This document shows, piece after piece, positions 1 through 64,000 of a stretch of DNA of 64,000 nt. Position 1 is the first letter of the stretch. Each line of letters begins with the position of its first letter. Below the pieces are notes generated by a model. The model was not told where the DNA came from and searched no databases. It worked only from the letters and a program-made list of their open reading frames with translations. Origin of the DNA: an uncultured Spirochaetaceae bacterium (lineage in GTDB: Bacteria > Spirochaetota > Spirochaetia > DSM-27196 > SLST01); the NCBI GenBank assembly GCA_964537725.1, contig CAZICD010000004.1, forward strand, positions 23,903 through 87,902, written 5' to 3'. The translations under genes were made by a program, and so were the position numbers.

Positions 1-91
1 TGTCCAGACCCAGCTCGAGGATGGCCGCAGCCGCCCTCCGGCGGTGCGGCCGCAGCGTGTCGAAGAGCTCGTAGAGCTCGCCGATCGTCAT
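1..91 (-). CDS. 5' end of an unidentified gene running off the window (MTIGELYELFDTLRPHRRRAAAAILELGLD...)
   Basis: ATG at 91..89 overlaps the TGA stop of the upstream dehydrogenase gene (ATGA junction). G/C bias at third codon positions is strong. Too short to assign a family. Confidence 0.3.
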   Translation of the reverse strand, partial: MTIGELYELFDTLRPHRRRAAAAILELGLD

Positions 92-1101
92 GAGCCGACC
101 TGATTCACGACGTTCTGCGCGGACCCGGCGGCGTACGCCCGGATGTTCTCGGCCGTGGTGCGCAGAATTCGCTCGACCGCCTCTCGCGTATTGAACGCGC
201 TGTGCGGCGTGATGTAGACGTTGCGCAGCCGCAGGAGGATGTGATCCGCGAGCAGCGTTTCCATGTGGTGGTGCTCGCGAAAAGCCTGGTGGAGGAGCTC
301 GGCCTCCTCGCGGATCGTCGGCTCCTCCGGTAGCACGTCGAGCCCCACCGCGCGAACCTTCCTGCGCGCGAGCGCACCGACGAGCGCCTTCACGTCCATG
401 AGCGGACCGCGCGAGGTGTTCAGGAACACCACCCCGTCCTTCATCTTCGCGAACTCGTCCTCGCCTATGAGGTGATGCGTCTTCGCCGAGTACGGGACGT
501 GCAGCGTGATCACGTCAGCCGTCTCGAGCAGCTCGTCCATGTCGACGTAGCGGAACCCGAGCGAGCTCGCGAGATCCTCGTCGGGCTTCACGTCGAAGGC
601 GATCACGTCCATGTCGAACCCGCGCGCCATGCGGATCACGTGCTGCCCGATGCTGCCCGTCCCGATGACGCCGAACACCTTGCCGAGCAGGTCGAATCCC
701 TGCAGCCCGGTGAAGGTGAAGTCGCCCTTGCGGGTGCGATCGATCGCTTCGGTGAGGTTGTGGCTGATCGTGAGCAGCAGGCCCATGGTATGCTCGGCGA
801 CGGTGTTGTCGCCGTAGGTCGGAACGTTGGTCACGGGAACCGCGTGCGCATCGCACCACTCACCGTCAATATGGTCGTAGCCGGTCGAGCGCGTGGAGAC
901 CAGTCTGAGGTTCGGAAGCTGCTCCAGGACCTCCGCGGTCACCTTCGAGTAGATGAACACCGACACGACTTCCGCGTCGGTGTGATCCTTGACGGTCGCC
1001 GGCGTCAGCGACTCGCGTACGAAGCAGACGTCGTGGACTTCACCGAGCTCGCGGAACGCCTCCCGCTCCCACTCCTCTACCTCGAATACGCAGATCCTCA
1101 T
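88..1101 (-). CDS. D-isomer-specific 2-hydroxyacid dehydrogenase (NAD-binding; D-lactate/phosphoglycerate dehydrogenase-like)
   Basis: Rossmann motif GVIGTGSIGQHV. Family motifs include VPTYG..VAEH, LNTSRGPLMD, GLDVLPEEP and ITPHSAF (Arg/Glu/His catalytic set). The ORF extends to 1137, but MRICVFEVE at 1101 matches the usual N-terminus. Confidence 0.85.
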   Translation of the reverse strand: MRICVFEVEEWEREAFRELGEVHDVCFVRESLTPATVKDHTDAEVVSVFIYSKVTAEVLEQLPNLRLVSTRSTGYDHIDGEWCDAHAVPVTNVPTYGDNTVAEHTMGLLLTISHNLTEAIDRTRKGDFTFTGLQGFDLLGKVFGVIGTGSIGQHVIRMARGFDMDVIAFDVKPDEDLASSLGFRYVDMDELLETADVITLHVPYSAKTHHLIGEDEFAKMKDGVVFLNTSRGPLMDVKALVGALARRKVRAVGLDVLPEEPTIREEAELLHQAFREHHHMETLLADHILLRLRNVYITPHSAFNTREAVERILRTTAENIRAYAAGSAQNVVNQVGS

Positions 1102-1129
1102 GGGTTCAATATGACCGTAGGCGGTCCGT

Positions 1130-1708
1130 TCAGGCAAACTGCTTGCGGTGGAACCGCACGATCATGTGGACCTTCGCGGGCTCCTCGAACGGGTTCGCGA
1201 TGATGTGGTCGATGTCGCAGTGGTAGGTGATGAAATCGCCCGGGCCGAGATCCGCCGACTTCTCGCCGGCCTCCACGCGGATCCGGCCTTCCAGCACCGT
1301 GAGATACTCTTCGGTTCGCGGCGCGTGCGGCCCGGACGCGAGCTCGGTCTTCGGGTCGAAGCTCAGCTCGTAGAACTCGAGGTCTTCGGCCATCGACAGC
1401 GGCGAGTAGACGCGAAGGTGCGGGCCGTTCTCCGAGGTGTCGAGCGTTACGACGTCCTGCTCCCGCGTGACCGAGAACCTCCTCGCCGGCTCCCAGCTTC
1501 CCTTGAGGATCGCGTCGAGCTCGACCTCGAGACCGCGCGCGATCTTCCAGATCGTCAGGACCGTCGGGTTGACCTTGTCCGACTCGATCTGGCTGAGCAT
1601 CGCCTTGGAGACGCCGCTGCGCTCGGCGAGGCCGTCGAGGGTCAGGCCCTCTTCCTTGCGGATGCGCTGGATGTTCGATCCGATCTGGGGCGGGGGTACG
1701 GGCTTCAT
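1130..1708 (-). CDS. XRE-family HTH transcriptional regulator with C-terminal cupin domain
   Basis: N-terminal HTH_3 pattern IRKEEGLTLDGLAERSGVSKAMLSQIESDKVNPTV. The C-terminal beta-barrel cupin-like segment has H..H residues (ITYHCDIDHII). Confidence 0.85.
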   Translation of the reverse strand: MKPVPPPQIGSNIQRIRKEEGLTLDGLAERSGVSKAMLSQIESDKVNPTVLTIWKIARGLEVELDAILKGSWEPARRFSVTREQDVVTLDTSENGPHLRVYSPLSMAEDLEFYELSFDPKTELASGPHAPRTEEYLTVLEGRIRVEAGEKSADLGPGDFITYHCDIDHIIANPFEEPAKVHMIVRFHRKQFA

Positions 1709-1730
1709 CGCTCCTCCTTGCGGGCACCGG

Positions 1731-1759
1731 TTGACGCCTCGGGACGATCATCATAGTAT
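1731..1759 (+). promoter_or_regulatory. Sigma70-like promoter (TTGACG - 17 nt - TAGTAT) for the downstream epimerase/dehydrogenase gene
   Basis: -35 TTGACG at 1731..1736, a 17-nt spacer, and -10 TAGTAT at 1754..1759. It lies in the divergent intergenic region. Confidence 0.4.
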
Positions 1760-1810
1760 ACCGGCAGGTTCAGTATAGTGAACACGGCGCGCAGCGTCAA
1801 AGGAGCAGTC

Positions 1811-2764
1811 GTGGGCGAGCGTATCCTACTCACCGGTGGACTCGGGCAACTCGGTTCGGAGCTCGCGGCCGAGCTGCGCTCCCGCTACGGCGAGGACTCG
1901 GTCATCGTAACCGACCTTCGTGAACCGGAGAACCCGCCTCCCCGATTCTACCGCCTCGACGCGCGCGACGGCAAACGGCTCGCCGAGATCGTGCGCAACG
2001 AGCGCATCACGCGCATCTACCATCTCGCCGCGTTGCTCTCCGCGGTCGCGGAATCGCGCCCGCAGGACGCGTGGGAGATCAACATGGAGGGGCTGTTCGC
2101 GGTCCTCGAGGTCGCCCGCGAGGTCGAGGCGAGCGTGTTCACGCCGTCCTCGATCGGCGCGTTCGGACCGCAGACTCCGAAGGACTTCACGCCCCAGGAC
2201 ACGATCCAGCGCCCTACGTCCATGTACGGCGTCACCAAGGTCGCCGGCGAACTGCTCTGCGACTACTACTACTTCAAGTACGGCGTGGACACGAGGGGTG
2301 TCCGATTCCCGGGCATCATCTCGAACGTGACGCCCCCGGGAGGCGGCACCACCGACTACGCCGTGGAGATCTACTACGCAGCCGTGCTCGAGCGGCGCTA
2401 CACCTGCTTCCTGCAGGGAGATACGTACCTGGACATGATCTACATGCCGGACGCGATCAAGGCCGCGATCGACGTCATGGAGGCCGATCCGGCCCGTCTG
2501 CGGCACCGCAACGCCTTCAACGTGACGGCGATGAGCTTCTCGCCGGAGGACCAGGCGGCGTACATCCGCCGCTACATCCCCGACTTCGAGATCATCTATA
2601 ACGTCGACCCGGTACGCCAGGCGATCGCTAACAGCTGGCCGAACACGCTGGAGGACTACGCCGCGCGCGTCGAATGGGGATGGGAACCGGAGTACGACCT
2701 CGATCTCATGACCGCCGACATGCTGAAGACCCTGACCGAGCGCCAGGCCGCCGGGACGCTGTAG
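1811..2764 (+). CDS. NAD-dependent epimerase/dehydratase family protein, L-threonine 3-dehydrogenase-like (extended SDR)
   Basis: ILLTGGLGQLGSEL glycine-rich NAD site and the YGVTK (YxxxK) catalytic motif. Overall similarity is to UDP-glucose-4-epimerase-like threonine dehydrogenases. The GTG at 1811 is preceded by AGGAG; the track ORF starts at 1778. Confidence 0.8.
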   Translation: MGERILLTGGLGQLGSELAAELRSRYGEDSVIVTDLREPENPPPRFYRLDARDGKRLAEIVRNERITRIYHLAALLSAVAESRPQDAWEINMEGLFAVLEVAREVEASVFTPSSIGAFGPQTPKDFTPQDTIQRPTSMYGVTKVAGELLCDYYYFKYGVDTRGVRFPGIISNVTPPGGGTTDYAVEIYYAAVLERRYTCFLQGDTYLDMIYMPDAIKAAIDVMEADPARLRHRNAFNVTAMSFSPEDQAAYIRRYIPDFEIIYNVDPVRQAIANSWPNTLEDYAARVEWGWEPEYDLDLMTADMLKTLTERQAAGTL

Positions 2765-2844
2765 GCACGCCCCGGGAGGGCTCGTTCGCCGCCAACCGCG
2801 GGCGGGCTACACGCGCGCGGCGGCCACCCGTACATTAGGAGGCG

Positions 2845-3894
2845 ATGAACCTCTACGGGCTCCCGCTCGGGTCGATCCAAGAGCTCACGTCGTCCGACGG
2901 CATGCACGGCTATCGCGCGCGCCAGGTCGCCGAGTGGCTCTACCGCCACCACGCAGACTCGATCCACGAGATGAGTAACCTCCCCGCACCGCTGCGCGAA
3001 CGCTGGGCGCAGCAGCACGAGATCGCCGCGCCGGAGCCGGAAGAGGCGGGAACGAGCGACGACGGGACGCGCAAGCACACGTGGGCGGCGTTCGGGGGTG
3101 ACGTGTACGAATCGGCCCTGATCCCCGACCGCGATCGCCTCACGCTCTGCGTATCGAGCCAGGCAGGGTGCCGCGTCGGCTGCAAGTTCTGCCTCACCGC
3201 GCGCAAGGGCCTGCGACAGAACCTCTCGGCCGCGGAGATCCTCGGACAGTACCGCAACCTCCCCGACCGCGACCGCGTTACCCACTTCGTCTTCATGGGC
3301 ATGGGCGAGCCGCTGGACAACACCGACGAGGTGCTCGCGAGCCTGGAGATCCTCACGGCCGAATGGGGCTACGGCTTCAGCCCGCGGCGGATCACCGTCT
3401 CAACGGTCGGAATCCTGCCGGATCTCGAGCGCCTGCTCGACGCGACCGACGTCAACGTCGCGATCAGCATGCACGCCGCGCGACGCGAGGACCGGCTTCC
3501 GCTCGTGCCGTCGGAGAACCGGTACCCCATCGCGACGATCGTCGACCTCCTGCGCCACCGCGCCACGCTCGCGCTCCCGCCGTTCACCGGGACCGGCCGA
3601 CGCAGACTCTCGTTCGAGATCACGATGCTCGACGGCGTCACCGATCGGCCCGACCAGGCGAAGGCGGTCCGGGATCTCATCCAGGGAGTGCCGGCGCGGG
3701 TGAATCTGATCCCGTGGAACCCGTTCCCGGGAGCGCCCTACCGCCCGAGCGACCGCGCAGCGATCGAGGAGTACCAGGCGGTCCTCAAGCGCGCAGGGAT
3801 TACGACGACGATTCGCGAGTCGAGGGGACAGGATATCGGAGCGGCGTGCGGGCTGCTCGCGGGGCGCCGCGGCCAGGTGTCCACGGCGAGCTGA
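2845..3894 (+). CDS. rlmN: 23S rRNA (adenine2503-C2)/tRNA A37 methyltransferase RlmN (radical SAM)
   Basis: Radical SAM CxxxCxxC (GCRVGCKFCLT), MGMGEPLDN, NLIPWNP and C-terminal GAACGLL motifs are typical of RlmN/Cfr. AGGAGG RBS before the ATG at 2845. Confidence 0.9.
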   Translation: MNLYGLPLGSIQELTSSDGMHGYRARQVAEWLYRHHADSIHEMSNLPAPLRERWAQQHEIAAPEPEEAGTSDDGTRKHTWAAFGGDVYESALIPDRDRLTLCVSSQAGCRVGCKFCLTARKGLRQNLSAAEILGQYRNLPDRDRVTHFVFMGMGEPLDNTDEVLASLEILTAEWGYGFSPRRITVSTVGILPDLERLLDATDVNVAISMHAARREDRLPLVPSENRYPIATIVDLLRHRATLALPPFTGTGRRRLSFEITMLDGVTDRPDQAKAVRDLIQGVPARVNLIPWNPFPGAPYRPSDRAAIEEYQAVLKRAGITTTIRESRGQDIGAACGLLAGRRGQVSTAS

Positions 3895-3917
3895 GCGTCC
3901 GGCGACGCGCACCCGCG

Positions 3918-4880
3918 CTACCCGTGGACCACCGCCCGGTTCCGGCCCGCCTCCTTCGCCCGGTAGAGCGCCTGGTCGGCAGCTTCACGGATCGCCTCGA
4001 GCGAACGTCCGTGCCGCGGAAACTCGGCCACCCCCTGGCTGGTCGTGACCTTCACGATGCCCGAGGGGCCCGGCACGTCCAGCTCCTCCACGGCCGTGCG
4101 AATCGTCTCGGCGATCGCGAGCGCCTCCTCGGCGCGGCGGCCCGGGAGGATGATCGTGAACTCGTCACCCCCGTAGCGCGCGGCGATATCGCGCTCGCCA
4201 ACCGCGTCGCGGACCGACGGCGCGACGGTCGCGATCAGCTCGTCGCCGAACGCCTGACCGTACTCGTCGTTGACCTCGTGGAACCGGTCCAGGTCCATCA
4301 TGATCAGGCTGAACACGCCGTTCTTCACGCGCGCTTCGGCCACCTGCTGCTCGAGCGCGCCGTCCAGATAGCGACGGTTGTACAGCCCGGTGAGGTCGTC
4401 GGTGATCGCGCGTCGCCGTGCGCCCTCGCCCCACTGCACGAGATCGGAGAGGAACGAGCTCGTCGCGTTGAGCCGGTTCGTGGTGATCGCGACCATGCGA
4501 TACATGATCTTGATCGCGGTCCCGGGGTGCTGGTCCATGAGCGCGAAGAAGTCGGTCTTTCGGAGTCGATAGAGCCGGCCGCCGTCGACCATGACGCAGG
4601 TCGCAGACCGCGGCGCGTCTTCGAAGATCGCCATCTCGCCGAAGAAGTCGCCCGGACCGAGCTCGGCCACGTCGACCGACGAGCCGTCCTGCGTCGCCAC
4701 CCGGATCGCGACGCGTCCGTCGCTGACGATGTAGAGGTCCCTGCCCTCTTCGCCCTGGTTGAACACGGCGTCGTCGGCGCTGCACTCGGTCTCTTCGAGA
4801 TAGCCCTGCAGGATCTCGAGCTCGTCGTCCTGGAGGTCGCCGAGTATGTCGACGCGCCGCAGAAGGCCCGCAGAGATCAT
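3918..4880 (-). CDS. Diguanylate cyclase with N-terminal cyclic-nucleotide-binding domain (cNMP-GGDEF)
   Basis: CAP-family cNMP-binding signature GDFFGEMAIF..PRSAT. The GGDEF domain has an intact YGGDEF motif (4158..4175), plus DLDRFHEVNDEYG and ALYRAKEAGRNR. Confidence 0.85.
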   Translation of the reverse strand: MISAGLLRRVDILGDLQDDELEILQGYLEETECSADDAVFNQGEEGRDLYIVSDGRVAIRVATQDGSSVDVAELGPGDFFGEMAIFEDAPRSATCVMVDGGRLYRLRKTDFFALMDQHPGTAIKIMYRMVAITTNRLNATSSFLSDLVQWGEGARRRAITDDLTGLYNRRYLDGALEQQVAEARVKNGVFSLIMMDLDRFHEVNDEYGQAFGDELIATVAPSVRDAVGERDIAARYGGDEFTIILPGRRAEEALAIAETIRTAVEELDVPGPSGIVKVTTSQGVAEFPRHGRSLEAIREAADQALYRAKEAGRNRAVVHG

Positions 4881-5860
4881 GGTCGGCCTCCGTCGTCGTG
4901 CGGCGTGAGCACCCGATCGCCGCCCTCGTCGCGGGCCTGGAAGACGAGCTGGTGGGCGTGAGTCACGAGCTCTTCTCCGCTCGACCCGTGGATCGGGTAG
5001 ACGGTCAGTCCGACGCTGAAGGTGAGCGGCACCTTCCGGTCGCCGGTGACCGGGGAGAGGTCGGCCTGAGCCATTCGCTCGCGGATCTCGCGCGCCTTCG
5101 CGAGGATCGTGTCCTTCGGGGTGGACGGAAGGACGACCGCGAATTCGTTACCGCGAAACCGCACCGCGATACCCGAATCGCCGAGGATGCCCTTGAGCTG
5201 ATTCGCGAGGATGCGCAACACGTGGTCGCCCACCTCGTGGCCGAACGTGTCGTTGATGAGCTTGAAGTTGTCGGGTTTGACGATGAGTATGCCGGCCTCG
5301 CCCCTGTTGCGCGCGAGCAGACCGCCGAGCTCGTCGTCCAGGTAGCTCTTCGAGTACAGCCCGGTGAGCTTGTCGCCGAAGACCTGCTGCCGTAATTCCT
5401 GCACCCAGCTCGAGTTCTCGCTGACGAGCCGGTTCGTGGAACGGATCCGGCCGGCCACGATGACGAGGAACTGGTGGAGCATCCGCGCGAAGAGCTGCGG
5501 GTGGTCCATCATCAGCTCGTCGAACGAGGTCCCGCGGCTCGGGAAGATGAGAACCCGACTCGCTCCCTCGCTGACCGCGCTCGCCGAGCGCACGGCCTCG
5601 CTCAGGAAGTCCTGCTCGCCGAAGCTCTCGCCGGCGACGAACCGCGCGAGATCGATCTCCCGGCCGTCCTCGCCGCGCTTGACGATGCGAACCTCGCCGC
5701 GCTCGATGACGAACAGCTCGCGCTCGGCCGTGCCCGCCCGGAAGATGTACTCCCCCGGATCGAAGTCGTGGAAGCTCGCGTGCTCGGCGAGCACGCTCAT
5801 GTCCTGCTGGCTGAGCTGCGAGAAGAGGTCGACCGATGACAGAAGATCGAGTTTCTCCAT
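4877..5860 (-). CDS. cNMP-binding domain protein with degenerate GGDEF domain (RGNEF)
   Basis: cNMP-binding signature GESFGEQDF..VRSAS. The GGDEF-fold has KPDNFKLINDTFGHEVGD and FQARDEGGDR, but the active-site motif reads RGNEF (5141..5155). ATGA overlap with the downstream paralog. Confidence 0.85.
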   Translation of the reverse strand: MEKLDLLSSVDLFSQLSQQDMSVLAEHASFHDFDPGEYIFRAGTAERELFVIERGEVRIVKRGEDGREIDLARFVAGESFGEQDFLSEAVRSASAVSEGASRVLIFPSRGTSFDELMMDHPQLFARMLHQFLVIVAGRIRSTNRLVSENSSWVQELRQQVFGDKLTGLYSKSYLDDELGGLLARNRGEAGILIVKPDNFKLINDTFGHEVGDHVLRILANQLKGILGDSGIAVRFRGNEFAVVLPSTPKDTILAKAREIRERMAQADLSPVTGDRKVPLTFSVGLTVYPIHGSSGEELVTHAHQLVFQARDEGGDRVLTPHDDGGRP

Positions 5861-5945
5861 GGAACGGCCAATTATGCCCGCATTGGTCGCGCCGGTTCAA
5901 CCCGGTACCGACCCGCAAGCACGCCTGAACCCTCGGCCGGGCTGT

Positions 5946-6533
5946 TCAGCGTCGTCCGGCGAGCTCGGCGATGTCGCGGCCGATCGACCGCTGCACCGCG
6001 TAGACGGCGATGTCGAAGGCGAAGAGGAAGCCGCCCTGCACGATCAGCGACCTCCCGAAGCCCGCGAGCCTCGCAGCCTCCGGGCCTCCCCGCCGCGCCC
6101 GCTCGGTGAGGTAGAACCCGGCCGCGACGTAGCCCACATCGATCCCGGCGTTGAACAGCAGCGTGTCCTCGATCCGGTTCTGCGCCACGAGCGACTCGGT
6201 GAGATCGAGCGAGGGCGCCTCCTCGATCCGGCGTGCCGACCCGATGAGCGACGGCACGGCGAGCGCGGCGTTCACGACGTTCCAGCCGGCGTTCATCTGA
6301 TGAAAGGCGGCCCGTTCGGGATCGTCGGCGGTGAACGAGAGAATCGTTCCGGCGGTGAGGTTCACGGCGCTCCAGGAGGCGAGGACGGTCATCGCCGTGC
6401 GGGTGACCCGTTCGCGCCTGATGTTGTACGCTTCCAGCGATTCCTGCGCGGTGAGCGAGGCGCCCGCCAGCGCGAGGAGCGCGAAGACCAGGAAGCGACG
6501 GGGCGACGGAGCGCGTGCGACGGTCGTCTGCAT
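5946..6533 (-). CDS. Hypothetical membrane protein with signal peptide and about 4 TM segments
   Basis: The internal start MQTTVARAPSPRRFLVFALLALAGASLTAQE gives a plausible signal peptide, followed by hydrophobic helices. The longer track ORF (to 6872) would run antisense through the neighbouring gamma-CA-like gene. Confidence 0.55.
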   Translation of the reverse strand: MQTTVARAPSPRRFLVFALLALAGASLTAQESLEAYNIRRERVTRTAMTVLASWSAVNLTAGTILSFTADDPERAAFHQMNAGWNVVNAALAVPSLIGSARRIEEAPSLDLTESLVAQNRIEDTLLFNAGIDVGYVAAGFYLTERARRGGPEAARLAGFGRSLIVQGGFLFAFDIAVYAVQRSIGRDIAELAGRR

Positions 6534-6569
6534 ACGTCGAATGTACTGCCGGCGGAGGAGGAGCGGACA

Positions 6570-7154
6570 ATGAGAGCAACGGCACCGGGCGGAGGAACGC
6601 TCTATTCGTACGAGGAGAAGTCGCCCACGGTCGCCGCGAACGCGTTCGTCGCGACTGGTGCGGTTATCATCGGCGACGTCGAGCTCGGAGCGAACGCGAG
6701 CGTCTGGTTCAACTGTACCGTGCGCGGCGACATCCACTACATCCGGATCGGCGAGGCGACGAACATCCAGGACAACTCGGTGCTCCACGTCACGCACGAG
6801 ACCCACCCGCTCGTCGTGGGCAACCGGGTCACGTGCGGTCACGGCGTGACGCTGCACGGGTGCACCGTCCACGACGAATCGCTCATCGGCATCGGCGCGA
6901 TCGTGCTCGACGGCGCGGTCGTCGAGAGCGGTGCGATGGTCGCCGCCGGCGCGCTCGTCCCGCCGGGCATGGTCGTTCCGTCGGGGATGCTCGTCGCGGG
7001 CGTTCCGGCGAAACCGCTTCGGCCGCTGCGCGACGCCGAGCGGGAGAACCTCGCCGCCTCCGCCGAGCGGTACGTCGCCTACGCGCTATCGTACGCGCTA
7101 TCGTACGCGCTATCGTACGCGCGCGAGCACCTCTCGCCGGGCGACGAGGGGTGA
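6570..7154 (+). CDS. Gamma-class carbonic anhydrase family / hexapeptide-repeat (LbH) protein (YrdA/PaaY-like)
   Basis: Left-handed beta-helix hexapeptide repeats and the His triad context (SVWFNCTVRGD, NIQDNSVLHV, GHGVTLHGC). This is only the 3' part of track ORF 5364..7154. Confidence 0.85.
   Translation: MRATAPGGGTLYSYEEKSPTVAANAFVATGAVIIGDVELGANASVWFNCTVRGDIHYIRIGEATNIQDNSVLHVTHETHPLVVGNRVTCGHGVTLHGCTVHDESLIGIGAIVLDGAVVESGAMVAAGALVPPGMVVPSGMLVAGVPAKPLRPLRDAERENLAASAERYVAYALSYALSYALSYAREHLSPGDEG
7080..7122. repeat. 12-bp in-frame tandem repeat (tacgcgctatcg x3 plus partial) encoding (YALS)n
   Basis: Read directly: three exact copies at 7080-7091, 7092-7103 and 7104-7115, then a partial fourth. 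The translated C-terminus is AYALSYALSYALSYAREH. Confidence 0.9.
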
Positions 7155-7249
7155 CGCGGTCGCGGTCGACGACGTGGCGCGGGTTGGCCCCGGCCGCTAT
7201 ACTGGAAGCATGCTGGCCGTGGCAAACGGTCGGCGGAAAGGAGAACACG

Positions 7250-7927
7250 ATGCACGCCAGAAACCGAACGCGCCTCGCGGCGGTACTGTTCGCGGCGATC
7301 CTGCTCGCGGTCGTCGCGACCACAGCGGCGGCGATCGACCCGGCGAACCTCAACCGGATCACCTTCGTGAACAACACCGGGTACGACATCGTCTACCTCT
7401 TCTTCTCGCCCGGCGACTCCGACTACTGGGGCGCGGACATCCTGGGCACGACGAGGACGCTCGACGACGGAGAGAAGGTCGGCTTCTACATCCATTACCC
7501 CGATGCGACGAACGCCTTCGATTTCCTCGCCATCGACGAAGACGGCGACGCGTACATCATCTGGGACTACGAGATCACCGACGGCGACTCGGCGGTGATC
7601 GAGGTAACGCTCGAGGACCTGGAGGGGGGCTACGACCTCCCCGAGCTCGCCACGGTCAATTTCATCAACGAAACCGGCTACGACATCTGGTTCGTCTTCT
7701 TCTCGCCCGGGGATTCGAGGATGTGGGGTATCGACATGCTCGACGACGAGACGATACTGGAGGCCGACGAGACGCTCAGCCTCTTCGTGCCGGCGACGGA
7801 CACCGTGACCCGGTACGACTTCCACGGCGTGGACGCGGACGAAGACGCCTACGAGTTCTGGGTCGAGCTCTCGGACGCACAGTCCGAGTACACGTACGCG
7901 ATCGAGTTCTCCGACCTCGTCGACTGA
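7250..7927 (+). CDS. Secreted hypothetical protein made of two ~100-aa tandem repeat domains
   Basis: ATG at 7250 preceded by GGAAAGGAG. Signal peptide MHARNRTRLAAVLFAAILLAVVATTAAA. Two internal repeats share F(V/I)N(N/E)TGYDI..(L/V)FFSPGDS..WG.D(I/M)L ... DEDGDAY/DADEDAY. Confidence 0.7.
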   Translation: MHARNRTRLAAVLFAAILLAVVATTAAAIDPANLNRITFVNNTGYDIVYLFFSPGDSDYWGADILGTTRTLDDGEKVGFYIHYPDATNAFDFLAIDEDGDAYIIWDYEITDGDSAVIEVTLEDLEGGYDLPELATVNFINETGYDIWFVFFSPGDSRMWGIDMLDDETILEADETLSLFVPATDTVTRYDFHGVDADEDAYEFWVELSDAQSEYTYAIEFSDLVD

Positions 7928-7987
7928 GGCCGGGCGGCGGCACTTCGCGCTTTCGCTCCGGTCCGATTTCTGCTATCATCGTGCGCT

Positions 7988-8902
7988 ATGCATGACCTGA
8001 TCATCATCGGTGCCGGACCCGCCGGATTGGCCGCAGCGCTCTACGCGACGAAGAAGCGCCTCGACTACCTCGTGCTCAGCAGGGATCTGGGCGGCAAGAG
8101 CAACTACTCGGTGGATCTGCCGGAAACCGAGCGCGGCGCCACCATCCGGGCCGACGAGCTGGTCACGGTCTACCGCAGCACGCTCGAGTACCTGCGTCAC
8201 TCGTACCGCCTCGTCGGCGTCACCGGCCTCAGACACGACGACGACGGATTCACCGCCGAGCTCGAGGACGGCTCGACCGAGTCGGCGCGCGCGGTCATCG
8301 TGTCCACGGGCACGCACGTCCGCAAGCTCGACGTACCGGGCGAGCTCACCTTCCTGTCGCGCGGGCTCGGCTACTCATCGATCAGCTATTCGCATCTGTT
8401 CCGCGGCAAGCGCGTGTTCATCGCCGGGAACACCGATCGCGCCGTGAACTCGGCGATCGAGCTGTCGATCCACGCGGACGCGGTGACGCTCGCGCTGCTG
8501 CCCGGCGGGGCATGCGATTCGACGCTCGTCGAACGCGCTCGCGGGCTCGACCGCGTCGACGTGATCGAGAACGCGACGATCGACGAGTTCCGCGGCGACG
8601 AGTACGCTCGCGAGGCGGTCGTCTCGAGCGACGGCGCAAGCCGCACGATCGAGGCCGACGGTTTCTTCGTGGAGCCGGAGCCGGTGCCGAACGCGGATTT
8701 CGTCTTCGACGAAGTCGGTCGCGACAAGGACGGTTACATCGTCGTAGACGGTACGAACGGCACGAACGTTCGCGGCCTCTACGCGGCCGGAGACGTGACG
8801 GGCAACGGCTACGAGCAGATCCTCGTCTCGCTCGGCGAGGGAGCAAAGGCGGCGCTCTCCGCCTACCGCTACCTGCTGAGCACCGGGCTCGAGGGCCGCT
8901 GA
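7988..8902 (+). CDS. Thioredoxin-reductase-like FAD-dependent oxidoreductase lacking the CxxC redox centre
   Basis: N-terminal FAD motif IIIGAGPAGLAAALYA and C-terminal GLYAAGDV..G motif. SSISYS sits where TrxB/AhpF have CATCDG. The second dinucleotide motif is degraded (FIAGNTDRAVNSA). Confidence 0.8.
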   Translation: MHDLIIIGAGPAGLAAALYATKKRLDYLVLSRDLGGKSNYSVDLPETERGATIRADELVTVYRSTLEYLRHSYRLVGVTGLRHDDDGFTAELEDGSTESARAVIVSTGTHVRKLDVPGELTFLSRGLGYSSISYSHLFRGKRVFIAGNTDRAVNSAIELSIHADAVTLALLPGGACDSTLVERARGLDRVDVIENATIDEFRGDEYAREAVVSSDGASRTIEADGFFVEPEPVPNADFVFDEVGRDKDGYIVVDGTNGTNVRGLYAAGDVTGNGYEQILVSLGEGAKAALSAYRYLLSTGLEGR

Positions 8903-8966
8903 CCGCGCGCACGGCGCACAATCGAGAAAAAAAGAGAGAATTTCACCCCGCCTCCCCGTCCTGGCT

Positions 8967-8995
8967 TTGACAGCAGCGCCTCAGGGACCTAGAAT
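8967..8995 (+). promoter_or_regulatory. Near-consensus sigma70 promoter (TTGACA - 17 nt - TAGAAT) of the hydrogenase operon
   Basis: TTGACA at 8967..8972, a 17-nt spacer and TAGAAT at 8990..8995, within the only AT-rich stretch of this region. A ~70-nt leader with palindromes TATCGATA (9008..9015) and CAACCGGTTG (9038..9047) precedes the GGAGGAGG RBS. Confidence 0.5.
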
Positions 8996-9068
8996 TCGCG
9001 CTGTAATTATCGATATAAGAAGTGCCATTTTGACCAGCAACCGGTTGGAACGGCCCGGAGGAGGTCCC

Positions 9069-9584
9069 ATGGTGAACGAGCACGTACGCACGCACGTACC
9101 GGAAGTGGAGCGTGACGAGTCGCTGATCGCTCTCGACCGCTACATCGACGAGCACATGGACATGGAGGGCAATCTGATTCCCGTCCTCCAGTACGCGCAG
9201 CAGGTCTTCGGCTACCTTCCCAAGCCGGTGCTGAAGCACATCAGCGTCCGGCTCGACATTCCGTACAGCGAAGTGTCCGGCGTGGTCACCTTCTACTCGT
9301 TCTTCTCGACGGTGCCTCGCGGCGAGCACATCGTCCGGGTCTGCCTGGGGACGGCGTGCTACGTCCGCGGCGGCAAGGAGGTCCTCGCCGCCTTCCGCGA
9401 CGAGCTCGGCATCGAGGTTGGTGAGACGACCGACGACCGTCTCTTCTCCCTGGAGGTGGGCCGATGCTTCGGCGCGTGCGGACTCGCGCCGGTCGTGATG
9501 ATCGACGACGAGGTCCACCAGCGGGTCAAACCGGCGAAGGTCCGCGAGCTGCTCGCCGGATACCGAAGGGAGGCAGCCGAATGA
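9069..9584 (+). CDS. hydC: [FeFe]-hydrogenase HydC subunit (NuoE-like thioredoxin-fold [2Fe-2S] protein)
   Basis: NuoE/HydC motifs VCLGTACYVRGG and GRCFGACGLAPV. Start at 9069 after GGAGGAGG. The stop overlaps the hydB start (ATGA at 9581). Confidence 0.9.
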   Translation: MVNEHVRTHVPEVERDESLIALDRYIDEHMDMEGNLIPVLQYAQQVFGYLPKPVLKHISVRLDIPYSEVSGVVTFYSFFSTVPRGEHIVRVCLGTACYVRGGKEVLAAFRDELGIEVGETTDDRLFSLEVGRCFGACGLAPVVMIDDEVHQRVKPAKVRELLAGYRREAAE

Positions 9585-12500
9585 ACCGCATCGCCACGAG
9601 GAAGGATCTCGACCGTGTCGCCGCCGAACGAACGGCAGCCGCCGAGAAGCGGCAGCTGCGGTTCCACGTGTGCATGGGCGCGAGCTGCATCGCATCGGGC
9701 GCGAGCGAGGTACTCGAGGCGCTCGAGGCCGAGCTCGCCGGGCGCAACGGCACCGTCGAAGTGAGCGGAACCGGCTGCATGGGGCCGTGCGTCCGTGGTC
9801 CCGTCATCCGGGTCCTCCCGGCCGGCGACACGTTCACCGGCGTCCGGGCGGAAGATATCCCGGGAATCGTCGCGCGAAGCTTCGGCGAAACCGAGGCAGA
9901 CGCCGCGGCGCCGGATGCAACCCTGGGAGACTTCTTCGCGCCGCAACAGCGGATCGTCCTGCGCAACTGCGGCTCGATAGATCCCGCCGCGATCGAGGAC
10001 GCGATCGCCCGCGGCGCGTACGCCGCGCTCGAGCGCGTAATCAGCGGCATGTCTCCCGAGGACATCGTCGCGACGATGAAGGAGTCGGGACTCCGCGGTC
10101 GGGGCGGCGCGGGCTTCCCCACCTGGCTGAAATGGGACCTCACCCGGAAGGCGGAGGGCGAGGTCAAGTTCGTCCTCTGCAACGCGGACGAGGGCGACCC
10201 CGGCGCGTTCATGGACCGCAGCGTCCTCGAGGGCGACCCCCACTCGCTCATCGAAGGCATGGCGATCGCCGCGCGCTGCGTGGGGGCGAGCCAGGGCGTG
10301 GTCTACGTCCGAGCCGAGTACCCGCTCGCGATCGAGCGGCTCGAGCACGCGCTCGGGCAGGCGCGCGAGGCCGGGCTTCTCGGCGAGTCGATCTTCGGCA
10401 GCGACTTCTCATTCGACCTGGAGATCCGGCGCGGGTCGGGAGCCTTCGTCTGCGGCGAGGAGACCGCGCTCATCAATTCGATCGAGGGCAAGCGCGGCGA
10501 GCCGCGGCCGCGGCCGCCCTTCCCGGCGCAGAAGGGGCTCTGGGGCAAGCCGAGCCTGCTCAACAACGTGGAGACGTACGCGAACGTCGCGGCGATCTTC
10601 GCGAACGGCGCACCGTGGTTCGCCGCGCACGGGACACCGGAGAGCCGCGGCACGAAGGTCTTCGCGCTCGCCGGGGCGATCGAGAACACGGGGCTGGTCG
10701 AAGTACCGATCGGCACGACGCTGGGCGAGCTCGTCTACGACATAGGAGGGGGCGTCAAAGGAGGTCGCCCCTTCAAGGCCGCGCAGATCGGCGGCCCGTC
10801 GGGCGGCTGCGTCCCGCGAGATCACCTCGACGTGCCCCTCGACTACGAGTCGCTGCAGGAGCTCGGCGCGATCATGGGCTCCGGCGGGCTCATCGTCATG
10901 GACGACGAGACGTGCATGGTCGACGTCGCGCGCTTCTTCCTCGAGTTCGTCCAGGAAGAGTCGTGCGGCAAGTGCGTGCCGTGCCGCGTGGGCACCAAGC
11001 GGATGCTCGAGATCCTCGACCGGATCACCTCCGGCGAGGGCGAGATGGAGGACATCGACCGGCTCGTGGAGCTCGGCAATCAGATCAAGGAGACCGCGCT
11101 CTGCGGCCTCGGGCAGACCGCGCCCAACCCGGTGCTCTCGACGATACGGCACTTCCGCGACGAGTACGAAGAGCACATCCGCGACCGTCACTGCGCCGCG
11201 GGCGTCTGCCCGGGGCTCGTCCGCGCGCCGTGCGAGAGCGCGTGTCCTGCCGGCGTGGACGTACCCGGCTTCGTGGCGCTCGTCGGCGAGCGTCGGTACG
11301 CCGAGGCGCTCGCGCTGCACCGCAACCGCAACCCGTTCGCGGCCGTCTGCGCGCGCGTCTGTTTCCACACGTGCGAGGACCACTGCCGACGCGCCTCGCT
11401 CGACGACCCCGTCGCCATCCGGGGTATCAAACGGTTCATGGTCGACCAGGAGGTCGTCATCCAGCTCCCCACGGTTCGCGAGAGCGAGGAGAACGCCGCG
11501 CGCAAGGTCGCGATCGTGGGTGCGGGTCCCGCCGGCCTCTCGTGCGCCTACTTCCTCGCACGGCTCGGCTACCGGCCGACGGTCTTCGAGGGCGAATCGC
11601 GGCCGGGCGGCATGCTCGTGCAGACGATTCCCGCCTACCGGCTCCCCCGAGAGACCCTCGCGCGGGAGATCCGGATGATCGAACAGCTCGGAGTCGATAT
11701 CCGCACCGAGCAGAAGCTCGGCCGCGACGTGAGCGTGGCGGGTCTGCGCGAGGAGGGGTACGAGGCGCTCTTCCTCGGACTGGGCGCGCCGCAGTGCATG
11801 GGCATGGGAATCGACGGCGAGGACGCGAAGGGCGTCGTGCGCGCGGGGGATTTCCTGCGTCAGTACAACATCCGCGGCTCGGTGCCGGTCGGCAAGGACG
11901 TCGTCGTCGTGGGCGGCGGTAACGCAGCGGTGGACGCCGCGCGAACCGCACTGCGCCTGGGGGCGGAGAGCGTCACGATCATCTACCGGCGCACGCGCGA
12001 GCAGATGCCCGCCTACGCGGAGGAGATCGAGGAGGCGCTGCTCGAGGGAGTCGAGCTGCGCACGCTGACGCAGCCGGTGGAAGTAACGACCGACCGAACC
12101 GGCGCCGCGAAGGCGCTCAGGTGCGAGTCGATGACGCTCGGTGGCTTCGACCGCAGCGGCCGGCGGCGCCCGAGGCGCTCGGGCGAGGAGAGTTTCCTGC
12201 TGCCGGCCGACCAGGTGATCGTCGCGATCGGCCAGCGGCTGGACGAGTCGGCGCTCGGCGAGCTCGCCGAGCTCGAGTTCACGGACGCCGGTTTCATCGC
12301 CGCCGACCCGCAGACCGGCCAGACGAGCGAGCCGTGGATCTTCGCAGGAGGCGACGCGGCGAGCGGGCCCGAATCGGTCGTCACCGCGATCGCCGCCGGA
12401 GAACGAGCGGCCATCGGCATCAACCTCCTGCTCACCGGACGCGCAGACGCGTTCTGGCGCGAGCCGCAGGAGGTCGACGTCGCCTACGACCCGGACGCCG

Positions 12501-12703
12501 AACCGGCGCCCTACCACCGCGAGCCGTACAGCACGATTCCGGTCGAGCGACGGCGGCACAACTTCGACGAGGTCGAACAACCGTGGTGCGAGGCGGTGGC
12601 GATGCGTCAGTCGCACCGGTGCCTGCGCTGCGATTACGGGAAGCAGATTGCGAAGCCCGTCGAACCGACCAGCGTGACGAAGAAGGAGGAGCTCCATGCC
12701 TGA
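9581..12703 (+). CDS. hydB: [FeFe]-hydrogenase HydB flavoprotein subunit (NuoF-like) fused to a GltD/NfnB-like NADPH-dependent FAD oxidoreductase module (1040 aa)
   Basis: N-terminal [2Fe-2S] region (CMGASC..GCMGPC). NuoF motifs GLRGRGGAGFP, CNADEGDPGAF, ESCGKCVPCR and ALCGLGQTAPNP. From about 11192 it shows GltD-type features: CAAGVCPG..CESACPAGVDVP, VAIVGAGPAGLSCAY, VVVVGGGNAAVDAART..IIYRR and FAGGDAA. Confidence 0.9.
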   Translation: MNRIATRKDLDRVAAERTAAAEKRQLRFHVCMGASCIASGASEVLEALEAELAGRNGTVEVSGTGCMGPCVRGPVIRVLPAGDTFTGVRAEDIPGIVARSFGETEADAAAPDATLGDFFAPQQRIVLRNCGSIDPAAIEDAIARGAYAALERVISGMSPEDIVATMKESGLRGRGGAGFPTWLKWDLTRKAEGEVKFVLCNADEGDPGAFMDRSVLEGDPHSLIEGMAIAARCVGASQGVVYVRAEYPLAIERLEHALGQAREAGLLGESIFGSDFSFDLEIRRGSGAFVCGEETALINSIEGKRGEPRPRPPFPAQKGLWGKPSLLNNVETYANVAAIFANGAPWFAAHGTPESRGTKVFALAGAIENTGLVEVPIGTTLGELVYDIGGGVKGGRPFKAAQIGGPSGGCVPRDHLDVPLDYESLQELGAIMGSGGLIVMDDETCMVDVARFFLEFVQEESCGKCVPCRVGTKRMLEILDRITSGEGEMEDIDRLVELGNQIKETALCGLGQTAPNPVLSTIRHFRDEYEEHIRDRHCAAGVCPGLVRAPCESACPAGVDVPGFVALVGERRYAEALALHRNRNPFAAVCARVCFHTCEDHCRRASLDDPVAIRGIKRFMVDQEVVIQLPTVRESEENAARKVAIVGAGPAGLSCAYFLARLGYRPTVFEGESRPGGMLVQTIPAYRLPRETLAREIRMIEQLGVDIRTEQKLGRDVSVAGLREEGYEALFLGLGAPQCMGMGIDGEDAKGVVRAGDFLRQYNIRGSVPVGKDVVVVGGGNAAVDAARTALRLGAESVTIIYRRTREQMPAYAEEIEEALLEGVELRTLTQPVEVTTDRTGAAKALRCESMTLGGFDRSGRRRPRRSGEESFLLPADQVIVAIGQRLDESALGELAELEFTDAGFIAADPQTGQTSEPWIFAGGDAASGPESVVTAIAAGERAAIGINLLLTGRADAFWREPQEVDVAYDPDAEPAPYHREPYSTIPVERRRHNFDEVEQPWCEAVAMRQSHRCLRCDYGKQIAKPVEPTSVTKKEELHA

Positions 12704-14510
12704 GATCACGATCAACAACCAGCAGCTCGTCGTGGAGCCGGGCTCCACGATCCTCGAGGCCGCCCAGGCGGCAGGCATTCACATCCCGACGCTCTGTCAC
12801 CTCGAGCATCACGCGGCGCAGGGGGCGTGCCGGGTCTGCGTCGTGGAGGTCGAGGGCGCGAAGACGCTGCTCGCATCGTGCGCAACCCCGGTTCGCGACG
12901 GCATGGTCGTGCGTACCAACACGAAGCGCGTCCGCGCGGCGCGGCGCACCGTCGTCGATCTCCTGCTGAGCGAGCACGAGGGCAACTGCCAGTACTGCGA
13001 CCGCAGCATGGACTGCGAGCTCCGTGAGCTCGCGTACACCACCGGTATCGGGGAGCCGTTCTACCCGGGCGAGCGACCGCCGGTCGTCCTCGACCGAAGC
13101 ACGCCCGCGCTCGTCCGCGACAGCGGAAAGTGCATCAAGTGTCGACGGTGCGTGACCGCGTGCAACGAGGTCCAGCAGGTCGGCGCGCTCTTCCCGCAGT
13201 ACCGCGGTTACGGGACGCTCATCGCCCCCGCGTTCGCGGGCGACCTCGACGATGTGGTCTGCGTCCAGTGCGGCCAGTGCGCCGCCGTCTGCCCGGTCGG
13301 CGCCATCTCCGAGCGCGATCACCTGGAAGCCGTGTGGAACGCGCTCGAGGATCCCGACCGGCACGTCGTCGTGCAGACCGCACCGGCGGTCCGCGCCGCG
13401 CTCGGCGAGTGCTTCGACTACGAGCCGGGAACGCTCGTCACCGGCAAGATGATCACCGCGCTGCGCGAGCTCGGCTTCGACGCCGTCTTCGACACCAACT
13501 TCACCGCCGACCTCACGATCATGGAGGAGGGCACCGAGCTGCTGACGCGGCTGAAGCACGCGATCGTGGGCTCGGATGCCGCGGAAGACGCAGCCGGCGC
13601 GGCGCACGGTCACGCGGCCCCCGGTCCGCTGCCGCAGTTCACGAGCTGCTCGCCCGGCTGGATCAAGTACGCCGAGCACTTCTACCCCGAGTTCCTGGCG
13701 AACGTCTCCACGTGCAAGTCGCCGCAGCAGATGTTCGGCGCGCTCGCGAAGACCTGGTACGCCGAGCAGGCGGGGGTCGATCCGGAGAAGATGACCGTCG
13801 TGTCGATCATGCCGTGCACGGCCAAGAAGTTCGAGGCCCAACGCGACGAGATGTCGGCGAGCGGTTACCAGGACGTCGACTACGTGCTCACGACGCGCGA
13901 GCTGGGTCGGATGATCCGCTCCGCGGGAATCGACTTCGACTCGCTGGACGATGGAACCATGGACTCGCCGCTGGGCTTCTCGAGCGGGGCGGCCGACATC
14001 TTCGCGAATACCGGCGGCGTGATGGAGGCAGCGCTGCGCACCGCATGGGAGATCGTCACCGGCCGGGAGCTCCCGGCCGACGATCTTCACGTCGCTCCGG
14101 TGGCCGGACTCGAAGGCATCAAGGAGGCATCGCTCGTCGTCACCGATCCGCTGCCGGAGTGGTCGTTCCTCGACGAGGTCGAGCTGCACGTCGCCGTCGC
14201 CCACGGCCTGGGCAACACGCGAAAGCTGCTCGACGAGATCAAATCCGGGCGGCGAACGTACCACTTCGTCGAGATCATGACCTGCCCGGGCGGGTGCATC
14301 GGCGGGGGTGGCCAGCCCCGGATGACGACCGACGCGGTGCGACGAGCACGGATCGAAGCGATCTACCGCGAGGACGAGGGCAAGCCCGTGCGCAAGTCGC
14401 ATCTCAACCCGGCAATCGTCGAACTGTACGAACGGTACCTCGGCGAGCCGCTCGGCGATCGCTCTCACCGCCTGCTGCACACGCTCTACGAGCAGCGACT
14501 GCGGGTGTAG
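12696..14510 (+). CDS. hydA: [FeFe]-hydrogenase catalytic subunit HydA (M3 architecture, HydABC/group A3-like)
   Basis: Plant-type [2Fe-2S] N-terminus, a His-ligated cluster (HEGNCQYCDRSMDC), and two ferredoxin motifs (CIKCRRCVTAC, CVQCGQCAAVCP). H-cluster motifs are TSCSPGW (variant of TSCCPxW), MPCTAKKFE and EIMTCPGGCIGGGGQP. Confidence 0.9.
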   Translation: MPEITINNQQLVVEPGSTILEAAQAAGIHIPTLCHLEHHAAQGACRVCVVEVEGAKTLLASCATPVRDGMVVRTNTKRVRAARRTVVDLLLSEHEGNCQYCDRSMDCELRELAYTTGIGEPFYPGERPPVVLDRSTPALVRDSGKCIKCRRCVTACNEVQQVGALFPQYRGYGTLIAPAFAGDLDDVVCVQCGQCAAVCPVGAISERDHLEAVWNALEDPDRHVVVQTAPAVRAALGECFDYEPGTLVTGKMITALRELGFDAVFDTNFTADLTIMEEGTELLTRLKHAIVGSDAAEDAAGAAHGHAAPGPLPQFTSCSPGWIKYAEHFYPEFLANVSTCKSPQQMFGALAKTWYAEQAGVDPEKMTVVSIMPCTAKKFEAQRDEMSASGYQDVDYVLTTRELGRMIRSAGIDFDSLDDGTMDSPLGFSSGAADIFANTGGVMEAALRTAWEIVTGRELPADDLHVAPVAGLEGIKEASLVVTDPLPEWSFLDEVELHVAVAHGLGNTRKLLDEIKSGRRTYHFVEIMTCPGGCIGGGGQPRMTTDAVRRARIEAIYREDEGKPVRKSHLNPAIVELYERYLGEPLGDRSHRLLHTLYEQRLRV

Positions 14511-14529
14511 CCGGCGGGCGCGGCTACAC
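14505..14529. terminator. Hairpin between convergent hydA and GH13 genes (possible bidirectional terminator)
   Basis: GTGTAGCCG (14505..14513), a 7-nt loop, then CGGCTACAC (14521..14529). It overlaps both stop codons. No U-tract. Confidence 0.35.
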
Positions 14530-15903
14530 GCGCCGCAGCACCCGCACCCCCCGCGCGGGCACGTCGATCAGGCCGCTCTCCGAGTCGACCGTGACGGGCT
14601 CGCCGCCGAAGAGGCACTCGTAGCCGCCCCGCATGTCGGGCGGCACGACGAGCTGCGTCGGCTCCGGGTCCGCGTTCACCGCGACGAGAACCGTTTCACC
14701 GCCCGCGGCCGCCGCGCCGCCGACGCGCGTGCGCGCGAAGAGGATCGTCGCGCTGTCGACCGCGAGGAGCCGGAAGCCCCCCGTCCGCAGCGCCGCGGAG
14801 CTCGCGCGCACCTCGTTGAGCTCGCGCAGGTACGCGGCGAGCTCCGGGCGGTCACGGCGCATCCCGGTTGCGGGCGGACGCAGCGCCTCGTCGCCCTGCT
14901 CCTTCGCACCCGCCATGCCGTACTCGCTGCCGTAGTAGACCGAGGGGATGCCAGGGATCGTCCAGAGAAGCGCGTAGAGCGGGTATACGTGGTCTTCGGT
15001 CACCAGCCGTGACGCGAGCCGGTCTACATCGTGGTTGTCCGCAAAGTTGTACGGCAGCTTGCCACGCGTGAGCGCATCGGCCAGGAGCCCGCCCGGCCCG
15101 AAGAGCCGATCGAGCGAGTGTGCGATCTCGTGCAGGTTTCGATCGTTGAACGACGACCAGAGGCCCTTGTAGCACTCGTAGTTCGTTACGCTGTCCAGCC
15201 GGCCCGGGGCGACGAACGCGGCGTAATCCCCGTGAATGACCTCGCCCATGAGCCACGCGTCCGCCCTGAGGCTCCGCAGCCGGGCGGCGAGCGCGTCGAG
15301 GAAGTCGAACGGCAGGCTGTAGGCCACGTCGAGGCGAATGCCGTCAACGCCGTAGCGCTCGATCGCGTGCTCGGCCGCACGGATGAGGTGCTCGCGAACC
15401 TCCGGTTCGTCGTGGTTGAGAGCGACGAGGTCCTCCACGCCTTCCCAGCCCTCGTAGACGAACCCGTCGCCGAACCGATTGTCCGATCCGAAGTCGACGC
15501 CGCGAAACCACGCGCGGTAGGCCGAGCCCTCGCCCTCCTCGCGCAACCGCACGAAGGGCTCGAAGCCGCGGCCCACGTGGTTGTATACGCCGTCGAGGAC
15601 CACCGCGACTCCCCGCTCGTGAGAAGCGGCGGCGAGCGCGGCGAGATCGTCGTCCTCGCCCAGGCGTCGGTCGAGCCGGAAGTAGTCGTGCGTGTCGTAG
15701 CCGTGCGATCCCGACTCGAACACCGGCCCCAGGTAGAGCGCGTTGAAGCCGAGCGAGACGATCCGGTCGAGGTCACGGGTGATCGTGTCGATCCGCGTGA
15801 CCGGCGGCTGCGAGGCGTCGTTGACGCGCGGCGCCGCGCAGTACCCGAGCGGGTAGATGTGATAGAAGGTGGCGCCGTGCCACCACGATTCGACGATGCT
15901 CAT
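14524..15903 (-). CDS. Glycoside hydrolase family 13 (alpha-amylase family) protein, cytoplasmic
   Basis: GH13 conserved regions: VVLDGVYNHVG, GIRLDVAYSLP, LMGEVIHG and FADNHDVDR. Start MSIVESWWHGATFYHIYP at 15903; the track ORF runs on spuriously to 16578. Confidence 0.85.
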   Translation of the reverse strand: MSIVESWWHGATFYHIYPLGYCAAPRVNDASQPPVTRIDTITRDLDRIVSLGFNALYLGPVFESGSHGYDTHDYFRLDRRLGEDDDLAALAAASHERGVAVVLDGVYNHVGRGFEPFVRLREEGEGSAYRAWFRGVDFGSDNRFGDGFVYEGWEGVEDLVALNHDEPEVREHLIRAAEHAIERYGVDGIRLDVAYSLPFDFLDALAARLRSLRADAWLMGEVIHGDYAAFVAPGRLDSVTNYECYKGLWSSFNDRNLHEIAHSLDRLFGPGGLLADALTRGKLPYNFADNHDVDRLASRLVTEDHVYPLYALLWTIPGIPSVYYGSEYGMAGAKEQGDEALRPPATGMRRDRPELAAYLRELNEVRASSAALRTGGFRLLAVDSATILFARTRVGGAAAAGGETVLVAVNADPEPTQLVVPPDMRGGYECLFGGEPVTVDSESGLIDVPARGVRVLRRV

Positions 15904-15920
15904 TGCGCGCCTCCACAGGG

Positions 15921-16523
15921 TTATGAGTAGATACCGTAGCTGAACTGTCGTGCTATTGCGTGAGCGCGCCCCGGGTCCGGTTCGAGCTCGCCGTCGAGCA
16001 GCAACACGGCGTACGCCCATACGATCCCCAGAAGCGACACCGTGTACTCGCGCGAACGACCGCGCATGTTGCCGTGATCCTCCGACGCGTCGCGGAAGAA
16101 CCGATCGACATCGGTCGAAAGCCGCAACCACGCCTCTGCGAGGGCGTCGCGCGTCTCGCTGCCCACCGGCCCGTTCTGCGCGGCGAGCAGGAGGCGCGCG
16201 TGTCGCGGGCACTCCCCCGCGAAGCGCAGCAGCGCCGAGATCACGCGTTCGAGGTCCCGCGGCAGGTCGTGCTTGTACACGGCTGCGTCGCCGAGCACCG
16301 CGAAGAGCCGATCGTCCACGATCGCCGCGATCGCGCCGAGCAGGCCGCGCTTGCTTCCGAAGTGGTGGTAGAGACTGGGCTTGGTGACGTTCGCCTTCTC
16401 GACGATCTCCTGCACCCCGACGGCGTCGTACCCGTGCTCGACGAAGAGGTCGAGCGCGGGATCCAGCAGGCGGTCCCGTCCGTTCACACGCTGCAATATA
16501 CCGATCGGTACATTGCGGGTCAA
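15921..16523 (-). CDS. TetR/AcrR family transcriptional regulator
   Basis: TetR_N HTH: LLDPALDLFVEHGYDAVGVQEIVEKANVTKPSLYHHFGSKRGLL. Apparent TTG start. Confidence 0.85.
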   Translation of the reverse strand: MTRNVPIGILQRVNGRDRLLDPALDLFVEHGYDAVGVQEIVEKANVTKPSLYHHFGSKRGLLGAIAAIVDDRLFAVLGDAAVYKHDLPRDLERVISALLRFAGECPRHARLLLAAQNGPVGSETRDALAEAWLRLSTDVDRFFRDASEDHGNMRGRSREYTVSLLGIVWAYAVLLLDGELEPDPGRAHAIARQFSYGIYS

Positions 16524-16555
16524 CCCCGGATTTCACCCGCGGCCGTGATGATCGT

Positions 16556-16578
16556 ATGCTGAACGTATGAGACAGCAT
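16556..16578. promoter_or_regulatory. Inverted repeat ATGCTG-n11-CAGCAT, candidate TetR operator
   Basis: Read directly in the intergenic region between the TetR gene and the divergent PEBP gene. Assignment as an operator is inference only. Confidence 0.2.
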
Positions 16579-16612
16579 TCAAACCTGCGAGGCGCAGGAA
16601 GGAGGAACGATC

Positions 16613-17080
16613 ATGGCCGAGCAGAGCATGACGGTGGAGAGCGCGGCGTTCGAGCACGAGGGGCCCATCCCGACGCGCTACAGCTGTGACGGGCAGGACG
16701 TATCGCCGCAGCTCGCGTGGAGCGGAGCGCCCGAAGGCACGGTGACCTACGCGCTCCTGATGGAGGATCCCGACGCACCCGGGCGAACCTTCGTCCACTG
16801 GGTCTACTACGACATCCCCGCGGACACGACCGAGCTGCCGGAGGCCATCGCCGGCGACGACCGGCCGGTCCCCGGGGGGACGCAGGGCAGCAACAGCTTC
16901 GGGAACGTGGGCTACGGCGGTCCGTGCCCGCCGGGCGGAACGCACCGGTACTTCTTCACCGTATACGCGCTCGACACGGAGCTCGGGCTCGCGCCCGGTG
17001 TGAGCAAGCAGGACTTCCTCGGCGCCGCGGGGGATCACGTGCTCGCGCAGGGCACGCTGATGGGCACATTCGGCAGGTAG
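16613..17080 (+). CDS. YbhB/YbcL family Raf-kinase-inhibitor-like (PEBP) protein
   Basis: PEBP motifs SPQLAWSGAP, LMEDPDAP, FVHWVYYDIP and GPCPPGGTHRYFFTVYALD. Strong RBS GGAAGGAGG. Confidence 0.9.
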   Translation: MAEQSMTVESAAFEHEGPIPTRYSCDGQDVSPQLAWSGAPEGTVTYALLMEDPDAPGRTFVHWVYYDIPADTTELPEAIAGDDRPVPGGTQGSNSFGNVGYGGPCPPGGTHRYFFTVYALDTELGLAPGVSKQDFLGAAGDHVLAQGTLMGTFGR

Positions 17081-17146
17081 AGACCATCGGCACGTCAAAG
17101 CAAAAAACCCTGTCGACAGGCCGCCGGGAGCGCTATACTCAGGGCG

Positions 17147-17890
17147 GTGATACGTAGGCAGGCAAGACGAAGAGCGCACGATTCCGCGAAGGCTGCGATC
17201 CGCACCCCGGCACGGGTATCGATCCCGCTCGGCGCGGTGTGCACGCTCCTCCTCGCCGGCTGCGTGTCGCTCACCGTGCAACCGCAGACGATCGACCACG
17301 GACGGACAACGGAGGTCGAGCGGGACGCATCGGCGCGGCTCTCCGCGCGACAGGCTCGGATCCTCGACGCGGCCGAACGCATGCTCGAGACCCAGCGCTT
17401 CGTCGTCGACGGCTACCGCTACAACTACGACTGCACCGGAACAATCCTCGCCATCTACGCCATGGCCGGCGTGCGCCTGGTCGATCTGTTCCCGAACTAC
17501 GCCGGGAACGGCGTCCAGCGGCTCCACGGCATCGCGGACGACTACCGCCTGCTCTATCGCACCCAGCTTCCCCAGCCGGGAGACCTCATCTTCTGGGACA
17601 ACACGTACGACAAGAACGGCGACGCGAAGTGGAACGACTGGCTTACGCACGTGGGACTCGTACTCGACGTTTCGCCCGACGGCACGATCGACTATCTCCA
17701 TCACCACTACACCGACGGCGTCGTACGTGCCCGCATGAACCTCGCCGACCCCCAGACGCACCTGGACCCCGACGGTGTGGTCGTCAATTCGCCCATGCGC
17801 ATGCGAAGCCACCGGCACCTCAACCCGGACGAGTGGCTCGCGAGCCACCTCTTCCGGGAGCTCGGCGCGATGCACCGGATCGAGCTGTAG
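17147..17890 (+). CDS. NlpC/P60 (CHAP-like) family lipoprotein
   Basis: Lipobox LLLAGC. Papain-like Cys/His arrangement (NYDCTGTILAIY ... THVGLVL ... HHHY) with PGDLIFWD. The N-terminal region before the lipobox is unusually long, so the start is uncertain. Confidence 0.65.
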   Translation: MIRRQARRRAHDSAKAAIRTPARVSIPLGAVCTLLLAGCVSLTVQPQTIDHGRTTEVERDASARLSARQARILDAAERMLETQRFVVDGYRYNYDCTGTILAIYAMAGVRLVDLFPNYAGNGVQRLHGIADDYRLLYRTQLPQPGDLIFWDNTYDKNGDAKWNDWLTHVGLVLDVSPDGTIDYLHHHYTDGVVRARMNLADPQTHLDPDGVVVNSPMRMRSHRHLNPDEWLASHLFRELGAMHRIEL

Positions 17891-17948
17891 CCCGATTGCC
17901 TGACCTCCCCACCGGGAGTACCTTCTGCCCATACGGAAGTGAGGTACC

Positions 17949-18539
17949 ATGGATCAGACGAAGTTCGAGCAGGGCTACGGCGTAGACACGTACGTGCGCA
18001 ACATCCGCAATTACCGGTCTCTTGTCCGCCGCCTCATGGACACGGCCGACGCCAACGACGACCACGCTCAGACCCTGAAGCAACGCGCCGCGGGCTACGA
18101 GCAACCGCTGCGAGCCACCATCATGACCGAAGACTGGTGCGGCGACTCCGCGCTCAACACCCCCATCCTCGCGAGCCTCTTCGACAAGGCCGGCATCGAG
18201 CTGCGGGTATTCCGGGGTTCCGAGCACACGGATCTCAAGGAGAGATACGAGAGCGAGGGCGACGATCACATACCCGTCATTTCGATCTGGGACGGTGCGG
18301 GGAACGAGGTCGGCCGCTGGATCGAGGCACCCGCGGCGGTAGAGCAGAAGAAGAACGAGTGGAAGGCCGCGCGTCCGGAGTTCATGGAGCTCTACGAGAA
18401 GCAGAAGTCCGACAAGGATGCGGCGAAGAAGTTCGCGACCCTCTACCGCGAGTTCCTCGAGGAGATGGCCGGGTGGTACGAAGCCGGTATGTGGGACGAG
18501 ACGACCCGCGAAGTGACGGACCTGCTGAAGAAGCCGTAA
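17949..18539 (+). CDS. Thioredoxin-fold family protein (monothiol WCGD motif)
   Basis: IMTEDWCGDSALNTPIL matches the thioredoxin-like family in which WCGPC is replaced by WCGDS. ATG at 17949. Confidence 0.7.
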   Translation: MDQTKFEQGYGVDTYVRNIRNYRSLVRRLMDTADANDDHAQTLKQRAAGYEQPLRATIMTEDWCGDSALNTPILASLFDKAGIELRVFRGSEHTDLKERYESEGDDHIPVISIWDGAGNEVGRWIEAPAAVEQKKNEWKAARPEFMELYEKQKSDKDAAKKFATLYREFLEEMAGWYEAGMWDETTREVTDLLKKP

Positions 18540-18599
18540 GGCTCACGCCGCCAGCGCAGCATGGAAGCCCCGAAACGAGGTTGCTAAAACTGGCAACCC

Positions 18600-19715
18600 A
18601 TGCCAATATGGCGCATGCTTTCCCACGTAACTGAAACATTGCTGATGGGTCCCGGTCCGTCGCTGGTCGCACAGAGCGTTCGCGACGCGCTGCGACTGCC
18701 CACGATCGGCCACCTGGACCCGCGCTTCATCTCGATCATGGACGAGGTGAAGTCGATGCTGCGCACCGTCTTCGAGACGGATAACGAGATCACGATTCCC
18801 ATCTCCGGGACCGGCTCCGCCGGAATGGAGGCGAGCTTCGTCAACTTCGTCGAGCCCGGCGACCCCGTGTTGATCCTGATCAACGGCGTGTTCGGCAAAC
18901 GGATGCAGGATCTCGCCGGGCGGCTGGGTGCCAACGTAACGGCGGTGGAGTTCGATTGGGGAACGCCGGTAACCGTCGATCGGGTTCGCGAAGCGCTCGA
19001 CGCCGGCGAGTATCGCCTCGTGGCGGTCGTCCACGCGGAGACGTCGACGGGCGTGCGGAACCCGGTCGCTGAGATCGCCGAGCTGGTGAGGCCGACGGGG
19101 GCTCTGTTCCTGGTCGACACCGTCACGAGCCTTGGCGGAATCCCCGTCACAACCGACGCCTGGGGTGCCGACATCGTCTACAGCGGCACGCAGAAGTGCC
19201 TGTCGTGCCCTCCAGGGCTTGCGCCCATGACGGTATCGGCGCGCGCGCACGCGCGGCTGAACGAACGGAGCTCGAAGGTACCGAACTGGTACCTCGATCT
19301 GTCGCTTCTGACGAGCTACTGGGCCGGAGCGAAGCGCTCCTACCACCACACCGCTCCCATCAACATGATCTACGGGCTCCACCAGGCGCTCTCGAACGTG
19401 GTAGAGGAAGGCCTCGGGGCGGCACACGCGCGGCACGCACGCGTTCACGGCGAGCTCGCCGCCGGTCTGGAGAAGCTCGGGCTCTCGCTCTTCGTCGAAC
19501 CCGACTACCGCCTGCCCATGCTGAACGCGGTCACCGTTCCCGACGGCGTAGACGAGGCAGCGGTACGCACCCGACTGCTCGAGGAGTTCGACATTGAGAT
19601 CGGTGCGGGGCTGGGACCGCTCGCCGGCAGGATCTGGCGAATCGGGTTGATGGGCGAGACGGCGCAGACCTCGAGCGTCGAACGGCTCACCGGTGCGCTC
19701 GCGAAGATCCTGTAG
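18600..19715 (+). CDS. Class V aminotransferase (alanine-glyoxylate / serine-pyruvate aminotransferase-like)
   Basis: LLMGPGPS N-terminal motif, GTGSAGMEA, ETSTG, and the PLP lysine context SGTQKCLSCPPGLAP. An alternative start lies at 18615. Confidence 0.85.
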   Translation: MPIWRMLSHVTETLLMGPGPSLVAQSVRDALRLPTIGHLDPRFISIMDEVKSMLRTVFETDNEITIPISGTGSAGMEASFVNFVEPGDPVLILINGVFGKRMQDLAGRLGANVTAVEFDWGTPVTVDRVREALDAGEYRLVAVVHAETSTGVRNPVAEIAELVRPTGALFLVDTVTSLGGIPVTTDAWGADIVYSGTQKCLSCPPGLAPMTVSARAHARLNERSSKVPNWYLDLSLLTSYWAGAKRSYHHTAPINMIYGLHQALSNVVEEGLGAAHARHARVHGELAAGLEKLGLSLFVEPDYRLPMLNAVTVPDGVDEAAVRTRLLEEFDIEIGAGLGPLAGRIWRIGLMGETAQTSSVERLTGALAKIL

Positions 19716-19773
19716 AGAGCCCAACCCGCGCGCAGCCGCACGGGTTCCGCTCGGCGTCGGGCCGCACCTCGGT

Positions 19774-19799
19774 GTCCGGGCGCGTCTCAGCGCCCGGAC
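19774..19799. terminator. 10-bp-stem hairpin between convergent aminotransferase and GH16 genes
   Basis: GTCCGGGCGC (19774..19783), loop gtctca, then GCGCCCGGAC (19790..19799). It includes the GH16 stop codon. No U-tract. Confidence 0.35.
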
Positions 19800-20734
19800 T
19801 CGTAGACGCGAACGTAATCGACGACCATCGCCTGCGGGAACTCGGTCGACTCGTCGGGCGGACCCGGCCAGTTGCCACCCACGGCCACGTTGAGAAGCAT
19901 ATGGAATCGCTGGTCGAACGGCGCGGGAAACTCGTGCCCCTGAGTCCGCCAGTGACGCTGCGTCTGGTAGTGCTCGCCGTCGACGAACCAGTGGAACGCC
20001 CCCTCCTCCCAGATCAGCGTGAAGACGTGGAATGAATCGCTGAACCGCTCCTCGTCAGGCAGACGATAGGAGTCGCCGGTGTAGGTGTTCATGGGCCACT
20101 CGCCGCCGTAGTGCAGCGTACCGTGGACGCGGTCGGGTGCGTGACCGACGAGCTCGACGATATCGATCTCCCCGCTCGCCGCCCAGCCGCCGTAGACCTC
20201 GTCGGTCGGCAGCATCCAGATCGCGGGCCAGATCCCCTGCCCTTCGGGCAGTTTCGCGCGGATCTCGAACCGACCGTAGCGCCAGTCGCCGGAACCCTTC
20301 GTCTTCAGCCTCGCACTCGTATACGCTCGGGCCCCTTCGGGGCCTTCGTAGTACTCCTCGCGCGCGACGATGTGCAACCGGCCGCCGCGGACGTACGAGT
20401 TCTCCGGTCGGGCGGTGTAGTACTGCAGCTCGTTGTTGCCGCCGCCCCAGGCGTTGACCTCGTGCGTCCAGTGCGACGCGATCTCGCGCCCGGAGAACTC
20501 GTCGTTCCAGACGAGCTCCCATTCGGTCGGCAGCGACTCGGACGCGAGGGCCTCCGGAGCGAGATCGTCGGCCGCGATCGGGACGTCCGGGCTCGACGTA
20601 CAACCGAGGGCCAGGACGAGCAGGACGAGTGCGGATCCGGCCACCCGCGCGCCGGCGCGCAGGCGGACACCGGTCGAACCGGTCGATGGACGTGTGATAT
20701 CAGAAACCAACGGTAGCCTCCTCGGGGTAGTCAT
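19787..20734 (-). CDS. Glycoside hydrolase family 16 lipoprotein (laminarinase / endo-beta-1,3(4)-glucanase-like)
   Basis: GH16 catalytic motif GEIDIVE, plus WNDEFSG, ELQYYT, SARLKT and IWPAIWMLP. Lipobox LALGC. Start candidates are ATG 20734, TTG 20710 (preceded by AGGAGG) and 20803. Confidence 0.85.
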   Translation of the reverse strand: MTTPRRLPLVSDITRPSTGSTGVRLRAGARVAGSALVLLVLALGCTSSPDVPIAADDLAPEALASESLPTEWELVWNDEFSGREIASHWTHEVNAWGGGNNELQYYTARPENSYVRGGRLHIVAREEYYEGPEGARAYTSARLKTKGSGDWRYGRFEIRAKLPEGQGIWPAIWMLPTDEVYGGWAASGEIDIVELVGHAPDRVHGTLHYGGEWPMNTYTGDSYRLPDEERFSDSFHVFTLIWEEGAFHWFVDGEHYQTQRHWRTQGHEFPAPFDQRFHMLLNVAVGGNWPGPPDESTEFPQAMVVDYVRVYESGR

Positions 20735-22703
20735 CGGTCGGTAGACGCTCTCCGTAGACGATCTCGTCGAGCGCACCGTTCGTGTCGCGAACGCCCGATA
20801 CAAAATCTCGGTACGGCCGCTGACAGATGTCCACTACGCCGATCTGGAAGTTCTCTCCGTCGAACCTGCCCAGAATCGGCTGATCATTCAACGTGAAATA
20901 GTGCACGCCGACCGACCACGGGCTCGCCGCGGTCGTTTCCACGAAGTAGCGGTAGGCGCGTGCCCGCTCCGCCTGCGTGCGAACGCCGCGAATGCCGTTC
21001 GAGGGCAGCCCCGCGTCGAGCGCTCCGTGGTGGAACTCACCGATCATCACCGGCTTTCGCGACCGCTCACCGATCTCGTCGACCGCCTCCCGCGCGCTCG
21101 GCCCGTAGCGGTTGATCGAGAAGACGTCGAAGTACTCGCCGGTCTCGTAGAGCGCCGGCTGGCTGATCCACGCGTAGCGCATTCCCAGGTTGAGATGATC
21201 CGGGTCGGCGCGCCTGGCCGCCTCGCAGGGCAGCTGCGCGAACCGCCTGATCAGAATCGTGTTGAACTCATCGAGGTCGGCAGCGGCCTCGCTCGAGAGC
21301 GACGCCGCGTTTTCTACAGGTCGTCGCAGGTCGGAGAAGCTGCGAATCGTGTCGACGCCCCACGCGGCGGCCAGCTTGCCTGCATCGCCCCCGTACCGCT
21401 CGGAGAGCCAGCCTATGAGCGCGTCCCTGCTCGCGAGCTCGTCGGGGTTCGCGAGGAGCTTCTCGGCGACGTTGAGGCTGTCGATGAACGCCCAGTGCGG
21501 CTCGTTCATGATGAAGTAACCGAGCAGGCGACGATCGCCGGCGAACCGCTCGAGTTGCCGGGCGTGCCGCTCGGCCGCCGCAGCGAACTCGTCGCTGAAC
21601 ACGTCCGGGAAATCGCGGAAGATCGACCGCTCGGTCCCGATCGAGCCGGAGAGCGGTACGACGTACGGCAGCGTCGACGCGCCGATGAACCGCGACGATG
21701 ACCAGTTTCCGATCGTGTTGAAGCTCCACTCGCGCATGCGGCGCTCGGTCATCGCCGCCCAGGCGTCGAACCAGTTCTCGCCGAGCGCGCGCCGCAGGTT
21801 GGCGCCGAGGAAGTCGACGTGCTCGGCACCGGGGAATCTGCCGGAATCGCCGAGCCGGAACTCGGAGAGCTCGCCGTCGCGCGGGGGCAGCCATTCGAAG
21901 AGCTGCTCGATGCCGTCGACGCGCGCGGGCATGCGTTCGCTCACGACGTCCAGGCCGAGCGAGTAGAACGGGTACCCGTCCGGGTCGACGAGATGGTAGC
22001 GCGAGCCGTCGTGCTCCACGCGGAAGTACCCGGTGGCCTCGCTGCGCTCGCGGTCGAACGCGCCCCACCGGGCCGCGCCGGTCGGCGGCTCCGGCATGTT
22101 CTTCGCCCCTGCAGTCTCTCTCGAGAGATAGTCGCGGAGCTCCTCGAGCCCATCGGTCCTGCCGTCCCAGTCGTGCTGCTTCCACTGGCCGATCTCGTCA
22201 ACGAGGGTGACGTCCGGCAGCGGATAGTCGGGTTCCTCATCCTGCGCCCGGACCGCGCTCACACGCATCCTTGCGTCCGCCGCCGACCGGACGATCCCGA
22301 TTCCGAACCGGGCGACCTCATCGGGCCTCATGCCGGAGCCGAACGCCATCGACTTGAGCTTGCCCGGGGTCCGGTCGAGGAAGAGCTGCTGCCCGTCCAG
22401 CCGCTGCCGGTCGAAACTCAGCCGCGTCTGGAGGCCGGGAAACAGACCGAGGGGAACCATCATGTCCGGTTCCTCGAGCGGGCTCGATTCGCGCCAGAAG
22501 AACAACGTGCACGCGACGTTCGTCTGCACGAGGTTCGTTGCCTCGATCACGATGTACCGTCGCCCGAGCAGCGATTCGATGGTCGCACGGTCGGCGGTGT
22601 GGAGGGCGCACTGCGACCCGGAGGCTACGATGTCCACGCTCCCCGGTTCCTGCTCCTCGACCGAACACTGCCAGGGCACGAACGTCATGAGGTCAACTGT
22701 CAT
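20700..22703 (-). CDS. Cytoplasmic putative glycoside hydrolase, clan GH-A-like TIM barrel with N-terminal beta-rich region (family unassigned)
   Basis: LGYFIMNEPHW (Asn-Glu-Pro acid/base-like motif) and a later VMIGEFHHG (nucleophile-like Glu) at the spacing typical of (beta/alpha)8 clan A enzymes. No signal peptide. Overlaps the GH16 gene start. Confidence 0.6.
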   Translation of the reverse strand: MTVDLMTFVPWQCSVEEQEPGSVDIVASGSQCALHTADRATIESLLGRRYIVIEATNLVQTNVACTLFFWRESSPLEEPDMMVPLGLFPGLQTRLSFDRQRLDGQQLFLDRTPGKLKSMAFGSGMRPDEVARFGIGIVRSAADARMRVSAVRAQDEEPDYPLPDVTLVDEIGQWKQHDWDGRTDGLEELRDYLSRETAGAKNMPEPPTGAARWGAFDRERSEATGYFRVEHDGSRYHLVDPDGYPFYSLGLDVVSERMPARVDGIEQLFEWLPPRDGELSEFRLGDSGRFPGAEHVDFLGANLRRALGENWFDAWAAMTERRMREWSFNTIGNWSSSRFIGASTLPYVVPLSGSIGTERSIFRDFPDVFSDEFAAAAERHARQLERFAGDRRLLGYFIMNEPHWAFIDSLNVAEKLLANPDELASRDALIGWLSERYGGDAGKLAAAWGVDTIRSFSDLRRPVENAASLSSEAAADLDEFNTILIRRFAQLPCEAARRADPDHLNLGMRYAWISQPALYETGEYFDVFSINRYGPSAREAVDEIGERSRKPVMIGEFHHGALDAGLPSNGIRGVRTQAERARAYRYFVETTAASPWSVGVHYFTLNDQPILGRFDGENFQIGVVDICQRPYRDFVSGVRDTNGALDEIVYGERLPTDDYPEEATVGF

Positions 22704-22840
22704 GGATGTACTCCTTGATGATGCTCGTCCATCGGCATCCTAACGCCGCCGCGTCCAGACGCAAGAACAGCGAAAAGAATGGTACCTCATCGAAAAAAGT
22801 GGGTCTTGAGCGGTGGAGGGGCGATGCTACGATTGAATCA

Positions 22841-23806
22841 ATGAGTGAGTCAACAGCACTTGCGGAGCAGTACGCGCGTACGCTCAAGCGTCAGAAGCGC
22901 GGGCTGTTCTTCCGACAGCTCGACCTGCAGTCGATGATCCTGCCGGGTGTTCTCGCCATGATCGTCTTCAACTTCCTGCCGCTCTACGGCCTTACGATCG
23001 CGTTCAAGGACTACCGCGTGATCATGGGCATCGACGGGTTCTTTACCGCACCGTGGGTCGGATTAAAGCACTTCGTCGCCTTCTTCACGAGCCAATACTT
23101 CGGGCGGGTCGTGGTCAACACGCTGGGCATCAATGTCCTGGGGCTCGCGATCCGTTTTCCGCTGACGATCGTGTTCGCGCTCTTCCTCAACGAGATCGTC
23201 CATAACGGGTACAAGCGATTCGTACAGACCGTCAGCTACCTGCCGCACTTCATCAGTTGGGTGATCTTCGGCGGGCTCGCCATGCAGTTGCTCTCGATCG
23301 AGGGCGGCGTGGTGAACAACTTCCTCCTGTGGCTGGGTGTCATCCAGGAGCCGATCTTCTTCATGGGCGAACCGAGGTTCTTCTGGTTCCTCGCGGTGTT
23401 CACCGGAATGCTGAAGGAGATCGGGTGGAACGCAATCCTTTATCTGGCCGCGATCGCCGGAATCGATCTGCAGCTCTATGAAGCCGCGATCGTCGATGGA
23501 GCCGGACGGTTCAAGCGGATGTGGTACATCACGCTGCCGAGCATCGCCGGGACGATCGTCATCCTGCTGATCTTCGCGATCAGCGGGATCATGAACTCCA
23601 GCTTCGATCAGATCTGGGTGCTGCAGAACGCGCTGAACGTCTCGCGCAGCGAGGTGATCGTGACCTACGTATACAAGGTAGGACTCACCCAGATGCGTTT
23701 CTCGTACGCCACGGCGGTCGGCCTCCTGCAGTCCGTCTTCGCCGTACTCATGCTGGTGGGCGCGAACTTCCTCTCGCGGAAGATCACCGACCGCGGCCTC
23801 TTCTAG
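22841..23806 (+). CDS. Carbohydrate ABC transporter permease (LplB/MalF-like)
   Basis: Multi-pass membrane protein with the EAA-type loop YEAAIVDGAGRFKRMWYITLPSI. Start MSESTALAEQYARTLKRQKRG at 22841; the track ORF starts at 22706. Confidence 0.85.
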   Translation: MSESTALAEQYARTLKRQKRGLFFRQLDLQSMILPGVLAMIVFNFLPLYGLTIAFKDYRVIMGIDGFFTAPWVGLKHFVAFFTSQYFGRVVVNTLGINVLGLAIRFPLTIVFALFLNEIVHNGYKRFVQTVSYLPHFISWVIFGGLAMQLLSIEGGVVNNFLLWLGVIQEPIFFMGEPRFFWFLAVFTGMLKEIGWNAILYLAAIAGIDLQLYEAAIVDGAGRFKRMWYITLPSIAGTIVILLIFAISGIMNSSFDQIWVLQNALNVSRSEVIVTYVYKVGLTQMRFSYATAVGLLQSVFAVLMLVGANFLSRKITDRGLF

Positions 23807-23815
23807 GAGATCTGC

Positions 23816-24712
23816 ATGGCAGTCGTAGGTGTCAAAAGCGACCGTACATTCCGCACGCTCAACGGGCTGGGCATGGCGCTCCTGGTGTTCGTCACGCTCT
23901 TCCCGTTCTGGTACTCCGCGGTGGGTTCGTTCAACGAGGGGCTCGAGTTCACGCGCGGCAACGCCGTCTTCTGGCCGAACGCGCCCACCCTTGCGAACTA
24001 CCGCGTCGTCTTCCGGAACTCCGAGATTCTGCAGAGCTACCGCGTAACGATAGCACGCACGGTAGTGGGCACGGTCTCGCACCTCATCGTAACGTCGCTC
24101 TTCGCGTACGCGTTCTCACGGCGCAAGCTCGTGGGCAAACCAGTCTACGCGACCATGGGCGTCATCACCATGTTCTTCTACGGTGGGTTGATCCCCACAT
24201 ACCTGCTCTTCAAAACGCTCTCGATTCTCAATACGTTCTGGGTGTTCATCCTGCCGGCGCTGTTCAACTTCTGGAACGTGATCATATTCAGCGCGTTCTT
24301 CCGCGAGATCCCGGAATCGATCAACGAATCAGCGCGCATGGACGGGGCGAACGAGTACACGATCTACTTCCGGCTCATCATCCCGCTGTCGACGGCGGTC
24401 TTCGCGGCGCTGGGGCTCTTCACGGCCGTCTACCACTGGAACGACTTCTTCATCTCGCTCGTCTTCACGACGCGCCGGGAGCTCCAGGTCATGCAGGTCT
24501 ACCTGCTGAAGGTCATTCAGACGCGCGAAGCGGCGAGCGCGATGACCGGCGGAGCGGTAACGTCGCAGGAGGCCGGCGACGCGAGGGCGACGAATACGCG
24601 AACCATTCAGATGGCGACCATGCTGGTCGCCGCGGCGCCCATCCTGGCGCTCTACCCCTTTCTGCAGAAGTACTTCATGAAGGGCGTTCTGATCGGTTCG
24701 ATCAAGGGTTAG
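23816..24712 (+). CDS. Carbohydrate ABC transporter permease (LplC/MalG-like)
   Basis: EAA loop ESARMDGANEYTIYFRLIIPLS and six predicted TM helices. Confidence 0.9.
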   Translation: MAVVGVKSDRTFRTLNGLGMALLVFVTLFPFWYSAVGSFNEGLEFTRGNAVFWPNAPTLANYRVVFRNSEILQSYRVTIARTVVGTVSHLIVTSLFAYAFSRRKLVGKPVYATMGVITMFFYGGLIPTYLLFKTLSILNTFWVFILPALFNFWNVIIFSAFFREIPESINESARMDGANEYTIYFRLIIPLSTAVFAALGLFTAVYHWNDFFISLVFTTRRELQVMQVYLLKVIQTREAASAMTGGAVTSQEAGDARATNTRTIQMATMLVAAAPILALYPFLQKYFMKGVLIGSIKG

Positions 24713-24719
24713 CGAAGAC

Positions 24720-24860
24720 GGAGCGGGGCGCCCATCGGTTGGAGCCTCGGACACCCCGCTCCAGAGCCCGGATCGTTGATCCGGCCCGGATACAATCCGG
24801 ATAGAAGAGGCAGGCGACCGAAACCTACCTTCGTGGTCAGGATAACATGGATCGCCTGCC
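24720..24860 (+). other. Structured intra-operon intergenic region with four consecutive hairpins
   Basis: Stems read directly: GGAGCGGGG/CCCCGCTCC (24720..24762), CCGGATC/GATCCGG (24768..24784), CCGGAT/ATCCGG (24786..24800) and GGCAGGCGA/TCGCCTGCC (24809..24860). Confidence 0.4.
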
Positions 24861-24877
24861 GGGAAAAGGAGGATCAC

Positions 24878-26518
24878 ATGAGACGTGTGTTCCTGATGGG
24901 AATGGCGCTGCTGCTTGCTGGCGGGATGGCGTTCGCCGCCGGCCAGGGTGAGACAGCAGCCGAAGACGGCGCTCCGGTAACGATCGACTGGTTCGTGAAC
25001 GAGGGCTGGTACAACAACGAGTGGGACACGGAGAAGCCGGTCCACGCGTACATCACCGAGAACCACGGCGTCGAGTTCAACTTCCAGAACTCCGCGGGCG
25101 GTGGTACCGGCACCGAGAAGCTCAACGCGATGATCGCGGCGGACGACCTCACCGATATCGTCACGATGGGATGGTGGTACAGCCAGTTCCAGGACCTCCA
25201 GGCGGCGGGGATGGTCCACGCGCTCGACGAGGTCATCCCCGAGTACGCCCCCGGTCTCTGGGAAGAAGTGCCCGAGTTCATGGTCAACTGGTACACCTTC
25301 GAGGAAGACGGCCACTGGTACGGCTTCCCGAACATGTTCTGGGCCGAAGAGCAGATGAACGAGAAGAACTTCCTGACGACGAATGCCGGAATGGTCGCTC
25401 GCCAGGACATCATGGACGAGCTCGACATCACGGCCGACGACTTCAAGACCCAGGAGGGGATGCTCGAGGCGCTGCGCAAGGTGCGCGACGCGGACATCCA
25501 GTACAACGGGCTCGACGTCGTCCCCATCTACTTCACGCCCAACGGCGGCTTCCCCGGCACCTACGTCTGGGCGGGCATGTTCGGCATCCCGCGCGAAGAC
25601 GAGGACGGCGACTGGCGCGGAGGCGAGTTCGGCGGCGTGCCGCTCGAGGATCCCAAGTCGTACGAGCAGCTCCAGTTCGCGAACCAGCTCTTCCGCGAGG
25701 GACTGATCAGCAAGGAGAACTTCACCGCGGATCGCAGCCAAATCTCCGAGAAGATCGTCTCCGGCAGCATCTTCGCGCTCATGATGAACGTCGCAGACTA
25801 CCAGGGCGAGCTTCGCAACCTGTACAACGCCGACAACGACGCGATCTTCAAGCCCGTTGGGCCGCTCCACGCGAAAGACGGTGCACAGTCGCACCTGGTC
25901 AGCTCGGGTCTGACAGGCTGGCTCGTCTCGATGATCAGCGACGACACCGACCACCTCGACCGCATTCTCCCCTTCTGGGAGTGGCTCTACAGCAAGGAAG
26001 GGCTCCTCACGGTCAACTACGGCTTCGAGGGCGAGCACTACACGCTCAACGACGAAGGCCGCGTGGAATGGACCGACAGTTACCTCGAGATGGTCAACGA
26101 TCCCGACGTGAGTGCAACGGCGGTCGTGGGCAACGAAAACCTCTGGCTCCTGCAGAACAGCGTCACGAACCAGCAGGTCGAGCCGGCTCCGGCGACCCGA
26201 GGCGAGCAGATCGGCCGCGACGTCTGGGCCTACTTCGGTCCGTACGTCTACGACGACACCGCGTTCCAGAACCTGGGACCCTTCGGAGCCACCGACGAGT
26301 CCGCGATGGCAGCGGAGATCGGCGTCTACATGGAGGAGCAGCTTCCTCGCATGGTGCTCGCCGAGAGCGAGGCCGAGATGCGCGAGGCCTACGAGGAAAC
26401 TCTGGATACGCTGCAGGACATGGGCATCGAGCAGGTGCGCGACGTGCAGAACGAGCAGTTCCAGAAAAACAAGGATCGCATCGGCATCGATTACGCGTGG
26501 CCGACGCTGCGCAACTGA
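24878..26518 (+). CDS. Large extracellular solute-binding protein of the ABC importer (LplA-like, ~546 aa)
   Basis: Signal peptide MRRVFLMGMALLLAGGMAFAAG. Size and composition are typical of family-1 LplA-type oligosaccharide binding proteins. RBS AAAGGAGGA before the ATG at 24878. Confidence 0.85.
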   Translation: MRRVFLMGMALLLAGGMAFAAGQGETAAEDGAPVTIDWFVNEGWYNNEWDTEKPVHAYITENHGVEFNFQNSAGGGTGTEKLNAMIAADDLTDIVTMGWWYSQFQDLQAAGMVHALDEVIPEYAPGLWEEVPEFMVNWYTFEEDGHWYGFPNMFWAEEQMNEKNFLTTNAGMVARQDIMDELDITADDFKTQEGMLEALRKVRDADIQYNGLDVVPIYFTPNGGFPGTYVWAGMFGIPREDEDGDWRGGEFGGVPLEDPKSYEQLQFANQLFREGLISKENFTADRSQISEKIVSGSIFALMMNVADYQGELRNLYNADNDAIFKPVGPLHAKDGAQSHLVSSGLTGWLVSMISDDTDHLDRILPFWEWLYSKEGLLTVNYGFEGEHYTLNDEGRVEWTDSYLEMVNDPDVSATAVVGNENLWLLQNSVTNQQVEPAPATRGEQIGRDVWAYFGPYVYDDTAFQNLGPFGATDESAMAAEIGVYMEEQLPRMVLAESEAEMREAYEETLDTLQDMGIEQVRDVQNEQFQKNKDRIGIDYAWPTLRN

Positions 26519-26562
26519 TCCGCCGCCGGCGGTGATGAAACCGCGCGAAACGGCTACAATCG

Positions 26563-26593
26563 GGAGCGGGCGGAAGCCCGCTCCCTTTTTTTG
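26563..26593 (+). terminator. Rho-independent terminator
   Basis: GGGAGCGGGC - GGAA - GCCCGCTCCC followed by TTTTTTT, directly after the binding-protein gene. Confidence 0.85.
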
Positions 26594-26596
26594 ATT

Positions 26597-28456
26597 ATGG
26601 GCCGACTACCGATCGTGACCAGGATACGTACCGCGCTCCGTTCGAGTCTGCTGACTCGCTTCAGCGCCGTCTTCCTCGCGACGATTCTCGTACCGTCGCT
26701 CGCGATCCTGACCTACAGCATCGTGACGACGAGCCGGACGACACACGAGAGCGTCGTGGCCACCAGCAGGAGCATCGCCGGGGACGTGTTCGACGCGGTC
26801 GCCGGGGCGTTCGACGCCGGCAGCGTGCTCGCCGAGCAGATCACGCTCGTCTCCGCGCTCCGCGATTATCTGGAGGCCGATTTTCCGGAGACCGGCGACG
26901 CGGTCGTTTCGTTTCTCAGCCAGGTGCGTCCCATCCTCGACTACGCGGTCCGGTTCCGCGGCGGTGGAGTCGAGGGCGCGCGCGTCGTCACGAGCAATCC
27001 GACCCAGCCGGAGTCGTGGCCGTACTTCGTATCCGAGCGACGCATGCTCGAGGCGCCGTGGTACCGGGAGTTCCTCGCATCCGGCGAGGCCGGCGGCTGG
27101 TTCTACCCGAACGAGAGCGGGGTCCACTCGTCGTTCACGATCGACCAGATCGTCCGTCGACCGGTCTACACCTACGTCCGAAGGATCTACGACCTCCAGG
27201 GCGCACACCTGGGAAGCGTGATCGTCGACGTCCTCGAAGAATCGGTCCACGAAGCGATGCACGACCTCGCGCTCGAGTCGATCGCCTTCTCCTTGTTCCG
27301 CGCCGACGGCACCTTTCGTCGGGTCGCTGCGGCAGACACCACCCCGCTCGGCGAGCCCGACCTCGCGCGCTGGCAGGAGGCCGTCATGCGCGTCGCGCCG
27401 GTGGAGACGTGGGATGCGCAGTCGGGTTCGATGCGAAGCGGACGCTACACCTACTTCTGGCGAAGCCTTCCGGGGCCGCAGCTGATCGTGTCCGCGCGGG
27501 TCGACGCACACAGGCAGATCATGGAATCGGCGGCATCGAAGATCGTCGTCGGACTGGTCATCGTACTCGGCGTGATTGCGCTCGAGATAGGGACGTACCT
27601 CATTCTCAACCAGAGCTTTCGCCGCCTCTCCACCATGACGCGCGTGATGAATCGCGTCGCCGGCGGTGAATTCGAGCACCGCATTCCGGTCGACACCGAC
27701 GACGAGATCGGCCAGATCGCGAAGGACTTCAACATCCTCATCCGCCGGATCGACGACCTCGTCTCCGAGTCGATCCGACGGGAGACGCTGCAGAAAGACA
27801 CGCAGCTGAAGGCGCTTCAGTTCCAGATCAACCCACACTTCATCTACAACACGATCGACACGTTTCGGATGCGCCTGGAGATCGCGGGCGACGAGGAGCT
27901 CGCGGACTGCATGGCCAGCTTCGGCAAGCTGATTCGCTACAACATCACCGGCCACTCGCTGTTCGCACCGCTCGCCGACGAGCTCGACGTGGTGGAGCGC
28001 TACGTGCAGATCGAACGGACACGGTACGCGGATGCCGTGGAGCTGGCGCCGCGAGAGGTTCAGCGGGAACGGGAAGTGCCGGTGTTGCGGTTCCTGCTCC
28101 AGCCCATCGTGGAGAACTCCATCCGCCACGGTCGCACGGACGACTCGGAACGTCCGCTCCGTATCACCATCGCCGCCGCGCTCGACGACGAGGGCCTGAC
28201 GCTCACGGTGACCGACAACGGACGGGGCATGAGCACGGAACGTCTGACCGAGGTCAGACGTCACATCGAGGATCAGGCGGCGCGCCTCGCGGTAGACGGC
28301 GAGAACGGAATCGGACTCGGGAACATCGCGGCGAGACTCGCGCTTCACTACGGCGGGCGGGCTGCGATCGCGGTGGACTCGACTGAAGGCGTCTCTACTG
28401 CGGTGACGGTACGGATGCCCGTTGAGGTCTCAGACGATGACTGCGCTTATCGTTGA
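26597..28456 (+). CDS. Sensor histidine kinase, YesM/LytS-type (2 TM + HAMP + His_kinase + HATPase)
   Basis: HAMP region (RRLSTMTRVMNRVAGGEFEHRIPVDTDDEIGQIAKDFN), the QINPHFIYNTIDT phosphoacceptor region and HATPase motifs (ENSIRHG, DNGRGM, GIGLGN). The track start at 26591 (TTG) lies inside the terminator U-tract. Confidence 0.85.
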   Translation: MGRLPIVTRIRTALRSSLLTRFSAVFLATILVPSLAILTYSIVTTSRTTHESVVATSRSIAGDVFDAVAGAFDAGSVLAEQITLVSALRDYLEADFPETGDAVVSFLSQVRPILDYAVRFRGGGVEGARVVTSNPTQPESWPYFVSERRMLEAPWYREFLASGEAGGWFYPNESGVHSSFTIDQIVRRPVYTYVRRIYDLQGAHLGSVIVDVLEESVHEAMHDLALESIAFSLFRADGTFRRVAAADTTPLGEPDLARWQEAVMRVAPVETWDAQSGSMRSGRYTYFWRSLPGPQLIVSARVDAHRQIMESAASKIVVGLVIVLGVIALEIGTYLILNQSFRRLSTMTRVMNRVAGGEFEHRIPVDTDDEIGQIAKDFNILIRRIDDLVSESIRRETLQKDTQLKALQFQINPHFIYNTIDTFRMRLEIAGDEELADCMASFGKLIRYNITGHSLFAPLADELDVVERYVQIERTRYADAVELAPREVQREREVPVLRFLLQPIVENSIRHGRTDDSERPLRITIAAALDDEGLTLTVTDNGRGMSTERLTEVRRHIEDQAARLAVDGENGIGLGNIAARLALHYGGRAAIAVDSTEGVSTAVTVRMPVEVSDDDCAYR

Positions 28457-29969
28457 CGACGAAAAGGTGATCTGCGACGGCCTGCGAACGCTCGTCGAGA
28501 GGCTCGCGCTACCGGAGCTCACCACGATTCGGACCGCCTATCGCGCCGACGACGCGCTGCAGATCGTGCGCGAGATTCTGCCGGATATTCTCGTCACCGA
28601 CATCCGGATGCCCGGCAAGTCGGGGCTCGAGCTCATCGCGGATGCCCGCCGCGTACGGCCGGACCTGCGCGCGATCATCGTAACCGGGTACGACGATTTC
28701 GAGCTGGTACGCGAGGCGCTCCGGCTCGAGGCGATCGACTACCTGCTCAAGCCCGCGACGAGGGATGAGGTGCGCGGAGCGCTCGAGCGCGCGATCGACG
28801 AGATCCGTCGAATCCAGGACACGCGCAACGCGCTCGACAACGAGCGGCAGGGTTACTTCGACTCGATCATCGATGCGGCGTGGCCGTGGTTCGCCGAGGG
28901 TGTGGAGATCACGCCCGCGGCGATCCGTCGCCTCGACGACGGCCTGCGCGAGCGGATCGGGTTCGACGCCGCGATGCTCGTGGCCTTCGAAAGCGAAACC
29001 GACGAGGCCGGTGCGCTCGGTGGGGAGATCCTCAGCCGTGTCGCGTCGGGAGCCGGACACGGAATCATCTGGCGACTGCGTGAGAAGGGTGCGGCGGCGA
29101 TAGGCATCCTCACGGCGGCAACGCTGCAGACGCTCACCGACACCGCGCACGTGCTCGGCCGGGCTGCGCGGCTCGAGGGGCACCTGCACGTCTCGTACGC
29201 GGGCCCGCGTCCCGGCGTACGCTCGCTGCCGGCGCTGATGGACGCGCTGCGTCGCGCCCGGGTACGCAAACTCGTAGACGACGGGTACGTTCACCAGTAC
29301 CATGCGGGCGGGAAGCTCCCCCACTCGGACGGCTGGGCGGAGGCGAAAGCACGCGAAATCGCGGAGGCGCTGCGTCGCGCGCCGCAGGCCGAGCGCTCGC
29401 GTCTGACCGCGGCGGCAGATGCAGTGCGCGAGGCGGCCCGCGATCCGGATCGGCTTCTCGGGCTCTGGGACGCGTTGGAGGACAACCTGCGCCGCACGAG
29501 CGCTCCGAGCTCGCTGAGGCTACCGCCGATCACCGGCTTCTTCACGGCCGAACAGGCCGCCCGGGCCGTCGTCTCTGCGCTCGACCGAACCGGCGAAGAC
29601 GCGACGACGACGCAGCACCGGGCGGTGAGCCGGGCACGAGCGTTCGTCGCAGAGCATTACGACGAGCAGCACACGATGCGGGACGTCGCCGATCGGCTCG
29701 GGATGAGCTACGCGTACTTCTCGACGCTGTTCAAGCAGCAGACCGGCGAGACGTACTCACATTACCTCACGCGCGTACGCATGGAAGAGGCGGCACGTCT
29801 GCTCGACGAACCCGGCCTGCCCGTTGCCGAGGTCGCGGCGCGGGTGGGGTATCTCTATCCGAAGCACTTCACCCGTGCGTTCAAGAGGTTCCACGGGGTC
29901 ACGCCGCAGCAGTACGCCGCCGGCGAAACGGCGCCGGACAGATCCGACGACGCTCCCCCTACCCCCTGA
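28437..29969 (+). CDS. Response regulator with AraC-type HTH output (YesN-like)
   Basis: Receiver domain (ALIVDDE..., DILVTDIRMPGKSG, KP) and a C-terminal AraC HTH (YFSTLFKQQTGETYSHYLTRVRMEEAARLL ... FTRAFKRFHGVTPQQY). Confidence 0.85.
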   Translation: MTALIVDDEKVICDGLRTLVERLALPELTTIRTAYRADDALQIVREILPDILVTDIRMPGKSGLELIADARRVRPDLRAIIVTGYDDFELVREALRLEAIDYLLKPATRDEVRGALERAIDEIRRIQDTRNALDNERQGYFDSIIDAAWPWFAEGVEITPAAIRRLDDGLRERIGFDAAMLVAFESETDEAGALGGEILSRVASGAGHGIIWRLREKGAAAIGILTAATLQTLTDTAHVLGRAARLEGHLHVSYAGPRPGVRSLPALMDALRRARVRKLVDDGYVHQYHAGGKLPHSDGWAEAKAREIAEALRRAPQAERSRLTAAADAVREAARDPDRLLGLWDALEDNLRRTSAPSSLRLPPITGFFTAEQAARAVVSALDRTGEDATTTQHRAVSRARAFVAEHYDEQHTMRDVADRLGMSYAYFSTLFKQQTGETYSHYLTRVRMEEAARLLDEPGLPVAEVAARVGYLYPKHFTRAFKRFHGVTPQQYAAGETAPDRSDDAPPTP

Positions 29970-31257
29970 ATCGTGCCCACTTCACGATCTCGCCCATCGA
30001 GAACCGCTTCCCGGTCATGAGGATGCCGACGCGGAAGATCTTCGCCGCGAGCAGCGCGACGAGGACGATCGATCCGACGAGGAGCACGAGGCAGAGCCCG
30101 ACCTCCCACGCCGCCGGCGACCCGAGCATCAGACGCTGGAACATCACGATCGGAGACGTGAGCGGGAAGATCGAGAGGATCTGCGGTACGGTGCCGTCCG
30201 GATTGCTCGTCGTCGCACCGATCATGATCATGGGAATCACGAGAAACATGATCACCGGCCAGCCCAGCTGACCGAGATGCTGCTCGTCCTCGGCGGCGGC
30301 ACCCAGCGCGGCGTACACGGTCGAATAGAGGAAGAACGCGAGCAGGAAGAAGCCGACGAGGTAGACGTAGTTCGTCGCGCCTCCGGCGAGCGATATCTGC
30401 AGGTCGAACAGCGGGCCGAGCACCTGCAGGAAGAGCACCGCCATGCCGATCCAGATCGCGTACTGGAGCAGACTCGCCCCGGCCTTTCCGGCGATCTTGC
30501 CAACGAGCAGCTCGCGCGGGTTCACCGAGGAGAGCATGATTTCGACCGTCTTCGAACGCTTCTCGCGAAGGACGGAGCTTCCAATCGACTGCCCGTAGAG
30601 GAGAATGGTCATGTAGAGCAGGAACGTGAACGCGAGCGCGGTGAACAGAACGCTCATGATGTCCTCGCCGGCCTGGTCGCCCTCGCCGTCGACACGGCGG
30701 ACCTCGAGATCGGGCGGATCGGTGAGTGAGCGAACCTGCGCCGGGTCGAAGCCGGCGCCGGCGAGCCGTTGCGCGACGATCACCTGACCGATGATGCCTT
30801 CGAGCGTGCCGACGAGCTGGAAGTTCGTGCCGCCGGCGGTGACGAACCTCAACGACTCCGCCTCGGTCGCGTCTTCCGGCAGGACGACGTACCCGTCGAT
30901 CGTCCCCTCGGCGAGCGCCTCGCGCAGCTCAATCTCGTTCTCACCGGCCGATACGAGCTCCACCGGCGCCGCGGAGAACGCGGGTTCGAGCGCCCCACGC
31001 AGCCCCGGGTTGCCGAGCACCGCGATCCGGCTCGCATCGCCACCACCGCCTCCCATCGCGAGCAGACTGGGCAGGATACTCATCGCGACGATGAGAAACG
31101 GACCGATGATCGTGATGATGACGAACGCCTTGTTCGCCGCGGTGAGCCGAAACTCCATCCCGGCGACGCGGAGCATCTTCCGCGAAAGCGTTCGTCCGCG
31201 GCCGGCGCTCGCGCGACTCCGCGGCTCCTGCACGGTCTGAGGCGACTGATCACTCAT
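29959..31257 (-). CDS. ABC-2 type transporter permease (NatB-like)
   Basis: N-terminal TM helix, a large extracytoplasmic loop and a C-terminal bundle of 5 TM helices, typical of ABC-2 permeases. ATG at 31257 follows GGAGGG and overlaps the ATPase gene end by 8 nt. Confidence 0.8.
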   Translation of the reverse strand: MSDQSPQTVQEPRSRASAGRGRTLSRKMLRVAGMEFRLTAANKAFVIITIIGPFLIVAMSILPSLLAMGGGGGDASRIAVLGNPGLRGALEPAFSAAPVELVSAGENEIELREALAEGTIDGYVVLPEDATEAESLRFVTAGGTNFQLVGTLEGIIGQVIVAQRLAGAGFDPAQVRSLTDPPDLEVRRVDGEGDQAGEDIMSVLFTALAFTFLLYMTILLYGQSIGSSVLREKRSKTVEIMLSSVNPRELLVGKIAGKAGASLLQYAIWIGMAVLFLQVLGPLFDLQISLAGGATNYVYLVGFFLLAFFLYSTVYAALGAAAEDEQHLGQLGWPVIMFLVIPMIMIGATTSNPDGTVPQILSIFPLTSPIVMFQRLMLGSPAAWEVGLCLVLLVGSIVLVALLAAKIFRVGILMTGKRFSMGEIVKWARFRG

Positions 31258-32149
31258 CGCGGGACCCTCCAAGCTGGTCGACGAAGATTTTGTGCAGCGA
31301 AGGCAGGACGACCTCGAACTTGCGGACGGACACCCTGCCGGCGAGCGCGGCGAACACCGCGTCCGCGTCGTGGCCGTCGGCGAGCTCGATCTCGGCCCAC
31401 CGCGGATAGTGGATCAGGCTCTTGACCGCCTCGTGGTGCTGGAGGAAGTCGATATCGCCGTCGAACTCGAGCATGATCGTGCGATGACCGTACCGCTCCT
31501 TCACCTGGGCGAGCGGTCCGTCGACGACGGTGCGCCCGCGGTTGAGGATCAGCACCCGGTGGCAGATCCGCTCGGCCTGCTCCATGTTGTGCGTGGAGAA
31601 CAGCAGCGTCTTCCCCGCGCGGTTGAGGTCGAGGATCGCCTCGCGAAGCACATCGGTACTCACCGGATCGAGACCCGCAAAGGGCTCGTCGAGGAAGATG
31701 AACTCCGGATCGTGCAGGATGGAGGCGATGAGCTGGATCTTCTGCGCCATGCCCTTGGAGAGCTCCTCGATCTTGCGGTGCTTCCACTCGGCGAGATCGA
31801 ACCGCTCGAGCCATTCGTCCATCCGCGGCTCCGCGTCCGCCCGGCTGACGTTCTTGAGCGCGGCGAGGTAGAGAAGCATGTCGCCCACCGTTACGTTACC
31901 GTAGAGGCCCCGTTCCTCGGGAAGGTAGCCGATCCGGTTCTTGTCATCCTCGGTGAGCGGAGAACCGGCGAACGAGATACGCCCGGAGTCGGGCGCGATG
32001 ATATTCATGATCATCCGGATCGTCGTGGACTTTCCGGCGCCGTTCGGGCCGAGCAGACCGAAGATCTCTCCGGCGTTGCTTTCGAACGAGAGCGCGTCCA
32101 CGGCGAGGGTCTCGCCGTAGCGCTTGGTGATCTCGTGGACGGTGAGCAT
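31250..32149 (-). CDS. ABC transporter ATP-binding protein (NatA-like)
   Basis: Walker A GPNGAGKST, signature LSKGMAQK, Walker B FIFLDEPFAGLD and H-loop STHNM. Start MLTVHEITKRYG at 32149 after GAGGAG. Confidence 0.9.
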   Translation of the reverse strand: MLTVHEITKRYGETLAVDALSFESNAGEIFGLLGPNGAGKSTTIRMIMNIIAPDSGRISFAGSPLTEDDKNRIGYLPEERGLYGNVTVGDMLLYLAALKNVSRADAEPRMDEWLERFDLAEWKHRKIEELSKGMAQKIQLIASILHDPEFIFLDEPFAGLDPVSTDVLREAILDLNRAGKTLLFSTHNMEQAERICHRVLILNRGRTVVDGPLAQVKERYGHRTIMLEFDGDIDFLQHHEAVKSLIHYPRWAEIELADGHDADAVFAALAGRVSVRKFEVVLPSLHKIFVDQLGGSRDE

Positions 32150-32286
32150 GGGCACTCCTCGTGGGGAATGCCCGGAGTCTACCAAAAGTTTGGTCTGCCG
32201 AAAAGGGGGTGCGGCCGCCGCCGACAGCGGTCGCTGCGGACGGCGGGCGCAGGTTCACCCGCCGGCGGGGGGTGGCGGCCGCAGGT

Positions 32287-33441
32287 TCACCCGCCGAGCG
32301 CGGCGGCGACCTCCTTCATCTGCTTGCGGATGGGGATGTTCTGCGGACACTTCGGCTCGCACACTCCGCACTGGATGCAGTGCTCGGCCGAAAGCCCCAC
32401 GATCTTCTGCGGCGACCAGGGCGCGTTGAAGCCCTCCTCGCTCAGCTTCGCGTACGCCTCCTTCGCCTGCTCGGTCAGACCCCAGACGCGATGCCAGTTC
32501 ATGAACCGGAAGTTCTCCGGGATGTTCACGCCGTTGGGGCAGGGCATGCAGTAGCCGCAGGCGGTGCAGTAGAGCTCGGTGAGGGCGCGGTTCTTCTCGA
32601 GGATCGCGTCGATCTGAGCAGCCTCCGCCTCGCCCATCGCGGACGTGTTCTCGGCGCTCGCGACGTTCTCCTCGATCTGGTCCATCTCGTTCATGCCGGA
32701 GAGCGCGACGGTCACGCCGTCGGTGCCCCACACGTGGCGCAACGCGAGATCGGGCAGCCGCAGATCCTCGATTCCCTCGCCCGGAACCGCGACCGCCCCG
32801 GGGACGCCCAGCCGCCCGCCGGCGACCGGCCCCATGATCGTCACGCCCATGCCGCGCTTCTTCGCCGCGTTGATCGCGGGGATGTTGTGGTCGTCGAGAA
32901 AGTTGTACTGCAGGAGCACGCCCTCGAACTCGCCGGTCTCGATGAGCCTGACGATGTTCTCTGCACTGTCGTGGCTGGAGAAACCGACGTGACGCACGAG
33001 CCCCTCGTCCTGCGCCTTGCGCGCGGCCTCGAGCGCGTAACCCGGCTTGCTCACGTGCTCCCCGAACGCGTCCCAGCGCAGCCCGTGGAAGAGGATCAGG
33101 TCGATGTAGTCCATGTCGAAACGACCGAGTTGCTCCTCGAGCTGACGGCGCCACTCACGACCCACCGAGTTCTTGATGTCGTTGCTGGGGATCTTGGTGA
33201 CGAGAAAGAGCTTCTCGCGATCGTAGCCCTTGATCGCCTTGCCCACCGCGACCTCACTCGTCCCGCTGATGTAGCCCCGCGCGCTGTCGATATAGTTGAT
33301 GCCAAGATCGATACCGCGGCGCAGCAGCGGCACCGATGCCTCGTAGTCGCAGGTGCCGTCTTCGAGTTGGGGCAGGCGCATCGCGCCGAAACCGAGCATA
33401 GATACGTTGCGGCCCGTCGATCCGTAGGGTCGATACTGCAT
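32287..33441 (-). CDS. Aldo/keto reductase fused to a C-terminal 2x[4Fe-4S] ferredoxin-like domain
   Basis: AKR motifs (GINYIDSARGY, FHGL, GFSSHD) followed by CTACGYCMPCPNG and CIQCGVCEPKCPQNIP. Confidence 0.85.
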   Translation of the reverse strand: MQYRPYGSTGRNVSMLGFGAMRLPQLEDGTCDYEASVPLLRRGIDLGINYIDSARGYISGTSEVAVGKAIKGYDREKLFLVTKIPSNDIKNSVGREWRRQLEEQLGRFDMDYIDLILFHGLRWDAFGEHVSKPGYALEAARKAQDEGLVRHVGFSSHDSAENIVRLIETGEFEGVLLQYNFLDDHNIPAINAAKKRGMGVTIMGPVAGGRLGVPGAVAVPGEGIEDLRLPDLALRHVWGTDGVTVALSGMNEMDQIEENVASAENTSAMGEAEAAQIDAILEKNRALTELYCTACGYCMPCPNGVNIPENFRFMNWHRVWGLTEQAKEAYAKLSEEGFNAPWSPQKIVGLSAEHCIQCGVCEPKCPQNIPIRKQMKEVAAALGG

Positions 33442-33563
33442 GAGAACTCCTCGTTCCGTTCTGGTATATGGGATATCATAGCACGAACCGGCATGAAGGT
33501 GAAACGGGGGTGTCGAACAGAATCCTCACACAATTCTCATAATTGGGGAGTACGGTCCGCGCG

Positions 33564-34799
33564 ATGAGTCAGGCGACAGACGGAGTTCGGGTGGTGTCGC
33601 AGGCGGAGCTCGATGCGAACCGCAAACGGCGCCGGACGCTCGAGAATCTGGAGGGGTACGCGTTCATCGCACCGGCGGTGGTGCTGATCGGCCTGTTCGG
33701 CATCTTTCCGGTCTTCTTCACCGTCTTCGTGAGCTCCCACCGCTGGAGAATCCGACGCGGTGATTTCATCGCCGCGGAGAATTTCGTCGACGCGCTGGGC
33801 AGCCTGGGTCTGGCGGCTCTCCTGGTCGTCGGTATCTTCGCGATCGTGTTCTCGAGCAGGCTGATCCGCTCGGCGAACGCCCGGCGAACGGCGGTCCGGC
33901 ACGAGACGACGGGTGCCGACATCGTCCGCGTCGTCGTCGGGTGGCTCGGCGTGGTGGCCGGGGTCGTCGGGGTTGCGGTCGTGCTCCCGCAGATCTGGGC
34001 GACCGGCGACGACGACATGCTCGACAGCCTGCGGATCACGGTCTGGTACGCGGCGGGCACCGTCCCGGTACAGCTCGCCTTCGGGCTCCTGCTCGCCGTG
34101 CTGCTCGATCAGCGCTTCGCCGGCAGGCAGGCGTTCCGGGTCATCTTCCTCCTTCCCTACATCGTACCGACCGTCGCGAGCGCGGCCATCTTCCAGGTGC
34201 TCTTCTCGCTGCGCCCCGAGAGCTTCGCCAACGAGCTCATCGCCCTCTTCGGGGCGGGGCCGCTCGGCTGGCTGGGTGAGCGTACCGGCGTCTTCCAGAT
34301 GGCCTTCGGCTGGGGAAGCGGCGAAGCGACGACGGCATTCGCGCAGTACTGGCAGGGCTGGGCGCAGGGGCCGAGCCTGGCGCTCGTGTCGATCATGATC
34401 TTCAACTACTGGGTCTACATCGGCTACTACGCGCTCATCTACTCGAACGGCCTGGCGAACATCCCCCGACAGCTCTACGAGGCCGCGGAGGTCGATGGCG
34501 CGCGCAAGACCACCGTTTTCTTCCGGATCATCGTCCCGCTGCTCTCGCCGTCCACCTACTTCCTCTCGCTGCTCGGCGTGATCGGCACGTTCAAGGCGTT
34601 CAACAGCATCTACGTGCTGCGCAACAGCGCCACCGGAGGCGCCACCGATCCGATGAGCGTGTACATCTTCTTCAGCTTCTTCCGGCGCAGCCGATTCGGG
34701 TACGCGGCGGCCATGGCGCTGCTGCTCTTCCTCCTCGTGCTCGGCCTGACGTTCATCCAGAGAAGGCTGATGGAACGGAGGGTCCACTATGGCGAGTAG
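33564..34799 (+). CDS. Carbohydrate ABC transporter permease (MalF-like)
   Basis: EAA loop YEAAEVDGARKTTVFFRIIVPLL and multiple TM helices. Start ambiguous (33543 or 33564). Confidence 0.85.
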   Translation: MSQATDGVRVVSQAELDANRKRRRTLENLEGYAFIAPAVVLIGLFGIFPVFFTVFVSSHRWRIRRGDFIAAENFVDALGSLGLAALLVVGIFAIVFSSRLIRSANARRTAVRHETTGADIVRVVVGWLGVVAGVVGVAVVLPQIWATGDDDMLDSLRITVWYAAGTVPVQLAFGLLLAVLLDQRFAGRQAFRVIFLLPYIVPTVASAAIFQVLFSLRPESFANELIALFGAGPLGWLGERTGVFQMAFGWGSGEATTAFAQYWQGWAQGPSLALVSIMIFNYWVYIGYYALIYSNGLANIPRQLYEAAEVDGARKTTVFFRIIVPLLSPSTYFLSLLGVIGTFKAFNSIYVLRNSATGGATDPMSVYIFFSFFRRSRFGYAAAMALLLFLLVLGLTFIQRRLMERRVHYGE

Positions 34800-35673
34800 C
34801 ACCGCCCTCACCGAGACCACATCCTCCTACCGACGCCAGCGCGCCGTTGCGCGGACGGCACTCTACACGATCCTCGTCGCCGGCGGATTCATCGCGCTGC
34901 TGCCGTTCCTCTACATGCTCGCCAACAGTCTCAAGACCTACGGCGAGACGGTCACCCGCACCAGCGCGATTCCCTTCGCCCCCGAGTTCTGGCCCGCGGT
35001 CCCGCAATGGCAGAACTACGCCGAAGCCTGGACCGATTCCAACTTCTCCGAGTACTTCGTCAACAGCGTGATCATCGCGGCGGTAACGCTCACGGGCATC
35101 TACGCGGCGAGCATCCCGGCGGCCTTCGCCTTCAGCAAGCTGAAGTTCGCGGGCAAGAACCTCATCTTCACGATCCTGCTCGCGACGCTGATGATACCGG
35201 AGACGGTGCTGCTCATACCGAACTATCTCATCGTCGCCCGCTTCGGGTGGATCGACCGGCTTCCGGCGCTGACGGTCCCGTTCATGGGAAGCGCGTTCTT
35301 CATCTTCCTGCTGCGCCAGTTCTTTAATCAAATCCCAACACAGCTGCTGGAGTCTGCACGCATCGACGGGGACAGCCATCTGGGCATGCTCGGGCGCATC
35401 GTCATCCCGCTCGCCCGGGCACCGCTGTTCACCGTCGGGTTTCTCGCCTTCACGGGGGCGTGGAACGCGCTCCAGTGGCCGCTCGTCGTCACCCAGACGC
35501 CCACCTGGCGCCCCATCACCGTGGGGCTGACGACGTTCATCAACGAAGCGGCAGCGCTCATCCATCTCCGACTCGCCGGAGCGATGATCGCGCTGCTTCC
35601 GGTGATCGTGGTGTTCATCATCGCGCAGCGACAGATAACAGAGGCTATCGCCCGCACAGGCCTGAAGGGCTGA
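34789..35673 (+). CDS. Carbohydrate ABC transporter permease (MalG-like)
   Basis: EAA loop ESARIDGDSHLGMLGRIVIPLA. Overlaps the upstream permease gene by 11 nt. Confidence 0.9.
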   Translation: MASSTALTETTSSYRRQRAVARTALYTILVAGGFIALLPFLYMLANSLKTYGETVTRTSAIPFAPEFWPAVPQWQNYAEAWTDSNFSEYFVNSVIIAAVTLTGIYAASIPAAFAFSKLKFAGKNLIFTILLATLMIPETVLLIPNYLIVARFGWIDRLPALTVPFMGSAFFIFLLRQFFNQIPTQLLESARIDGDSHLGMLGRIVIPLARAPLFTVGFLAFTGAWNALQWPLVVTQTPTWRPITVGLTTFINEAAALIHLRLAGAMIALLPVIVVFIIAQRQITEAIARTGLKG

Positions 35674-35701
35674 GGCGGTAAGAAAACCAGAGGAGGGAGA
35701 G

Positions 35702-37042
35702 ATGAACAGGCTCTTCACAGGAACGATCGTGCTGCTGATGCTCGTACTCACGGCAGCTTTCGCATTCGCCACCGGCACCGCCGAAGAAGGTTCGGGTCCG
35801 GCAGGCGACGACCCGCTCGCCGGCGTGGATCCAGCCGGTCAGACCGTCATCTACTGGCACCAGCACAGCCGCGAGCGCGAGGAAGGTCTCAACTCGATGA
35901 TCGAGCGCTTCAACGAGACCAACGAGTGGGATATCACGGTTCTGGGCGAGTACCAGGGCGGTTACGGCGACATCTACAACAAGATGATCACCGGCCTCGC
36001 CGGCGGTGAAGTACCCAATCTGGTCGTCGCCTACCAGAACCAGGCAGCCGGCTACCAGGTCGCAGACGGGCTGGTGGACCTGCGCCCCTACGTGCAGCAT
36101 CCCGTCTACGGCATCCAGGAGCCGGAGGACTTCTTCGAGGGATTCTACAACCAGGACGTCAACGCCCAGTTCGGCGGTGAGCGCCTGGGCTTCCCGCCCA
36201 ACCGCTCGGCGGAGGTCATGTACTACAACAAGACCTGGCTCGCGGAGCTCGGCTTCGACGGCCCGCCGACCACGTGGGAGGAGTTCCGCGAAATGGCCGC
36301 CGCGGCGACCGACGACGAAGAAGGAACCTACGGCTACGCGCTCCGCACGGACGCCTCGAACGTGTACGCGATGGTCATCGCCCGCGGGGGCGAGATCGCA
36401 GCCGAGGGCGGAGCAGGCTACCAGTACGACACCCCCGAGATGCGCGCGAGCATGGAGTTCATGAAGCAGCTCTACGACGACGGGTACGCCAAGAAGATCG
36501 CAGAGCGCTACGGCGACCAGACCGACTTCGGGAACCGAAAGGTGCTCTTCACGATGGGTTCGACCAGCGGTCTGCCCTACTACCAGATGGCTGTCGACGC
36601 CGGTGAGGGGGGGACCTTCGAGTGGAGCGTCGCACCGCTGCCGCACACGACCAGCCGTCCGCAGGTCAACATCTACGGCGCGTCGCTGAGCGTTCCGAAG
36701 ACCACCCCCGAGCAGCAGCTCGCGGCCTGGCTCTTCGTCCGCTGGATGAGCGCTCCCGATCAGCAGGCCGAGTGGGTGCGGATCTCGAACTACTTCCCGG
36801 TCCGTCGCAGCGTCGCGAACAACCTCGGCGACTACTTCGCCCAGAACCCGACCTACGAGACCGCGTTCAACGTTCTCCAGGAGAGCGACACCACCGCGGA
36901 GCCGCCCTACGCCGGCTACGACGAGGTGCGCGACCTCGCCGAGGGCGCCTACAACGCGATCCTCGACGGCGCCGACATCGCCGAGACGCTCGCCGAGCTC
37001 GAGGCGGAGGCCAACGAGGTACACGAGCTCGCCTCTCCCTGA
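35702..37042 (+). CDS. ABC transporter sugar-binding periplasmic protein
   Basis: Signal peptide MNRLFTGTIVLLMLVLTAAFAFA. Family-1 solute-binding protein features. RBS GGAGGGAG. Confidence 0.9.
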   Translation: MNRLFTGTIVLLMLVLTAAFAFATGTAEEGSGPAGDDPLAGVDPAGQTVIYWHQHSREREEGLNSMIERFNETNEWDITVLGEYQGGYGDIYNKMITGLAGGEVPNLVVAYQNQAAGYQVADGLVDLRPYVQHPVYGIQEPEDFFEGFYNQDVNAQFGGERLGFPPNRSAEVMYYNKTWLAELGFDGPPTTWEEFREMAAAATDDEEGTYGYALRTDASNVYAMVIARGGEIAAEGGAGYQYDTPEMRASMEFMKQLYDDGYAKKIAERYGDQTDFGNRKVLFTMGSTSGLPYYQMAVDAGEGGTFEWSVAPLPHTTSRPQVNIYGASLSVPKTTPEQQLAAWLFVRWMSAPDQQAEWVRISNYFPVRRSVANNLGDYFAQNPTYETAFNVLQESDTTAEPPYAGYDEVRDLAEGAYNAILDGADIAETLAELEAEANEVHELASP

Positions 37043-37069
37043 GCGGCGCGAAGCCTGACTACGTGCATC

Positions 37070-37091
37070 GGAGGCGCCTGCGGGCGCCTCC
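37070..37091 (+). terminator. Hairpin terminator candidate after the sugar ABC operon
   Basis: GGAGGCGCC - TGCG - GGCGCCTCC, followed by a weak T-containing tail (gcttcgttc). Confidence 0.5.
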
Positions 37092-37116
37092 GCTTCGTTC
37101 GGGGCGGCCCTCTGCC

Positions 37117-37708
37117 CTACGCGCGCTCGACCCGATTCCGCCCCGCGCGCTTCGCCCCGTACAGCGCCCGGTCGGCGTCACCGATAAGCCTCGTCGCCCG
37201 CCTGATGGCCCTGGGTGTCGTTGACCCGCTTGAAATGGTCCAGGTCGACCATCGCGACACACAGCGCCGCCGAGGAAGATGATTCCCCAGAGCCCGATGT
37301 CGCGGTAGTCGGACGCGACGCGAACGGCGAGCGTGCGCCCCTCGTAGTCGTCGGGCAGCTCGATCACGTTCGGTGGCCAGCCGGCGAGCGCGGGAGCTCG
37401 CGCCTGAACCAGACGAAGGAGCGGCCGTCGCGGCCCGGGGGGTTACTCGGGTAGTCGATGTCGTTCCAGCCACCGGCTCCGGCGACCACCTCGTCGACGG
37501 TGAGGTCGTCCCACGTGTATTGCCACCCGCGGTCGAGCCGGATCGCGTCACCCGGAATACGCTGCGAGAAGACGATGAGCACGAGCAGCGCGGCAACCGC
37601 GATGCCGTACGGGAGCACGAGGGTGAGCCGCTGCGGTTCGTACAAACCCGGAGCAGCCCCCCATCGGCAATCCCTACTCGAATCGGAAACGTGCCAGGAG
37701 CGGGTCAT
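37117..37708 (-). pseudogene. Eroded diguanylate cyclase: N-terminal TM and sensor domain fragments plus GGDEF-domain ends only
   Basis: Three reading frames must be stitched together. Frame 1 gives MTRSW..FVWFRRELP; frame 2 gives [42 protein letters not shown]. The third frame gives [26 protein letters not shown] followed by a stop, and the frame then switches again to [23 protein letters not shown]. The GGDEF core (about 110 aa) and any TM region are missing. Confidence 0.6.
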
Positions 37709-39157
37709 GGTCGCTGAAGCGCTCCTCGTAGAGGTATTCGGCGTAGCGGTGCACGTAGTCCACCGGGCCGATGAGCCGCTCGTGAAGCGCCGGCGAGACG
37801 AGAAGATGATCGAGCGCCTGCGAGTTGCCCTCGTAGATGTAGCTGTAGACCTCGCCCGGCGGCAGTGCTTCGGCCGGATTGAGGAGGTGCTCGCCTGTAA
37901 GCACTCGAAGAGAACGAGAGAAGGAGAAATCGTTGAGGTCGCCGCCCGCGATGATCAGCGCGTCGGGGTTCGCCTCCAGGTGCGCCGCAACGTAGTCGTG
38001 CACTTCGCGCGCCTGGGCGATGCGGCCGGATTCGGAGCTCGCCGACGGAGGCTGCACGCGCCCGAAGAGCGGACCGTCGCCGCCCTTCGAGGAGAAGTGG
38101 TTGGCAACCGCGAGTACCGCTCGGCCCCGGAACACGAATCCGGCAGCCAACGGAATACGCGCGTTCGCGAACGCCGGGGAGTCCGGGGCTACCTGCTGCA
38201 GCAATCCCTCGGCGAGGGTAACCCGATCGGCCCGGTAGAGAAACCCGACCCGGATGTTCGCGTGCGGCTGGCCCCCGCTCGTGCCGTGCTCCGGCGCGAT
38301 GTCGATGTAGCGATAATCGACCGGTCCGCCCGCCGCCCTCAGCGCTTCCAGCAGACGCTCGGCGGTCGCTGCGGACGAGACGACCGCGCTTCGGGTCGGC
38401 CCGTCGCTGTCCTGGATCTCGCTCAGCAGCAGCACGTCGGGCGCCCGAAGGCCGTGCACGACGGTGCGGGCGATGTCGTCGAACTTCGCCCCCTCGCTGC
38501 GTCCGGAGAGGTTCTGCACGTTGAACGCGGCGACCGACAGGATGTCCGGCGCACGCTCCTCCGCGGCTCGCTCGCGGGGCAGGTTGCGCGGCTCGACCGC
38601 AGGGAGCGGCCGCGTGGGCAGCACCTTGTAGTTGTACCACGAGTAGGAGAGCACGCCGTGAATCGGCCCGACGAACCGGTCTCCCACGGCGACCCTCGGG
38701 GTATCCGGCTGCCGGACGATGAGCTGGTCCTCGAGGTAGTCGATCAGGACACGCTCGGGGTTGAAGTCACCTTCGCGGACCACGATACCGCCGCGCGGCC
38801 GTCGGCGTCGTTCGAGACGACGGTTCGGGGCGGGATTCGGCCACCGGTGCCGATCACCGCGGCGTCCGGGAGCGGGCGGTCCGATTCGAGGATCTCGATG
38901 TCCGGGCGCTTGAGCGTCGTCACGGGCAGGTTGCCGGACGTCGCGCCGCCAGGGTACACCTCCGCAACGCGGGCGGTGATCGCGACGACGTCGCCTCGAT
39001 CGACCTGCGGCGGGCGATACGTCTCCACGTAGACTCCCTCGCTGGTGGCAGAGTCCTCGTCGGGACGCAGGCTCTCGAGATAGAACCCGCGTGGGGCGAG
39101 GACAGTCACGACGCATAGCGACATCATGCTCCCGGACCACGTGGATTCGGTGAGCAT
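37674..39157 (-). pseudogene. Endonuclease/exonuclease/phosphatase (EEP) family extracellular-nuclease-like gene, apparently frameshifted
   Basis: The EEP domain (SVAAFNVQNL, LLLSEIQD, VANHFSSKGG, GGDLNDF, SDHDP) is in the frame of ORF 37674..39164. The homologous N-terminal OB-like part (GFYLES..TSEGVYVE..GDVVAITARVAEV..GGRIPP) is in the frame of ORF 38744..39157. The switch lies near 38785..38805. Confidence 0.55.
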
Positions 39158-39164
39158 ACGGCAA

Positions 39165-39899
39165 TCACGTGACCATGTGGATCAGTCGCGTCGCATCGTG
39201 CGGGGCGGCGGCCTCCTGGTCGTTGTCGAAGTAGAGGTAGACGTCACGACCGCTGCGCGCCCACGAGGTGACGGCGCCCGCCCACGCGGCGAGATCGGCG
39301 TTGGGGTACGAGCCGCGGTAGCGCCCGGCGGCCCCGTGCAGGCGAACGTAGACGAAGTCGGCGGTGACGGTCGAAGGAGAGCGATGGTCGCCGAGGTGGT
39401 AGATGCAGAAGGCCGCACCGTGCGACCGCAGGATGTCCGCGATCTCGTCGGTGTACCACGACGGATCGCGAAACTCGAAGGCGTGCCGGTACCCGTCGGG
39501 CAGCGAGTCGAGAAAGGCCGCAAGCCGATCTGGATTGCAGCGCCACCGTGGCGGGAGCTGGTAGAGCACGACCTCGAGCGCAGACCCGAGCGGGGCGACC
39601 GCGTCGAAGAACCGATCGACCGGCTCGTCGGGGTCTTTCAGCTTCTTCATGTGGGTCAGGTATCGGCTCGCCTTCGCGGAGAACACGAACCCCTCGCCTG
39701 CGCGCGCGGCCCAGTCGGCGACGGTGTCGCGGTCGGGAAGACCGTAGAAGGTGCCGTTGATCTCCACCGCAGGCAGTCTGGCCGCGTACGCCGTCAGGCT
39801 CGGCGTCGAACCGCCGTAGAACGGCTCGGACCATGAGTCGTACTGCCACCCGGATGTCCCGATGAGGATCCGCCCCTCTGCCCGGCCGTCGCGTCCCAT
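39165..39899 (-). CDS. DUF72 (YecE-like) domain protein
   Basis: ILIGTSGWQYDSW, NGTFYGLP, LYQLPP and FEFRDPSW motifs are characteristic of DUF72. Confidence 0.85.
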   Translation of the reverse strand: MGRDGRAEGRILIGTSGWQYDSWSEPFYGGSTPSLTAYAARLPAVEINGTFYGLPDRDTVADWAARAGEGFVFSAKASRYLTHMKKLKDPDEPVDRFFDAVAPLGSALEVVLYQLPPRWRCNPDRLAAFLDSLPDGYRHAFEFRDPSWYTDEIADILRSHGAAFCIYHLGDHRSPSTVTADFVYVRLHGAAGRYRGSYPNADLAAWAGAVTSWARSGRDVYLYFDNDQEAAAPHDATRLIHMVT

Positions 39900-39999
39900 A
39901 CCCTCAAGCTACCCAAGGCGGCCGCCGGACGGACAGGGCGTGGACACGTTCGCGACCCTCTGGCACGATTGGACCAGCTCACGCAGGGAGGTCCCGATC

Positions 40000-40905
40000 A
40001 TGTCCGAGCTCATGCTGCCCCCGCCGAATCCCGGCTCCGGCACGCGACCGCGTGTCGTCCTCGATACCGATACCTACAACGAGATCGACGACCAGTTCGC
40101 GGTCGCCTACCTGTTGCGGTCGGCCGACGTCGCGCGTCCCGAGGCGCTCTACGCCGCCCCCTTTCACAACAAGCGTTCCGACTCGCCGGGCGACGGCATG
40201 GAGAGGAGCTACGAGGAGATCCGTCAGCTGCTCGCCCGCCTGGACATGAACGACTTCCCCCACTTCCGCGGCGCCGACCGGACGCTGCCTGACGCGAGCA
40301 CGCCGGTGGAGAGCGACGCGGCGCGCGACATGGTCGAGCGCGGCATGAGCGCGACGCACTCGGACCGCCTGGTCGTCATCGCGATCGGCGCGATCACGAA
40401 CGTCGCATCCGCGCTTCTCATGGAACCGCGTCTCGCCGACCGGTGCACGGTCGTGTGGCTGGGCGGGAACTACCCGTACTGGCCTGCCAACAGGGAGTTC
40501 AACCTGAACGGAGACGTCACCGCGGCGGGCGTCGTCTTCGACTCCGGAGTTCCGCTCTACGTGGTTCCGGCGATGGGCGTGTCGAGTCACCTCACGACGA
40601 CGCGCGAGGAGCTCGCGGCTTACCTGGACCTCGATCAGCCGCTGTCGCGGTTTCTCTACGAACGGTTTGCCGCGTACGGACCCGCCTCCGGAGTCTGGTC
40701 GAAGGAGATCTGGGACATCGCCGGGATCGCCTGGCTCGTGCGGCCGGAGACGGTGTCGAGCTTCGCGATCCCGGCGCCTCGCATCGCGACCGACGGCTCG
40801 TACATCCACGATCCACGCCGCCACGCGTGCCGCTTCGCGTATCGGCTCGACCGCGACTCGATCTACCGGGATCTGTTCGCGAGGCTGTCGACTCCACAAT
40901 CCTGA
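40000..40905 (+). CDS. Nucleoside hydrolase (inosine/uridine-preferring family)
   Basis: N-terminal aspartate cluster VVLDTDTYNEIDDQFAVAYLL and the later IGAITNVA motif. ATG at 40000 after AGGGAGG. Confidence 0.85.
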   Translation: MSELMLPPPNPGSGTRPRVVLDTDTYNEIDDQFAVAYLLRSADVARPEALYAAPFHNKRSDSPGDGMERSYEEIRQLLARLDMNDFPHFRGADRTLPDASTPVESDAARDMVERGMSATHSDRLVVIAIGAITNVASALLMEPRLADRCTVVWLGGNYPYWPANREFNLNGDVTAAGVVFDSGVPLYVVPAMGVSSHLTTTREELAAYLDLDQPLSRFLYERFAAYGPASGVWSKEIWDIAGIAWLVRPETVSSFAIPAPRIATDGSYIHDPRRHACRFAYRLDRDSIYRDLFARLSTPQS

Positions 40906-40953
40906 CCGTCGCGCTTTGTTGAGCCGATCAGCCGAGACCGCGATACTTGCTCC

Positions 40954-42507
40954 ATGAGATACGATACCGCGGTCGTGGGAGCAGGAATCGCCGGGCAGGT
41001 TTGCGCGAATTACCTCGCGCGGGCGGGCCAGAACGTCGTGATGATCGAGCAGAATCATCACGCCGGCGGAAACATGTCCGGCTTCGAGCGGAAGGGGTTC
41101 TCGTTCGACGGCGGCGACCAGTCGTTCGAGAGCCTGGGCATCGTCTTGCCCATCCTGCGTGACCTCATCGGCGTCGGTCCCGAAGACTTCGTCAAGGCAC
41201 GCTACCGCATGATCTCCGACGACTTCGACTTCTACGTCGACTCACCGGCGCAGGTCGAGGACGAGCTGCGATCCGCCTTCCCGGATGAACCGGGGATCGC
41301 GCCGCTGTTCAAAGAGGTGAAGGAGGTCTCCCGCTTCCTCTCATCCAACTACGACCCATGGGATTTTCCGCTGCTCAACAGGCCCGGCGTCTCCAGCGTC
41401 GCGCGAATCGTACCGTGGCTGCCCAAGCTCAAACGCTGGTCGACGTTCCGTTACCGCGAGAAGGCGTGCTCGGTCGTCCGAGACCCCGGTCTGCGAAGGT
41501 GGTTCACCCAGGTCGGCTACTACCGGATGCCGTATCTCTTCTTCGCCGGATTCTGGCACATCTGGGCGAACGACTACTGGTACCCGGTGGGGGGCATGCA
41601 GTCGCTGCACGATCGATTGACGGATCGCTTCGTCGAGCAGGGAGGCACGGCGCTGTTCAACACCGAGGTGAGCACGATCGACGTCGACGAATCGAGCGGA
41701 CGCGCGACCGGCGTGACGCTCGGCGACGGCGAACGCATCGAGGCGGAGCGGGTCGTGTACGCCGGAGACTACCTCCGGCTCGTGAACCGTGTGCTCGGCC
41801 CGCGGTACTTCGCGCCGCGATTCGTCGAACGCGTGAACAACACTCGGTTGACCGAGGAAATCCTGAGCGTCTACCTGGGCCTGGACATGAGCGACGAGGA
41901 GCTCGCCGGGCACCTCGGAGGCGCACAGCACCCGTTCTATTTCCCAAACTACGACGTCGTCTTCCCCGATCCCGACTCGCCGGTGGACGTGCACAGCCGG
42001 ATGTGGGTCGCGCTCAACCACTTCGGCCTGGAGAGCCCCGCGGCACCTGGCGGCAAGTCCGCGCTGACCCTCCAGACGTACAGCTCCTACCGTTGGCAGG
42101 ACTACTGGCGGAACCAAAGCGACTCGCACCGTCGATCGAAGGAGTACCGCGAGTTCAAGCAGCGGGTGGGCATGGAGCTCGTGCGCCTCGCCGAACGCCT
42201 GGTGCCAGGGCTCGAGAGCCGGATCGAGTACATGGAGGTGGGCACGCCTCTGTCGATCGAGCGCTTCTCCTTCAACTCGTACGGATCGACCGGCGGGTGG
42301 TGCTACGACGACCAGGTGTCACCGGTATGGCGCTTCCCCACGCTCAACCGCATCAGAACGTCCGTACCCAACGTCGTGTGCGCGGGACACTACGCGCTCT
42401 GGCCCGGCGGCGTGATTTCGGCCGCCTTGTGCGGCCGCATCGTCGCGAACACGCTGACCGGCAGGTCGGCGCTCGCCCCCCTCGCGACGGCGCCACCTAC
42501 CGCGTGA
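40954..42507 (+). CDS. Phytoene-desaturase-family NAD(P)/FAD-dependent oxidoreductase (CrtI/retinol-saturase-like)
   Basis: YDTAVVGAGIAGQVCANYLARAGQNVVMIEQNHHAGG dinucleotide fold and a C-terminal flavin motif (VVCAGHYALWPGGVISA). Confidence 0.8.
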   Translation: MRYDTAVVGAGIAGQVCANYLARAGQNVVMIEQNHHAGGNMSGFERKGFSFDGGDQSFESLGIVLPILRDLIGVGPEDFVKARYRMISDDFDFYVDSPAQVEDELRSAFPDEPGIAPLFKEVKEVSRFLSSNYDPWDFPLLNRPGVSSVARIVPWLPKLKRWSTFRYREKACSVVRDPGLRRWFTQVGYYRMPYLFFAGFWHIWANDYWYPVGGMQSLHDRLTDRFVEQGGTALFNTEVSTIDVDESSGRATGVTLGDGERIEAERVVYAGDYLRLVNRVLGPRYFAPRFVERVNNTRLTEEILSVYLGLDMSDEELAGHLGGAQHPFYFPNYDVVFPDPDSPVDVHSRMWVALNHFGLESPAAPGGKSALTLQTYSSYRWQDYWRNQSDSHRRSKEYREFKQRVGMELVRLAERLVPGLESRIEYMEVGTPLSIERFSFNSYGSTGGWCYDDQVSPVWRFPTLNRIRTSVPNVVCAGHYALWPGGVISAALCGRIVANTLTGRSALAPLATAPPTA

Positions 42508-43237
42508 TGTGCTCGATGATGTCGAGGAGGCCGTGCACGTCAGAATAGGGGGAGACGTAGTCGGCGTGCGCCTTCGCCTCGTCGGTCGCGTTCGCGGGTG
42601 AGCCGAAGAACGCCGACTCCTCGCGCAGCGGGAGGTCGCCGGCCGTATCTCCCACGGAGGCCACATCCTCGCGCCTGACGCCCAGGTCGGCGAGCAGCAT
42701 CCGAAGCGCGCTGCCCTTGTCGACTCCGCGCAGCGATACGTTCAGGTAGTACCTCGTAGCGCTGACCTCCACGGGATCGTCGGTGAACCGGCCCGAGAAC
42801 CGTCGAACCTCCTCGGCGAGCAGCGGGATGCGCGCGGGATCCTCCGCGTAGAGGCTGATCTGCGCCTCCTTGCCGAACTGATAGATGACGTCCCCGTAGC
42901 GCGGCAGCAGATCGCTCGAGATGAAGTGCCGGATCTCGTACAGCTCCTCCAGCCGCTCGGGCGTCACTCCGGGGCCGTACGTTGAACGGTTGTCGCTCAG
43001 CGCGTACACGACCGCGCCGCCCTCGCAGATCGCCGGCAGCCTCACGTCGAGCAGCTTCATCAGCACTTCCACGTACGGCTGCGGGCGACCGGTGCAGAGG
43101 GTGAGCGGCAGCGGCTCCTGTCGGCCCTCGCCGCGCGCGAGCGCCGCGAGCCGGGAGAACGCCCGGAAGTCCCACGCGGCCGACTCTTCGGGGGCGAGGC
43201 ACCCGTCCACGTCCGATACGATCAGCTTGTAGCGCAC
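42497..43237 (-). CDS. HAD-superfamily hydrolase (Cof/HAD-IIB-like phosphatase)
   Basis: Motif I LIVSDVDGCL, motif II TLCTGR and motif IV VGDTAGDLP. GTG start after GAGGAGG. Confidence 0.8.
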   Translation of the reverse strand: MRYKLIVSDVDGCLAPEESAAWDFRAFSRLAALARGEGRQEPLPLTLCTGRPQPYVEVLMKLLDVRLPAICEGGAVVYALSDNRSTYGPGVTPERLEELYEIRHFISSDLLPRYGDVIYQFGKEAQISLYAEDPARIPLLAEEVRRFSGRFTDDPVEVSATRYYLNVSLRGVDKGSALRMLLADLGVRREDVASVGDTAGDLPLREESAFFGSPANATDEAKAHADYVSPYSDVHGLLDIIEHITR

Positions 43238-43329
43238 ACCACCTCCTCAGAGTCGCCATGGTAGTAGACCCGTCGACCTTTGGCCAGCGCCGGATTGCCG
43301 ACGGAGCTCCGGCGCCATATTCTGTGACC

Positions 43330-43557
43330 ATGATCAAACTGCTCGACTCGGTCAGCTACTGGGTGTTCGTGCCCGCCGCCGCGCTGCTGGCGCTCGCGCC
43401 GTTCCGTCCGGAACCGCACCTCGTCGAGAAGGTGCGCATGCTCGTCCAGGGCACGCTCTCGAAGCCCATAGACATCTTCGACCTTCTGCTGCACGCGACA
43501 CCGCTGATCCTGCTCGTCGTCAAGATCGTCGCCGATCTCGTTCGGCGCCGGGCGTAA
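43330..43557 (+). CDS. Small conserved membrane protein (75 aa)
   Basis: MIKLLDSVSYWVFVPAAALLALAPFRPEPHLVEKVRML..PIDIFDLLLH resembles a widely conserved small two-TM protein family. Recognition is from memory only. Confidence 0.5.
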   Translation: MIKLLDSVSYWVFVPAAALLALAPFRPEPHLVEKVRMLVQGTLSKPIDIFDLLLHATPLILLVVKIVADLVRRRA

Positions 43558-43616
43558 CCGCTCCAGCCCCCGAAGCGGGGTCTGGTCGGTGTGGCCCCGG
43601 CGCGATAGGATGGGCT

Positions 43617-44471
43617 ATGATCTATCTCTACAGATCCACGCTGGGTGTATTCGTGCGCGATCCGGAAAGTGCACCAGACACGCTGGTCTTGTGCCCTGAG
43701 GTTTCGCTCGACGACGTGTTCCGGGCCGAGCGTCCGGTCGACTTCGTTCGCGCCGCGGCCGATCGGGCTCAGACGCGCAGCGAGCTGCCGGCCGGAAGTC
43801 TGCTTCCCCTCGTCGAGGACCAGGAGGTCTGGGCCGCCGGGGTGACGTACTACCGGAGCCGGACCGCCAGGATGGAGGAGTCGAGCCAGGCCGGCGGTGG
43901 CAGCTTCTACGATCGGGTCTACGAAGCCGAGCGGCCGGAGATCTTCTACAAGGGAAACGCGCGCACGGTCGTCGCGCCGGGCGCGCCGGTCCGGATCCGC
44001 AACGACTCGGCGTGGAACGTGCCCGAACCCGAGCTCGTTCTCGCGATCAACCGCCACGGGCGCATCATCGGCTACACCGCCGGCAACGACATGAGCTCGC
44101 GCGATATCGAGGGCGAGAATCCCCTCTACCTCCCCCAGGCGAAGGTCTACGACGGGAGCTGCGCGCTCGGACCCGCGCTCGCCCTCGGCGAGGCGCCGAT
44201 CGACCGGTCGCTCGCGATCGAGCTGTCGATCACGCGCGGAGACGCGACGGCCTTCGAGGGCCGAACGTCGCTCGAAGAGCTCAAGCGCGAGCCGGACGAG
44301 CTCGCCGCGTATCTGTTCCGCAACCAGACCTTCCCCGAGGGATGCTACCTGATGACCGGTACCGGCATCGTCCCGGACGACGCATTCACGCTGCAGGCAG
44401 GAGACATCGTGTCCATCACCGTGGGCTCGCTCCCGCCGCTCGTCAACACGGTCAACGAGGAGAGAACATGA
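43617..44471 (+). CDS. Fumarylacetoacetate hydrolase family protein (2-keto-3-deoxy-pentonate dehydratase, KdaD-like)
   Basis: FAH-fold motifs EPELVLAIN, GYTAGNDMSSRD and LPQAKVYDGSCALGP. Confidence 0.8.
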   Translation: MIYLYRSTLGVFVRDPESAPDTLVLCPEVSLDDVFRAERPVDFVRAAADRAQTRSELPAGSLLPLVEDQEVWAAGVTYYRSRTARMEESSQAGGGSFYDRVYEAERPEIFYKGNARTVVAPGAPVRIRNDSAWNVPEPELVLAINRHGRIIGYTAGNDMSSRDIEGENPLYLPQAKVYDGSCALGPALALGEAPIDRSLAIELSITRGDATAFEGRTSLEELKREPDELAAYLFRNQTFPEGCYLMTGTGIVPDDAFTLQAGDIVSITVGSLPPLVNTVNEERT

Positions 44472-46063
44472 CGCTCGAAGGATCACAGATCATCGCCGGA
44501 CAGCTCCGTGCCGCGGGAGCCGACCGCGCACAGGCGGTGTCGCCGGCCACCGGAACCCCGCTGCCCACGAGTTTCGCGCAGGCGACCGCGGAGGAGGTCG
44601 ACGACGCGGTCAGAGCCGCCTTCGAGGCGTGGGGCGAGTACCGCCGCCTGACTCCTGCTCACCGCGCGCGATTCCTTCGTCGCATCGCCGATGAGATCGA
44701 GGCGCTCGGCGACGATCTGATCGAGCGCTGCCACCTCGAAACCGGCCTCACGGCCGGACGGCTCGAGGGCGAACGCGGTCGGACCTGCAATCAGCTGCGC
44801 CTGTTCGCCGACGTAATCGAAGAGGGCTCCTGGGTGGACGCGCGAATCACCACCGCGCTTCCCGACCGCAGCCCGGCGCCACGCCCCGACATCCGGCGCA
44901 TGCTCGTCTCGCTCGGGCCGGTCGTGGTCTTCGGCGCGAGTAACTTCCCCCTCGCGTTCTCGGTCGCGGGCGGCGACACGGCGAGCGCCCTCGCAGCCGG
45001 CTGTCCGGTCATCGTGAAGGCGCACAGCTCGCACCCGGGCACCTCCGAGCTCGTCGGACGGGCGATCGTCCACGCGGCGGAAGCGGAGCAGGTCCCGCCG
45101 GGCGTGTTCTCCATGCTGCACGGGCCGGGCAAGACCGTGGGGATCAGGCTCGTCGAGCACGAACACGTCACGGCGGTCGGCTTCACCGGTTCCTACACCG
45201 GTGGGAGGGCGCTCTTCGACGCGGCGGCGAGGCGCCCCAAGCCCATCCCGGTCTACGCCGAGATGGGGAGCATCAACCCGGTGTTCGTCCTGCCGGGCGC
45301 GGCGAGCGAGCGCGCCGAGCAGATCGCCGCGGGGCTCACCGGGTCGGTCACGCTGGGCGTGGGGCAGTTCTGCACGAATCCCGGACTCGTAGTCGGTCTC
45401 GAGGGAGAGGCGTTCGACGGCCTCGCGTCCGCCACCGGCCGTGAAGTATCTGGTGTCGAGGCGGGAACGATGCTGAACGAACGCATCCACCGCGCGTATG
45501 CCGAGGGCGTCTCGGCGCTTCGCGCGAACGTCGACGTCGAGCAGATCGCCGTCGGCAGGGAGTCAGATTCCGACACCCCGGCCGGACAGGCCGCGATCTT
45601 CCGGACGCGGGCGTCTTCGCTGCTGCGCGACCGCAGCCTCAGCGAGGAGGTCTTCGGCCCTTCGACGCTCTTCGTCGGTGCGGGCGACCGGGACGAGCTC
45701 CTGCGGGTGGCCCGCGAGCTCGTCGGGCACCTCACGTGCACGGTCCACGGAACGGAGCAGGACCTCGCCGACTACGCGGATCTGGTAGAGGTCCTGCAGC
45801 AGAAGGCGGGACGACTGATCTTCAACGGCTATCCGACCGGCGTAGAGGTCTGCCACGCGATGACGCACGGAGGGCCGTTTCCCGCGACGACGGACCCGCA
45901 CTTCACCTCGGTCGGAACGGCGGCGATGCTGCGCTTCGCGCGACCGGTGAGCTGGCAGGGGTTCCCCGAAGGCGCGCTCCCACCCGAGCTTCAGAACGCC
46001 AACCCGGCCGGCATCATGAGGCTGGTCGACGGCGAGCACACGCGCGAGCCGGTCGGCCGGTAG
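44468..46063 (+). CDS. Aldehyde dehydrogenase (NADP+), alpha-ketoglutarate semialdehyde (2,5-dioxovalerate) dehydrogenase-like
   Basis: ALDH catalytic Glu (YAEMGSINPVF) and Cys (GVGQFCTNPG) motifs in the ~530-aa KGSADH subfamily layout. ATGA overlap with the upstream FAH gene. Confidence 0.85.
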   Translation: MTLEGSQIIAGQLRAAGADRAQAVSPATGTPLPTSFAQATAEEVDDAVRAAFEAWGEYRRLTPAHRARFLRRIADEIEALGDDLIERCHLETGLTAGRLEGERGRTCNQLRLFADVIEEGSWVDARITTALPDRSPAPRPDIRRMLVSLGPVVVFGASNFPLAFSVAGGDTASALAAGCPVIVKAHSSHPGTSELVGRAIVHAAEAEQVPPGVFSMLHGPGKTVGIRLVEHEHVTAVGFTGSYTGGRALFDAAARRPKPIPVYAEMGSINPVFVLPGAASERAEQIAAGLTGSVTLGVGQFCTNPGLVVGLEGEAFDGLASATGREVSGVEAGTMLNERIHRAYAEGVSALRANVDVEQIAVGRESDSDTPAGQAAIFRTRASSLLRDRSLSEEVFGPSTLFVGAGDRDELLRVARELVGHLTCTVHGTEQDLADYADLVEVLQQKAGRLIFNGYPTGVEVCHAMTHGGPFPATTDPHFTSVGTAAMLRFARPVSWQGFPEGALPPELQNANPAGIMRLVDGEHTREPVGR

Positions 46064-46092
46064 CGGGCCCGGCGCCGGTAGCGGGCCCGGCG
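46057..46092. repeat. Exact 18-bp tandem duplication (ccggtagcgggcccggcg x2) spanning the ALDH stop codon
   Basis: Read directly: copies at 46057..46074 and 46075..46092. Each contains the palindrome CGGGCCCG. Confidence 0.9.
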
Positions 46093-46097
46093 CGCGC

Positions 46098-47087
46098 TCA
46101 GTCGACCTGTTCCTGCTCGGCTGGCGGCGCCGGGGGCCAGGGAACGACCGCGGAGGTGCGCTCCTGGTACTCGGTGTAGCGCGGGTAGCGATTGGCTGAG
46201 ATCGATTCGGTGAACCGGGTCGAGCCCACGAAGAGCGCGGTCAACAGCACGGCGCCCGCGCCGGTCCAGTGGATCAACCCGCCTGCGGCGACGGCCGCGA
46301 AGAGGTAGACAACCCACCACACGCCCAACTCGCCGAAGTAGTTCGGATGCCGACTGTAGTGGAAGAGCCCGTGCGTGAGGAAGCCCCGCTCGAGATCCTC
46401 CCGCAGGCCGATGGATGCATCGCCGGTTCCCACGGCGAACCATCCTGGCGGCTCGTCCGCGGCGAGCTCACCGTGCTTGATGTTCTGGAAAGTCCACTGC
46501 TGCTGGTCGGCGATCGTTTCGACGGCGAGCATCACCACGAAGGCGATCGCCGCGGCGGCCACGGTGATCGGAGCGAGCGCCACGTCGAGCGTGGCGAGCC
46601 GGTATACCGGCGCGGTGAAGAGCACGAAGAGCGACACCTGAAAGCCCGAAATGAAGAGCAGGTTGAACAACTGCCAGAGCACGGCGTTGCCGATGCGCTC
46701 GCGCAGGATCGGCCATCGATAGTCCTCCATCGTCGTGTACCCGCCCCGGCGTGCGAAGTTGTACGAGAGACGCAGACCCCACACCGTGACGAGGATGGCC
46801 GCGATCGTCGGCGCGAACGCGAGCGACGATCGCACCGCGTACACCCACGCGAACGCGATCGGGGCCGTGCTCCACAGCCGATCGACCCACGAGTAGTCGC
46901 CGGTGATCGCGCCGAGAAGGTACGAGCCGAGCGCGAAACCGGTCGCCAGGGTAACGACGACGAGCACGGGGTGCGCGCCGCCGAAGAACGTCGCGATGCC
47001 GGAGAACCCGGTGAGAACGGCGCCCACGCGCAGAGAGAGCAGCGCGATGAGCGGGTAGACCGAGACGAACACGAGCAGCTTCTTCAT
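46098..47087 (-). CDS. DUF1295 / steroid-5-alpha-reductase-like membrane protein
   Basis: Polytopic membrane protein with the C-terminal motif FLTHGLFHYSRHPNYFGELGVW, typical of the DUF1295/ICMT-like family. Start MKKLLVFV at 47087. Confidence 0.8.
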   Translation of the reverse strand: MKKLLVFVSVYPLIALLSLRVGAVLTGFSGIATFFGGAHPVLVVVTLATGFALGSYLLGAITGDYSWVDRLWSTAPIAFAWVYAVRSSLAFAPTIAAILVTVWGLRLSYNFARRGGYTTMEDYRWPILRERIGNAVLWQLFNLLFISGFQVSLFVLFTAPVYRLATLDVALAPITVAAAAIAFVVMLAVETIADQQQWTFQNIKHGELAADEPPGWFAVGTGDASIGLREDLERGFLTHGLFHYSRHPNYFGELGVWWVVYLFAAVAAGGLIHWTGAGAVLLTALFVGSTRFTESISANRYPRYTEYQERTSAVVPWPPAPPAEQEQVD

Positions 47088-47151
47088 GCCGGGTACTCTA
47101 ACATTGCGCGGGGCGAAGGGGTAGCCGTTTTCCACGCGCGTGCGCGGGCGG

Positions 47152-47907
47152 CTACTCGCCCTCCGGAACCGTGACCAGCGACATCGCGTCGCCTATCTTC
47201 GCCACGCACGCCCGCAGGGCGGGGACCGGGTTGTCGACGTCGCCCTCGTACTCGAGGATCGCCTCGCCGGTGAAGCCGGTCTCCTGCAACGCGCGATCGA
47301 GCGCGCCGAGGTCGAGGTTTCCAGTGCCGACGACCACGTCCTCGGGCACGCCCGCGCCGGAGAAGACGAAGTCCTTGAGGTGGAGGATGTGGAGACGGTC
47401 TGCGAACTCGCGGACCATCTCGACCGGGTCTTCACCGGCGTCCAGCGCCCACGCCGTATCCAGGCTGAGCCCGACTCTGCTGCCGGTGCGGGCGAACGCC
47501 CATCGCAGCGCCTGTCGCGAGCCCAGCCAGTGCCGCCCGCCGTGGTTGTGGATCCCGAGCAGCACACCGTGGCGCTCGGCGAGCTCGTCGGCGATCGCGA
47601 GCGCATCGCCGGCCCCGTCGATGGGGAAGTCCACGCTCATCCGCTCGAGTCCGGCCGCCTTCGCGCACGCGAACAGCCGCTCGGCGGCGGCCCGGTCGGT
47701 ATCGATCCGGTTCACGCCGACGCTGACGACCGGCACTCCGTTCTCACGGTACCGGGCGGCGAGCGAGCCGAAGGCCTCCGGATCGTCGAATCCGGTATGA
47801 ACCGCGCACAGCTCGATGCGACGAAGCCCGCAGTCGCGCACGGCGGCGGCGACCTCGTCGTTGTCGGCGAGCCCGCGCAGGCAGAAGCTCTGCAGTCCCA
47901 GTTCCAT
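47152..47907 (-). CDS. Sugar phosphate isomerase/epimerase (xylose-isomerase-like TIM barrel)
   Basis: AP_endonuc_2 family pattern: ELCAVH, LGIHNHG, LSLDTAW, LHLKD and ILEYE. Confidence 0.85.
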   Translation of the reverse strand: MELGLQSFCLRGLADNDEVAAAVRDCGLRRIELCAVHTGFDDPEAFGSLAARYRENGVPVVSVGVNRIDTDRAAAERLFACAKAAGLERMSVDFPIDGAGDALAIADELAERHGVLLGIHNHGGRHWLGSRQALRWAFARTGSRVGLSLDTAWALDAGEDPVEMVREFADRLHILHLKDFVFSGAGVPEDVVVGTGNLDLGALDRALQETGFTGEAILEYEGDVDNPVPALRACVAKIGDAMSLVTVPEGE

Positions 47908-47929
47908 TCGTACTCCTTTCCCGGCCGCG

Positions 47930-49915
47930 TCAGAGGAACGCGCTCGCTCCCCGGGCCTGATCCCGCCAGTCCAGCGTCAGGCTCTCGTCGTTGCAGCGAA
48001 CCTGAACCTGCAACGCCGGGAACTCCGCCGAGACGTAGGCGTTGTCGTAGCGCTTGTAGCCCTCTACCACCGGATACGGGCTGCCCTGCCGGTGCGAGGT
48101 GATGGGCATCTCCCACCCTCCTACGGTGAGCGGCCCGCTCCACCCGAAACCGATCGTGCCGTGGGGCAGCACGTCGATCTCGACCCGCTCGCGCCGCCCG
48201 CGACCGGCCGTACGGATGGGCGCTCCCGCGACTCGGTCGCAGAACTCGTCGAACGAGCCGTGCGTCGTACGTCGCCCGCACACGCAGATCCAGATGTTCG
48301 ACCTGCCGTCGGCGACGAGCTCCGCCGGGCCGTTCCACTCGTACGGTAGCTGAGACCATAGTGCGACGAATCCCTCGTCACGCCGGGCGAGCACCCAACC
48401 GTCCCGCTCGCGCACCTCGTGGAACTCCTCCCGGGGAAACCACGCGTGCGTCGAGAGCTCGCGGTCGCGCGGATACAGCCCCGGCGACGTATCGATGCGG
48501 TAGTGACAAATGACGACGTTCTTGTACGCCACCGCGCGCGGCAGCGTCCCCGACCCGGTCCAGTAGTTCGGTGTCCCCGCCTCACCGTCTCGCTCTCGAT
48601 TCGCCGGATGCGTGGTGAACACGACCGCCTTCGGGCCGAGCGTTGCCTGCCAGATGTGCTGCTGATCGCCTCCGAAGCCCGCGCGGTAGTCCTGCGCGCA
48701 ACTCACCATGTAGTCCGGCGTGCGGTAGGTGTACGTGTTCACCTCTTCGCGCGTGTTCCGCGTCAGATCGCGCTCGAACGCGCGCACGAGCGGTCGAATC
48801 AGCCCGAGGCGGCGCGCAAGCCCGATGAGCCGGCGACGACGACGAAACGGTGCGAAGAAGCCGTTCTCCCACCAGCCGAACTCGTCGAACATGCGCAGCG
48901 TCAGGCCGGCCGTCCGTTCGTGCAGGTACGCCTCCAGACTGAGGAAGACCATCCCGTCCTCGAGCGATCGGAATCCGAGACCCCACGCTTCCGCATCGTC
49001 GATTCGGATGCCCATGCGCTGACGGTTCTCGAGCTCGGGACGGTCGAGATCCGCCGCGATCTGCGCGAGCACCGCGGGAACCGCGTAGCGCGTGCTGACC
49101 GCGAGGAGCGTGGCGCTCATATTGCCGACGTGGAATCGGTTCGTCCCGCCGACGAGCCGAAGCACCGACCCGGTGGACTCCTGCCCGCCGTCGGTCTTGT
49201 GCCGCTCGTAGCTGCGTCCGTGGGTCGAACCGAAGGTCCCTCGAAACTGATTCAGCACGATGTCGAGGAGAATCACGTCCAGCACCATCGCCGCCCTGCG
49301 TCCGAGCTTCGGGTCGTGCGCGAACTCGGCGAGGTTGAGCAGCGGGGGCATGTCCTCGTCGTAGTAGACGTTGCTCAGCCACTCGCTGAACCCGGAACGG
49401 AACCGCAGATCGAGCCAGCGCTCGATCCGCGGGCGGAACCTGTTCATCTGCTCCCGCCCGGTTCGGCCCGTATTGGTGAACACCTCATCCGGGTAGAGTT
49501 GCCCGGCGAGGTACGCCCCGGCGGCGAACATGATCTGGTGGTTCTCGGTCCAGGTGCACATGCTGTCAACGCCGGGCTCGTCGGGCCAGTACTTGAACCC
49601 GAGGACGGCGGTGCGCAGCGCTTCCCGCGTCTCGTCGCCCAACAGGTCCGCGCCGCGGTCTTCGGGCTCGGGAAATCGGTGCAGGATGGCCAGGATCCCG
49701 TGGAGGAGGAAATCGGCGCAATCGACGCGGGCCTCGAGCTTCTCCGCGGCGCCGAGAAGGAGCTCGGGATCGGGTGATTCGCCCTCGATGAGGCGGACGA
49801 GCTCGGTGAACGGGCCGGTCCCCGGAGAGGCCAGCGTCATGCGACGGTAGTCGGCACGGCGCTGCGCGTAGGTGGAGTCAGGGATGTGTTCGCAGTAGTC
49901 GGTTACGTTGGACAT
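47930..49915 (-). CDS. Large cytoplasmic hypothetical protein (661 aa), possibly an alpha/alpha-toroid plus beta-sandwich carbohydrate-active enzyme
   Basis: Long ORF with strong coding bias and an ATG at 49915. No signal peptide and no motif I can assign. Only 22 nt separate it from the downstream TIM-barrel isomerase gene. Confidence 0.6.
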   Translation of the reverse strand: MSNVTDYCEHIPDSTYAQRRADYRRMTLASPGTGPFTELVRLIEGESPDPELLLGAAEKLEARVDCADFLLHGILAILHRFPEPEDRGADLLGDETREALRTAVLGFKYWPDEPGVDSMCTWTENHQIMFAAGAYLAGQLYPDEVFTNTGRTGREQMNRFRPRIERWLDLRFRSGFSEWLSNVYYDEDMPPLLNLAEFAHDPKLGRRAAMVLDVILLDIVLNQFRGTFGSTHGRSYERHKTDGGQESTGSVLRLVGGTNRFHVGNMSATLLAVSTRYAVPAVLAQIAADLDRPELENRQRMGIRIDDAEAWGLGFRSLEDGMVFLSLEAYLHERTAGLTLRMFDEFGWWENGFFAPFRRRRRLIGLARRLGLIRPLVRAFERDLTRNTREEVNTYTYRTPDYMVSCAQDYRAGFGGDQQHIWQATLGPKAVVFTTHPANRERDGEAGTPNYWTGSGTLPRAVAYKNVVICHYRIDTSPGLYPRDRELSTHAWFPREEFHEVRERDGWVLARRDEGFVALWSQLPYEWNGPAELVADGRSNIWICVCGRRTTHGSFDEFCDRVAGAPIRTAGRGRRERVEIDVLPHGTIGFGWSGPLTVGGWEMPITSHRQGSPYPVVEGYKRYDNAYVSAEFPALQVQVRCNDESLTLDWRDQARGASAFL

Positions 49916-50034
49916 TGATCGCTCTGGAAGTTTCAGGCGGGATCATACCAGATCGCGAACGCTGGTGTCACCTCCCGAGCCGAGTGCATCCTCACGTGCG
50001 TTTGCCCTGCGTGACCCGGCCGGCGTTCTTCGAT

Positions 50035-50721
50035 ATGCTCTGCGACGGAGGGCTCGTGAGACACACCAGAGTGCCGAAGCTTCGCGAGAGTCTGCGCGGT
50101 CGTGCGACCGAGCTCGTCGCGGCGGGCATCACAGCCGCGGGCAAGTTCGTTCTCGCCGACTGGCTCGGGCTCGAGCTGGAGTACACCATCGGGGCCATCG
50201 CGTTCTGGGTTGCCTACGTCGTCCTCCGGCACAAGGCGAACCGGACCATCCTCCAGCGGTGGGGTTTCCGGAGGGCCGGCATCGACGAGGCGTCCATCCT
50301 CAGCGCGATCGCACTGGCCGTCGGCGGAGGATTCTGCGTCGTCTACGCCGTTCTCGCCGGCGGGGCGGTCGTCAACGGAAACCTCGCGCTCATCATGCTA
50401 CTCTACCCCGCTTGGGGGCTCGTGCAGCAGTTCCTGCTCGTCGCTCTGCTCGCGGACAACCTGATGGCGCTCACCCGCGAGCGGACGCCGGAGTTCGTCA
50501 TCGTGATGATTTCCGCGCTGGTGTTCAGCGCGATCCACTTCCCCGAAACCGATCTGATGATCGCCACCTTCTTCCTTGGCGCGGTCACGACGCTCATCTT
50601 CTTCCGCACCCGCAACCTCTGGGCGATCGGGGTGCTGCACGGATGGTTCGCCTCGCTGTTCTACTTCCTCGTGATGGGCCACGATCCGCTCGCGCCGCTG
50701 CTCACGACGGCCTTCGGGTGA
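50035..50721 (+). CDS. CPBP family intramembrane glutamic endopeptidase (CAAX protease/Abi-like)
   Basis: Motifs SALVFSAIHF and LWAIGVLHGWFASLFYF in a polytopic membrane protein. Start uncertain (49915 or 50035); the canonical EExxxR motif was not confidently located. Confidence 0.65.
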   Translation: MLCDGGLVRHTRVPKLRESLRGRATELVAAGITAAGKFVLADWLGLELEYTIGAIAFWVAYVVLRHKANRTILQRWGFRRAGIDEASILSAIALAVGGGFCVVYAVLAGGAVVNGNLALIMLLYPAWGLVQQFLLVALLADNLMALTRERTPEFVIVMISALVFSAIHFPETDLMIATFFLGAVTTLIFFRTRNLWAIGVLHGWFASLFYFLVMGHDPLAPLLTTAFG

Positions 50722-50777
50722 ATCGGCCTTGTTCAACCGCCCTGCCGACAGTACCCTAGGAACGGGACCCTCGCGCT

Positions 50778-52067
50778 ATGAGTGAACTACCCGTCGACGA
50801 CGACTGGCTGCGCCTGGATAACGCGGCAAAGATCTACCCACCCGCCGAAAGCGATGCGACACCCGCGGTGTTCCGCACCTCGGTGACGCTTCGCGAGCCG
50901 CTGCGCATCGCGGAGCTGCAGGAGGCGCTCGACCGGCTCATCGCCCGGGTACCCTACTACCAGGTCCACCTCAAGCGTGGCTTCTTCTGGTACTACCTGC
51001 AACGCCACGGCCGAGAGCCCCGGATCGAACCGCTTCCGGAGCAGCCGCTGACGCAAATCTCGCTGCACCGCGCCGACGAGCAACTCCTGCACGTCTACGC
51101 GCGTGAAGCGACGGTGGCGGTGGACTTCTCGCACGTCCTCACCGACGGGTACGGGGCGATGAGGTTCCTCGGGTCGCTCATCGTCGAGTATCTCCGCCTG
51201 ACCGGCGCGGACATCCCGCGCGGCTCGCTTCTCATGGACCCGCGCGAGCCGGTACCGCAGGAAGAGTATCAGGACGCGTTTCAGGAGCTCTACCGGCCGG
51301 GCGTTCCCAAGGCGCCGGACCTCGAGCCCGCGTACCACGTAGGGGGGATGCCGTTCGTCCGAGGCTACCGGACGGTAACCGGCCGCATGCCCGTCGCGGA
51401 CGCCCTTGCAACCGCGAAGCGGTACGGGGCGACGCTCACCGAATATATCGTCTCGGTGTACATGGACGCGATCAAGTCCGTCCACGAGCACCAGGCCGAA
51501 GGGCTGTTCAAGCCGCGGTCGAAGATCATTCGTATCGAGGTGCCCGTGAATATGCGACGTCTCTACCCGTCGCAGACCATGCGCAACTTCTCGCTCTTCG
51601 TCTCCCCGGAGATCGACCTGCGACTCGGAGACTGGGAGTTCGAGAGCATCATTCGTCGCGTTCACCACGAGATGAACATCCAGCTCGAGCCGAACGAGCT
51701 CGCGCGGCAGATCGCGCGCAACGTCGGCGGCGAGCGGAACCGGTTGGTCCGCGTCGTCCCGCGCGTGCTGAAGGACGCGTACCTGGGCTATCTCCACCGG
51801 ACGATCGGCGACCGCAGCTACTCCGGGGTCGTCTCGAATCTGGGACGGTTCATTCTGCCCGACGAGGCGCGGCCGTTCGTGAAGTCGGTCGGGTTCGTGC
51901 TGGGCCCCAACACATCGTACAAGACCTGCTGCGCGGTCGTGAGCTACGCCGACGAGCTCTACGTGACGTTCGGCAGCGTGATCCAGAACCGGGCGGTCGA
52001 GCGCGGGTTCTTCCGAACGCTCGTCCGCGAAGGTCTGAACGTCATCGTAACGGAGCAACAATCATGA
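50778..52067 (+). CDS. HxxxD(G)-motif acyltransferase (condensation-domain / alcohol-acetyltransferase-like fold)
   Basis: FSHVLTDGYGAMRFL matches the HxxxDG catalytic motif of the CAT/condensation/WS-DGAT/PapA5 superfamily. The ~430-aa size fits the two-lobed fold. Confidence 0.6.
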   Translation: MSELPVDDDWLRLDNAAKIYPPAESDATPAVFRTSVTLREPLRIAELQEALDRLIARVPYYQVHLKRGFFWYYLQRHGREPRIEPLPEQPLTQISLHRADEQLLHVYAREATVAVDFSHVLTDGYGAMRFLGSLIVEYLRLTGADIPRGSLLMDPREPVPQEEYQDAFQELYRPGVPKAPDLEPAYHVGGMPFVRGYRTVTGRMPVADALATAKRYGATLTEYIVSVYMDAIKSVHEHQAEGLFKPRSKIIRIEVPVNMRRLYPSQTMRNFSLFVSPEIDLRLGDWEFESIIRRVHHEMNIQLEPNELARQIARNVGGERNRLVRVVPRVLKDAYLGYLHRTIGDRSYSGVVSNLGRFILPDEARPFVKSVGFVLGPNTSYKTCCAVVSYADELYVTFGSVIQNRAVERGFFRTLVREGLNVIVTEQQS

Positions 52068-52795
52068 CCAAGTGCAGGAACTGCGGCGTGATGATCGAAG
52101 ACGGTCTCGAGGAGTGCCCGCTCTGCGGCGAGCCGGTTACCGAGGAAGCCCGGCGCCAGAAGGAGACGCAGCAGGAGCAGGGCAACGCGCTGAGGCCGGG
52201 AGCGAGCGTGGAGCCCGAGGACGAGAACACCGTCCGCAGCGCGAAGATCTGGCTCTTCGAAATGGTCTCGCTCGTCGCGTTCACCGCGGGCATCGTGATC
52301 TTCGCCGCCGATTTCGCGTCCGACTTCACGCTCTCGTGGTCGCTCTACCCGCTGCTCGCGATCGGCTTCGTCTACCTCGTCGTCGCGGCGCTCATCGGAT
52401 TCGTCCGTACCCCGGTGGTGCTGCTTTCGGTCGAAACCGCCATCGTCGCAGGATTCCTCCTGCTGCTCTTTCTGCTGATCGGTGAGCAGGCGTGGTTCCT
52501 CGAGCTGGGTCTGCCCATCACGCTCCTCGTCGCCGTCGTGACCGGCGTCGTTGCGCTCGTCGTATCGCGGCTGCGGCTGAACGCGCTCCAGGGCGTCGCC
52601 GTCGGACTGCTGGGCGCGGGCTTTCTCGTCGTGGGCATCGAGTTCGTGATCAACCGCGCGCTCCGGGACGAGCTGGTGGTGAGCTGGTCGCTCATCGCGT
52701 TCGCGTGCACCCTCTCGCTCTTCTTCCTGATCCTCTTCATCAATAAACGCCTGCGCGAGCGTCACGCGGAGTTCAGGAAGATCTTCCACATCTGA
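52064..52795 (+). CDS. Zinc-ribbon membrane protein (N-terminal CxxC..CxxC, ~6 TM)
   Basis: MTKCRNCGVMIEDGLEECPLCGEPV zinc ribbon followed by hydrophobic helices. ATGA overlap with the acyltransferase gene. Confidence 0.7.
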   Translation: MTKCRNCGVMIEDGLEECPLCGEPVTEEARRQKETQQEQGNALRPGASVEPEDENTVRSAKIWLFEMVSLVAFTAGIVIFAADFASDFTLSWSLYPLLAIGFVYLVVAALIGFVRTPVVLLSVETAIVAGFLLLLFLLIGEQAWFLELGLPITLLVAVVTGVVALVVSRLRLNALQGVAVGLLGAGFLVVGIEFVINRALRDELVVSWSLIAFACTLSLFFLILFINKRLRERHAEFRKIFHI

Positions 52796-52816
52796 GTGCC
52801 GGGGCCGATCGGCGCT

Positions 52817-53728
52817 CTACCCGCCGCGTCGTCTCCATTCCGACGGGGAGACCCCGGCGTACTCCTTGAAGACGCGGGAGAGGTGGTACTGGTCGGTGAA
52901 GCCGAGAGCTTCGGCGATCGCCTTGATCGGCAACGCCGAATGCGCGAGCTCGCGCTTGACCGCGTTGACCTTGAGCGCCATGTAGTACCGGTACGGTGAC
53001 GATCCGGTACGCGCCCGGAAGGAGCGTCGGAGCGTCGATTCGCTGACGCCGCATTCGCCGGCGAGCGCGGTCAGATCGAGCCGGCCCGCGATCGAGGCTC
53101 GCATCCGGCGGATGGCGTGCTCCACCGCCGCGTCTGGAGCCGGGCGTCCGCCGTCGGCATCGCCCCGCGCGAGCAGCGCGACGAGTTTCAGGACCTCGGC
53201 GGCCATCTCCACGTGCGCGACCGTATCGTGAATGGAGGCGAGCTCGATCAGCCGCTCGTAGAGCGCGACGATCTCGTCGTCACCGCCCGGCCTGATCACC
53301 GGTCCCTTCGCGTCGATTCGAAGCAGCGACATCGCGCGGTCGGCCAGCTCGCCGCGAACGCCGACCCAGTACTCGCGCCAGCCGGTCTCGCGAAGCGGGT
53401 GGTAGCGGTGCCAACGCCCCTGCACCAGAACCAGACAGGAACCCGCGGTCACCCGGCGCGCAACCCCCGACGCGTCCTCGAACACGCCGGTGCCCTCGGC
53501 GACGAAGACGACCTGCAGCTCGTCGAGCACCCGCCCCTCGGAGCTGACCGCCCGGTAGCGGTGCGGGTGGCGCATGCCGTCGGGAGGATAGTCGCGCCCG
53601 GGAAGCGTCCTCGCTTCGCCGACGGTCACGCACCACGTACCGAACGCGCGCACCGCGCCGGGTGGCGTGAGGTAGTGGATGCGGTTGCCGCTGACGGAGG
53701 GAGGACCGTGCCGGGCCGTGCCGATCAT
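52817..53728 (-). CDS. AraC family transcriptional regulator (RhaS/RhaR-like, cupin sensor + HTH)
   Basis: C-terminal AraC HTH (LAGECGVSESTLRRSFRARTGSSPYRYYMALKVNAVKREL ... LSRVFKEYAGVSPSEWRRR). Divergent from rhaA. Confidence 0.85.
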   Translation of the reverse strand: MIGTARHGPPSVSGNRIHYLTPPGAVRAFGTWCVTVGEARTLPGRDYPPDGMRHPHRYRAVSSEGRVLDELQVVFVAEGTGVFEDASGVARRVTAGSCLVLVQGRWHRYHPLRETGWREYWVGVRGELADRAMSLLRIDAKGPVIRPGGDDEIVALYERLIELASIHDTVAHVEMAAEVLKLVALLARGDADGGRPAPDAAVEHAIRRMRASIAGRLDLTALAGECGVSESTLRRSFRARTGSSPYRYYMALKVNAVKRELAHSALPIKAIAEALGFTDQYHLSRVFKEYAGVSPSEWRRRGG

Positions 53729-53808
53729 GACCGAAATCTACATCCCCCGGATCGATCTGTCTATTCACAGCCGGCGCCATCCGGGTGAGAATGAACGCCG
53801 GAGGCTGC

Positions 53809-55077
53809 ATGAACGACAAACAGATACGCGAAGGCTACGCTGCCGCGCGCGACGCGTACGCGGAGCTCGGCGTCGACACCGAACGGGCGCTCGACGAGCT
53901 GGCGAAGATCGGAATCTCCATCCACTGCTGGCAGGGTGACGACGTCACCGGGTTCGAGAGCACCGGGCCGCTGACCGGCGGTATCCTCGCGACCGGCAAC
54001 CATCCCGGCAAGGCCCGGACGCCGGACGAGCTGCGCGCCGACTTCGAGAAGGCGTACAGCCTGATCCCCGGCTCGCACCGGTTCAACCTGCACGCGATCT
54101 ACCTCGAGAACGGCGGCAAGCAGATCGATCGTGACCAGATCGAGCCGGCGCACTTCAGCGGCTGGATCGACTGGGCGAAGGAGATGGGGCTCGCGCTCGA
54201 CTTCAACCCCACGTTCTTCTCGCACCCGAAGTCGGACGACGGGTTTACCCTGGCGCATCGCGACAAGGCGATCCGCGAGTTCTGGATCGAGCACGGCCGC
54301 CGCTCGCGGTTGATATCCGCGGAGATGGGCCGACAACTCGGCACGCCGAGCATCGACAACTTCTGGATCCCCGACGGCTGGAAGGATCAGCCGGCTGACC
54401 GGCTCCTGCACCGCGAGCTCCTCGTGGAGGCGCTCGACGCGGTCTTCGCCGAGAAGCTCGACCCCGGACACACGCTCGACGCGGTGGAGAGCAAGCTCTT
54501 CGGGATCGCGAGCGAGAGCTACGTCGTGGGCTCGCACGAGTTCTACCTCGCGTACGCGCAGTCGCGAAAGACGCTTCTGTGCATGGACGCCGGCCACTAT
54601 CACCCCACCGAGTCGATCGCGGAGAAGGTCAGCGCGCTGCTGCCGTTCTTCCCGCAGCTGCTGCTGCACGTCTCGCGGCCGGTGCGCTGGGACTCCGATC
54701 ACGTGGTCCTCTTCGACGACGAGACCCGCGCCATCATGCGCGAGATCACCCGTGCGAAGGCGTGGGACCGCGTCTTCGTGGCGCTCGACTTCTTCGACGC
54801 GAGCATCAACCGCATCGAGGCGTGGGTCATCGGTACGCGCGCGGCGCTGAAGAGCGCGCTCTTCTCGCTGCTCGAGCCGATCGAACGGGTGAAGCAGGCA
54901 GAGACCGAGTGGCGGCTGGGCGATCGGCTCGCGCTTCAGGAAGAGGCGAAGACCATGCCGTTCGGAGCGGTCTGGAACGAGTTCTGCCGTCGGCAGGAGG
55001 TTCCCGCGGGCACCGACTGGCTGCAGGACGTCGCGAGCTACGAGCAGCAGGTGCTGTCGAAGCGAGACAAGGCGTAG
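53809..55077 (+). CDS. rhaA: L-rhamnose isomerase
   Basis: Near-colinear similarity to E. coli RhaA: SIHCWQGDDVTGFE, TGNHPGKARTPDELRAD, NLHAIYLE, FNPTFFSHP, DAGHYHPTE, LLLHVSRPVRWDSDHVV and DFFDASINRIEAWVIGTR. Confidence 0.92.
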   Translation: MNDKQIREGYAAARDAYAELGVDTERALDELAKIGISIHCWQGDDVTGFESTGPLTGGILATGNHPGKARTPDELRADFEKAYSLIPGSHRFNLHAIYLENGGKQIDRDQIEPAHFSGWIDWAKEMGLALDFNPTFFSHPKSDDGFTLAHRDKAIREFWIEHGRRSRLISAEMGRQLGTPSIDNFWIPDGWKDQPADRLLHRELLVEALDAVFAEKLDPGHTLDAVESKLFGIASESYVVGSHEFYLAYAQSRKTLLCMDAGHYHPTESIAEKVSALLPFFPQLLLHVSRPVRWDSDHVVLFDDETRAIMREITRAKAWDRVFVALDFFDASINRIEAWVIGTRAALKSALFSLLEPIERVKQAETEWRLGDRLALQEEAKTMPFGAVWNEFCRRQEVPAGTDWLQDVASYEQQVLSKRDKA

Positions 55078-55089
55078 GACGGAGGGGAA

Positions 55090-55404
55090 ATGGAACGCCG
55101 AGGGTTCACGATGAAGCTCAAGCCCGGAAACGAGGCCGAGTACAAGCGTCGTCACGACGAGATCTGGCCCGAGCTCTCGCGCGAGCTCGCCGCCCGGGGC
55201 GTGCGGGACTACACGATCTTCCTCGACCGCGAGACGCTGACGCTCTTCGCCTTTCAGAGGGTAACCGAGCCCAACGAGGTGGACGGGCTGCCGGAAACCG
55301 CAATCATGCGGAAGTGGTGGGACTATATGGCCGACCTGATGGAGGTCAATCCGGACAACTCTCCGGTGGTGAAGCCGCTCGAGGAGGTCTTCCACGCCGA
55401 TTAG
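55090..55404 (+). CDS. rhaM: L-rhamnose mutarotase
   Basis: 104-aa protein with MKLKPGNEAEYKRRHDEIWPEL and RDYTIFLD motifs typical of RhaM/YiiL. Confidence 0.9.
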   Translation: MERRGFTMKLKPGNEAEYKRRHDEIWPELSRELAARGVRDYTIFLDRETLTLFAFQRVTEPNEVDGLPETAIMRKWWDYMADLMEVNPDNSPVVKPLEEVFHAD

Positions 55405-55428
55405 CGGCAGCCGGCCGGGACAGGCCGA

Positions 55429-55457
55429 TTGACGCCGTGCGGCGAGCTGGCTACGCT
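55429..55457 (+). promoter_or_regulatory. Candidate sigma70-like promoter (TTGACG - 17 nt - TACGCT) upstream of fucU-rph
   Basis: Hexamers at 55429..55434 and 55452..55457, read directly. The -10 is weak. Confidence 0.25.
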
Positions 55458-55516
55458 GGTGGTCGCCTGCGACGCGAGTCTCGCGCCGCGGGCACACCGC
55501 CGCACGGGAGGCCGCA

Positions 55517-55948
55517 ATGCTCACGGGAATACCATCGATCCTCTCGCCAGAGCTGCTCAAGATCCTCATGGAGATGGGTCACGGCGACGAGCTCGTGATC
55601 GGCGACGGGAACTTCCCCGCCGCTTCGATGGCGCAGCGACTCGCGCGCTGCGACGGGCACCCCGTGCCCCCGCTGCTCGACGCGATCCTCGCGCTCTTCC
55701 CGCTCGATACCTTCGTCGATTCTCCCGTCGCCCTGATGGCGGTGGTTGGCGGCGGCGACGAGCCGCCCATCTGGAAGACCTACCGCGAGATCGTCGGGCG
55801 ACGCTCGCCGGACGCGAGCGGCGTCGAGCACGTCGAGCGGTTCGCGTTCTACGAACGGGCGAAGCAGGCGTACGCGATCGTCGCCACCGGCGAGAGCGCG
55901 CTCTACGCGAACGTCATACTCAAAAAGGGAGTGGTAATCGACGCATGA
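55517..55948 (+). CDS. fucU: RbsD/FucU family mutarotase (L-fucose mutarotase-like)
   Basis: LLKILMEMGHGDELVIGDGNFP and ERFAFYERAK motifs, 143 aa. RBS GGGAGG. Confidence 0.85.
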   Translation: MLTGIPSILSPELLKILMEMGHGDELVIGDGNFPAASMAQRLARCDGHPVPPLLDAILALFPLDTFVDSPVALMAVVGGGDEPPIWKTYREIVGRRSPDASGVEHVERFAFYERAKQAYAIVATGESALYANVILKKGVVIDA

Positions 55949-56637
55949 GGCAGCTCGGATTCAAACGAAACGCGCTCCGAAACCCCGCCGGCTCGTGCCT
56001 CGTATCGTTCGGCAACACGCAGGTGCTGTGTGCGGCGACCATCGACCGCTCGGTCCCGCCGTTCCTGCGGGACACCGGCAACGGCTGGATCACCGCCGAG
56101 TACTCGATGCTTCCCGGCAGCACGCCGGGCGGCCGCAAGCGACGCGAAATCGGCAAGCGCGACGGGCGGAGCACCGAGATTCAGCGCCTCGTCGGACGCA
56201 GCCTGCGCGCCGCCGTCGACATGACCAGGCTGGGCGAGGTCTCCATCACGATCGACTGCGACGTCATCGAGGCGGACGGCGGTACGCGTACCGCGGCGAT
56301 CTCCGGCGGCTGGGTCGCGCTTCACGACGCGCTCGCGTCGCTCGCCGCCGATTCCGGCCTCTCCGGTGCCGACTACTACCTGCTCGGACAGGTCGCCGCG
56401 GTGAGCGTTGGAATCGTGGGCGGACAGATCGTCTGCGACCTCGACTACGAGCACGATTCGCAGGCGGAGGTCGACATGAACATCGTCAAACGCGACGACG
56501 ACCTCGTGGAGGTGCAGGGCACGGGCGAGAAAGGTGTCTTCACCCGCGAGGAGCTCGACCGGCTCATGGACACCGCCGACGAGGGGATCGCCGAGATCCA
56601 GGCCGCCCAGCGGTCCGCGCTCGGGCTCGATCGGTAG
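55945..56637 (+). CDS. rph: Ribonuclease PH
   Basis: Strong similarity to E. coli RNase PH: GWITAEYSMLPGST, DGRSTEIQRLVGRSLRAAVD, ITIDCDVIEADGGTRTAAISGG. ATGA overlap with the fucU stop. The N-terminus is about 10 aa shorter than E. coli Rph. Confidence 0.9.
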   Translation: MRQLGFKRNALRNPAGSCLVSFGNTQVLCAATIDRSVPPFLRDTGNGWITAEYSMLPGSTPGGRKRREIGKRDGRSTEIQRLVGRSLRAAVDMTRLGEVSITIDCDVIEADGGTRTAAISGGWVALHDALASLAADSGLSGADYYLLGQVAAVSVGIVGGQIVCDLDYEHDSQAEVDMNIVKRDDDLVEVQGTGEKGVFTREELDRLMDTADEGIAEIQAAQRSALGLDR

Positions 56638-56659
56638 ACCGGCTCGCGCTGCCGGTCTA
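56635..56659 (+). terminator. Hairpin immediately at the rph stop codon
   Basis: TAGACCGGC - tcgcgct - GCCGGTCTA (9-bp stem). No U-tract. Confidence 0.35.
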
Positions 56660-56662
56660 CCC

Positions 56663-56722
56663 ACGACGCCCGGCCGCACGACGCCTGGCCGCAGGACGCC
56701 CGGCCGCAGGACGCCCGCTTGC
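56663..56722. repeat. Intergenic 15-bp tandem repeat, 4 copies (consensus a[c/g]gacgcc[c/t]ggccgc)
   Basis: Read directly: copies at 56663-77, 56678-92 and 56693-707, with a degenerate fourth at 56708-22. Confidence 0.85.
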
Positions 56723-56763
56723 CCGCCGCTGCGCATCGATCTATCATGGCAGCAGGAGGTTCC

Positions 56764-57153
56764 ATGAAGCACACCGCCGGACTTCATCACGTAGCGCTCA
56801 ACGTCGGCAATCTGGAACGATCGGTCGATTTCTACAGCCGGGCATTCGGCATGAGCGTCGTTCGCCGCTGGGGCGACGACCCTCGTGCGGCCATGCTCGA
56901 CATGGGTGACGGCGCGATCCTGGAGATGTTCGAACGACCCGCGGCCGCCGGACGGGAGGGGGCGCTGATCCACATCGCGCTGCGAGCCGACGACGTGGAC
57001 GCCGCCTACGAGCAGGCGCTCGCGGAGGGAGCCTCCGAGCAGACGACTCCGCGCGACGTGGACCTCCAGGCGGAGGAGCCGTACGCCATCCGCATCGCCT
57101 TCGTGAAGGGCCCCGATGGAGAGCCGGTCGAGCTGTTCAGCGAACGGAGCTGA
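56764..57153 (+). CDS. VOC family protein (glyoxalase/bleomycin-resistance/dioxygenase fold)
   Basis: LHHVALNVGNLERSVDFYSRAFGM and GPDGEPVELF motifs. RBS GCAGGAGG before the ATG at 56764. Confidence 0.85.
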   Translation: MKHTAGLHHVALNVGNLERSVDFYSRAFGMSVVRRWGDDPRAAMLDMGDGAILEMFERPAAAGREGALIHIALRADDVDAAYEQALAEGASEQTTPRDVDLQAEEPYAIRIAFVKGPDGEPVELFSERS

Positions 57154-57155
57154 CG

Positions 57156-58652
57156 ATGGCTCGGCGCCCGAACATCCTCTTCGCCATCGCCGACGACGCG
57201 TCGCATATGGGCGCCTACGGACACCGATTCGTCCGTACGCCGGCGTTCGACCGGGTGGCGCGGGAGGGAGTGCTCTTCACGAACGCGTTCACCACGAATC
57301 CGAAGTGCGCACCCAGCCGCGCGAGCATCCTCACAGGGCGCCACACGTGGCAGCTCGAGGAGGCGTGCGACCACTGGAACGTGTGGCCGGCGAAGTTTCC
57401 CGTGTATCCCGACATCCTGGCCGACGCGGGGTACCACGTCGGCCATACGGGCAAGGGGTGGGCGCCCGGGGACTGGCGCCGCCGCGGCCGGGTCACAAAC
57501 CCGGCCGGGCCCGAGTACGCCGGGCGTACGCTCGCCCCGCCGAGCACGACGGTCAGCTCCAAGGACTACGCGGCGAACTTCTCCGACTTCCTCGACGCGC
57601 GGCCGGAAGGGGCTCCGTTCTGCTTCTGGTACGGGGGCCACGAACCGCACCGACCGTACGACCCCGGCGAAGGCGCCGCCCACGGAGTCCGGGTGAGCAG
57701 CGACGACATCCCCGCCTACCTTCCGCGGGTCGCCACCGTGCAGGAGGATCTCGCCGACTACGCGTTCGAGGTCGAGTGGTTCGATGCTCAACTGGGCGCG
57801 ATGCTCGACGAGCTCGAGCGGCGCGGCGAGCTCGACGATACGCTCGTGATCGTCACCTCCGACAACGGCATGCCCTTCCCGCGCGCAAAGGGCAACATGT
57901 ACGACTACGACTTCAATCTCCCCATGGCGATGATGTGGCGCGGTGCCACCGAGCAGCGGGGAGCCGGACGACCGGACACGCTGGAGATACCCGGGACCGG
58001 GAGAACGGCGACCGCGCGGCGCGTTCTCACCGACATGGTCTCGTTCACCGACCTCGCGCCCACCTTTCTCGAGGCCGCGGGTCTGGACAGTCGACCGGAG
58101 ATGGCCGGGCGCAGCTTCCTGGGTCTGCTCCACGCCGAAGCATCGGGGCGGCACGATCCCGCCCGCGACCGGGCGTTCATGGGCCGCGAGCGCCACGACC
58201 TGGGCCGCGAGGGCGACGTGGGCTACCCGGTCCGCTGCGTGCGCACCGACGAATATCTCTACGTCCGGAACCTCAAACCCGAATTGTGGCCCGCCGGTAA
58301 CCCGGAGACCGGCTTCACCGGCTGCGACAGCTCGCCGACGAAGCGCCTCATCGTCGAGCAGCACGACCGGGGCGAGGAACGCTACTTCGCCCTGGCCTTC
58401 GGCAAGCGACCGGCGGAAGAGCTCTACGCGATCGCAGAGGATCCCGAGTGCATGGAGAACCTCGCCGACGACCCCGCCTACGAGAGCGTACGCCGCGACC
58501 TGTGGAACGAGCTGCGGGGGTACCTGCGCGGCCAGGGAGATCCGCGCGTGTACGGGGAAGGCGATCGCTTCGACCGCTACGAGTACGTGGGCAAGGCGCA
58601 GCACTCGTGGAAGGCGTGGGTGGAGGGTACCTGGGAGCCGCAGGGATACTGA
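57156..58652 (+). CDS. Sulfatase (Cys-type formylglycine family), no signal peptide
   Basis: PNILFAIADD metal site, CAPSRASILTGRH (C-x-P-x-R FGly motif), SDNGMPFPRAKGN. The N-terminus starts directly with the catalytic domain. Confidence 0.9.
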   Translation: MARRPNILFAIADDASHMGAYGHRFVRTPAFDRVAREGVLFTNAFTTNPKCAPSRASILTGRHTWQLEEACDHWNVWPAKFPVYPDILADAGYHVGHTGKGWAPGDWRRRGRVTNPAGPEYAGRTLAPPSTTVSSKDYAANFSDFLDARPEGAPFCFWYGGHEPHRPYDPGEGAAHGVRVSSDDIPAYLPRVATVQEDLADYAFEVEWFDAQLGAMLDELERRGELDDTLVIVTSDNGMPFPRAKGNMYDYDFNLPMAMMWRGATEQRGAGRPDTLEIPGTGRTATARRVLTDMVSFTDLAPTFLEAAGLDSRPEMAGRSFLGLLHAEASGRHDPARDRAFMGRERHDLGREGDVGYPVRCVRTDEYLYVRNLKPELWPAGNPETGFTGCDSSPTKRLIVEQHDRGEERYFALAFGKRPAEELYAIAEDPECMENLADDPAYESVRRDLWNELRGYLRGQGDPRVYGEGDRFDRYEYVGKAQHSWKAWVEGTWEPQGY

Positions 58653-58692
58653 CGGCCCCGCCCTCGGACCGCGCGAGCCGCGAACGGGCGCG

Positions 58693-60312
58693 TCAGCGCG
58701 CGTCGAGCCCCGCGAGCACCTTCTTCGCCCCCTCCTCGATCGCGCGACCCGCGTTGTTGTACCGAAACCCGACGTAGACCCCCAGCCCGGCGTGCAGCGA
58801 GTCGTGCAGGACGTGCGTGAGCAGCTTCAGGTAGGCGTTCTTGCTGACCGAGCCGTCGCTCGACCGCAGCAGGAGCGAGGTCCAGCCGGCCTGATCGACG
58901 AGCCGATTGATCTGGTGGACGAGCACGGGAAAGAGCTTGCGAACGAGCGCGAAGTAGCGGCGGTGGTACGCGTCGTTGCGCTCGATGAGGTGGTGGATCT
59001 GCGTCCGACGGTCCCGGACGACCCTTCCGGCCTCCTTGCGCCGCGGCATCACGGCGCTGATGAGCTCGCGCACCCGCGGCGACGAGCAGATCAGGAGCGT
59101 CGCGAGGTAGCAGAGCAGCACGCCGCCGAGGTTGCGCTCGAACGCCGACGTCGCGTGGCGATTGACGCGATCCAGCAACCGACGCGTGGCCGATGCCGCC
59201 TGGAGCAGCGGGCGGCGATCGGCGGTGCCGGCGGCGAAGAGGCGCTGCTGGTCGACGACGTGCTCGGCCGCCCGCTCGATCGCGGCGATCGCCTCGCGCA
59301 GCGGTGCGGTCAGCGGATGATCGGCGTAGCGCCGGATGAACGTGTCCACACCCGCGACGTCGATGCGGGCGCGATCGGTCGCGGCCTCCGAATCGCTCGA
59401 CGAGCGCAGGTGGCCCGCCGCCTCGTTTGAGAGCTCGTCGGGGGTGAGCGTGCCCGAATTGCGGCTGAGGTAGAAGCGAAGCTCGTTCGCCGTCTCCGCG
59501 CCGACCACACCGGCCGCCTGAATACTCGCGATGACCGACTTGTGCAGCATCTGCGCCGCGTCGAGCACCTTGCCGAGAACGTGCGCCTCGAACGAAAGCG
59601 TCTGCTGGAGAAGGTTGAGCGACGGATCGTCGGGGATAATCGCCGCGTGCGCGAAGCGGGCGCCGGAGTCGGGATCTATCCGCAGCTCGTCGTCCACGTA
59701 CCGATTGTAGTTGCCGATCACGTCGGTCGGGTGGAACCCGCCCGGCAGAATCTCCCGGTACCGGTTGTGCCAGAATGCCACCGGCAGGTCGGGCCGGATC
59801 TCGAGCGCGACGCGGATGTACCCCCCGGCCGAGACGTGCGAGGTCGGCTCGGGGTTGGTGACGACGATCAGCAGGCCGACGTACGGCAGAAAGGCCAGGT
59901 TCTCGTCGCGGCCGATGCCGGCAGGCATGTCGCAGATCACCAGGTCGTAGCGGTCGGCGAGCTCGTGGGCTGCGTTCCCGAAGAGCGTGGCGCGCAGCCG
60001 AGCGCTCTCCCCGCGTCCGAGCTTCGGCCGAGGGAAGAGGAGATCGACGTTGTGGAAGAGCCGCACCGTCTGCTCGTCCAGCGACCGCTCGCCGCGCTCC
60101 ACCCGCTCACGGACCCGTTCGACGTCGGTTTCCCGGACGTCGAGGATCGTGGCGATGTTGGAGAGCGGGTCGAGGTCCACGATACCCACGCGACGGCCGG
60201 CTCGTGCGGCGGTGATCGCGAGGTTGACGCTCGTCGTCGATTTGCCGACTCCTCCCTTGCCCGATCCAACGGCGAGGACGCGCGAACGAAGCCGATCGGT
60301 AACAGGTCCCAT
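58693..60312 (-). CDS. MinD/ParA-family P-loop ATPase with ~280-aa uncharacterised helical C-terminal domain
   Basis: Deviant Walker A GSGKGGVGKSTTSVNLA, IVDLDP, and Walker B-like LVICDMPAG. Residues after about 255 (DNA 58693..59546) match no family I recognise. Confidence 0.8.
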   Translation of the reverse strand: MGPVTDRLRSRVLAVGSGKGGVGKSTTSVNLAITAARAGRRVGIVDLDPLSNIATILDVRETDVERVRERVERGERSLDEQTVRLFHNVDLLFPRPKLGRGESARLRATLFGNAAHELADRYDLVICDMPAGIGRDENLAFLPYVGLLIVVTNPEPTSHVSAGGYIRVALEIRPDLPVAFWHNRYREILPGGFHPTDVIGNYNRYVDDELRIDPDSGARFAHAAIIPDDPSLNLLQQTLSFEAHVLGKVLDAAQMLHKSVIASIQAAGVVGAETANELRFYLSRNSGTLTPDELSNEAAGHLRSSSDSEAATDRARIDVAGVDTFIRRYADHPLTAPLREAIAAIERAAEHVVDQQRLFAAGTADRRPLLQAASATRRLLDRVNRHATSAFERNLGGVLLCYLATLLICSSPRVRELISAVMPRRKEAGRVVRDRRTQIHHLIERNDAYHRRYFALVRKLFPVLVHQINRLVDQAGWTSLLLRSSDGSVSKNAYLKLLTHVLHDSLHAGLGVYVGFRYNNAGRAIEEGAKKVLAGLDAR

Positions 60313-60326
60313 CGCCTGACTCTACC

Positions 60327-61088
60327 TCACTCTCGGCTCTGGCTGAAGAGCCATGGCAGGAGCCGTTTCTCTTGCCACGCCGGAACCCACACCGGTCCCG
60401 GCTCCCTGATTTCGGTGTACCGGGCGTTCGTCCCGCCCGCGGCCCACACGGCGCTCACCACCGCGCGCGTGCGCGCGATCGCCTCGCCCCCGTCGCGATC
60501 GCCCTGGAAGATCCACAGTGGGGTACCGGCAAGTCGTTCGGCACCCTGAGGAGAGAGACGCCCCGCGATGAAGACGCCGGCGGCGTAGGACTCCGGCGCG
60601 CGCGCGAGGAGCTGCCAGGCGAGTCCTGCACCGTCGCCCTCGCCTACGACCACGACGCTCGCCGGGTCCACGGGGTAGTCTCTGGTGAGTAAGCCGACCG
60701 CCCGGGCGAGCGCGGCGAGATGACGATCGTCCGCCTCGCTCGCACCGCCCGCGTCGGCGAGCGCGAGCTCCGCGACGAACGCCTGCCGCCGCACGTTCGA
60801 ATCGGTGCGGACGAGCACGCCCATCGAGTAGGTCGCCCACGCCTGTGCACCGGGCACGACGGCTCCCGACGGCGCCGGCACGACGATCAGCGGCAGCAGC
60901 GTCCCATCGCCCCCCCATCCGTCGGCCCCCCATCCGTCGGGCCCGACGAGTCTGACGTTCACCGACGGCAGCTCACAGGTGATACGGCGCTCGACGAGCC
61001 GGTCGCCGGCGATCTCCTCGGGTGTCTCGGCCGCGGCAACGGCGCCGGACAGGAGGGCCGCCGCGAGCAGGCACGCGGGTCGGATCAC
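60327..61088 (-). CDS. Secreted alpha/beta-hydrolase-fold protein with degenerate catalytic triad
   Basis: Signal peptide MIRPACLLAAALLSGAVAAA. It resembles predicted esterases/peptidases (COG4099-like), but the nucleophile elbow reads VGEGDGAGLAW instead of GLSMGG and there is no His in the C-terminal loop. GTG start after AGGAGG, with a GTGA overlap with the upstream gene. Confidence 0.6.
   Translation of the reverse strand: MIRPACLLAAALLSGAVAAAETPEEIAGDRLVERRITCELPSVNVRLVGPDGWGADGWGGDGTLLPLIVVPAPSGAVVPGAQAWATYSMGVLVRTDSNVRRQAFVAELALADAGGASEADDRHLAALARAVGLLTRDYPVDPASVVVVGEGDGAGLAWQLLARAPESYAAGVFIAGRLSPQGAERLAGTPLWIFQGDRDGGEAIARTRAVVSAVWAAGGTNARYTEIREPGPVWVPAWQEKRLLPWLFSQSRE
60911..60940. 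repeat. Exact 15-bp in-frame tandem duplication (ccccccatccgtcgg x2) inside the hydrolase-like gene
   Basis: Read directly. Encodes DGWGADGWGG on the minus strand. Confidence 0.9.
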
Positions 61089-61927
61089 CCTGCCTCCTGA
61101 ACGGCCATGAGCGCGACGCCGACGAGCGCGGCGAGCAGGCCGGCCACGCGACGCGCGCCGAGCCTTTCACCGTCGAACAGGCGGGCGAGCACGACCGTGG
61201 GCGCGGGGTAGAGCGACGATACGACCGAGCTCGTCACGAGGAGACCGGTTCGAACCGCGACGAGGAAGAAGGCGTTGGCGGCCATGTCCAGCGCCCCGGC
61301 GAGCGATGCGGCGCCGCGCGCGCGTCGGGCGACGACGAGGCTGCGTCGCGCGAAGCCTGCGACGATCAGGACCGCGAGGATCGACGCGCATCGCGCGCCG
61401 GCGAGCGGCCAGAAGCCCGAGGCGGCGGAGGTCCGGTCTATGAGGATGAAGTAGCCCCCGAAGCCGATTCCGGCTGCGATCCCCGGGATCAGCGAGGTCG
61501 TGTCGAAACGGCGCGTCGCTCCCCGCGAGAGGGAGAGCAGCAGAATCGCCGGGACCGCGACGGCCACACCGAGCCACGCGGTGAGCCCGGGCGCCTCGCC
61601 GAGCAGGACGCCGGCGACGACCGGGGCGCCGGTCCCGACGAGCGCCGCGGTGGGGGATACGACGGCGGCCGACCCGACGGCGAGGCCACGATAGAGCGAG
61701 CTGAGTCCGAACACGCCGGAGAGCCCGGCGGCGACACCCCAGAGGATATCCACCGGAGCCGGGAACGGTTGCCGCAGTACGAGCGCCATCACCACGATAC
61801 CGCCCAGCCCGATCGACTGCGAAAGCACGAGAACGCCCAGCACGTTGTTCGCCCGGGTCGCACGCCCGCCCGAATAGTCGGCCGCGCCGTAGGCGAGTGC
61901 CGACAGCGCGGCGAAAAGGGTCGACAT
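61085..61927 (-). CDS. EamA/DMT-superfamily transporter (10 TM)
   Basis: Two EamA-like halves of 5 TM each. Gly/Ala-rich helices and 280 aa length are typical of the family. Confidence 0.8.
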   Translation of the reverse strand: MSTLFAALSALAYGAADYSGGRATRANNVLGVLVLSQSIGLGGIVVMALVLRQPFPAPVDILWGVAAGLSGVFGLSSLYRGLAVGSAAVVSPTAALVGTGAPVVAGVLLGEAPGLTAWLGVAVAVPAILLLSLSRGATRRFDTTSLIPGIAAGIGFGGYFILIDRTSAASGFWPLAGARCASILAVLIVAGFARRSLVVARRARGAASLAGALDMAANAFFLVAVRTGLLVTSSVVSSLYPAPTVVLARLFDGERLGARRVAGLLAALVGVALMAVQEAG

Positions 61928-61946
61928 GCCGGGACTATAGCAGATC

Positions 61947-63062
61947 TCAGTACAGGATGGCAGCCGGGGACTCGATCTCGTCCTCCACGACGACGATCTC
62001 GGTGTCGGTTGCGAGCGCGCGGGCCACGGCCGTATCCACGAGATTCTCGGTCATGTGCTTCGGGTCGGTGTCGACGTGCACCCCCCCGGTCGTCGCGTCG
62101 AAGGTCCCCCGGATCTCGCGATTCGGGTTGACCAGAAGCGTCGCCGCCCGCCCCTGCAGGAGCGCCTCGAGCACGCCGTACACGTCGACGGCCCGGTTGT
62201 CGGCCGCGTGGAACCGGTCGATCGCGTCGCGCCGCCGCTGTTCGTAGCGCGGGGCCATGCACTCCCAGCCCAGCGCGATCACGTCGTCGATCGACAGAGC
62301 GTGCGGGTCGACGAACCGGTGCTCCGCCGCCGTATCGTCGTAGTCGTTCTCCTTGAGATAGAGGCCGACCGCGTCCTCCAGACCGATGACCACGAGCGGC
62401 ATTCGCTCGCGCCGCAGCCAGTCGGTGACCACCGGACGGACCGCGTCGACGAACCGCTTCACGAACGCGTCGTGTTCGTCCTTCCCGGCCCCGTGGCCGT
62501 GGTGCATGGAGTCGCCGCGGGCCGACGTCGTGTGCACGTGACCGGACTTTTCGAACTGGTCGTAGCGCAGCACGTAGCACAGATCCTCCGGCAGTCCGGC
62601 GAGCTCGACGAGCTCGGCGGTGAAGCGCGACGCACGGTAGAGCCCAACTCCCCCGAGCGAGAGCGCGAGAATCGCGTAATCACCGTTCTCCACAGCGGGT
62701 TCCACGAGCTGCGTGATCGCGTAGCGGGAACCTACCTCCACCTGCTCGTTCAGCTGGAACGGCACGGTGATCGTCTCGTACCCGGAGTCGTCGGCAAAGA
62801 CACTGGTACCGTCGAGCTGCCGCTCCATCTCCGCGTCGTTATGCGCGAGTTCGGTGACCGGCTGCAGGAGGGCCTGCGCGTCACGCTCGGCCATCCCCAG
62901 GTCGACGAGCCGCTCAACCGCGGCCGATACCCCGTTCGTGAGGTGGATCCGGTTCTGTCGTACCTGGGATCCGGCACGAACCATGGGCGTGTGTATGGTG
63001 ACGCGGGGGAACCCGGTCGGTTCAGAGAGTCGCGTAAGCAATGCTGGTCCAAGTTCTGGCAT
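61947..63062 (-). CDS. Bacterial archaeo-eukaryotic release factor (baeRF, eRF1-like) family protein
   Basis: The pattern matches my recollection of a widespread baeRF family. It includes FPRVTIHTPMVRAGSQVRQNRIHLTN, DYAILALSLGGVGLYRAS, HHGHGAGKDEHDAFVKRFVDAV, PLVVIGLEDAVGLY, LLQGRAATLLV and a C-terminal PAAILY. ATG at 63062 after GGAGGA. The upstream part of track ORF 61947..63947 is antisense to the sulfatase gene. Confidence 0.65.
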   Translation of the reverse strand: MPELGPALLTRLSEPTGFPRVTIHTPMVRAGSQVRQNRIHLTNGVSAAVERLVDLGMAERDAQALLQPVTELAHNDAEMERQLDGTSVFADDSGYETITVPFQLNEQVEVGSRYAITQLVEPAVENGDYAILALSLGGVGLYRASRFTAELVELAGLPEDLCYVLRYDQFEKSGHVHTTSARGDSMHHGHGAGKDEHDAFVKRFVDAVRPVVTDWLRRERMPLVVIGLEDAVGLYLKENDYDDTAAEHRFVDPHALSIDDVIALGWECMAPRYEQRRRDAIDRFHAADNRAVDVYGVLEALLQGRAATLLVNPNREIRGTFDATTGGVHVDTDPKHMTENLVDTAVARALATDTEIVVVEDEIESPAAILY

Positions 63063-63132
63063 AGGTCCTCCACAAGAGAGAATGCAAGGCCTGTGCCAGC
63101 GGCCGCTCTGAGTAAAGCTTACCCGTGCCCGT

Positions 63133-63161
63133 TTGTGGCTTCCGCCCCGGCCACGTATACT
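63133..63161 (+). promoter_or_regulatory. Candidate promoter TTGTGG - 17 nt - TATACT placed 6 nt before the sulfatase ATG (leaderless transcript candidate)
   Basis: Hexamers at 63133..63138 and 63156..63161, with the ATG at 63168. No Shine-Dalgarno sequence in between. Confidence 0.35.
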
Positions 63162-63167
63162 CGACGC

Positions 63168-64000
63168 ATGAAGCCGAACATCGTCTATCTCCACTCGCAC
63201 GACGCAGGCAGGTTCATCGAACCGTACGGATTTCCAGTCGAGACGCCGGCGCTCATGCGCCTCGCGAAGGAGGGGGTTCTCTTCAGGAAGGCGTTCGCGG
63301 CGGCGCCCACGTGCACGCCGAGCCGGTCGGCGCTCCTGTCGGGACAGTACCCCCACCAGTGCGGGATGTTCGGGCTCACCGGTCAGGGGTGGCGGTTCCA
63401 CGACTACGCGCACCACCTCGTTCGGGTACTCGGTGAAGAGGGCTATCACACCGCGCTCGCCGGGTGCCAGCACGAGGCGGGCCACGACGACCTCTCGCCG
63501 CTCGGCTACCAGGAGATTCTCGACCCCGAGGATGGGGGAGAGTTCCATCAGGAATCGCTGACCCGGGCGGAGGAGTTCATCGCGCGGCAGGCTGCCGAGA
63601 GCGCCGGGAACACCGGGAGCGCCGGCGGAGACACCGCTGCAAGCGGACCGTTCTTCCTCTCGGTCGGGATCGACGAACCGCACCGCAACAACATAGCCCG
63701 CCCGGAGCTGGGCATCGGCAGGGAATCGGCACGCTTCAGCAAGACCCGCTACTACGACCCGCAGAAACTCGACGCGCGCTACACCGCGCCGCTTGCGAAT
63801 CTCCCGGACCTGCCCGAGATCCGCCGCGACGTGGAGAGCCTGCGCGAGGGCGTGCGGATCATGGACGAGTACATGGGACGGATCATCGGCGCGATCGATC
63901 AGCACGGGCTGGGCGACACCACGCTCGTGATCGCGACGACGGATCACGGCATCGAATTCGCCGGCGGCAAGAAGACGCTGGGCGATCTGGGCACCGGCGT
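63168..64000 (+). CDS. Sulfatase (Cys-type), 3'-truncated by the window end
   Basis: MKPNIVYLHSHDAG and CTPSRSALLSGQYPHQCG (FGly motif), later TTDHG. Not in the ORF track because no stop is reached. No signal peptide. Confidence 0.85.
   Translation, partial: MKPNIVYLHSHDAGRFIEPYGFPVETPALMRLAKEGVLFRKAFAAAPTCTPSRSALLSGQYPHQCGMFGLTGQGWRFHDYAHHLVRVLGEEGYHTALAGCQHEAGHDDLSPLGYQEILDPEDGGEFHQESLTRAEEFIARQAAESAGNTGSAGGDTAASGPFFLSVGIDEPHRNNIARPELGIGRESARFSKTRYYDPQKLDARYTAPLANLPDLPEIRRDVESLREGVRIMDEYMGRIIGAIDQHGLGDTTLVIATTDHGIEFAGGKKTLGDLGTG

Follow-up and report, generated by a model that had tools for sequence, protein, structure and literature searches.

Does the [FeFe]-hydrogenase operon in the window (the whole 64,000-nucleotide stretch of DNA analysed here) really encode a HydB flavoprotein subunit fused to a GltD/NfnB-like module and, if so, which electron carriers would such an enzyme connect? 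The initial annotation had placed this fusion within a HydABC operon, and the gene order agrees: a HydC/NuoE gene precedes hydB::gltD and a complete hydA follows it (Table 1). The hydC product matches Pfam 2Fe-2S_thioredx (E=4.7e-49) and NCBIfam HoxE/NuoE, with all four Cys found. Its ATG at 9069 has GGAGGAGG just 5′, its TGA overlaps the hydB ATG in the sequence ATGA, and an 8-nt overlap joins hydB to hydA. The 166-nt gap between a TrxR-like gene and the hydC ATG holds the promoter-like site (two such sites were found versus 0.2 expected). To judge by the sequence, the three genes are translationally coupled and share one common promoter-like site.

Table 1. Features of the hydCBA locus (positions in the window)
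Feature	Position	Strand	Details
Promoter-like site of hydCBA	8967..8995	+	TTGACA-17 nt-TAGAAT, 11/12 consensus positions; consensus match only
hydC	9069..9584	+	NuoE/HoxE-type thioredoxin-like [2Fe-2S] subunit, 171 aa, cluster C1
hydB::gltD, fused flavoprotein subunit	9581..12703	+	1040 aa, single open frame without internal stop
N-terminal thioredoxin-like [2Fe-2S] domain of HydB	9653..9871	+	Pfam 27.9 bits versus cutoff 24.8
NuoF/BfuB core	9980..11179	+	FMN/NAD(H) site, SLBB, four-helix bundle with [4Fe-4S] B1
Zn-site motif and fusion junction	11174..11224	+	Residue-by-residue alignments
Fer4_20 part of module	11225..11452	+	Pfam Fer4_20 E=2.7e-20, profile positions 21-108 only
FAD and NADP(H) Rossmann domains	11504..12400	+	Pyr_redox_2 E=9.4e-37; NF009410 E=2.2e-143
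Permuted C-terminal segment, RRRHNFDEV...RCLRCD	12533..12634	+	First ~20 Fer4_20 positions, with ligands C1014 and C1017
hydA, [FeFe]-hydrogenase catalytic subunit	12696..14510	+	604 aa

Pfam assigns 2Fe-2S_thioredx to aa 25-97 of the fused subunit, Complex1_51K to aa 166-337 (E=1.6e-47), a weak SLBB to aa 361-409 and NADH_4Fe-4S to aa 448-532 (E=3.6e-37), followed by Fer4_20 (aa 540-624) and Pyr_redox_2 (aa 642-940). These domains confirm the HydB parts recognised earlier, a thioredoxin-like [2Fe-2S] region and a NuoF core, and every motif then cited was found at its place. The N-terminal cluster, B5 in the Bfu nomenclature, has the ligands Cys31/36/66/70, kept in 125-127 of 127 relatives. 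The core matches TIGR01959 nuoF_fam (E=2.4e-146) and contains the FMN/NAD(H) loop GLRGRGGAGFP (aa 170-180), ESCGKCVPCR (aa 460-469) and the invariant [4Fe-4S] B1 ligands Cys462/465/468/508; it also retains Lys184 and Glu293/294, whose equivalents in Csac NfnB touch the NADH adenine ribose. It is 56-58% identical to BfuB of Csac NfnABC and A. woodii HydABC (target TM-scores 0.83-0.94), the AlphaFold2 model of the fused subunit having a pLDDT of 87.2 and a pTM of 0.84. Against experimentally bifurcating BfuB subunits the N-terminal half shows 55-65% identity, and the alignment ends at the Zn motif.

HydA comprises a [2Fe-2S] domain, a His-ligated [4Fe-4S], a 2×[4Fe-4S] domain, the H-cluster domain and a small-subunit-like tail. 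Pfam detects Fe_hyd_lg_C (E=6.7e-93) as well as Fe_hyd_SSU, Fer2_4 and NADH-G_4Fe-4S_3, and with 861 bits the protein exceeds the 765-bit cutoff of NF040763, 'NADH-dependent [FeFe] hydrogenase group A6'. Its H-cluster motifs FTSCSPGW, MPCTAKKFE and EIMTCPGGCIGGGGQP are intact, and the L1/L2/L3 motifs are present in all 63 complete HydAs of related loci. The closest solved relatives are the bifurcating HydA1 proteins of T. kivui and A. woodii (E~1e-170), and the TSCSPGW motif variant is common to the HydA described here and that of A. woodii.

The fused HydB::GltD variant is genuine, conserved and widespread. It is in frame in 80/80 related loci, spread over at least six phyla, in independent assemblies that include the complete chromosomes OW818680 and OY763414, and the same domain set recurs in over 120 protein clusters, each about 1040 aa long. 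HydA lies downstream in 71 of 72 related loci and a HydC homologue upstream in 70 of 71, and the hydC-fusion-hydA arrangement is still present at 51% identity. Apart from the B5 Cys, no cofactor residue varies in either of two sets, of 127 and 45 sequences, with identities as low as 37%. An assembly or sequencing artefact, in which a missed stop or frameshift joined hydB to gltD, had been named as a possible refutation; nothing was found in its favour, and it is virtually inconceivable given the single open frame, the in-frame fusion in 80 assemblies, the equal length of the clusters and a 7-residue junction between two invariant Cys motifs.

Where does HydB give way to GltD? Residue-by-residue alignment sets HIRDRHCAAGVC against HIRDKKCPAGVC of A. 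woodii and T. kivui HydB, and only 7 residues separate this Zn-site motif, at which the alignments to 7q4v_B, 8a6t_B, 8oh5_B and 7t2r_B all stop, from the first GltD cluster ligand. C445, H532, C538 and C543 are invariant and, by analogy to PMC11829005, would form a 3Cys+1His Zn site. The GltD-like part had been said to start at about 11192, and HCAAGVCPG (aa 537-545) indeed runs from nt 11189. Solved HydB/BfuB chains match query aa ~25-550 only; since their last ~55 residues, the 2×[4Fe-4S] C-terminal domain, are unmatched, the canonical ferredoxin-type domain is truly replaced, as the initial annotation had it. On these alignments the GltD-like module takes the place of the ferredoxin-docking 2×[4Fe-4S] domain of HydB exactly after the Zn-site motif.

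Of the eight Cys available for two [4Fe-4S] clusters, six (C551, C555, C590, C594, C598, C602) lie in the Fer4_20 part of the module, which includes APCESACP (aa 549-556) and also holds Lys617; all seven residues are invariant in 127 sequences. C1014 and C1017, likewise invariant, lie in a segment whose counterparts in the alignment are the TmNfnB N-terminus and the closing stretch of the GltD-like insert in StnC and Csac NfnA. When this segment is put before aa 549-640, the Fer4_20 score rises from 68.9 to 91.3 bits and the match now spans profile positions 1-108. The alignments thus point to a circularly permuted module with its RCLxC ligand pair at the C-terminus (aa ~985-1018): the module, previously called complete, has all its parts but not their collinear order, and is complete only as a permutation. 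The FAD site G647-x-G649-x-x-G652 lies in VAIVGAGPAGLSCAY (aa 643-657), and R687 corresponds to StnC R239 (aligned to 9bov_A, 8oh5_C and 4ylf_B). G778-x-G780-x-x-A783, within VVVVGGGNAAVDAART (aa 774-789), and Y802-R803-R804, within IIYRRT (aa 800-805), are typical of NADPH binders and, like the FAD GxGxxG, invariant in 127 relatives. Dinucleotide-binding residues that might have been missing on alignment are therefore in place, and the claim of a NuoF-type and a GltD-type site on one subunit holds, the FMN/NADH loop being equally invariant.

The C-terminal half scores highest against Csac NfnA (9bov_A, 367 bits), StnC (8oh5_C, 343) and 9n5u_A (338), then TmNfnB (299) and PfNfnL (265), with GltD and DPD at about 172; it superposes on 5jca_L with a target TM-score of 0.80 and an rmsd of 2.0 Å. 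K617 aligns with StnC K170, where TmNfnB has Glu (cf. PMC10482914). Judged by top score, permutation and Lys ligand, the module is closest to the StnC/NfnA(Bfu) type. This ranking also bears on the idea, proposed in the Vallitalea genome paper (PMC6163223), that the module acts as the small subunit that donates electrons to a glutamate-synthase large subunit from another locus and links the hydrogenase to nitrogen assimilation. A Glu_synthase (PF01645) gene does adjoin a distant NuoF::GltD fusion (37-40% identity) in locus L082, but the module studied here is nearer to StnC/NfnA/NfnB (367-265 bits) than to true GltD (172 bits), no glutamate-synthase gene was found in the operon or the annotated window flanks, and hydA is the next gene in 71/72 loci, which makes such a role very improbable.

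An Nfn-like hydrogenase that still uses ferredoxin, linking it with H2, NAD(H) and NADP(H), could work by two routes: NADPH-reduced FAD might bifurcate as in NfnB, or ferredoxin might dock at the surface-exposed distal [4Fe-4S]. The homology to NfnB/NfnL speaks for this, as does the fact that both [4Fe-4S] clusters of those proteins lead to ferredoxin (PMC10482914), and in locus L081 a related NuoF::GltD protein is paired with an FeS-only NuoG-like subunit, suggesting an external one-electron carrier in the protein family. However, the proximal-cluster ligand is an invariant Lys rather than the Glu of NfnB, the permutation is common to the StnC/NfnA(Bfu) type, in which experiments found a chain-terminal FAD that does not bifurcate (PMC10482914, PMC11829005), and neither the operon nor the annotated window flanks encode an NfnA/PyrK-like [2Fe-2S]-FAD subunit. 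We consider a ferredoxin-using enzyme of this kind unlikely, and a bifurcating FAD, the Nfn-like option of the initial annotation, appears less likely than ferredoxin-independent coupling.

Because the NuoF FMN/NADH site and the GltD FAD/NADPH motifs are both retained, coupling to both pyridine-nucleotide pools is the most economical reading, and the enzyme probably links H2 to both NADH and NADPH. We tentatively favour a ferredoxin-independent hydrogenase in which H2 is coupled to NAD(H) and NADP(H) together. The fused product would serve as beta subunit, the flavoprotein, of an [FeFe]-hydrogenase of the three-subunit HydABC/Bfu type, and in it an NADP(H)-FAD module with its own two [4Fe-4S] replaces the mobile C-terminal 2×[4Fe-4S] domain. 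In characterised relatives this domain (B3/B4) passes low-potential electrons to ferredoxin, being the ferredoxin exit of Csac NfnABC and Stn (PMC11829005, PMC10482914), and it is exactly the domain missing here. NAD(H) would use the FMN site and NADP(H) the FAD site, and the module's two clusters would stand in for B3/B4, and so NADP(H) for ferredoxin, a place in the electron path suggested by the splice position in the chain. The predicted reaction is 2 H2 + NAD+ + NADP+ <-> NADH + NADPH + 2 H+, presumably gated by the retained FMN-B1-C1 bifurcation core.

The missing ferredoxin-docking domain would also suit a non-bifurcating, NAD(P)H-flexible hydrogenase, with FMN and FAD as independent entry/exit points on one FeS wire and no energetic coupling, which would be the simplest account of two dinucleotide sites. 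Yet the N-terminal [2Fe-2S], the Zn site and HydC C1 are all retained, and the core shares 55-65% of its residues with bifurcating BfuBs. In a study on non-bifurcating hydrogenases, their HydBs reportedly lack the N-terminal [2Fe-2S] domain, which counts against this alternative. An ungated NADPH-FAD/NAD-FMN wire would moreover short-circuit the pools as a futile NADPH:NAD+ transhydrogenase, so that the presence of all gating elements (C1, Zn hinge, B5) speaks for coupled use. NADH-dependent HydAB(C) enzymes that do not bifurcate do exist, with HydB domains that also differ from those of bifurcating ones (PMC7311640), but an uncoupled enzyme at this locus seems rather doubtful.

With in vivo potentials of about -280 mV (NAD) and -370 mV (NADP) (PMC10482914), the mean of the pair is about -325 mV. 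If coupled, the enzyme could evolve H2 up to roughly 100 Pa, versus roughly 3 Pa with NADH alone; in reverse, H2 could drive NADPH formation at low H2.

Several observations sit less easily with coupling. NADP(H) lies in vivo only about 90 mV below NAD(H), so the energetic gain would be modest, and in Stn/NfnABC the same module is a mid-potential entry on BfuA, not a low-potential exit. Ferredoxin might also bind at another place, for example on HydA or, as in NfnSL, at the module's distal cluster, and the pairing with an FeS-only subunit in L081 is difficult to account for unless some external one-electron partner takes part.

Among known systems, the HydABC enzymes of T. maritima, A. woodii and T. 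kivui (7p5h, 7q4v, 8a6t), founding members of the BfuABC family, share the genes hydC, hydB and hydA. Their HydBs are 47-58% identical to the core described here, with the same N-terminal [2Fe-2S], FMN loop, [4Fe-4S] and Zn-site motif HIRDxxCxAGxC, and the HydC [2Fe-2S] is also shared; the difference is the B3/B4 domain, the proposed ferredoxin site, in place of which about 490 aa of Fer4_20 and FAD/NADPH domains are found here. IPR017896, which the fused HydB lacks, is among the four domains that define BfuB in Schut et al. 2022, and fusions of this kind were probably not retrieved in that census. StnABC/NfnABC, Bfu-type NADH-dependent ferredoxin:NADP+ transhydrogenases (S. ovata 8oh5, C. saccharolyticus 9bov, T. 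sibiricus 9n5u), give the best C-half matches and share the permutation with terminal RCLxC, the Lys on the FAD-proximal cluster, the StnC R239 equivalent and the NADPH motifs. In Stn, deletion of the C1 cluster abolishes all activity. In these transhydrogenases, however, the module is inserted in a NuoG-like A subunit without H-cluster and the B subunit retains B3/B4 for ferredoxin, whereas here the B subunit carries it instead of B3/B4 and a true hydrogenase serves as A subunit. NfnAB/NfnSL (T. maritima 4ylf, P. furiosus 5jca) and GltD share the fold, two [4Fe-4S], FAD and NADPH but are collinear, and bifurcation by NfnB needs the NfnA/PyrK-like partner; in NfnSL the FAD lies between two clusters. 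Hnd of S. fructosovorans is HydABC-related and uses NADP(H). So does the HydABC-related Hyt of C. autoethanogenum (PMC6085437); Hyt and Hnd differ in binding NADP(H) at the NuoF-type FMN site, in still using ferredoxin and in having no GltD-like FAD module.

A targeted full-text literature search found no biochemical characterisation of the HydB-GltD fusion, in line with the initial annotation, but the fusion has already been described in print, from sequence or AlphaFold only: a HydB with a GltD domain in the 2018 genome paper on Vallitalea guaymasensis L81 (peg.3894-3896; PMC6163223), and a HydB modelled with a glutamate-synthase domain in archaeal [FeFe]/[NiFe] hybrid hydrogenases in 2024 (PMC11216029). 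By description, these probably have the same architecture, a GltD domain in place of the two-[4Fe-4S] domain, although NiFe and NuoG-like subunits are added in the archaeal complex. New here, as read from the alignments, are the exact replacement point after the Zn-site motif, the circular permutation and the Lys ligand of the non-bifurcating StnC/NfnA(Bfu) type. In two of the related loci (L027 and L044) a canonical hydCBA adjoins the fused operon, suggesting that the two forms are not redundant.

Translation of the hydB::gltD gene runs through 1040 codons in one frame without interruption. The initial annotation had described its product as a HydB flavoprotein subunit fused to a complete GltD/NfnB-like NADPH-FAD module, and at the domain level this reading is correct: six Pfam domains were matched, among them the four for which a profile search had been proposed (Complex1_51K, NADH_4Fe-4S, Fer4_20 and Pyr_redox_2), and all quoted motifs are in place. 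No Fer4-type domain was matched by Pfam in the protein. Among the NCBIfam models, nuoF_fam covers aa 134-533 (E=2.4e-146) and the subfamily 'PRK12771 NAD(P)-binding protein' covers aa 502-1017 (E=2.2e-143). A single-chain AlphaFold2 model was confident (pLDDT 87.2, pTM 0.84). By Foldseek its N half matches BfuB chains, the B subunits of the family of HydABC and Stn/NfnABC enzymes (Bfu), with target TM-scores of 0.83-0.94, its C half matches StnC, NfnA and PfNfnL (5jca_L, target TM-score 0.80, rmsd 2.0 Å), and no solved chain among the matches spans both halves.

To place the boundary between the halves, we aligned the fusion with solved HydB chains (A. mobile NiFe-HydB; A. woodii, T. kivui and T. 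maritima HydB) and with further solved BfuB chains (S. ovata StnB; C. saccharolyticus and T. sibiricus NfnB). Such chains match aa ~25-550 with 47-65% identity, and the alignments to nine of them end at aa ~545-553. The last matched stretch, HIRDRHCAAGVC, corresponds to HIRDKKCPAGVC of A. woodii and T. kivui HydB; in enzymes of this type the motif is part of a Zn site formed by three Cys and one His, and the mobile 2x[4Fe-4S] domain B3/B4 comes next (PMC11829005). In the fusion, PCESACP, which opens the series of cluster motifs in the GltD-like module, comes seven residues after C543. Since the alignments stop just after the Zn motif, and since C445, H532, C538 and C543 do not vary among 45 aligned sequences with identities down to 37%, the swap is precise: the protein is HydB up to the Zn hinge and an NADPH module beyond it. 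The NuoF site retains Lys184 and Glu293/294, which correspond, at a constant offset of +20, to Lys164 and Glu274 of Csac NfnB, the residues that bind the adenine ribose of NADH (PMC11829005). Their retention is consistent with a preference for NAD(H) at this site.

The C half scores 367 bits against the GltD-like insert of Csac NfnA (9bov_A), 343 bits against that of StnC (8oh5_C) and 338 bits against T. sibiricus NfnA (9n5u_A), with TmNfnB at 299 bits, PfNfnL at 265 bits, and DPD and true GltD at about 172 bits. It has in common with the GltD/NfnB/DPD-domain-I family the cluster ligands, the FAD GxGxxG motif, and the NADPH GxGxxA motif with its Arg pair. However, the collinear order of that family did not hold. 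The RCLxC helix is N-terminal in Fer4_20, whereas in the fusion the segment RRRHNFDEV...RCLRCD lies at the C-terminus (aa ~985-1018), where it aligns with the N-terminus of TmNfnB and with the end of the StnC/Csac NfnA insert. The native module covers only positions 21-108 of the Fer4_20 profile (68.9 bits); when the tail was moved in silico ahead of aa 549-640, positions 1-108 were covered and the score rose by 22 bits to 91.3 bits. These alignments indicate that the module is circularly permuted in the manner of Stn/NfnA(Bfu), the A subunits carrying a GltD-like insert. With RCLRCD at the C-terminus, the eight Cys are split 2+4+2 (C551/C555, C590/C594/C598/C602 and C1014/C1017). Lys617 aligns with StnC K170 and with a Glu of TmNfnB, and R687 with StnC R239; StnC K170 is an unusual ligand of the FAD-proximal cluster, a position held by Glu in NfnB (PMC10482914). 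Across 127 relatives the eight Cys, K617 and R687, as well as G647/G649/G652 (FAD) and G778/G780/A783 with Y802-R803-R804 (NADPH), are invariant or nearly so. The module can thus be predicted to bind FAD, NADPH and two [4Fe-4S] clusters, and the concern that its dinucleotide-binding residues might be missing on proper alignment was not borne out.

The fusion gene is part of a compact operon. The hydC start is probably the ATG preceded by the Shine-Dalgarno sequence GGAGGAGG and an AT-rich leader of ~70 nt; the TTG at 8967, a mechanical ORF call, was rejected as a start because it belongs to the -35 hexamer of a promoter-like site. The hydC stop and hydB start overlap as ATGA, a GGGAGG Shine-Dalgarno sequence precedes the hydB start, the end of hydB and the beginning of hydA share 8 nt, and a convergent alpha-amylase gene lies downstream of hydA. 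Given this coupling and the position of the promoter, the unit consists of the promoter, hydC, hydB::gltD and hydA. Upstream lies a gene for a thioredoxin-reductase/AhpF-like flavoprotein (TrxR-like) whose NAD(P)H loop is degenerate and in which the CxxC redox disulfide is missing. We ruled it out as a fourth subunit, since of the related loci only the closest three (L001, L008 and L021) have it ahead of hydC and since the promoter-like site separates it from hydC.

Features of the window, domains of the fusion protein and gene sets of distant NuoF::GltD relatives (L076-L087, loci in other genomes)
Feature	Position	Strand	Basis or content
GGDEF diguanylate cyclases, cyclic-nucleotide-binding	3918-4880, 4877-5860	-	tandem overlapping paralogues
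Long mechanical ORF	5364-7154	+	gamma-carbonic-anhydrase/hexapeptide match confined to last ~170 residues (aa 413-577)
Intervening stretch	7154-7988		no recognised gene
TrxR-like flavoprotein gene	7988-8902	+	304 aa; TIGR01292 190 bits, cutoff 343
Promoter-like, near-consensus sigma-70 site, TTGACA-17-TAGAAT	8967-8995	+	11/12 consensus positions
hydC	9069-9584	+	PF01257, E=4.7e-49; NuoE-like [2Fe-2S]
hydB::gltD	9581-12703	+	fusion
2Fe-2S_thioredx	aa 25-97		Pfam, E=2.4e-6
Complex1_51K (PF01512)	aa 166-337		Pfam, E=1.6e-47
SLBB, weak	aa 361-409		Pfam, E=1.3e-5; 25.4 bits vs cutoff 27
NADH_4Fe-4S (PF10589)	aa 448-532		Pfam, E=3.6e-37
Fer4_20	aa 540-624		Pfam, E=2.7e-20
Pyr_redox_2	aa 642-940		Pfam, E=9.4e-37
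hydA	12696-14510	+	Fer2_4, NADH-G_4Fe-4S_3, Fer4_7
Insertion in HydA	13560-13625 (HydA aa 289-310)	+	~20 residues, Ala/Gly/His-rich
Formate dehydrogenase cluster	L076:4481-13221		FdhD-NuoE-fusion-FdhA (molybdopterin, 890 aa)-MobB
Molybdopterin oxidoreductase set	L087:2183-8117		705-aa molybdopterin oxidoreductase, 216-aa Fer4 protein, fusion; no NuoE
NuoG-like set	L081:506-5697		NuoE, fusion, 403-aa FeS-only NuoG-like subunit; 132-aa unknown protein between
Tandem set	L082:6239-16976		two tandem NuoE + NuoF::GltD pairs, small Fer2_4/Fer4 protein, Glu_synthase (PF01645) domain gene

HydA carries all three H-cluster motifs of group A3/A6 [FeFe]-hydrogenases (defined as L1 TSC[CS]PxW, L2 MPCxxKxxE and L3 ExMxCxxGCxxGGGQP) in intact form: FTSCSPGW, MPCTAKKFE and EIMTCPGGCIGGGGQP. 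It passes the NCBI model NF040763 'NADH-dependent [FeFe] hydrogenase, group A6' with 861 bits (cutoff 765), and its closest solved relatives are the bifurcating HydA1 proteins of T. kivui and A. woodii (E~1e-170). The TSCSPGW variant of L1 is not a sign of a sensory hydrogenase, since the active A. woodii HydA1 shares it, and a degenerate, non-catalytic HydA can likewise be dismissed, as L1, L2 and L3 are all present both here and in 63 of 63 complete downstream HydAs of related loci. Just ahead of L1 lies the insertion GSDAAEDAAGAAHGHAAPG, which the A. woodii, T. kivui and C. pasteurianum HydA proteins lack.

A search of 5.8 billion proteins recovered more than 120 clusters of ~1040 aa with the same domain set and 65-92% identity, including the isolates Sediminispirochaeta bajacaliforniensis and Alkalispirochaeta americana, and a scan of ~186,000 species-representative genomes, one per species, found relatives encoded by 426 stretches. 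The counts of fused and neighbouring genes were drawn from the best 80 of these 426. The fusion is in frame in all 80, which, together with the equal length of the protein clusters, rules out the frameshift or missed stop that the initial annotation had allowed for; we regard an artefact of assembly or sequencing as vanishingly improbable. The proposed survey of neighbours showed, among the best loci, HydA downstream in 71 of the 72 that have enough flank and HydC upstream in 70 of 71, and the three-gene arrangement is the same in one representative at just 51% identity. The nearest relatives of the window protein, at 92-97% identity, come from Spirochaetota MAGs. Besides Spirochaetota, the best 80 loci include Verrucomicrobiota (Kiritimatiellia, Lentisphaerae, Opitutia), Planctomycetota (Thermoguttaceae), Fibrobacterota, Bacteroidota (Prolixibacteraceae, Paludibacter) and Chloroflexota. 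Across phyla all three subunits are 60-70% identical, which suggests horizontal transfer of the operon. The fusion-bearing species, which number in the hundreds, come from sediments, guts and bioreactors. In two loci (L027:874-5153 and L044:432-4077, minus strand) a divergent, conventional hydC-hydB-hydA operon, with HydB 46-54% and HydA 45-48% identical, adjoins the fused one; a single organism thus maintains both forms, which argues that they are non-redundant.

Four InterPro domains define BfuB in the Bfu census of Schut et al. (2022), and the 4Fe-4S ferredoxin-type IPR017896 is one of them (PMC9304861). The fusion has the NuoF FMN-binding, SLBB (weak) and NuoF [4Fe-4S] domains of BfuABC/HydABC, but the B3/B4 dicluster (IPR017896) is absent and the Fer4_20 of the GltD-like module is found instead; counterparts of BfuC ([2Fe-2S]) and BfuA ([2Fe-2S], [4Fe-4S]) are encoded alongside as hydC and hydA. 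In Stn/NfnABC, the GltD-like insert sits on a NuoG-like A subunit without H-cluster and the B subunit keeps B3/B4, whereas the window enzyme carries the module on its B subunit and has a genuine HydA as its A subunit; the permutation and the Lys ligand are common to both. The fusion is thus a variant of the HydABC/Bfu hydrogenases which is missing one family-defining feature and has borrowed a Stn-type NADPH module. Lacking IPR017896, such fusions probably fell outside the main Bfu census, whose text and one supplement do not mention them (PMC9304861); neither do Losey 2020 and the Hydrogenedentota paper. The architecture itself has been noticed in print: models of archaeal hybrid hydrogenases include a HydB that carries a glutamate-synthase domain (PMC11216029). 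The earlier statement that no biochemical characterisation was known agrees with our result: no biochemical or structural study of the fusion was found in the full-text literature, a corpus that excludes most subscription-journal papers.

In Stn and Csac NfnABC, NADPH simply enters at the module's FAD, which ends the cluster chain; bifurcation takes place in the BC core at its FMN-[4Fe-4S]-[2Fe-2S] site, and low-potential electrons reach ferredoxin via the C-terminal domain of BfuB (PMC10482914, PMC11829005). In the window enzyme this core is kept and invariant (the FMN loop, the NuoF [4Fe-4S] cluster B1, the Zn hinge, the N-terminal [2Fe-2S] cluster and C1, the [2Fe-2S] cluster of HydC), and the NADPH module stands in place of the ferredoxin-passing domain. 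Since the core is retained and that domain replaced, the most economical reading is that NADP(H) takes the place of ferredoxin, with the predicted reaction 2 H2 + NAD+ + NADP+ <-> NADH + NADPH + 2 H+. This coupling of H2 to both NAD(H) and NADP(H) is our main model, to which we give slightly less than an even chance. An Nfn-like or ferredoxin-using, four-substrate enzyme would accord with the suggestion of Greening et al. that ferredoxin acts at the GltD-type domain (PMC11216029). However, bifurcating NfnAB/NfnSL have Glu at the FAD-proximal [4Fe-4S] cluster, where the window module has Lys617, and a PyrK-like NfnA/NfnS partner with a [2Fe-2S] cluster and a second FAD, and no PyrK-like gene was found among the annotated neighbours of the fusion; we consider such an enzyme unlikely.

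With in vivo potentials of -280 mV for NAD and -370 mV for NADP (PMC10482914), the pair would average ~-325 mV, which by our own Nernst arithmetic (pH 7) corresponds to ~100 Pa H2 versus ~3 Pa for NADH alone. Coupling to both nucleotides, as in the main model, would thus be thermodynamically meaningful, although weaker than coupling to ferredoxin. An ungated link between the two nucleotide sites would act as a futile transhydrogenase, which argues for gating being retained; a non-bifurcating hydrogenase that is flexible towards NAD(P)H seems improbable to us. A more specific proposal, possible though doubtful, is a ferredoxin-free electron-bifurcating hydrogenase in which H2 is the mid-potential donor, NAD+ the high-potential and NADP+ the low-potential acceptor. 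It would draw on the ~90 mV by which the NAD and NADP pools differ in vivo and would be, to our knowledge, the first bifurcating enzyme without a ferredoxin or flavodoxin partner. Such an enzyme would also open a direct route from H2 to NADPH at the H2 levels met in the environment, disseminated by gene transfer among Spirochaetota, Verrucomicrobiota, Planctomycetota, Fibrobacterota, Bacteroidota and other phyla, and the NuoF::GltD 'dual-nucleotide diaphorase' would then work with formate dehydrogenases and further partners as well (L076, L087, L081 and L082).

NuoF::GltD fusions at 37-50% identity pair with partners other than hydrogenase. Two Dehalococcoidia loci (L076 and L077) encode NuoF::GltD at 50% identity in a formate-dehydrogenase cluster rather than beside a hydrogenase, and L083 and L086 have no evident redox partner gene near the fusion. 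Proteins of ~650 aa with NADH_4Fe-4S and the module alone also exist (for example P0220). Given these varied partners and shorter proteins, the fusion is a modular diaphorase, with the window protein in the hydrogenase-linked branch of the family. The gene set of L082 may encode a complex that resembles glutamate synthase and has an input module of the NuoEF type; for the window fusion, flanked by hydC and hydA, a link of the GltD module to glutamate synthase is highly improbable.

HydABC-type hydrogenases determine at which H2 partial pressures fermenters can dispose of reducing power, and both their bifurcation mechanism and their ferredoxin site are active research questions. The fusion amounts to a natural experiment in which the ferredoxin-docking domain has been exchanged for an NADPH-FAD module and the rest of the bifurcating core kept. 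Specialists will not be surprised by its architecture; the coupling of NADH and NADPH without ferredoxin that we predict would be new if shown, and isolates encoding the enzyme exist for testing. Were H2 coupled to both nucleotides, models of fermentative redox balance, now built on ferredoxin and NADH, would need revision; the fusion operons are presumably counted as ordinary 'A3/bifurcating' hydrogenases in genome surveys. The enzyme would then be a candidate catalyst for H2-driven NADPH regeneration.

The window has a G+C content of 67%, and its other genes, which encode sugar ABC transporters, alpha-amylase, two-component systems and GGDEF proteins, offered no hint about metabolism. The ~39 kb annotated, up to position 39 kb, contains no genes for hydEFG, PFOR, Rnf or Nfn. 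The true gene within the long ORF that ends in a hexapeptide match is probably much shorter than the mechanical call.

Follow-up and report, generated by a model that had tools for sequence, protein, structure and literature searches.

A naturally occurring serine at a [4Fe-4S] ligand position of the H-cluster in an M3-type, group A6 [FeFe]-hydrogenase encoded next to a hydB::gltD fusion

The 64,000-nucleotide stretch of DNA analysed here (the window), which comes from an uncultured Spirochaetaceae bacterium, carries the genes hydC, hydB::gltD and hydA on its forward strand (Table 1). hydC and hydB lie directly upstream of hydA, with overlapping stop and start codons, the stop codon of hydB::gltD overlapping the start of hydA; the start of the fusion gene was set at an internal ATG (MNRIATRK). 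From its N-terminus, the fusion protein comprises a 2Fe-2S domain, a NuoF FMN/NADH module and a 4Fe-4S domain, followed by a module resembling GltD and NfnB, made of Fer4_20 and an FAD/NAD(P)H-binding Pyr_redox_2 domain. Full-length fusions of this kind were found in at least 120 homologues, and the fusion gene sits immediately 5' of hydA in 67 of 68 related loci. The hydC–hydB::gltD–hydA arrangement constitutes a conserved operon. A search of the window for the maturase genes hydE, hydF and hydG found none; these genes are commonly encoded elsewhere. In four related loci, hydA appeared to contain an insertion of about 800 nt, an interpretation that we rejected: the extra segment is a separate, downstream gene resembling an H-domain.

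HydA has the architecture of the M3 type. Its N-terminus forms a 2Fe-2S/4Fe-4S F-domain (Fer2_4, NADH-G_4Fe-4S_3 and Fer4 in Pfam) with the composition that defines this type (a 2Fe-2S cluster, a His-ligated 4Fe-4S cluster and two further 4Fe-4S clusters), and the adjoining genes are NuoE- and NuoF-like. The rest of the protein matches PF02906 (Fe_hyd_lg_C, 6.7e-93) and PF02256 (Fe_hyd_SSU, 1.1e-21). It scores 861.4 bits against NF040763 ('NADH-dependent [FeFe] hydrogenase, group A6', NCBIfam; cutoff 765) and 505 bits against TIGR02512 (cutoff 406), the H-domain being followed by the small-subunit-like C-terminus expected of group A. Its best PDB matches are the HydA1 subunits of the T. kivui and A. 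woodii HydABC complexes, and its AF2 model (pLDDT 91.5) superimposes on 8a6t_A and 7q4w_A with a TM of 0.89–0.90.

Table 1. Genes and sequence features of the hydrogenase locus, in window coordinates
Feature	Coordinates	Strand	Basis
hydC: NuoE/HoxE-like thioredoxin-like [2Fe-2S] subunit	8967..9584	+	domain matches; start codon uncertain
hydB::gltD fusion	9578..12703	+	domain matches; homologous fusions
hydA: M3-type [FeFe]-hydrogenase catalytic subunit, 604 aa	12696..14510	+	ORF, Pfam, NCBIfam
EEGTELLTR: proton-transfer residues E278, E281, R285 (= CpI E279, E282, R286)	13524..13550	+	alignment
Ala/Gly/Asp-rich, lineage-specific loop expansion between R285 and L1	13560..13619	+	alignment
H-cluster L1 motif TSCSPGW (T316–W322)	13641..13661	+	sequence; alignment
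C318 codon tgc (= CpI C299, proton-relay cysteine)	13647..13649	+	alignment
S319 codon tcg (= CpI C300 / T. kivui C299 / A. woodii S301, [4Fe-4S]H ligand position)	13650..13652	+	alignment
C340 codon tgc (= CpI A321 / A. woodii C322 / CrHydA1 C136), in STCKSPQQ	13713..13715	+	alignment
L2 motif MPCTAKKFE (C374 = CpI C355; K377 = CpI K358)	13809..13835	+	alignment
L3 motif EIMTCPGGCIGGGGQP (C530 = CpI C499; C534 = CpI C503)	14271..14318	+	alignment

The preliminary description of this DNA had pointed out that the L1 motif of HydA reads TSCSPGW instead of the canonical TSCCPxW, and the codons bear this out: in the reading frame of the 604-aa protein, acg agc tgc tcg ccc ggc tgg encodes T316, S317, C318, S319, P320, G321 and W322. 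It had also placed the serine, by alignment, at the ligand position occupied by C300 in CpI, with the relay cysteine (CpI C299) retained. Alignments made with phmmer and MAFFT against three solved enzymes (CpI, T. kivui HydA and A. woodii HydA) agree with this placement: from L1 through KSPQQ they contain no gaps, S319 falls opposite CpI C300 and Ser301 of A. woodii, and there is no register shift. A shift that would restore four Cys ligands is thereby rejected. HydA thus keeps the relay Cys of the canonical motif and has Ser in place of the ligand Cys, as the A. woodii enzyme does; its membership of group A stands nevertheless, because TSCSPGW is a documented natural alternative.

The remainder of the active site is intact, as the preliminary description had stated. 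Indeed, L2 and L3 conform to MPCxxKxxE and ExMxCxxGCxxGGGQP (MPCTAKKFE and EIMTCPGGCIGGGGQP in HydA) and provide three Cys ligands and the conserved Lys (C374, C530, C534 and K377), while the proton path C299–E279–S319–E282–R286 (CpI numbering) is reproduced by C318, E278, S338, E281 and R285. The loop between R285 and L1 spans 30 residues, compared with 10 in CpI, T. kivui and A. woodii and 16 in most close homologues; residues 298–305, within it, have a pLDDT below 50 in the AF2 model.

The serine is widely shared. Separate NCBI, ENA and JGI assemblies of 10 further members of the 90% cluster show the same L1 motif; among the 120 closest homologues, 118 have Ser at the S319 position; and xSCSPGW is kept in 79 of 80 species-representative genomes belonging to at least ten phyla. 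Relatives of the protein therefore do share the motif, a point that the preliminary description had left to be checked. Across these genomes the residue is encoded by TCT, TCG, TCC and TCA, and its retention across all four TCN codons argues for purifying selection on Ser. On a broader scale, the Ser form accounts for 19 of 134 representatives of 50%-identity clusters (14%) and for 13 of the 65 that are of the M3 type (20%). The share of [FeFe]-hydrogenase sequences with Ser at the ligand position has been put at about 20%, a figure from the alignment of Winkler et al. 2013 as relayed by Kertess 2017 (PMC5855289). All 19 Ser-type representatives and 113 of the 115 Cys-type ones have the relay Cys, and the equivalents of E279, S319, E282 and R286 are conserved in 18–19 of the 19 Ser-type ones. 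A single origin of the Ser type was considered and rejected: a rough NJ tree interleaves the two states, requiring at least 18 parsimony changes, a count likely inflated by tree error, and two TSCCP forms (P0082 and P0102) nest among close TSCSP relatives.

The closest characterized counterpart is A. woodii HydA1, from the electron-bifurcating HydABC(D) (PDB 7Q4V/7Q4W/8A5E; PMC10021017), to which HydA is about 46–51% identical (51% in the H-domain; phmmer E=3e-170; Foldseek TM 0.89). Both proteins have the M3 architecture, TSCSPGW, a Cys before the conserved Lys (C322 in A. woodii), intact L2, L3 and proton pathway, and NuoE- and NuoF-like partners. They differ in the loop preceding L1, which is 20 residues longer in HydA, and in the HydB subunit, which has a GltD-like FAD/NAD(P)H module where that of A. 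woodii ends in a ferredoxin-like domain; in addition, no HydD-like gene was identified. T. kivui HydA1 (8A6T) and CpI (e.g. 4XDC) share with HydA the fold (TM 0.88–0.90), the organization of the F-domain, L2, L3, the relay Cys and the proton pathway, but have TSCCPxW with a Cys ligand (C299 and C300, respectively) and Ala at the position of C340; CpI, in addition, is monomeric and ferredoxin-dependent.

We consider it probable (about 0.7) that hydA encodes a functional HydABC-type [FeFe]-hydrogenase of M3 group A6 in which the Oγ of Ser319 is the fourth ligand of [4Fe-4S]H and C318 is the proton relay. In such an enzyme, the side-chain oxygen of Ser319, in place of a Cys thiolate, would hold the [4Fe-4S] subcluster together with C374, C530 and C534, while C318 would remain the relay to the azadithiolate bridge, feeding the E278–S338–E281–R285 pathway. 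The position and conservation of the serine, the selection acting on it, the integrity of the other catalytic residues and the family membership are direct observations. What is carried over from the A. woodii homologue is the presence of Ser at the cluster, the normal FTIR states and the activity: its cryo-EM structure models Ser301 as a cluster ligand and its FTIR signature and activity are normal (Katsyv 2023, PMC10021017). Of the three options put forward initially, ligation by Ser is the one that the evidence favours, and Ser Oγ most likely bonds Fe in HydA as well, where it would fine-tune rather than disable the cluster. An oxygen ligand is predicted to lower the potential of an Fe-S cluster somewhat; to our knowledge, its effect on the potential of [4Fe-4S]H or on catalytic bias has apparently never been measured.

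The engineered counterpart of this exchange behaves quite differently. In C. reinhardtii HydA1 (CrHydA1), the C115S substitution, i.e. the same exchange at the same ligand site, and likewise with a Cys (C136) before the Lys, causes the loss of most of the [4Fe-4S] cluster, abolishes 2Fe uptake and inactivates the enzyme; when this was published, no natural case of a [4Fe-4S] cluster coordinated by Ser was known (Kertess 2017, PMC5855289). Not every scaffold, then, accepts Ser as a ligand, and its acceptance must hinge on context: given the conservation of the natural Ser-type enzymes and the activity of the A. woodii one, their scaffolds must accommodate the shorter O-ligand.

The failure of C115S to hold the cluster can also be taken as a sign that the cluster of HydA has three Cys ligands only, S319 being a mere hydrogen-bond donor and the unique Fe carrying water or hydroxide, or lacking complete protein ligation. 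The reach of Ser, which we estimate from standard bond lengths to be about 0.7 Å shorter than that of Cys, fits this arrangement, and cryo-EM does not discriminate a bonded from a non-bonded Ser at the resolution achieved: the A. woodii maps are at about 3 Å or slightly worse, too coarse to prove an O–Fe bond (one T. kivui map is at 3.49 Å; Katsyv 2023, PMC10021017). We nevertheless regard a three-Cys cluster as unlikely. The residue is Ser, never Ala, Gly or Thr, in 79 species with synonymous codon turnover and in 19/19 Ser-type representatives, a strictness that points to a need for the hydroxyl itself; A. woodii HydABC gives a canonical FTIR spectrum (PMC10021017); and at the other ligand positions of CrHydA1, Ala variants do not take up the 2Fe moiety whereas Ser and Asp variants do (PMC5855289), implying that an O-donor can ligate. 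A swap in which C340 would supply the fourth thiolate and S319 would act as a spacer or hydrogen-bond donor draws on the residue that the preliminary description had singled out as a new Cys beside the conserved Lys. The Cys is there (residue 340, not 341), and the SxxKSPQ segment that contains it lines the H-cluster pocket; it accompanies Ser in 124 of 127 close homologues and in all 79 Ser-type species loci, and the forms having both cysteines (TSCCP with CKSPQ, as in P0082, P0102 and CrHydA1) could be evolutionary intermediates. It is not new, though, being the majority residue in TSCCP enzymes too: 12/19 Ser-type and 63/115 Cys-type representatives possess it (Fisher p=0.62), which indicates that C340 is not compensatory, and the other 7 Ser-type clusters have Ala or Thr instead. 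A comparison of Ser- and Cys-type representatives at every alignment column likewise yielded no convincing compensatory Cys (best other column, 4/19 versus 4/115); it pointed to positions 328, 355, 381 and 529 as candidates for second-sphere residues that change together with the ligand. Moreover, CrHydA1 loses its cluster upon C115S despite C136; Kertess 2017 (PMC5855289) weighed only the adjacent C114 as a substitute for C115; and the authors of the A. woodii structure give the ligand role to Ser301 instead of Cys322 (PMC10021017). Takeover by the neighbouring Cys, one of the options originally listed, is thus disfavoured, and we hold it to be quite improbable.

Likewise, the suggestion that the relay is vacant, as in a sensory, slow or impaired hydrogenase, runs against the data. 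It would require C318 itself to ligate the cluster, a possibility reminiscent of the speculation that Cys114 might replace the ligand in the C115A variant of CrHydA1 (Kertess 2017, PMC5855289). But the E279, S319, E282 and R286 equivalents, pointless in the absence of a relay, are kept in nearly all Ser-type representatives, and conservation of the relay Cys together with the whole proton pathway makes a sensory or impaired enzyme unlikely, as does purifying selection on Ser. HydA contains neither a PAS nor any other sensory domain, has the M3 architecture and is encoded in the hydC–hydB–hydA operon; it lacks the combination of relay or pathway loss with PAS or signalling domains that marks sensory groups C and D (HydS-like proteins) and does not belong to them. 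Finally, A. woodii HydABC shares TSCSPGW and is active as a bidirectional hydrogenase, displaying the Hred, HoxH and Hhyd states (PMC10021017). Ligation by C318 is accordingly very improbable. As for an error in sequencing or assembly, or the decay of hydA into a pseudogene, nothing speaks for either beyond the departure from the textbook motif. The recurrence of the motif in 10 further independent assemblies and in nearly all species genomes justifies the initial judgement that an error is unlikely, and the hydA ORF is intact, with a GC3 of 0.90, typical for coding sequence, and with all other catalytic residues in place; we deem this explanation practically negligible.

The finding is an ordinary one, because the variant is common, conserved, published and present in an active enzyme whose structure is solved. 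The unusualness implied by the preliminary description hence falls away, through an outcome that it had itself listed as refuting its point: Ser-for-Cys at an H-cluster ligand position was already known (PMC5855289, PMC10021017), and the gene in the window is one more annotated member.

The operon deserves follow-up more than the TSCSP motif does. In electron-bifurcating (Bfu-type) HydABC, the ferredoxin site has been proposed to be the C-terminal 2x[4Fe-4S] ferredoxin-like domain of HydB (Katsyv 2023, PMC10021017). This domain is absent from the HydB encoded in the window, where NADH_4Fe-4S is followed by Fer4_20 and Pyr_redox_2. Since the GltD/NfnB-like module is present and the ferredoxin-like domain is not, the mechanism may differ from that of the A. 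woodii and T. kivui complexes. At the level of the operon, as distinct from the motif, similar combinations are known: Stn and Nfn-Bfu transhydrogenases associate a NuoE/NuoF core with a GltD/NfnB-like FAD-NADPH module (Kremp 2020, PMC7483475; PMC10482914; PMC12018979), and archaeal hybrid hydrogenases have a HydB with a glutamate-synthase domain (Greening 2024, PMC11216029). In Stn, GltD is fused to a NuoG-like subunit devoid of an H-cluster and there is no hydrogenase, whereas in the window GltD is fused to HydB and HydA is complete.

A bolder proposal, which strikes us as improbable, is that C340 is the true ligand in TSCSP enzymes, mis-assigned by cryo-EM, and that an O-ligated or swapped [4Fe-4S]H serves as a redox-tuning device in the hydC–hydB::gltD–hydA clade, which is large and uncharacterised. 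If true, the H-cluster of this clade, whose members span at least ten phyla, would be matched to a HydABC-type hydrogenase coupled to NADPH/NADH and not to ferredoxin. Independently of this proposal, Ser recurs within this branch of group A as a natural alternative to Cys that selection maintains. About one in five M3-type sequences has it, and screens that demand the TSCCPxW motif will wrongly flag or drop a large functional clade.

By its domain content HydA is the catalytic subunit of an M3-type [FeFe]-hydrogenase. Pfam recognizes Fer2_4, NADH-G_4Fe-4S_3, two ferredoxin-type 4Fe-4S motifs, Fe_hyd_lg_C (6.7e-93) and Fe_hyd_SSU, and the protein scores 861 bits against NCBIfam NF040763 ('NADH-dependent [FeFe] hydrogenase, group A6'; curated cutoff 765). 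Its AlphaFold2 model is confident (pLDDT 91.5, pTM 0.91), and the best structural matches are HydA of the Thermoanaerobacter kivui (Tk) and Acetobacterium woodii (Aw) HydABC complexes (TM 0.90 and 0.89), then the Clostridium pasteurianum hydrogenase CpI (0.88).

The preliminary description had reported an H-cluster L1 motif reading TSCSPGW, with serine on a cluster-ligand position and the relay cysteine, the other H-cluster motifs and the relay region preserved, all of which is borne out. Bases 13641..13661 (acg agc tgc tcg ccc ggc tgg) are in frame with hydA and encode T316-S317-C318-S319-P320-G321-W322. Since the alignments (phmmer against the PDB; MAFFT of 267 H-domains) are ungapped from L1 through KSPQQ, the placement of S319 on the position of CpI C300 is correct; C318 falls on CpI C299, and no residue of L2, L3 or the proton pathway has been lost. 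The extra cysteine described before the conserved lysine is also present, but at residue 340, not 341. As to the bridging cysteine, Katsyv et al. (PMC10021017) name Cys354Tk (Cys356Aw) as a further ligand of the di-iron site; in our alignment this is the L2 cysteine (CpI C355). The bridging cysteine of Chlamydomonas reinhardtii CrHydA1, given as C366 (Kertess 2017, PMC5855289), should, from numbering rather than alignment, be the second L3 cysteine (CpI C503, Aw C506, Tk C500), and the residue numbers given by Katsyv et al. may be a slip.

Features of the hydrogenase region, HydA residue equivalences (by alignment) and distant H-domain-like genes
Feature	Position	Strand	Remark
cNMP-binding + GGDEF diguanylate cyclase gene	3918..4880	-	paralogue of next
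cNMP-binding + GGDEF diguanylate cyclase gene	4877..5860	-	paralogue of preceding
thioredoxin-reductase-like flavoprotein gene	7988..8902	+	Pyr_redox_2, 304 aa; 65 nt upstream of hydC
hydC	8967..9584	+	NuoE-like; first of three hyd genes
hydB::gltD	9578..12703	+	NuoF FMN + 4Fe-4S modules, then Fer4_20 + Pyr_redox_2
hydA	12696..14510	+	604-aa ORF; predicted M3-type [FeFe]-hydrogenase catalytic subunit (Pfam, NCBIfam)
R285–L1 loop	13560..13619		HydA residues ~289-308; Ala/Gly/Asp/His-rich
E278 / E281 / R285	CpI E279 / E282 / R286		proton pathway
C318	CpI C299		proton relay
S319	CpI C300, Tk C299, Aw S301		[4Fe-4S]H ligand position
S338	CpI S319		proton pathway
C340	CpI A321, Aw C322		precedes conserved Lys
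C374	CpI C355		ligand
C530	CpI C499		ligand
C534	CpI C503		ligand
distant H-domain-like gene	L048 4565..4993		Spirochaetaceae MAG locus
distant H-domain-like gene	L051 2860..3429		Spirochaetaceae MAG locus
distant H-domain-like gene	L071 5130..5603		Spirochaetaceae MAG locus
distant H-domain-like gene	L073 8059..8595		Spirochaetaceae MAG locus

The loop between R285, the proton-pathway exit, and L1 has 30 residues in the window and 10 in CpI, Tk and Aw; most close homologues have 16, and the range among relatives is 16 to 50. AlphaFold2 confidence is below 50 at residues 298-305.

A sequencing or assembly error as the source of the serine was rejected: the ten other proteins of the 90%-identity cluster, each assembled separately (NCBI, ENA and JGI), have the identical TSCSPGW/STCKSPQ. 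Of the 120 homologues closest to the window HydA (67-100% identity), 118 carry xSCSPGW, as do 79 of 80 loci from species-representative genomes. Represented among the 79 are Spirochaetota, Omnitrophota, Bacteroidota, Planctomycetota, Lentisphaerota, Myxococcota, Desulfobacterota, Thermoleophilia, Fibrobacterota, Nitrospirales and Opitutaceae. The serine codon drifts among these species loci (TCT 33, TCG 26, TCC 10, TCA 10) while the amino acid is fixed, which indicates purifying selection on the serine. Nor is the motif unusual, as had been implied. In A. woodii HydABC, Ser301 stands in for one of the cysteines that ligate the H-cluster [4Fe-4S], Cys299 in T. kivui (Katsyv et al. 2023, PMC10021017), TSCSPGW is mentioned for Melainabacteria by Di Rienzi et al. 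(2013), and Kertess et al. (2017, PMC5855289), citing Winkler, Esselborn & Happe (2013), give serine at this position in ~20% of analysed sequences. Our census agrees: serine occupies the position in 19 of 134 (14%) representatives of 50%-identity clusters, every full-length Ser-type one having the M3 architecture, and in 20% of M3-type representatives (13 Ser, 52 Cys). A rough NJ tree shows both states interleaved, with 18 or more changes under parsimony, and two TSCCP proteins (P0082, P0102) nest among close TSCSP relatives of the window HydA, so the exchange seems to have occurred repeatedly in this branch. The window hydA is thus one more member of a common, conserved, published variant and is not new.

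The best-supported account of how the cluster is held is that Ser319 Oγ acts as the fourth [4Fe-4S]H ligand through an inferred Fe–O bond (probability about 0.7). A three-cysteine cluster beside a non-bonded serine is unlikely. The proposal that C340 takes over ligation is likewise unlikely and unsupported by the data: cysteine at the A321 position is found in 12 of 19 Ser-type representatives but also in the majority of Cys-type ones (63/115; Fisher p=0.62), 7 of the 19 have alanine or threonine there, and no other cysteine column follows the serine. Moreover, CrHydA1, whose native ligand is C115, already carries this cysteine (C136), yet the engineered C115S variant is left with little of its [4Fe-4S] cluster and no activity (Kertess et al. 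2017, PMC5855289). This failure in the algal scaffold shows that Ser-type proteins in nature must have some means of fitting the shorter ligand; the columns that best separate Ser-type from Cys-type enzymes (328, 355, 381, 529) may reflect phylogeny alone. The further proposal that C318 becomes the ligand, leaving the relay vacant in a sensory or slow enzyme, is contradicted by the near-complete conservation, across the Ser group, of the relay cysteine and every pathway residue, the absence of sensory domains from HydA (Pfam), the HydABC-type operon and the activity of the A. woodii enzyme with the same serine (PMC10021017).

In four Spirochaetaceae MAG loci, hydA is followed ~200-300 nt downstream by another H-domain-like gene, a very distant one that shares 26-29% identity with HydA residues ~220-458. 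Nothing comparable occurs in the window, where a GH13 gene on the opposite strand adjoins hydA downstream. In the representative library, seven separate parts of a predicted 4122-aa protein (P0131) match the H-domain (1973 bits); the protein represents either several hydrogenases fused in tandem or an artefact of assembly or gene calling.

The hyd genes are tightly packed in the order hydC, hydB, hydA, with overlapping stop and start codons; the flavoprotein gene before them may be co-transcribed, and the two adjacent GGDEF paralogues lie upstream of the operon. A search for hydE/F/G in the 64-kb window found none. Unlike the structurally characterised HydABC complexes, HydB lacks the usual C-terminal ferredoxin-like domain, the proposed ferredoxin site (Katsyv et al. 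2023, PMC10021017), and has in its place a GltD/NfnB-like FAD-NAD(P)H module. At least 120 full-length homologues share this fusion, under annotations that go no further than 'NuoF' or 'FAD-dependent oxidoreductase'. It directly precedes hydA in 67 of 68 related loci (from L001-L080, at least 10 phyla), which keep the gene order hydC-hydB::gltD-hydA; we found no biochemical characterisation of it. GltD-type modules are likewise attached to HydB/NuoF-type cores in Stn/Nfn-Bfu transhydrogenases and archaeal hybrid hydrogenases. This operon type may therefore connect H2 with both NAD(H) and NADP(H), its product perhaps being a relative of the Stn/Nfn-Bfu enzymes with an H2:NAD(P)+ linkage. Such a putative coupling is a matter separate from the TSCSP motif.
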